20,430 bases of DNA from a virus (lineage: Duplodnaviria; Heunggongvirae; Uroviricota; Caudoviricetes), in IMG/VR virus record IMGVR_UViG_3300031718_000177, one strand, 5' to 3'. Positions 1 to 20,430 of this stretch are shown one piece after another. Within the stretch, counting starts at the first letter, position 1. Every line of letters starts with the position of its first letter. The position numbers and the translations under genes are program-made. The notes below the pieces were generated by a model. The model did not search any database. It saw nothing but the letters and a program-made list of their open reading frames with translations, and was not told the origin of the DNA.

Positions 1-465
1 GGTAATCTTGCCATTTTCATTTACTAGTAGATTATCTCTTTTAGATTCATAATAGAAACCACTGACTAATCCATATCTTATACTAGGGACTTCCTCAAAT
101 ATACGACGATATAAGTGATATTTAGCATCTGGTGGCAAACATGCCTCAATACTGAATAAACTTACGAATATATTAGGTTGAAAAGGCCAATCTTTTAGAT
201 ATTTTAGAACACCAATAGTGTAATCACCTTCTATAAAGTTTTTGATATTATTAGGGTTATTGTAGTCGATGGCTAGATAGTTATCAACGACGCACGAATA
301 TTGTAAATATTCATTCAATCCAGAACCCAAATCAATGACATTTCCATAATTATGGGAGCAACATATAGAGCCAAACAAATTAAACATAGAACCATGCTGC
401 TTCCTGACAACAGGTTCTTCCAGATATTCTCTATATTGGTCATAGAAATCATCATCGTATGGCAT
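1..465 (-). CDS. Partial (runs off the left edge) putative class I SAM-dependent methyltransferase-like protein; not in the ORF track
   Basis: Manual translation from ATG at 465: MPYDDDFYDQYREYLEEPVVRKQHGSMF...GNVIDLGSGLNEY...YLAIDY...FVSLFSIE..., open to position 1. VIDLGSG resembles SAM-binding motif I. Confidence 0.6.
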   Translation of the reverse strand, partial: MPYDDDFYDQYREYLEEPVVRKQHGSMFNLFGSICCSHNYGNVIDLGSGLNEYLQYSCVVDNYLAIDYNNPNNIKNFIEGDYTIGVLKYLKDWPFQPNIFVSLFSIEACLPPDAKYHLYRRIFEEVPSIRYGLVSGFYYESKRDNLLVNENGKIT

Positions 466-637
466 GTTTCGCCTCCACAATACTCGTAAAAATGTGTTTA
501 CTTGGATTCATTGTGTTCCAAACTTCTACGATGGTTTCTATCGGTTGGCCCTTGTGGGAATAGTAAAAATCCATAAACCTCTCTTTATTTCTGAGTGATA
601 AATGACTCATATCTATGTAAATTATACGCCTACGCAT
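452..637 (-). CDS. Small hypothetical protein (61 aa)
   Basis: Overlaps both minus-strand neighbours by 14-16 nt, consistent with an operon. No recognisable motif. Confidence 0.55.
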   Translation of the reverse strand: MRRRIIYIDMSHLSLRNKERFMDFYYSHKGQPIETIVEVWNTMNPSKHIFTSIVEAKHAIR

Positions 638-1071
638 TCCTCAAACTCCTCTCTGCTTGTTTCCTTGTATTCTTTTCCTACTACTTTAACATATTTTTTT
701 GGTCTGTCAATAGTGTCAAAATCAATGTTATACCACTTTTTGTACATTGCGTAGTGTTTATCTTCTGCTATTATCGGAACACTATATCTTTCAATGATAT
801 TCTCGTGCGTATCGTAGAGAATGCACAACGTACAATCCTTTGGCAGGAACAACTCACCGCCCAGATACCAACCGTCAAGACAATAGTTTTCCTCTTTTTC
901 ACATAAAAAGGATATATGTTTAAGAACCTGCTCTATTGAAAGTTCTGGGAAGGTTTCTAATTTATGCCAATCAAAAAAGGCATCGAAACACAGGTACTTC
1001 AAGGGCAAAGTTTTGGCAAAAGTGGTTTTGCCACACTGACTCATTGCCCAAATTACGATACGATTATCCAC
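622..1071 (-). CDS. P-loop NTPase, nucleotide/small-molecule kinase-like
   Basis: N-terminal beta strand followed by Walker A-like AMSQCGKTT; later YCLDGW as in NMP/shikimate-kinase-like folds; GTG start. Confidence 0.6.
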   Translation of the reverse strand: MDNRIVIWAMSQCGKTTFAKTLPLKYLCFDAFFDWHKLETFPELSIEQVLKHISFLCEKEENYCLDGWYLGGELFLPKDCTLCILYDTHENIIERYSVPIIAEDKHYAMYKKWYNIDFDTIDRPKKYVKVVGKEYKETSREEFEECVGV

Positions 1072-1085
1072 TTATTAAAAGAGTA

Positions 1086-1113
1086 TTGACAATCTCGTTC
1101 ACTCCGCTACAAT
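1086..1113 (+). promoter_or_regulatory. Sigma70-like promoter TTGACA-N16-TACAAT upstream of the SIMPL gene
   Basis: TTGACA at 1086-1091 and TACAAT at 1108-1113; AAGGA RBS-like sequence before ATG 1146. Confidence 0.6.
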
Positions 1114-1145
1114 GGGGACTTATCTTTTACAAAGGAACAAGATTT

Positions 1146-2187
1146 ATGTTGAAAAACATTTTTAGAGGAATAATTGCGACTTTGATGTTGTTGGGAACAA
1201 CGGTTTATGCTCAGGACAATACGCCCTCCCCGCAATCAAATGATGGATACAAAACTTTGGATGGCAATTGGGAGTACATCAAAGGTCTCGTTGATAAACA
1301 TTTTGAGGAAGCGAAAAATGATGGATACAAAACCTTGGATGACAATTGGGAACACCTTAAAGGTCTCGTTAAACAAACATTTTGGAGAAGCGAAAAAACA
1401 TGGACATCACTTAATTAAACATATGTGGGAAAAACATCACGAAGGGCTGTTCAGCGTACAAGGGCAGGCAACAGTAACGGCAGAACCCGATGAAGCTAAT
1501 ATTACTGTGAATATTTCAACGAAAAATATGGATGCTACGATTTCTCTAGAACGCAACAATAAAACTATGGAAAGTGTGCTTCATCTATTAGATGACTTTA
1601 AGATTCCGAAAAAAGACATTTCCACTTCTAATTTTAACTTCGGCAAAAGTTATAAGTACGAAAATAATAATAATGTATTCGATGGCTTCATAACATCAAA
1701 TACTATCACTGTCTGCGTTCGTGACTTTAAGGACAAATTAGGTAATATAATGACTAATTTAGTGGCCGTTCGTGCAAAAGAACTTGAAGGCCGTCGTCGG
1801 ACTGACCCAGAATGGTCTCAAAATACTTCTATCGACATAAGCGGATTATCTTTTTCTAGCAGTAAAATGCCCGAAAAGATAAGAGAAGCTAAGAAACTTG
1901 CTATCGAGGACGCACAGAAAAAGGCAGTATTATACGCAAAGTGCTTTGGTATCAAGACATACTGGCTATCTGGTTTTAGTGAAACTGGCAATATGCCAAG
2001 ACCGCATGTGCAATACAGTAGTGTGAGAATGGCCATTGCGGATTCTCCAGGCGGATCAGATGTTCCTGTATCTGGTGGTAGTTTATCCTATACTTCAACA
2101 ATGAATACTGAGTTTGGATTTAGGGTCGTAGAGAATGATGAAAGCAAAGTTCGTCCAGGGATGGGACAAATAGGCAACGATAATTAA
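1146..2187 (+). pseudogene. SIMPL (DUF541/BP26/YggE-like) domain protein with signal peptide, split by a +1 frameshift at about 1371-1373 (pseudogene, sequencing error, or restart at ATG 1423)
   Basis: ATG 1146 gives MLKNIFRGIIATLMLLGTTVYA|QD (signal peptide), and that frame stops at 1418. The SIMPL domain (FSVQGQATVTAEPDEANITVNI...DISTSNFNF...GFITSNTITV...AIEDAQKKAVLYA) is in the +1 frame ending at 2187. Comparing the two repeat copies places one extra A at 1371-1373. Confidence 0.75.
1239..1395 (+). repeat. Two-copy tandem repeat, 78-bp period (26 codons, NDGYKTLDxNWExxKGLVxKHFxEAK)
   Basis: aatgatggatacaaaactttggatggcaattggg... at 1239 and aatgatggatacaaaaccttggatgacaattggg... at 1317. 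The second copy has one extra base. Confidence 0.9.
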
Positions 2188-2188
2188 A

Positions 2189-2299
2189 TCGTGGGTTGGT
2201 GAGTAGAAATGTTCACTGTTATGCGGGCAGGAAGCCTCTACAACGCTGCGTTGTTGGCTCGGAAACCGAGCCAACCCTTTAGGGTCGTGGGTCATTGAC
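2189..2299. other. GC-rich palindromic intergenic element between convergent genes; possible IS200/IS605-type end remnant and/or terminator
   Basis: Perfect 10-bp hairpin gttggctcgg-aaa-ccgagccaac (2253-2275); GGGTTGG/CCAACCC ends (2193/2277); accct-tt-agggt hairpin; 8-bp direct repeat tcgtgggt at 2189 and 2285; ends ...tttagggtcgtgggtcattgac. Confidence 0.45.
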
Positions 2300-2320
2300 T
2301 GAGGTTCGTTTTTGAGGTTT

Positions 2321-3286
2321 TTATTTACTCAGAACATAATCAATAAATTGAACCGTCATTTGAAACTCGGGCATTGTTAGTTCGCCATTATCGTCTGTTA
2401 AGCCGACATGTTTAATTATGCGATTTACTATCTTAGGAGCAAAAAAATATCTCTCTGCTGGCTCTTTCATTATACGTTCATCTACTATTTTAAGACCGGC
2501 TTTCTCTATCCATCCACGATAAGTTCCGATAGGTCTAATTACTTTCTGCACGGTACTGTTGATGTCATCAAAGCCCAGAAAAGTCAATTCTTGTGGCGCT
2601 AGAACCAGATGTACATATGCCTTATTTAGGTCTTGATACATATGCGTACCGTGTCTGGAGCACCACGGATGTACTCTTAAATAAACCTTTCCATCTTGCT
2701 TTAATAACTCATCAGCAACTTTTTTCAATAATAGTCCCGGAGCGTCCATACCTTCTGAGACAAGTGCATGGTCAAGAACATCGTGTAGCATGATTACATC
2801 ATACGGCCCTTTCTCCTTCATATCTTGCCAGTTGGTTGTCAGATATAAATTATCCTTTTGAGGCAACTTGTTCCACTGCTGGGCTAGAATATCATATCCA
2901 ACAGCCAAAACAGCATAATTAGCTGCTTCAACGGCCACATGCCCTTCACCACAACCGAAGTCTAAGAATATTTTCCCATTTAAGTCGTCCTCAATAGTGT
3001 GAGCGACAATGCCCCTGGCTCTATCGTTCTTATCTTTTTCGCTATGCCTATCACATATAAGTGCGGGATTGACGGCAGTTGGCCATTCATCGGATTTCAC
3101 TAACTTTACAATATATTCGCTATCGTTTTGAGTATTTTCAACTGGCTGATTACCACTTACAACTTCAACTGGCCCCGCTGTAACGTAATGTCTTAATGGT
3201 GAAATTGTACCCTCACGCATTGTTTGTAACAATTCATACATCTGCTTCATTAGCATTTCTATTTGGTCAATTTTGTTGTCGTGCAT
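2321..3286 (-). CDS. Class I SAM-dependent methyltransferase, paralog 1 of 3
   Basis: FLDFGCGEG motif I, VGYDI motif II, YDVIMLHDVLDH, HPWCSRHGTH. Confidence 0.85.
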   Translation of the reverse strand: MHDNKIDQIEMLMKQMYELLQTMREGTISPLRHYVTAGPVEVVSGNQPVENTQNDSEYIVKLVKSDEWPTAVNPALICDRHSEKDKNDRARGIVAHTIEDDLNGKIFLDFGCGEGHVAVEAANYAVLAVGYDILAQQWNKLPQKDNLYLTTNWQDMKEKGPYDVIMLHDVLDHALVSEGMDAPGLLLKKVADELLKQDGKVYLRVHPWCSRHGTHMYQDLNKAYVHLVLAPQELTFLGFDDINSTVQKVIRPIGTYRGWIEKAGLKIVDERIMKEPAERYFFAPKIVNRIIKHVGLTDDNGELTMPEFQMTVQFIDYVLSK

Positions 3287-3321
3287 ATTATTAACCTAGT
3301 AATTTACTCTGATACTATATA

Positions 3322-4167
3322 GTGAAAATCGCAACAGTAATTAATGCCCACAAAAATCTTGAGCTTTTACTTGATACGATAGATAGTATCAAGACCTTCG
3401 TAACAGATGATATTTTGGTAGTGACCGATGCAGCCGGCGAACTCAAAAATATCAAACTACCCACTTATCAGATAGAAGGATTTTACCATAATTCCACTCG
3501 TTCGCCATATAGAAATGTTGCTCTAGGCTTGGGAAAGGCATACGAGTTATTTCCAGAAGCCGATTGGTTCTTGTATTGCGAACCTGATTGCCTTTTTACC
3601 TCCTCGGATTTTAAGTATAATCTAACAATAGCCGACCATAACGACATTTGGGTACTCGGTAATGATGTACAAAAAGATAGAATTAAACTACTTTTAATAG
3701 AGCAAATAATTAAAGAGAATATAAATGTTAGCTACTATAATTTGGGATGCTGCGTATTCTACTGTAATGAGTTTATACAAAGGTTAGTTGAGATAGATTT
3801 CTTTGATAAACTAATAAATATTAGCAATCACTTCACAGAAGGTTTTTTCCCGAAATACAATGGCTATGATTTGTCAGAACATCTTTATCCGACACTCTGT
3901 GTGCACTTCGGAGGAGATGTAGGAACGTTCGCAAGTTGGGACTCAAACAAGAAAGAATGGAGCGGTAATTACCGTCGTTTCCCAATGCGATGGAAGCCAG
4001 AAATAGATTTATCAGAAGTATATCCAGAGACATGTATATTACATCCAAATAAATCGGTGAATAGCGAAATAAGAAAAATACAAAGAGAGAAAAGACGATG
4101 CTTAAAAGAAGACCAACCGCAGCAGGGATTGTTATCGATATCAGACCGAGATACGCCCAAGCCGTAA
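3322..4167 (+). CDS. Glycosyltransferase-like protein (GT-A/GT2-like)
   Basis: KIATVINAH...ILVVTDA N-terminus and WFLYCEPD (DxD-like motif); cluster context. Confidence 0.6.
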   Translation: MKIATVINAHKNLELLLDTIDSIKTFVTDDILVVTDAAGELKNIKLPTYQIEGFYHNSTRSPYRNVALGLGKAYELFPEADWFLYCEPDCLFTSSDFKYNLTIADHNDIWVLGNDVQKDRIKLLLIEQIIKENINVSYYNLGCCVFYCNEFIQRLVEIDFFDKLINISNHFTEGFFPKYNGYDLSEHLYPTLCVHFGGDVGTFASWDSNKKEWSGNYRRFPMRWKPEIDLSEVYPETCILHPNKSVNSEIRKIQREKRRCLKEDQPQQGLLSISDRDTPKP

Positions 4168-4625
4168 GAACAGCCATAATTAATACGATATTACAGTTAG
4201 ATAACTTTTCGTTCATGGATGATCGCGTATACGTTTTTCATCCTGACTTGATAGATATCCCCACTACCCAAGGTTTACAAGTTGCCTCGGCGTTCTATTT
4301 CAAGCCCATCGAGAGGATGGATGTAGAAGATGCTCTGAGACAAACCACATATATGATTGGATATGATTGTCCTAACATGGATAAACATATAATTTTGATA
4401 ACAGACTACTACGACATAAGTAAAATATACAAATATAAGAAGCCATTACTGATTGATAAAAAAGAGGACTTTGAGTGTCAATTTCACTTTATAGGCATTG
4501 GCGAACAAAACTTCGAGATATTCTCCGAGTTTAATAATATAACATATCAAACCATAGAGAGCACTCAATTACAAAAAAGTTTGCAGGAGATAATAAAGCC
4601 AAATGAAACCAACCCCGCCATCTAG
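4098..4625 (+). CDS. Hypothetical protein, possibly a degenerate vWA-fold domain
   Basis: The pattern GIVID...DALRQT...HIILITD...FHFIGIG matches the vWA strand/helix order, but the DxSxS MIDAS motif is lost. Confidence 0.45.
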   Translation: MLKRRPTAAGIVIDIRPRYAQAVRTAIINTILQLDNFSFMDDRVYVFHPDLIDIPTTQGLQVASAFYFKPIERMDVEDALRQTTYMIGYDCPNMDKHIILITDYYDISKIYKYKKPLLIDKKEDFECQFHFIGIGEQNFEIFSEFNNITYQTIESTQLQKSLQEIIKPNETNPAI

Positions 4626-5514
4626 GTCCAATGCACCATCAAGTCCGTACCAAGTTAAAGGTCAGTTAGGCATCAATAGTAAAAATGTAATCAAAAGAGA
4701 AAATCTATCTGTTGGTGGAGGTTTTAATTTTGAGAAGGTGGATATAATTTGTGCCTTTCACGGGCAGTATGCCTCTGTGACTAAACTCGTAGGAAGTATT
4801 TACCGAAATACTAGGCGGCCATTTTTGCTTACGTTAGTAGATGACGCATCGTTGAATAACAAGTTTGTAGAAAGCTTAAATGACAAAACCAACATCAATT
4901 GTTTACGCACAGATGTCCAAGTGGGTTTCGGAGGGGCACTGAAAATTGGATACGAAAACACTAATTTCCCTTGGATAGTTTTCCTGCATTCGGATTGTTA
5001 CATCGACGATCCAGATTGGCTGAACAAAATGGGTAATAGTATGTTGGAACTAAAAGGTCAAGGAGTTAAAATGATATCGGCGACTATTGACAATCCCGGT
5101 GATGCCGATGGAATACCTAGTGAGTTAAAGTGCTCTTACAGACAAGTAGAATATACCGATGCAAAAGGGCAAAAACAACTTATGTCAGTACCGCAAATAG
5201 ATGAAAACACCAAAGATGTTATACTCAAAGAAGAAGAACATTTGCCGCTCATATGTACATTATGCCACAGGGACTTATTTCACCATATAAAGGGATTTGT
5301 TAAGGAATACCCGTATGCTTTTTATGAAGATGTAGAACTTGCGTATCGCATGAGGCATCATGGGTTCAAGCAGGCAATATGTAAAAAGGCATTTGTTAAA
5401 CATGCCGGACTAACCACGCTCCGTACTCTTTGGCGAACCAAAGAAGGTGTGAAAAAAGCTATGGACATGAACTACTATCGTTGTATAGAAGACATTAAAA
5501 GCTTGAAGAAATAG
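4603..5514 (+). CDS. Glycosyltransferase family 2
   Basis: VDIICAFH, LVDDAS, GFGGALKIG, WIVFLHSDC, FYEDVELAYRMRHHG. Confidence 0.85.
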   Translation: MKPTPPSRSNAPSSPYQVKGQLGINSKNVIKRENLSVGGGFNFEKVDIICAFHGQYASVTKLVGSIYRNTRRPFLLTLVDDASLNNKFVESLNDKTNINCLRTDVQVGFGGALKIGYENTNFPWIVFLHSDCYIDDPDWLNKMGNSMLELKGQGVKMISATIDNPGDADGIPSELKCSYRQVEYTDAKGQKQLMSVPQIDENTKDVILKEEEHLPLICTLCHRDLFHHIKGFVKEYPYAFYEDVELAYRMRHHGFKQAICKKAFVKHAGLTTLRTLWRTKEGVKKAMDMNYYRCIEDIKSLKK

Positions 5515-5534
5515 TCATTTCAATGTTGATTGCT

Positions 5535-6386
5535 TCACCATTTTGGGGAACCCTCGTTGTCAGTTTGTGGTATTTCTCGTAAAGATCTCGGAAGAAGATT
5601 GATAATAACTTCATTTTCTCCCTTTGGATTCTTGGGAATCATACTGCCCCAGAATTGGAATCTTTCTTGAGTAATATAATCTTTCTTGTCAGTATAAACA
5701 TTTATCCGGACGTTATATCTTGTTCTGGGGTCAATCGCGATATTAAACATTAGTTGCATATGCTCAGAACTTGAAAACTTGTCCGTTCTTGCTTCGCCAA
5801 AAACTTTCGTTTCACCACTATCTTCATATGTTACATCTTCTAGCCGTGCGACTAGTCCGACACGAGAATCCTTTATCCCAGAATGAGAAAGATCAACAGT
5901 CACACGAATATTCTGCGTTGCGGACTTATCCAACGGCGAAGGTTTGGATACAGGACGAGGCACATTCGGCACATCCCAGATAATATAGTCTACTTCGGGA
6001 AGAGCAGTAATTTCATTTAATTTCGACAATGGCATTTTTGCTCTAATTATATCCATCGATGTATACTCGATTATTTTGCCGACCTTCGAGACGATTTCAA
6101 TAATTTTCGAATGCGAAATATATATAACGACATCAGCCATCTCTCCTGGCTTGGCTTCTTTAATTGCCTTTTTCAATGATGGGGAGTCCTCGAACTTATC
6201 AATAGGTTCTTTGATTACAATTTTACTACCTACCGACTTCTTTTCATCCAATCGCTTCTGTTCCTCTACCCAATCGTTAAATTGATGTCCCATCGGAGGA
6301 TGAGCATTACGATACATCATAATTATTATGAATCCAAATACGAACAAAAGCAACCAGGGCATCGGATGACTAGGGTAATCTTTCAT
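5535..6386 (-). CDS. Membrane-anchored protein with a subtilase-propeptide (I9)-like domain and a YbaY/YscW-like C-terminal domain
   Basis: N-terminal TM helix WLLLFVFGFIIIMM; IIRAKMPLSKLNEITALPEVDYIIWD (I9-like); ARLEDVTYEDS...IDPRTRYNVRI (YbaY-like). Confidence 0.55.
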   Translation of the reverse strand: MKDYPSHPMPWLLLFVFGFIIIMMYRNAHPPMGHQFNDWVEEQKRLDEKKSVGSKIVIKEPIDKFEDSPSLKKAIKEAKPGEMADVVIYISHSKIIEIVSKVGKIIEYTSMDIIRAKMPLSKLNEITALPEVDYIIWDVPNVPRPVSKPSPLDKSATQNIRVTVDLSHSGIKDSRVGLVARLEDVTYEDSGETKVFGEARTDKFSSSEHMQLMFNIAIDPRTRYNVRINVYTDKKDYITQERFQFWGSMIPKNPKGENEVIINLLPRSLREIPQTDNEGSPKW

Positions 6387-7171
6387 AATTTCTCCATGTA
6401 CTCTTTCGGGAAATCAGCACTCAACAACCACGAAACGAACTTCCCACTTACGCCTATTATATCGTAATCCACAGAAATACTCAAGTCCTTGGATTTGTTG
6501 TCTAACGGTCTCTTTAAGCCCTCAAACATTCCGGCTATTGCTGCTAAGTAATCCTCATTCCTAGTGCTGTTATATTTTTGTACAAAATGGTTATGGTGGT
6601 TTAATGCGGCTTCTCTGATAGTTCTAGGATTATTCTTGAATGCCCCCTTATCCCATATCCTTCTATTCGCCCTTAATGTTTGATAAACATCAAAGTACTT
6701 ATGATAGCAAAAGTGTTTGCCTCTAACTACATGTTTGCCTATTGGTTCTTTGAGATAATCGTGAATACATTTAGCTCCAGTAGCTTCTAATTTGCTATAA
6801 TGAATTGTATCTGGCGTTTTCACATCCTCAAAAGGACACATATATTCCATATTTAGTATTTTGAGAGCCAGTATCCTTTCTTCTGTGAAGGTATCCCAAA
6901 GAGGGAAAAGTATAGAGTGCCAATTATTATGTTTTCCGATGGCTTGTGTAATTCTTTCGTAAGCATCATCGTTTAGCACGATGTCGCTATCCAAAGGAAT
7001 TAGATACTCTGTTTTACATTTTTCGAGCATTTTGTTGAGAGCAACGACTTGGGGGGTGATGTCCCTAACTTCATAGAACGTTATCTTTTCCCGAAATGGC
7101 TCAATCGCCCGCAAGCATTCAGCTTCGGTCTCTTCCCCGCAAGTCATGAGGCATATTGATATATTTTTCAT
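6383..7171 (-). CDS. Glycosyltransferase-like protein (GT-A/GT2-like)
   Basis: ISICLMTCG start, ALNKMLEKCKTEYLIPLDSDIVL (DxD motif). Confidence 0.7.
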   Translation of the reverse strand: MKNISICLMTCGEETEAECLRAIEPFREKITFYEVRDITPQVVALNKMLEKCKTEYLIPLDSDIVLNDDAYERITQAIGKHNNWHSILFPLWDTFTEERILALKILNMEYMCPFEDVKTPDTIHYSKLEATGAKCIHDYLKEPIGKHVVRGKHFCYHKYFDVYQTLRANRRIWDKGAFKNNPRTIREAALNHHNHFVQKYNSTRNEDYLAAIAGMFEGLKRPLDNKSKDLSISVDYDIIGVSGKFVSWLLSADFPKEYMEKL

Positions 7172-7206
7172 TTATGTTATTATGTATATAGAAATATAGA
7201 GGATTT

Positions 7207-7965
7207 ATGACTACCTTTACACATACCCCAATCAATATTACTCTTCCAGGCAAGTGGACAACATATGTAAATGATTTGCAGGGATTTGTACAAACTCTTA
7301 AAGTGCATCATTGGAGTAAGGGCTTAGTACCTTTCGAATTGTATGATTTCCAAAAAAGATATCTCGAACACTTAGATAGCAATCGATTTGTGATTGCATC
7401 CAAGTTTAGACAAGGCGGATTCACAACGGCAACAGCAATGTACGCTCTTTGGCTCTGTATGTATCGGCTTGACCAGAGAATATTCTTTATGTGTAAATAC
7501 GGTAGAGAAGCCATAAGAGTGTCGGAAATAGTAAACACCGCTATTAAAAATATGGATATTCACATGCGTCCAATTCTTAGTAAGAATAACGATCATCAAA
7601 AAATATTCACCAACACCAATAGCAGAATATTCTTCGGCAATTGGCAGGCGGCCTGCGGACACGCATTAACACATGTTATTATGGATGAGGCGGCTTTTAT
7701 GGATAATGCGGAACAATGTTGGCGAGCAACATTTCCTTGTATTGCTATCGGAGGCAATGCTATTGTTCTTTCTACACAAAATGGGCTAGGAACTTGGTTT
7801 GCAAAGGTACGACAAGATGCTCTAGAAGGCAAAAATAGCTTTTCGGTTTTTCAATCTCACTATAAAGAACATCCTGAATACAATAATGAGGAATTGGTAA
7901 GGCAATTACGATCCAACATGGGGGAAAAGGGATGGTTGCGAGAAATGGAACAAATGCTTATCTAA
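7207..7965 (+). CDS. Terminase large subunit-like ATPase domain (T4 gp17-like); no nuclease domain
   Basis: PFELYDFQ (Q motif), KFRQGGFTT (Walker A), VIMDEAAF (Walker B), LSTQNG (motif C); only 252 aa. Confidence 0.8.
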   Translation: MTTFTHTPINITLPGKWTTYVNDLQGFVQTLKVHHWSKGLVPFELYDFQKRYLEHLDSNRFVIASKFRQGGFTTATAMYALWLCMYRLDQRIFFMCKYGREAIRVSEIVNTAIKNMDIHMRPILSKNNDHQKIFTNTNSRIFFGNWQAACGHALTHVIMDEAAFMDNAEQCWRATFPCIAIGGNAIVLSTQNGLGTWFAKVRQDALEGKNSFSVFQSHYKEHPEYNNEELVRQLRSNMGEKGWLREMEQMLI

Positions 7966-8893
7966 CTTTTTTCTTTAACATATAGTCCACAAATTGAAGG
8001 TCTAGCGATTTCATTTCGGTGATACCCTGTTTTTCCAATATTCTGCGAAACTCGCCTCTATTGATATAAGCCGGAACTGGTTCTGAAATAATCTTCTCTT
8101 TTACTATCTCAAAGTCCTTAAACCATCTATGGTAGGTCGCTATCGGGTCAAGGGTCTTATAGCATATTGTTGGCTCAAACTCTTGAAGCTGCTTACTCTC
8201 AACAAACAGATGAATATAACTTTTGTTGATTTTCTTGTAGATGTGAGTCGCGTGGCTACTTGTCCACGGGTGCATACGAGCATAGATAACTCCGTTGTCT
8301 GCGAGTAATTTCTTTGTCTTAGAGATTACGTCCTCTGGATTGAAAGCGTGGTCAATTACATCGGCAAGTAAAATAACATCAAACTTTTCATCTATATCGT
8401 GAAAGTTAGAGGTAAATCTAACATTTTCATCTTTAAGATTATCCCAAGATAACTTTTCCTCTATATCATACCCAACTGCCAATTTAGCTTTTGCTCGTTT
8501 AACAGCCATTTGAGTAACATGACCTTCCCCGCATCCGAAATCTAGAAAAGTGAGACCTTGTAAATTGGTGATGTCTAGTGCGTCAAGAAGCCCGCATGCT
8601 CGCTTCACACGGGATTGCTCGGTTTCTTGTGATATAGCGAAGGGTGGGACAGATACCGGCCACTTCGGATCATCTTGAACCCGCTTTAAGTCAAGATATA
8701 TAACTTCTTTTACGGGTTCTAGGTGTTTTACTGGGTCTAAGTGTTTTAGGTGCTTTACTGGTTCTAAATGCTTAGTAGATTTCTGGGGTTCTAATATAAA
8801 ACCTAAGTCGTCAGGTTTGCCCATTTCTTGCCTAATTCTAGCTATTATAGCTTCTATCATCTTTAAGTATTGTTCTATTTTAGTTGCATTCAT
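7958..8893 (-). CDS. Class I SAM-dependent methyltransferase, paralog 2 of 3 (probable start ATG 8893, MNATKIEQ)
   Basis: FLDFGCGEG, VGYDI, FDVILLADVIDH, HPWTSSHATH. ATG 8893 lies 7 nt after the upstream stop, avoiding the 41-nt overlap of the track start. Confidence 0.85.
   Translation of the reverse strand: MNATKIEQYLKMIEAIIARIRQEMGKPDDLGFILEPQKSTKHLEPVKHLKHLDPVKHLEPVKEVIYLDLKRVQDDPKWPVSVPPFAISQETEQSRVKRACGLLDALDITNLQGLTFLDFGCGEGHVTQMAVKRAKAKLAVGYDIEEKLSWDNLKDENVRFTSNFHDIDEKFDVILLADVIDHAFNPEDVISKTKKLLADNGVIYARMHPWTSSHATHIYKKINKSYIHLFVESKQLQEFEPTICYKTLDPIATYHRWFKDFEIVKEKIISEPVPAYINRGEFRRILEKQGITEMKSLDLQFVDYMLKKKVR
8711..8773 (-). repeat. In-frame 18-bp/9-bp minisatellite encoding KHLEPV-KHL-KHLDPV-KHLEPV
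   Basis: Visible in the translation and the DNA; lies in the linker of MTase paralog 2. Confidence 0.85.
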
Positions 8894-8900
8894 AGGTGTC

Positions 8901-9878
8901 TCAAAAGATTGCTGGCGACTTCGGCTTAAGAATGAAGTCAACAGTTTCTACGCTTAGGTATTTGTTGAAATCGTCATCATATTTGTAGTGTTTCGCTATT
9001 CTATCGTGGATTTCTTTTTTGTGGAAAAAGTTCTCCGGTTTAGATGTGGTTACATATTCGCTTTCAATTCCTAGGTTTACGTCCTTAAACCAGTCGTGGT
9101 AAGTTTCCAGAGGATGAGTAACAGGTAGAACGATCATTGGCGGTTGATATCCAAGTCGTGTCAATTCAACATCATCGAAAATCAAGTGGGCAAATGCCTT
9201 GTTCAATCCGCACTTGTGAAGATGGGCTCCGTGTCTTGAACACCACGGATGTGATTTCACTACAATTTTGCCGTCAAGAGCTAATACATTCTTTATTTTG
9301 TACAGTGCCTCTTGGGGCGTCTCATTCTCGCAATGATCCAATACGTCAAAAAGAAGTACGATGTCATATGGAGCGTTTTCTGCTACCGCATTCCAATCAG
9401 TTGTAAGTAAGCAATTTTCCTCTAATTCTACTCTATCCCACTTATCTTCTATAATATCAAATCCGATCGATTTTGTTGGCTTTTGTTTCATTGCGCTAGT
9501 AACCACTCTGCCTTCCCCGCATCCGAAATCTAGAAAACTCAAATCTTTAAGATAATCAGTTACTACGAATTGAATAATTGATTCTGCCAATGTCTCCTTT
9601 GCTTCTTCTGTCTCGGCTAACACTGACGGCTCGACAGCTAAAGGCCAATTCATTCCCTCCAGGGATTCACGCAAGATTTGGAACTCGTCGGCGTACTCCA
9701 TGTGATAATCCCCCAGCGACCGTTTCAATTGCCGCAATTCTTCCATCATTTGATGATATACACTTTGCTCCCGAAGTTCGTCTCTTATCTCGCGTAGCAA
9801 CTTTACAGTCATTTCTTGATGCTGCAACTGACTTTCTACTTGTGCTATCTTTACTGCTAGTTCTTCTTGGTTAAACAT
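8901..9878 (-). CDS. Class I SAM-dependent methyltransferase, paralog 3 of 3, with N-terminal coiled coil
   Basis: FLDFGCGEG, IGFDI, YDIVLLFDVLDH, HPWCSRHGAH; heptad-rich N-terminus. Confidence 0.85.
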   Translation of the reverse strand: MFNQEELAVKIAQVESQLQHQEMTVKLLREIRDELREQSVYHQMMEELRQLKRSLGDYHMEYADEFQILRESLEGMNWPLAVEPSVLAETEEAKETLAESIIQFVVTDYLKDLSFLDFGCGEGRVVTSAMKQKPTKSIGFDIIEDKWDRVELEENCLLTTDWNAVAENAPYDIVLLFDVLDHCENETPQEALYKIKNVLALDGKIVVKSHPWCSRHGAHLHKCGLNKAFAHLIFDDVELTRLGYQPPMIVLPVTHPLETYHDWFKDVNLGIESEYVTTSKPENFFHKKEIHDRIAKHYKYDDDFNKYLSVETVDFILKPKSPAIF

Positions 9879-9894
9879 ACTAGATTAATAGAGT

Positions 9895-10719
9895 ATGGTT
9901 AAGCCACTTTTTAGATGGACTGTCGGGGACGTTTCGTGGCAGGGCTTGGAAATACTTGCCGAGTCGATTGAAATGGCTCTTTCTATCTACGGCGACAGGT
10001 TTGATTTCCTAGTTTGCTATAATTCGCTGGAAGATAAAGAAGATGACAAACGACTAGATTTCATTAGAAGTATGATATACGGCAAACCAATTACGTTGAG
10101 GGAATCAAAGTGGGAAGAATGTTGTTTACCAGATGTATGCGGCAATTCTAGAAAGCCAGATGGCACATTTGAGAAAAACGGCAATTTCGCTCACGGCACG
10201 TTATGGAAATTAGCTCCGGCAAAATTAGACATTGATAGACACGAAATCATTATGGATAATGATATTATCATATTAAAGCAGATACCAATTATAGAGGAGT
10301 GGTTAGAGCAAGATGAAAAAGTGCTAGTGCTCAATGAGCATATCAAGTTTTACGGAAGATATACGCCTTTTTTTGACCCTAGTTTACCCCCATATAATAG
10401 CGGATTAATGGGATTACCACCTAATTTAGATTTCGGTGCTGAAGTGCGAGGATTTTGGTCAAAATATACAGATGAAAAACATGAGCCATTTTTCAATCTA
10501 AGCCATGCGGAGGAACAAGCTTGCTGTGTTGGAACTTTGATAAACTTGCCTCACTTTGTTATTGATAAAAAATATGTAAGAGAAGTTCTCGCAGAGCATA
10601 AAGGAGTCCATATAACGGGGCAGGAATATGCTATTCACATGGCTCAGGCGAATCGTATCGAACCGCACTGGGCGTGGCTCGAATACCAAGAAATCAAAAA
10701 AAAATATGCAATATTTTGA
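9895..10719 (+). CDS. Nucleotide-sugar transferase-like protein (GT-A, GT8-like); paralog of 19556..20254
   Basis: KPLFRWT, LWKLAP, HEIIMDNDII (DxD), YNSGLMGLPP, EEQA. Confidence 0.65.
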   Translation: MVKPLFRWTVGDVSWQGLEILAESIEMALSIYGDRFDFLVCYNSLEDKEDDKRLDFIRSMIYGKPITLRESKWEECCLPDVCGNSRKPDGTFEKNGNFAHGTLWKLAPAKLDIDRHEIIMDNDIIILKQIPIIEEWLEQDEKVLVLNEHIKFYGRYTPFFDPSLPPYNSGLMGLPPNLDFGAEVRGFWSKYTDEKHEPFFNLSHAEEQACCVGTLINLPHFVIDKKYVREVLAEHKGVHITGQEYAIHMAQANRIEPHWAWLEYQEIKKKYAIF

Positions 10720-10751
10720 GAAAATTGTTCCAGCAACACTATATATAATGT

Positions 10752-10898
10752 ATGAGCAAAGAGAACAAAGAAAAAGACATGCTGATAAGGGTGCAACCTT
10801 CGCTATTTAAGCAATTTAAGGAGAAATGCGAAGAAAACTACCGGTCAATTAGCGATGTTATCCGAACTTTTATGAAAGATTATGTGGATAAAAAATAG
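10752..10898 (+). CDS. Ribbon-helix-helix (CopG/Arc/MetJ-like) DNA-binding protein, 48 aa; not in the ORF track
   Basis: MSKENKEKDMLIRVQPSLFKQFKEKCEENYRSISDVIRTFMKDYVDKK*: beta strand MLIRV, helix A, then SISDVIR helix B. Stops 2 nt before the endonuclease ATG. Confidence 0.8.
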   Translation: MSKENKEKDMLIRVQPSLFKQFKEKCEENYRSISDVIRTFMKDYVDKK

Positions 10899-10900
10899 AA

Positions 10901-11962
10901 ATGATATTAGAAGTTAATTTCCAAAATTGTTGTATGTCGCAAAAAATATTATGTAAATGCGATTACTGTGGAAAGAAATTTCCTAGGACCAAACATAGCA
11001 TTATTCGATCTCATCTCATAACAGAATCGGATAGTTGCGGCAGCAAAAGGTGTAAAACAAAAAAGAGAGAGGAATCTAATTTAAAAGTTTATGGAGAAAA
11101 ATATCCTACTCGTAACAACACTCTTCCTTATGCTGATGTGTATTTAACAGATGTACAAAAATCTATTATATGTGGTTCCTTATTAGGTGATGCCTCTATT
11201 ACTAGGGGAGCATTAAATCATAATTGTAGGTTCACCAAAACTCATTCTATGAAACAGAAAAATTATCTGATTCACATAGCCAATGAATTAAAACCATTTA
11301 CAAGTTATACAAAAGAAGGATATAGCTCTGCAAAAGGAAAGAAATATGAAAAGATACAACTCTCTACTTTTTCTCATCCAATATTCACTGAACTATATAA
11401 AATATGGTACAATTCAAAAGGGACTAAGATAGTTCCAAAAGATATACGACTAGACCCACTATCTGTTGCTGTATGGTTCTGCGATGATGGTAGTCAGGAT
11501 GAAAGTAGAAACTTTACATTTCACACAAATGCGTTCTCCAAAAAAGAATGTCAAATTCTAGTTAATCAATTATCTTCATTTGGTATAAGTTCTTATATTT
11601 ACTTAAAAAGCAATAAATATTATGTTATTAAAGTTCGCAGCGAATCATATGATTGTTTTATTGATTTAATTTCGCCTTTTGTACATGATTATATCAAATA
11701 TAAAATTAAAAGAAAAATTAAAAAAATCTTTGATCCATCTTTATGCGATGGGGGTCTTGGAACTTTTTTTGAAGAAACAAAGAAGGAATGGCGTTCTTCA
11801 ATTTGTATAAATTATAAAACAATCCATTTAGGACGCTATTCAACGCAAGATCAAGCCATTGCAATTCGCAAACTCGCAGTAGAAATAAGAGCATCCGGCG
11901 AAACAAATCCAGAAAAGTTCAAAGAACTTAGACGGACTTTCCAGAAATCACTGCGACAATGA
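10901..11962 (+). CDS. Free-standing LAGLIDADG (LAGLIDADG_2-type) homing endonuclease with N-terminal Zn-binding region and C-terminal AP2-like domain
   Basis: IICGSLLGDASI and SVAVWFCDDG motifs; CKCDYCGK...CGSKRC; KEWRSSICINYKTIHLGRYSTQDQAIAIR (AP2-like). Confidence 0.85.
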   Translation: MILEVNFQNCCMSQKILCKCDYCGKKFPRTKHSIIRSHLITESDSCGSKRCKTKKREESNLKVYGEKYPTRNNTLPYADVYLTDVQKSIICGSLLGDASITRGALNHNCRFTKTHSMKQKNYLIHIANELKPFTSYTKEGYSSAKGKKYEKIQLSTFSHPIFTELYKIWYNSKGTKIVPKDIRLDPLSVAVWFCDDGSQDESRNFTFHTNAFSKKECQILVNQLSSFGISSYIYLKSNKYYVIKVRSESYDCFIDLISPFVHDYIKYKIKRKIKKIFDPSLCDGGLGTFFEETKKEWRSSICINYKTIHLGRYSTQDQAIAIRKLAVEIRASGETNPEKFKELRRTFQKSLRQ

Positions 11963-12720
11963 AAGAACTTTCTATCCTCTACATGCAACGTGCGGGCGGC
12001 CACGCTATAGCAAACTGGCTTACTAACCAACTTCCAACAACTAACTATGTTTTTATCAACAATATCTTTCACTATGATAACCGCCTTCTTTTCAATAAGC
12101 CGCTCGTAAAAAATAACACAGAATATCTAATTTACACAATAGAAGACATGTCTATCGGGCAAGCAGAAAAAACCAAACAACGACTTTTATATAAACATAA
12201 TTCAGATAAACTTAACGTACTAATTATTCGCGACCCTTACAATTTATTTGCTAGTAGGTACGCGAGGCAAATAGGCGAAACAAACCCAATTACAGGCGAA
12301 AAGCAACCCGAAAGTATAAAGTCCTGTAATTGGAGTCCTCTCAAAACTTGGACTGGTAAAAGTGCTATTGATTGTTGGCGTAATCACGCACAAGAAGCCC
12401 TCTCGCATTTCAATATAGATTTATGTATTTTCTACAACCGATGGATACAAGACAAATCTTACCGGCAACAGACAGCCAAAGATTTAGGACTTAATTTTAC
12501 AGATAGAGGAATAGATGAGGTAAGCACACATGGCGAAGGGAGTAGTTTTGATGGACTAACTTACCAAGGAAAAGCGTCAGAAATGGCAGTAGATACTAGG
12601 TGGAAAAAGTATAAATATGACTCTTATTTTTGCTCATTGTTTGATGACAGAATACATACACTCGCACAAATGCTATTCGGATTTAACTATAAGTCAGAAT
12701 TATCCAACGTAGCTATGTGA
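11959..12720 (+). CDS. Sulfotransferase-like protein (PAPS-binding P-loop fold)
   Basis: MQRAGGHAIANWL (5'-PSB-like) and LIIRDPYNLFASR (3'-PB-like); ATGA overlap with the upstream gene. Confidence 0.65.
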   Translation: MKELSILYMQRAGGHAIANWLTNQLPTTNYVFINNIFHYDNRLLFNKPLVKNNTEYLIYTIEDMSIGQAEKTKQRLLYKHNSDKLNVLIIRDPYNLFASRYARQIGETNPITGEKQPESIKSCNWSPLKTWTGKSAIDCWRNHAQEALSHFNIDLCIFYNRWIQDKSYRQQTAKDLGLNFTDRGIDEVSTHGEGSSFDGLTYQGKASEMAVDTRWKKYKYDSYFCSLFDDRIHTLAQMLFGFNYKSELSNVAM

Positions 12721-13205
12721 GACAAATTACGGTACTTACCATTGTAATCTAATCCATAACCCACTACAAATACCTCTGGAATCTTAAAGCCAAAATAATG
12801 CGGCTCTATATCTATCAGTCGGTCGATTTCTTTCCACAATAACACGACACTACTAATGCTAGATGCTCCTTCGTCCTTGATGTAATCAGTGATACGCTCC
12901 AAAGTTTTACCCGTATCAAATATATCATCTACTATGAGAACATCACGTTTGTAAATATCTGGTGAGTGTGCGTCAAGCGGAATCAAAACATTTCCGGTTG
13001 CTTTTGTGCCATTATAGCTTGATGCCCGAATTAAATCGACATGTAGAGGAACATCAATATGCCGTATAAGGTCAGCCAAGAAAACTACACTGCCTGTTAG
13101 AACACCCAGAATAGTTAGGGAACTATCTCGATAGTCGTTAGAGATTTCCGACCCCAATCTAGCTATCGTACTCTTAATTTCAGATTCTTTAATGAGTAGT
13201 TTCAT
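12687..13205 (-). CDS. hpt: Hypoxanthine phosphoribosyltransferase
   Basis: GVLTGSVVFLADLIR, RASSY, VLIVDDIFDTGKTL (PRPP-binding loop), FVVGYGLDY. Confidence 0.93.
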   Translation of the reverse strand: MKLLIKESEIKSTIARLGSEISNDYRDSSLTILGVLTGSVVFLADLIRHIDVPLHVDLIRASSYNGTKATGNVLIPLDAHSPDIYKRDVLIVDDIFDTGKTLERITDYIKDEGASSISSVVLLWKEIDRLIDIEPHYFGFKIPEVFVVGYGLDYNGKYRNLSHIATLDNSDL

Positions 13206-13215
13206 ATTATCCTAC

Positions 13216-13256
13216 AAAAAAACACGGCAACAGTTTAGGGCCGTTACCGTGTTTTT
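13216..13256 (-). terminator. Intrinsic terminator-like hairpin about 10 nt upstream of the hpt start
   Basis: Minus strand: AAAAACACGGTAAC-ggccctaaact-GTTGCCGTG-TTTTTTT. T-runs on both strands, so it may act in both directions. Confidence 0.7.
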
Positions 13257-13288
13257 GGGGGCCGTGCCAGTCAGAGACCAGCGGCAAA

Positions 13289-13413
13289 TCCACCATCCTA
13301 TTTTTAAATTGGTTAGGAATCCAATAGAAGGCAGGTCTTACCCCACCCTTCCGCCATCCTGTTTGTTAAACGGGTTAGGAATCCCGTGGTAGCGTTACCG
13401 CCCACCCCACCCT
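13289..13413 (-). ncRNA. Tandem two-unit structured RNA candidate (hairpin plus H-type pseudoknot per unit; 64 and 61 nt)
   Basis: Units AGGGTGGGGT...ACGGG-ATTCCTAA-CCCGT-TTAACAAAC-AGGATGGCGGA and AGGGTGGGGT...ATTGG-ATTCCTAA-CCAAT-TTAAAAAT-AGGATGGTGGA. Compensatory stem changes; loop TCCT is complementary to downstream AGGA. Confidence 0.6.
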
Positions 13414-13440
13414 ATTACTAAGGACAACTATATATCAACC

Positions 13441-13484
13441 GAGACGCATCTTTTACCATTAAGTAAAATTGCTGTTCGCGTCTC
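13441..13484 (-). ncRNA. ACAGCA stem-loop motif, copy C
   Basis: GAGACGC-gaACAGCAaTT-ttacttaatggtaaaagat-GCGTCTC. Confidence 0.6.
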
Positions 13485-13492
13485 TCGTTGTT

Positions 13493-13645
13493 TCAATGTT
13501 TCTTGTTTTTCCTTGCGGCTTCCTCGGTAAACTCACGCGGGGTCTTTGGTGTATTCCTCGGTTTACCATTTTTAAGGTCATCAATAACTTTCCTAAGTTC
13601 CTTTGCTCGTTTCTCTTGTGCTTCTTTATCTGATTTTTTTGTCAT
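13493..13645 (-). CDS. Small basic hypothetical protein (50 aa); not in the ORF track
   Basis: GGAG RBS, then MTKKSDKEAQEKRAKELRKVIDDLKNGKPRNTPKTPREFTEEAARKNKKH*. Confidence 0.65.
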   Translation of the reverse strand: MTKKSDKEAQEKRAKELRKVIDDLKNGKPRNTPKTPREFTEEAARKNKKH

Positions 13646-13656
13646 TGTTTTCTCCG

Positions 13657-13815
13657 TCATCCCTTAAACAGTATAGCAGCTTGTACGATAAGAAGAACCA
13701 ATCCAAATCCTCCGCATATATTGGTAGCGGGGTAATTGTAGTGTTCTATAATAGTTGCTACTGTAATTAGTGAGATGCCACCAATACCGAGAACAAAGTA
13801 CCGGAAAGTTTGCAT
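13657..13815 (-). CDS. Small membrane protein with two TM segments (52 aa); not in the ORF track
   Basis: MQTFRYFVLGIGGISLITVATIIEHYNYPATNICGGFGLVLLIVQAAILFKG*; fits between motif copy B and the 50-aa ORF. Confidence 0.6.
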   Translation of the reverse strand: MQTFRYFVLGIGGISLITVATIIEHYNYPATNICGGFGLVLLIVQAAILFKG

Positions 13816-13828
13816 CACAAAAATCCAC

Positions 13829-13878
13829 GAAACACCAGATTAACAACAAAATGTTTTTGGAATTGCTGTAGGTGTTTC
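13829..13878 (-). ncRNA. ACAGCA stem-loop motif, copy B
   Basis: GAAACAC-ctACAGCAaTT-ccaaaaacattttgttgttaatctg-GTGTTTC. Confidence 0.6.
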
Positions 13879-13886
13879 TTTGGTTC

Positions 13887-14150
13887 CTAAGTTATTCCTT
13901 GTTGACCACATTGAGGACAAGTTAATTCATCTGGGCAATCCGTCGCACGTTTAACTGCCTCTTTCAGCCACTTCTTTTCGTTTAATTGAGAAAAATAATT
14001 GGCAGCACTTGGTTCTACACTAGCAGTAAGATTTCCATCCTTATCTTTGCGTATCTCAAACTCAACATCCTCCAATAATCTATCGCCAAAAGCGTACCCA
14101 TCAATCAATGCATATCCTTGTTGACCACAAGTAGGGCAATTAAAAGACAT
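13887..14150 (-). CDS. Small zinc-ribbon-like protein (87 aa)
   Basis: CPTCGQQG at the N-terminus and CPQCGQQG at the C-terminus; AAGGA RBS. Confidence 0.7.
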   Translation of the reverse strand: MSFNCPTCGQQGYALIDGYAFGDRLLEDVEFEIRKDKDGNLTASVEPSAANYFSQLNEKKWLKEAVKRATDCPDELTCPQCGQQGIT

Positions 14151-14152
14151 CG

Positions 14153-14245
14153 TTATTTCCTTCTAGGGGGGCAAGTCCGTATTTTAATTGGATGCCCGTC
14201 CTGCCATATTATTTTGATTTCCTGTTCAATAACGCTCCACCACAT
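14153..14245 (-). CDS. Possible 30-aa peptide, translationally coupled to the DUF2828 gene
   Basis: TAATG stop/start overlap; MWWSVIEQEIKIIWQDGHPIKIRTCPPRRK*; ends 2 nt before the next ATG. Confidence 0.35.
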   Translation of the reverse strand: MWWSVIEQEIKIIWQDGHPIKIRTCPPRRK

Positions 14246-15954
14246 TATACCTCTTCTCCTGCCTTTGCATATTCCTTTTCAAGTACTTTTACTTCATCGT
14301 AGGATATACTTTCGTCATTGTTTATAAGTCCGAATATGGGCTGACTCAAAAAGTTCTTCATCCCTGAAATTGGGGTTTCATCTACCTTTTCCTTGGCAAC
14401 AAAATCCTTTGGCTTCTCGGTATCGGTCGTGCTTAATCCCATAAGTGCCTTCAAGTTCACCGGGTCAAAGCCGCCTATGATATAGACGCCCTTATCGTTC
14501 ATTTGTGCGGGGAAATCAGTGCCAGCACCATTGACAAACCACCAGATAATACGCATCTCATTTAAGCCAACAGAGTTTAATTTCTCCATCGCAGCTTCAT
14601 AATTAGTTTGAGCATTATCGCCAACTGGGTTAAACTGCATATCACTAACAACAAGTAATGTCTCAGGATATTGATCCAATGAAATCTCAGGATGTTCCCT
14701 ACGAACTTTAACCAGTAAATCTATGACGGACTGGAAGTTAGTAGAACCCATAGCGTTAAGCCCACTAACTTGCTGAACTCGCTCACTAAAGCCGCCTTCA
14801 AGTTTAACTAAGTGACTGTGGCTACTAAAAGCAACCACTGTGTCCTTAAAATACCCTACATTCAAGGCACTGAAGACGAGTCCCATACTCAAACATACTT
14901 CAAGAGGCGTAACATCACCCATCATCTTGCCCCAACTCATAGAGCCGGATGTATCCAATGCACAGAGAACATTGCCTAGATTATGTTCCCGCATAGGAGC
15001 AAGCAGTGCCTCAAATTGCTTATCGAATATCATCCCTTGGATTAGACTTGGATTCTTGCTTGCCGCCCTAGTCAATTCATAAGGATAACCATTAAACTTG
15101 ATTGTCTTTTGACCTAATACCCATTCTCGCAAACGCTCTACTTGACCATGACGCTCAAATACTGTCTGGTTGTCCTTACCTTTACGGGATGTAAAACCAA
15201 GCATTGCCTTGCCGGGAATACCATTAAAATGAACCGACTCAAAATCTCCACGAGACATTTGCTTTTGAAATATGTGTCCAGTGCCAGAGGACTTCAACTT
15301 ACGGTATTCACCGTAACTTATACCCAGAAACTTACAAAGTCCCTTAGCCCAAGCGATACGCTTCTTATCCCTATCTGTACGAGCGTACTTAGCAGACCTA
15401 ATTTGAGGGAGATATTTCCTTAGAAGCTGGTCGCCTAGATTACGACTTACTAATTCATATACCTTGGTGCGATCCAGAGCATCTACCAAGGGCTCGGTAA
15501 TCAAATCCTTCCAACAACCGAAAACAGGGATTAGATGTAGATTGCGGTAGAGCATCTGCTCATACTGACGAACTCCACTAACAGCAAGCCATCTAATCGC
15601 CTTGTAGAACTCGTCTCTACGACCATAGCCGGTCTGTGTTTCATCAATACCCTTAACAGTGGGCTTTCGCGTAATAAGACGCAAACCAAAGATTATCGCC
15701 AACGCTACCGATTCGTCGTCGGCAAATATCTTCTCCATATCAGTATTGACTTCTTCCGGCTTACGACGAGCGTAAGTACCGGCCTTAGACCAGTAGTTTA
15801 GACAAGCACTAAGTTTATCAAAGCCAGTGGTAGCGTATGACTTAGCCCCATTCCAAGTAACCGCAGTAATAGCATTTTCATCAATGGAACGGTGATTTTG
15901 CGTGTATTCTTCGTCCATTAGAGCGTCTTTCGTACAAAAAGTCGGAACACGCAT
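14245..15954 (-). CDS. DUF2828-family / TROVE-like + vWA domain protein (Ro60/Rsr-related)
   Basis: GYGRRDEF, LIPVFGCWKDL, KYLPQ, YRKL, YPYEL helical region; vWA MIDAS ALDTSGSM, GSTNFQSV, LLVVSDMQF, IIWWFV. Confidence 0.8.
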   Translation of the reverse strand: MRVPTFCTKDALMDEEYTQNHRSIDENAITAVTWNGAKSYATTGFDKLSACLNYWSKAGTYARRKPEEVNTDMEKIFADDESVALAIIFGLRLITRKPTVKGIDETQTGYGRRDEFYKAIRWLAVSGVRQYEQMLYRNLHLIPVFGCWKDLITEPLVDALDRTKVYELVSRNLGDQLLRKYLPQIRSAKYARTDRDKKRIAWAKGLCKFLGISYGEYRKLKSSGTGHIFQKQMSRGDFESVHFNGIPGKAMLGFTSRKGKDNQTVFERHGQVERLREWVLGQKTIKFNGYPYELTRAASKNPSLIQGMIFDKQFEALLAPMREHNLGNVLCALDTSGSMSWGKMMGDVTPLEVCLSMGLVFSALNVGYFKDTVVAFSSHSHLVKLEGGFSERVQQVSGLNAMGSTNFQSVIDLLVKVRREHPEISLDQYPETLLVVSDMQFNPVGDNAQTNYEAAMEKLNSVGLNEMRIIWWFVNGAGTDFPAQMNDKGVYIIGGFDPVNLKALMGLSTTDTEKPKDFVAKEKVDETPISGMKNFLSQPIFGLINNDESISYDEVKVLEKEYAKAGEEV

Positions 15955-15992
15955 TGAAACATTTTTGTTTTGGGAAGTGCTGTTGGTGTTCC
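15944..15992 (-). promoter_or_regulatory. ACAGCA stem-loop motif, copy A: forms the whole 5' leader and encloses the ATG of the DUF2828 gene
   Basis: GGAACAC-caACAGCAcTT-cccaaaacaaaaatgtttcaATGc-GTGTTCC. Confidence 0.6.
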
Positions 15993-15999
15993 TGCGAAT

Positions 16000-16028
16000 A
16001 TCTTACGACAGGACGAGACGAATTTCAA
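16000..16028 (-). promoter_or_regulatory. Sigma70-like promoter TTGAAA-N17-TAAGAT
   Basis: Minus strand ttgaaa ttcgtctcgtcctgtcg taagat; predicted start at about 15993, at the base of motif copy A. Confidence 0.6.
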
Positions 16029-16055
16029 GTGAATTTTCGCTTTTAAGAGGAAATA

Positions 16056-16283
16056 TTAATCTTCCGGTGTTTTTGCCTTATCGGTGCGGCTATCTCGTGG
16101 GTAAGGCGGGCCTATTTCCAGTCGTTTGGCGAACTCAACGTCGTTTTTATATCTCGGCTTAAACTTCATTGGCTTAGCATCTTGTTGTATTTCAACTCGC
16201 CCATGTAAAGGTGGGAATGGCGTTCCTATTAAAGAAGGGACTTCCTGATGTTCCTGCTCTAGCCAAGTATTAAAATCTCGCAT
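16056..16283 (-). CDS. Small hypothetical phage protein (probable start ATG 16283, MRDFNTWLEQE)
   Basis: ATG preceded by CTATATATAAGAGT; M-x-x-F-x-x-W-L-E N-terminus. Confidence 0.6.
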   Translation of the reverse strand: MRDFNTWLEQEHQEVPSLIGTPFPPLHGRVEIQQDAKPMKFKPRYKNDVEFAKRLEIGPPYPRDSRTDKAKTPED

Positions 16284-16305
16284 ACTCTTATATATAGCGA
16301 GCAAA

Positions 16306-17064
16306 ATGAAAAAACTCCTTGTAGGTTCTGTTTATGGTCCATCTGAGCGAAATAGCCAATGGTATAAACTCCAATTAGATTTTCTAGGGAAAACTACGGC
16401 AGATTTTGACCATGCGGTTTATCTATCGGGAGCGGACAAGAGCTTATTTGGACAGTCAATTATTCTAGACACAGTTGAAAATAGGTGGCTTTCGACGACT
16501 GTGGATAATGTTACAGAAAACTTCTGTCCGCATATAGAAGGCGTCCAGAAAATTGTAGGATATTTTAATACAAATGATTACTCGCATTGCCTCATATTGG
16601 ACAGTGATTGTTTCCCTATTACGGAGAATTGGATGTCTTTGCTTATAGAGAAGATGGGGAAATACAGGTATGCCGCTCCGATTAGATACGAAAATCTAGA
16701 AACATGGTCTCATCCTAGTTTTCTTTTTATTAAGGAAAAGGGCGAAGTTAGTTTCATTCCAACAAAACCGGTTAAAAACCTGCTTAATGAAGATATAATT
16801 GACTGCGGCTGCAATATACCACTAAGAGATACATTCCCATTAATTCGCTCCAATAAATACAATCCACATCCAATATTTGGAGGAATATATTGGGACATCT
16901 GCTACCATCATTGCTGTGGGAGTAGACAGCCAATTACAAGGAGCATTAGCAAGGGATATTATGCCGGCGAGCAACATGAAGAAATAGAGAAACATCTATT
17001 TGAGAGCTTGGTAAGAGACCCTAAACGATATTTACAAAAGCTCAGATGTACAATTTCGGTCTAG
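16306..17064 (+). CDS. Glycosyltransferase-like protein (GT-A fold)
   Basis: HCLILDSDCFP (DxD motif); cluster context. Confidence 0.6.
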   Translation: MKKLLVGSVYGPSERNSQWYKLQLDFLGKTTADFDHAVYLSGADKSLFGQSIILDTVENRWLSTTVDNVTENFCPHIEGVQKIVGYFNTNDYSHCLILDSDCFPITENWMSLLIEKMGKYRYAAPIRYENLETWSHPSFLFIKEKGEVSFIPTKPVKNLLNEDIIDCGCNIPLRDTFPLIRSNKYNPHPIFGGIYWDICYHHCCGSRQPITRSISKGYYAGEQHEEIEKHLFESLVRDPKRYLQKLRCTISV

Positions 17065-17764
17065 GAACGAAAGGTACATTTTTAACCGGATAGTTGTATT
17101 TTTGGAACATCAATAGAAAATCGTCCTTAATTTTACCTTCGGGTATTTCTTCTAGTGTAATATTTCTATCTCTTACGCCAAAACTATTTGTATATTTATC
17201 TTCATAGTAATAATTATGATATTTTATACCTAGTTTAGATAATAATACCTTAATATCATCCTCTATTTTGTATAAGATATGGGAATACGGCTCAATCATC
17301 ATATTCCATTGAGTATAGAAATAACAAGCTCTTTCCAAAGGGATTTCTATATCCTTAAGCTCCGGCAATATAGATATAATAAAGTCATCCCATAGCTTGG
17401 TTTTGGGATTGTCTTGAAAATGCTCTACGTCGTATAAAAAGGAAGATATTACCTGTAACGGATGACGCACGATATGAATTATTTTCGTATCTTTAAGACA
17501 ATCATGAGCGAGATACGGAGCTGCCATATAGCTGCTATCCGCTTGTATTATTCTAGATTTAAACCAATCCTGTCTTTCCCTAGAAGAAACTTCACTTAAC
17601 TTAATCGGCTCCTTACCTTTTAATCTATCCAGCGCTATATCAATTCCAAGATAATCAAAAATACATTCATGTCCGCACATAATGCCAATAGAAGAAAAAA
17701 CTCTGGCTAAATATACACTTCCATTGCGCCCCGTACCTGTAAATAAATATTTTAATCGCAACAT
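17042..17764 (-). CDS. Sulfotransferase-like protein
   Basis: FTGTGRNGSVYL (5'-PSB-like), CGHE, IIHIVRHPLQVISS (3'-PB-like). Confidence 0.7.
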   Translation of the reverse strand: MLRLKYLFTGTGRNGSVYLARVFSSIGIMCGHECIFDYLGIDIALDRLKGKEPIKLSEVSSRERQDWFKSRIIQADSSYMAAPYLAHDCLKDTKIIHIVRHPLQVISSFLYDVEHFQDNPKTKLWDDFIISILPELKDIEIPLERACYFYTQWNMMIEPYSHILYKIEDDIKVLLSKLGIKYHNYYYEDKYTNSFGVRDRNITLEEIPEGKIKDDFLLMFQKYNYPVKNVPFVPRPKLYI

Positions 17765-17794
17765 TACATATAATAAAGTAAGTAACCAATAACT

Positions 17795-18823
17795 ATGTAT
17801 GATTTAGAAATTGTAATGGCCGTCAGCCAAAACGGTAAATATGCTAGAAGGCTGCGGGAGTTCAAAGAACACGGCTTAACAGAAATCGGCAACAGAAAAG
17901 TGAAGTTGTCCCTCCTTGTTGGGACAGAAAAGATAAATAAGATCGAAAGTCATTGGCCCACCGAGTTAGATATAAAGATAATAAAATCTAATTTCAATCA
18001 TGCTGCCGCAAAAATCAATGAATTTTACGCGACTTATCCGTTAGCCAATGTCAAAGATTTTAAGTGGATGATGAGAGTGGACGACGATAGCATAACGAAA
18101 ATATCGCCGTTACTCGATATTTTAGACCGGCTAGACCCTTCTGATCCGTTGTACCTAGCGAACGACATGTGCGAAGGCGATAATAGCATAGAGCTTTCTT
18201 TACTGGAAGAATTGGATTCTAACTATAAATATGATCCGTTACGGCATGAAGTTGAATGCTGCATTCTATCTCAAGCATGTTTTAGAAGGCTTTTAGAAAA
18301 CCCCTTTACAAGGAGTATCTTACAAAAGAGAGCGGCAATTCGAGGAGGATATACAGATATATGCCTGGCTGCTTGCGCAAGAGAGTGTGGCATATTCCCA
18401 GCACATTTTTGTTATATTAATGGTCTCACTGATCTAAAATCGTTCCTGAATAAAACATCTTTTCATATTCACTATGTTGCTCATGATATTCACCCGCAGG
18501 TATTGGAGATAATCAAAAACGACCGTTCTGTATGCAAGTTCTGCGATACTATGTTCTATGTGTTAGAAAAAGATGAGGACAGGAAAATAGTTAGTAGATC
18601 CAGAATCTTTTTAAATGCAAATGGAACAATAGCCTCCGATCCACCTTCGAACATAGCAATGTACTGGTTATTTAGAGAACAAAATAATGAGATTTTGATA
18701 TATGGCGGCGATTACAAACTAGGGTTTATATTTGAAATAGACACAGGTGATTTATCCGAAATAAAATCGCAACAACAAGGTAAAAATAATACATTTGTTA
18801 TCCAAAGGAAATGGATATTTTAA
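17795..18823 (+). CDS. Glycosyltransferase, GT31/Fringe-like
   Basis: FKWMMRVDDDS, PLYL, CCILS, TDICLAACA resemble the GT31 W..DDD / G..LS / EDV...C pattern. Confidence 0.6.
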   Translation: MYDLEIVMAVSQNGKYARRLREFKEHGLTEIGNRKVKLSLLVGTEKINKIESHWPTELDIKIIKSNFNHAAAKINEFYATYPLANVKDFKWMMRVDDDSITKISPLLDILDRLDPSDPLYLANDMCEGDNSIELSLLEELDSNYKYDPLRHEVECCILSQACFRRLLENPFTRSILQKRAAIRGGYTDICLAACARECGIFPAHFCYINGLTDLKSFLNKTSFHIHYVAHDIHPQVLEIIKNDRSVCKFCDTMFYVLEKDEDRKIVSRSRIFLNANGTIASDPPSNIAMYWLFREQNNEILIYGGDYKLGFIFEIDTGDLSEIKSQQQGKNNTFVIQRKWIF

Positions 18824-18838
18824 AGCACAGAACTTAAT

Positions 18839-19561
18839 ATGAACATTTCCATTGTAATCCACTACTCCAAAGATAGAAAGTTCCAATTAGAAAATACAAT
18901 TGCTTGTCTTGGTGATATGGACGGCATTCAAGACACAGAGAAAATACTACTTGTTGATGGTGAAACCAATATCAAACCTGCGGGATGGAAAGTAGTTGAG
19001 ATACCCAGACGAAGCGAACATTATGAACCATCTTACATATGGAATACTGGTTTCAAGTTTGCATCTAACGAAATGGTACTAACTCTAGAAAGCGACAGAA
19101 TACTTCCAAAATATTGGCTGCCAGTCGCAATAGAACAATTAAAAACTCATGATTTTGTATGTAATAAAAAGCTATATCAACTGAAATATCTATGCGGTTT
19201 GGAAGCACTTCGTATAATTCGCGATTATCCGGATGAATATTACAAACACAAAAAGGCAATTATAGAAGATTTCAGGGTCAACCATCCAGATAAGGGAATA
19301 GCAAAGAAAAATCCGATGTCTGGGTGTCTATTATGTACAAAAGAAGCATTCAATTCTATCGGTGGATTTGATGAAAGATACTTACAAGCCGGCTACCACG
19401 ATTTAGACGCATTCAGAACGGCATATATAATGGGCAAAAGGATATGTGCATTAAATTGTATAGAACTCCATCAGAAACATGATTATATAGGTGGTTGGGA
19501 GCAGTTCAGAGAAGTTAATATGGAGAATAAAGCAAGGTATTATGAGAAATGGAAGTTATGA
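18839..19561 (+). CDS. Glycosyltransferase family 2 / Glyco_transf_7C-like
   Basis: ISIVIHY, ILLVDG, WNTG, LESDR, FNSIGGFDERYLQAGYHDLD. Confidence 0.8.
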   Translation: MNISIVIHYSKDRKFQLENTIACLGDMDGIQDTEKILLVDGETNIKPAGWKVVEIPRRSEHYEPSYIWNTGFKFASNEMVLTLESDRILPKYWLPVAIEQLKTHDFVCNKKLYQLKYLCGLEALRIIRDYPDEYYKHKKAIIEDFRVNHPDKGIAKKNPMSGCLLCTKEAFNSIGGFDERYLQAGYHDLDAFRTAYIMGKRICALNCIELHQKHDYIGGWEQFREVNMENKARYYEKWKL

Positions 19562-20254
19562 GTTGTAAATTTTCCAATATTCTGTATATCCTGCATTAAG
19601 AGATGCGAAATGTATTCCACATTTTCCAACTTTATAAGGAGCAAAATCACACAAAGGATTACAAATGGATACGTCTTCTAGGGATATTAGCTTAAATGGG
19701 TTATTTCTCAATAGCATTCCGATCACGCCTTGCTCACAACAATGCGTAAGCCATCCTTTATTCGGATAAGTTTTCAATATAGAATTAATTTCTTGCCGAA
19801 CATCTAGAGACGGAGGGAATCCAACAATACCGGTATTAATTTTAAGATCAGCCTTGATAAAAGAATCAAATTGTCCAAAAAATCTACGGTGGGCTTCGCA
19901 AATTAAAATATCATAACTTTCAAGAAACTCATCTATATCGGGTAATCTACCGTAGATAATTACGTCATTATCTATTATGATCTCATGGGTATTTAATCTC
20001 AGACGCGGCGGATACAATTTCCAAGCAGTTTCTGACGGCAAATATAGTATAGACCTTGTATAATTCTTCTGATCTACACAAGATAACCCAAACTTATTTA
20101 TTTTTCCATATTGATGATCGCTAAGATTATTATGACATATAACCATATCAAATTCGTCACCATAAATCTTTCTCCATTCGACAATCGAAGCACGCAAACA
20201 CTCAAATCCTTCATCGCTACTATTAGATATCGTCCATCTAACTAACGGTTTCAA
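19556..20254 (-). CDS. Nucleotide-sugar transferase-like protein; paralog of 9895..10719
   Basis: KPLVRWT, AWKLYPP, HEIIIDNDVII, INTGIVGFPP, CEQG; TTG start with GAGGTGA RBS. Confidence 0.65.
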   Translation of the reverse strand: MKPLVRWTISNSSDEGFECLRASIVEWRKIYGDEFDMVICHNNLSDHQYGKINKFGLSCVDQKNYTRSILYLPSETAWKLYPPRLRLNTHEIIIDNDVIIYGRLPDIDEFLESYDILICEAHRRFFGQFDSFIKADLKINTGIVGFPPSLDVRQEINSILKTYPNKGWLTHCCEQGVIGMLLRNNPFKLISLEDVSICNPLCDFAPYKVGKCGIHFASLNAGYTEYWKIYNS

Positions 20255-20429
20255 AACTCACCTCATTTGGTTTTAATCTTGCAATATTAAGAAATATTTT
20301 ACATTCATAATCCAGCTTTACCCTGGGAAAAAATTTCATAAAAGCGTCATGTGTCACAGATTGATCGCAATTATATAATTTGCACATATCCGTACAATCA
20401 AAAAGTTCCCATAATCTAATCTTTGAACA
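20238..20429 (-). CDS. Partial hypothetical protein (3' end, enters from the right edge)
   Basis: Open frame ...CSKIRLWELFDCTDMCKLY...NEVSFETVS*, overlapping the start of the next gene. Confidence 0.5.
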   Translation of the reverse strand, partial: CSKIRLWELFDCTDMCKLYNCDQSVTHDAFMKFFPRVKLDYECKIFLNIARLKPNEVSFETVS

Positions 20430-20430
20430 A

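Follow-up and report, generated by a model that had tools for sequence, protein, structure and literature searches.

What is the 208-nt stretch (positions 13206-13413) that lies directly before a gene for hypoxanthine phosphoribosyltransferase (hpt) in an uncultivated giant phage, and does it act on that gene? The preliminary description of the locus reported two adjacent units, each with a hairpin and a possible pseudoknot, followed by an intrinsic terminator, and considered a tandem purine-sensing attenuator for hpt, a type III antitoxin mimic or a partner RNA of a Ro60-like protein. We analyzed the whole stretch of DNA around the element (20,430 nt, hereafter the window), which belongs to a contig of 292,671 bp (~293 kb) and is phage-like in content, encoding a terminase ATPase domain and a LAGLIDADG endonuclease. 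Along the minus strand, the following features succeed one another.

13414-13424, minus strand: promoter-like word TCCTTAGTAAT, a near-match to TACT-N3-TTAAT with one core mismatch, ending 1 nt before unit 1
13350-13413, minus strand: unit 1, 64 nt, from direct repeats, MAFFT alignment and covariance model R1 (90.5 bits)
13289-13349, minus strand: unit 2, 61 nt, from direct repeats, MAFFT alignment and covariance model R1 (82.9 bits)
13256-13295 (core 13261-13285), minus strand: hairpin H3, -14.5 kcal/mol
13216-13256, minus strand: intrinsic terminator, -19 kcal/mol, z-score -3.8
13210-13213, minus strand: Shine-Dalgarno sequence AGGA of hpt, 4 nt before the ATG and 2 nt past the U-run
12687-13205, minus strand: hpt, 172 aa, PF00156 and TIGR01203, with its ATG at 13205

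The hpt product matched PF00156 at 3.6e-28 and the equivalog TIGR01203 at 167 bits, against a cut-off of 150; judging by its sequence, in which the PRPP loop is intact, it is a genuine hypoxanthine phosphoribosyltransferase (HGPRTase). The protein is a singleton among 5.8 billion protein clusters and its nearest relatives are 51-57% identical. Since the named relatives belong mostly to Planctomycetota and one relative of the Ro60-fold protein encoded upstream is labelled Gemmataceae, the source is probably a phage of Planctomycetes. The AGGA of hpt is placed as in the internal operon genes of the window, and no sigma-70-like promoter was detected between the terminator and hpt. At its other end, hpt overlaps the 3' end of a convergent 253-aa ORF (11959-12720) by 34 nt (12687-12720).

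The two units were recovered by a direct-repeat search as three repeat families spaced by 61-64 nt (22 nt at 86%, 20 nt at 80% and 10 nt at 100% identity), and their MAFFT alignment showed 46 invariant columns out of 64. The blocks AGGGTGGGGT, GGATTCCTAACC, TTTAA and AGGATGG.GGA are invariant in both copies, and the first two words have no further occurrence elsewhere in the window. When the covariance model R1 was run on the window only the two units were matched, the next best score being 6.9 bits. Two of the six two-tier G4-type clusters of the window, which might form G-quadruplexes, fall inside the units.

Unit 1 opens with a G-block, AGGGUGGGGU, and continues with a first hairpin (P1, 13388-13406) bearing a GUAA loop, and a second hairpin (P2, 13370-13387), whose loop AUUCCUAA spans 13375-13382; an A-rich linker then leads to the tail AGGAUGGCGGA (13350-13360). 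The same order was found in unit 2, with P1 at 13330-13347 (loop GUAAGA), P2 at 13308-13325 (loop 13313-13320) and the tail AGGAUGGUGGA at 13289-13299. The two adjacent units of the preliminary description are thus confirmed, and every statement it made on their sequence (a hairpin with GGTAA at the loop, an invariant AUUCCUAA loop, an A-rich linker and AGGATGGYGGA) holds on the minus strand. We read each unit as a two-hairpin module, P1 plus P2. The differences between the copies are clustered, with 13 of the 18 differing columns lying within a single 16-column stretch that corresponds to the first hairpin, while four columns make up two compensatory pair changes in P2 and only three fall in the linker and tail. 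The sequence AGGAU occurs in both tails, and UAGGAU is common to the unit 2 tail and the hpt ribosome-binding site.

The covariation reported for the 5-bp P2 stem was verified. The stem reads ACGGG/CCCGT in unit 1 and ATTGG/CCAAT in unit 2, with two pairs changed on both sides (C-G to U-A and G-C to U-A) around the invariant loop and all five positions paired in both copies. In a simulation with six random substitutions in 38 nt, the stem stayed intact, with two or more pairs changed on both sides, at a frequency of about 3e-4 (about 3 in 10,000 trials; the test was post hoc). Two compensatory pairs combined with an invariant loop point to selection on the P2 stem, within a post hoc comparison of two paralogous copies at a single locus; template-switch mutation is a one-step source of compensatory hairpin changes without selection.

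The folding energies of the individual parts were less uniform. P1 folded with -7.5 kcal/mol in unit 1 and -8.0 kcal/mol in unit 2, presents GUAA within its loop and uses the GGUGG(G) of the conserved G-block, one of its pairs being U-A in unit 1 and U-G in unit 2. The P2 hairpin folded with -6.3 kcal/mol in unit 1 and only -2.5 kcal/mol in unit 2, and neither single unit folded better than its shuffled versions (z-scores of +0.26 and -0.61 for units 1 and 2). As for the H-type pseudoknot suggested between loop and tail, its complementarity stood up to analysis: the loop UCCU(A) is complementary to the tail (U)AGGA, 8-9 nt downstream, with -4.3 and -5.6 kcal/mol. The geometry is sound, with 5 bp in the first stem, 8 nt in the loop, 8-9 nt in the A-rich linker and 4-5 bp in the second helix. 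The pairing shows no covariation because both of its partners, loop and tail, are invariant in the two copies. Two other partners are equally available to the loop UCCU, namely the 5' AGGG of its own unit and the ribosome-binding site of hpt.

Composition and strand provide further evidence on the nature of the element. Its GC content is 0.505 against 0.381 for the whole window, which places it in the top 0.15% of 208-nt windows. The minimum free energy was -74.9 kcal/mol for the minus strand and -59.0 kcal/mol for the plus strand, an advantage of about 16 kcal/mol for the minus strand, and the G-U pairs found in P1 of unit 2, in H3 and in the terminator would become A-C mismatches if the plus strand were transcribed. 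A 66-codon ORF on the plus strand (13192-13392) covers the terminator, H3, unit 2 and part of unit 1 in antisense; the repeat periods within it are 61 and 64 nt, neither a multiple of three, and it was taken to be spurious.

These results support a structured, strand-specific RNA of the minus strand that ends in a terminator directly before hpt. We consider a functional RNA probable on four grounds, namely where the differences between the units fall, the compensation seen in two pairs, the raised GC content and the asymmetry between the strands. The opposite reading, that the stretch has no RNA function and is either a tandem duplication in decay or two sites where a protein binds the DNA, lying before an ordinary operon terminator, appears rather unlikely. 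It would agree with the presence of two copies only, the lack of any homologue in the searches described below, the unremarkable folding energies of the units and the 8-mers CGGTAACG common to the units and the terminator region, which by our estimate are within chance expectation for a 200-nt stretch. It would leave unexplained why the differences are not placed at random (one hairpin being hypervariable, two pairs compensatory and long blocks invariant), why GC is raised in the stretch and why one strand is preferred.

The region between the units and hpt contains two hairpins. The H3 core (13261-13285) is lengthened by pairing of UGGUGG from the unit 2 tail with CCCCCA; the hairpin holds the sequence TTGCCG (13282-13287), and its G-U pairs exist on the minus strand only. 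The terminator consists of an A-tract, an 11-bp core stem with two G-U pairs that is extended by A-U pairs, a 7-nt loop (CCCUAAA) and seven U, and it ends 10 nt before the ATG of hpt, as had been described. H3 and the terminator together folded with a z-score of -3.8. A scan of every run of at least five T on both strands of the window returned this terminator as the sole hairpin with a U-run below -14 kcal/mol. A consensus terminator scanner missed it, since its stem runs into the A and U tracts. The only strong terminator of the 20-kb window is therefore positioned before the last gene of its strand block, hpt, and not after it; no terminator was found past hpt on its own strand.

It had been proposed that TTGCCG could pair with the 5' arm of the terminator (CGGTAA). 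The complementarity is present; the antiterminator itself was rejected on energy, since the forced UUGCCG:CGGUAA structure reached -14.5 kcal/mol against -35.6 kcal/mol for H3 plus terminator, a cost of about 21 kcal/mol. The best duplex of any upstream segment with the terminator 5' arm was similarly weak, at -8.3 kcal/mol compared with -20.6 kcal/mol for the terminator. H3 forms first during transcription and, together with these energies, this makes default termination the thermodynamic expectation.

Control by a leader peptide was not adopted. Two short ORFs of 14 and 29 codons (uORF1 and uORF2) both start in AGGAUGG words, have no Shine-Dalgarno sequence at a workable distance and are of lengths expected by chance. 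The second one (13296-13207, minus strand) begins at an AUG in the tail of unit 2, traverses H3 and the terminator and ends with a TAA 1 nt before the hpt ATG; the position of this stop recalls the geometry of the pyrBI leader and is probably due to chance here. Readings of the element as a CsrA sponge or as an anticodon-loop mimic were not adopted either.

Relatives of the element were then sought. No relevant family was detected by Rfam at gathering thresholds in the whole window, and searches at E up to 10 with 1.2 kb and 231 nt returned no riboswitch or ToxI-type family, the best weak match being the sRNA Atu_Ti4 with 20.7 bits against a gathering score of 40. The Rfam comparison suggested at the outset thus gave no family. 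ARAGORN and Rfam found no tRNA-like element within the stretch, and the units were no longer regarded as candidates for degenerate tRNAs or a tmRNA fragment. Queries of 1.7 kb and 132 nt had no blastn match (E up to 10) among 50,697 phage records. The covariance model R1 found no further unit in relatives of 436 kb and 38 kb or upstream of 32 other viral hpt genes, whose products are 28-46% identical; no homologue of the units emerged.

Seven pattern scans (five of IMG/VR, one of a metagenome collection and one of a genome collection) yielded chance matches only, one of them in a 2.7-kb contig of RNA-phage size. With a loose pattern, the chance stretches numbered at least 118; the full three-block pattern gave no viral, five metagenome and five genome matches, none with a stem around the loop. 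Four viral matches to a further pattern (three of them one common sequence) had no stem flanking ATTCCTAA. The 25 matches to the G-block junction pattern proved to be one repeated, non-intergenic sequence common to several contigs, which we read as a putative DNA methyltransferase gene.

These searches bear directly on the possibility of a tandem metabolite riboswitch, in which a purine-related ligand, bound by two pseudoknot aptamers, would govern whether transcription ends before hpt. In its favor, the order of a possible promoter, leader, terminator, Shine-Dalgarno sequence and gene is that of attenuation leaders, including preQ1-I and SAM-II, where a structured 5' region precedes an intrinsic terminator, a ribosome-binding site and a gene. 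Here, likewise, a structured domain (13289-13413) stands upstream of a terminator directly before hpt. The aptamers of preQ1-I and SAM-II are H-type pseudoknots, and they have in common with the units a short hairpin, an A-rich linker and a tail that pairs with the loop; the geometry of the units would suit them. Tandem aptamers are found in the glycine and NAD+-I riboswitches, which like our element place two homologous modules before one expression platform. Unlike riboswitches, the element has no Rfam match, no credible antiterminator, no covariation in the pseudoknot and no conservation beyond one locus. No riboswitch model, preQ1-I (RF00522) included, came near its gathering score; the mutually exclusive antiterminator overlapping the sensor that an attenuator requires is not borne out by the energies given above; and an aptamer conserved with covariation across homologous loci did not emerge, the sequence being absent from the 32 viral hpt loci and from the genome and metagenome scans. 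The purine attenuator of the preliminary description therefore fits in layout and is otherwise unsupported, and we consider it unlikely. A novel class of tandem pseudoknot sensor RNA, with a purine-pool signal or a phage or host protein gating read-through into hpt, would be similarly unlikely; if true, the phage would regulate an auxiliary metabolic gene through an RNA of its own that has no counterpart in cells.

We judged it very improbable that the locus is a type III toxin-antitoxin system or that the phage here imitates a type III antitoxin of its host. The ToxIN and CptIN systems consist of tandem pseudoknot repeats, a terminator and a toxin gene of about 170 aa, and the locus reproduces this layout in that its pseudoknot-capable repeats precede a terminator and a 172-aa gene, as in the ToxI, CptI and TenpI arrays; an AAAAAU is also present in unit 2. 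However, the gene that follows codes for an authentic HGPRTase, whose PRPP loop is intact, and not for an endoribonuclease of the ToxN/AbiQ type. PADLOC gave only weak local matches of its product, over the PRPP loop, to PsyrT and ShosT, which are toxins with a PRTase domain. Moreover, the units are only two and, at 61-64 nt, longer than ToxI and CptI repeats, which measure 36-45 nt, and no ToxI-type Rfam match was obtained. The antitoxin mimic proposed earlier thus shares an arrangement with this locus and not the identity of its gene.

The genes upstream of the units, on the same strand, raise a different possibility.

14245-15954, minus strand: DUF2828/DUF7788 protein with a Ro60 fold (phrog_850 at 9e-61; AlphaFold and Foldseek)
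13887-14150, minus strand: zinc-ribbon protein, between the Ro60-like gene and the units
13657-13815, minus strand: 52-aa membrane protein, between the Ro60-like gene and the units
13494-13645, minus strand: 50-aa basic protein, between the Ro60-like gene and the units

Sequence searches, including PDB, gave no link between the DUF2828/DUF7788 protein and Ro60. An AlphaFold model calculated from 24 homologues reached a pLDDT of 81.6 and a pTM of 0.82, and the top eleven Foldseek matches were all Ro60/TROVE proteins, including the Ro60 of Thermus phage phiLo (E from 2e-8 to 9e-6 over about 550 aligned columns, full length). The modelled structure thus supports the name "Ro60-like" at the level of the fold, in agreement with the preliminary description. 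The vWA MIDAS motif DxSxS is invariant in the 24 homologues; relatives of the protein are 44-67% identical, and many of them are encoded on long contigs. The 52-aa ORF (MQTFRYFVLGIGGISLITVATII...) is a probable two-helix membrane protein that is absent from the list of ORFs of 60 aa, and the overlapping 61-aa ORF with a TTG start (13664-13849) is probably spurious.

The unit RNA lies 0.83 kb downstream of the Ro60-fold gene. Characteristically, a Ro60 gene is accompanied on its own strand by one or two partner RNAs no more than 4 kb away (PMC4201824), and the Ro60 gene of phage phiLo is adjoined by two Yrl RNAs (PMC12135203). Like YrlA/YrlB and Yrl1/Yrl2, the units (13289-13413) are tandem RNAs on the strand of the Ro60-fold gene (14245-15954) and less than 4 kb from it. 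Y RNAs are defined by a stem closing the 5' and 3' ends, which holds the Ro60 site and a GNCGAA motif, and YrlA by a tRNA-like domain (PMC4201824). In contrast, our units measure 61-64 nt instead of 80-130 nt, their purine-rich 5' and 3' ends are unable to pair, GNCGAA is absent from 13206-13430, and neither CGAA nor a tRNA-like domain was found in the units. As a canonical Y RNA the element is therefore not supported, even if the fold of the protein and the position and strand of the RNA agree with that proposal.

In a broader form the same observations belong to a tentative reading that is a close rival of the one we prefer, namely a discrete, stable small RNA of about 200 nt, which would originate either from its own gene or from the 3' UTR of the operon upstream and would end at the terminator. 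Acting in trans, it would use its two identical AUUCCUAA loops and its G-rich single strands to capture a protein or target RNAs; candidate partners are the Ro60-fold protein and the Shine-Dalgarno-like AGGA of mRNAs, and hpt would receive leak-through. A strong hairpin with seven U is the typical 3' end of a small RNA, and here it is the sole one of its kind in 20 kb; default termination is strongly favored, and the candidate promoter TCCTTAGTAAT abuts unit 1. The characteristic association of Ro60 genes with partner RNAs points the same way. Against a small RNA stand the missing Y-RNA features, as far as that form is concerned, the core mismatch in TCCTTAGTAAT, the gap of only 10 nt with no promoter between the terminator and hpt, and the absence of such an RNA from the nearest relatives with a Ro60-like gene.

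Those relatives are informative in another respect. The two IMG/VR relatives carry Ro60-like proteins 51% and 65% identical and have neither hpt nor the unit motif; tRNA and tmRNA genes adjoin their DUF2828 genes. Similarly, when 19 viral hpt loci were scanned against Rfam, four had a tmRNA gene within 2 kb of hpt.

L173, 284-633: tmRNA gene, with hpt at 674
L165, 1323-1669: tmRNA gene
L190, 681-1023: tmRNA gene
L161, 3582-4045: tmRNA gene

At L173 a sigma-70-like promoter, the tmRNA gene and hpt follow in succession, and the gap of about 40 nt between tmRNA and hpt contains no terminator, which suggests that the stable RNA and hpt are co-transcribed. Viral hpt genes beside tmRNA genes thus define an RNA-gene neighborhood, and both sets of adjacent RNA genes speak for a small RNA. 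In the 436-kb relative, an 88-nt stretch (L003, 3720-3807) was called as tRNA-Phe with the anticodon aaa (Rfam tRNA, 47.9 bits) and ends 35 nt before the Ro60-like gene; it could be a tRNA-like Y RNA of the YrlA type rather than a tRNA.

Whether the locus is a switch for the gene or a small RNA depends in part on where transcription starts. In the region 12500-16300 no sigma-70-like promoter was found except at 16000-16028, before the Ro60-like gene. The motif TACT-N3-TTAAT has exact copies at 1074-1085, 3290-3301, 9884-9895 (minus strand) and 9878-9889 (plus strand), each of them 3-6 nt ahead of the start codon of a gene without a Shine-Dalgarno sequence, and at 9878/9895 a divergent pair uses one palindromic copy in common. 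Many genes of the window have no Shine-Dalgarno sequence and carry this motif in its place. Looser variants precede the starts at 16306 and 17764. The motif looks like a phage-specific promoter or an initiation signal for leaderless or short-leader mRNAs, and TCCTTAGTAAT, abutting unit 1, is a possible candidate promoter with transcription starting at unit 1, which we regard as a lead only. The phage may have its own polymerase with start-proximal promoters, in which case hpt might not depend on read-through.

Both the small RNA and a regulatory leader stand as explanations of the element. The one we prefer, at a probability of roughly 0.38, is a cis-acting leader that sets terminator read-through into hpt. 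The repeat, the covarying stem, the strand, the terminator and the identity of hpt are shown by the data; co-transcription with the gene, default termination and any sensor function are inferred. We propose the following sequence of steps. Transcription would enter from upstream, or from the phage-type promoter abutting unit 1, and would stop by default at the terminator, 10 nt before the start codon. As hpt has a Shine-Dalgarno sequence and no detectable promoter, its product would be made solely from read-through transcripts. The duplicated modules, each presenting the AUUCCUAA loop on the covarying stem, the A-rich linker and an AGGAU tail able to close a pseudoknot, would set the read-through level. 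A factor would act on the modules or on RNA polymerase, either by antitermination of the nut/put or conAn kind or as a protein bound to the two identical loops; such a factor-dependent mechanism is favored over a metabolite riboswitch because no convincing antiterminator helix was found. The position of the only strong terminator in 20 kb just before hpt, the TCCTTAGTAAT word at the edge of unit 1, the covarying P2 stem, the GC island, the minus-strand folding, the operon-like AGGA of hpt and the recurrence of AGGAU in both tails and in the hpt ribosome-binding site argue for the cis-acting leader, whereas the lack of a homologue and hence of phylogenetic covariation, the weak antiterminator, the folding of the units no better than shuffles, the -2.5 kcal/mol of P2 in unit 2, a possible phage polymerase and template switching as a source of the compensatory changes argue against it.

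Cis-acting RNA elements that carry polymerase through terminators are documented, conAn being one example (PMC8191782). The element resembles nut of lambdoid phages, put of HK022 and conAn2 of pLS20 in being an RNA of a phage or mobile element upstream of a terminator to be read through (PMC8191782). Hairpins are a further common trait, here including one with a GUAA loop of the GNRA type, and just as the ConAn1 gene precedes conAn2, the gene for the 50-aa basic protein lies just upstream of the units. Unlike the units, nut, put and conAn have no duplicated 62-nt modules, and the likeness is one of layout with no known sequence similarity.

The sequence observation from which this work started is therefore correct and its interpretation partly supported, the specific identities of riboswitch, antitoxin and Y RNA finding no support. 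If functional, the element would represent a new family of structured RNAs in a lineage of giant phages that has hardly been sampled, and would either show a phage metering a stolen purine-salvage enzyme or provide a Ro60-fold phage protein with an RNA partner. At present it is a candidate for experiment that leaves current views unchanged.

Finally, three stem-loops on the minus strand (13441-13484, 13829-13878 and 15944-15992) sit between genes of the Ro60-like operon. Their basal stems of 7-8 bp differ in sequence and enclose a common ACAGCA(A/C)TT just inside; the first one, 27 nt before unit 1, folded with a z-score of -4.2. They could be processing sites, protein sites or stabilizers of 5' ends.
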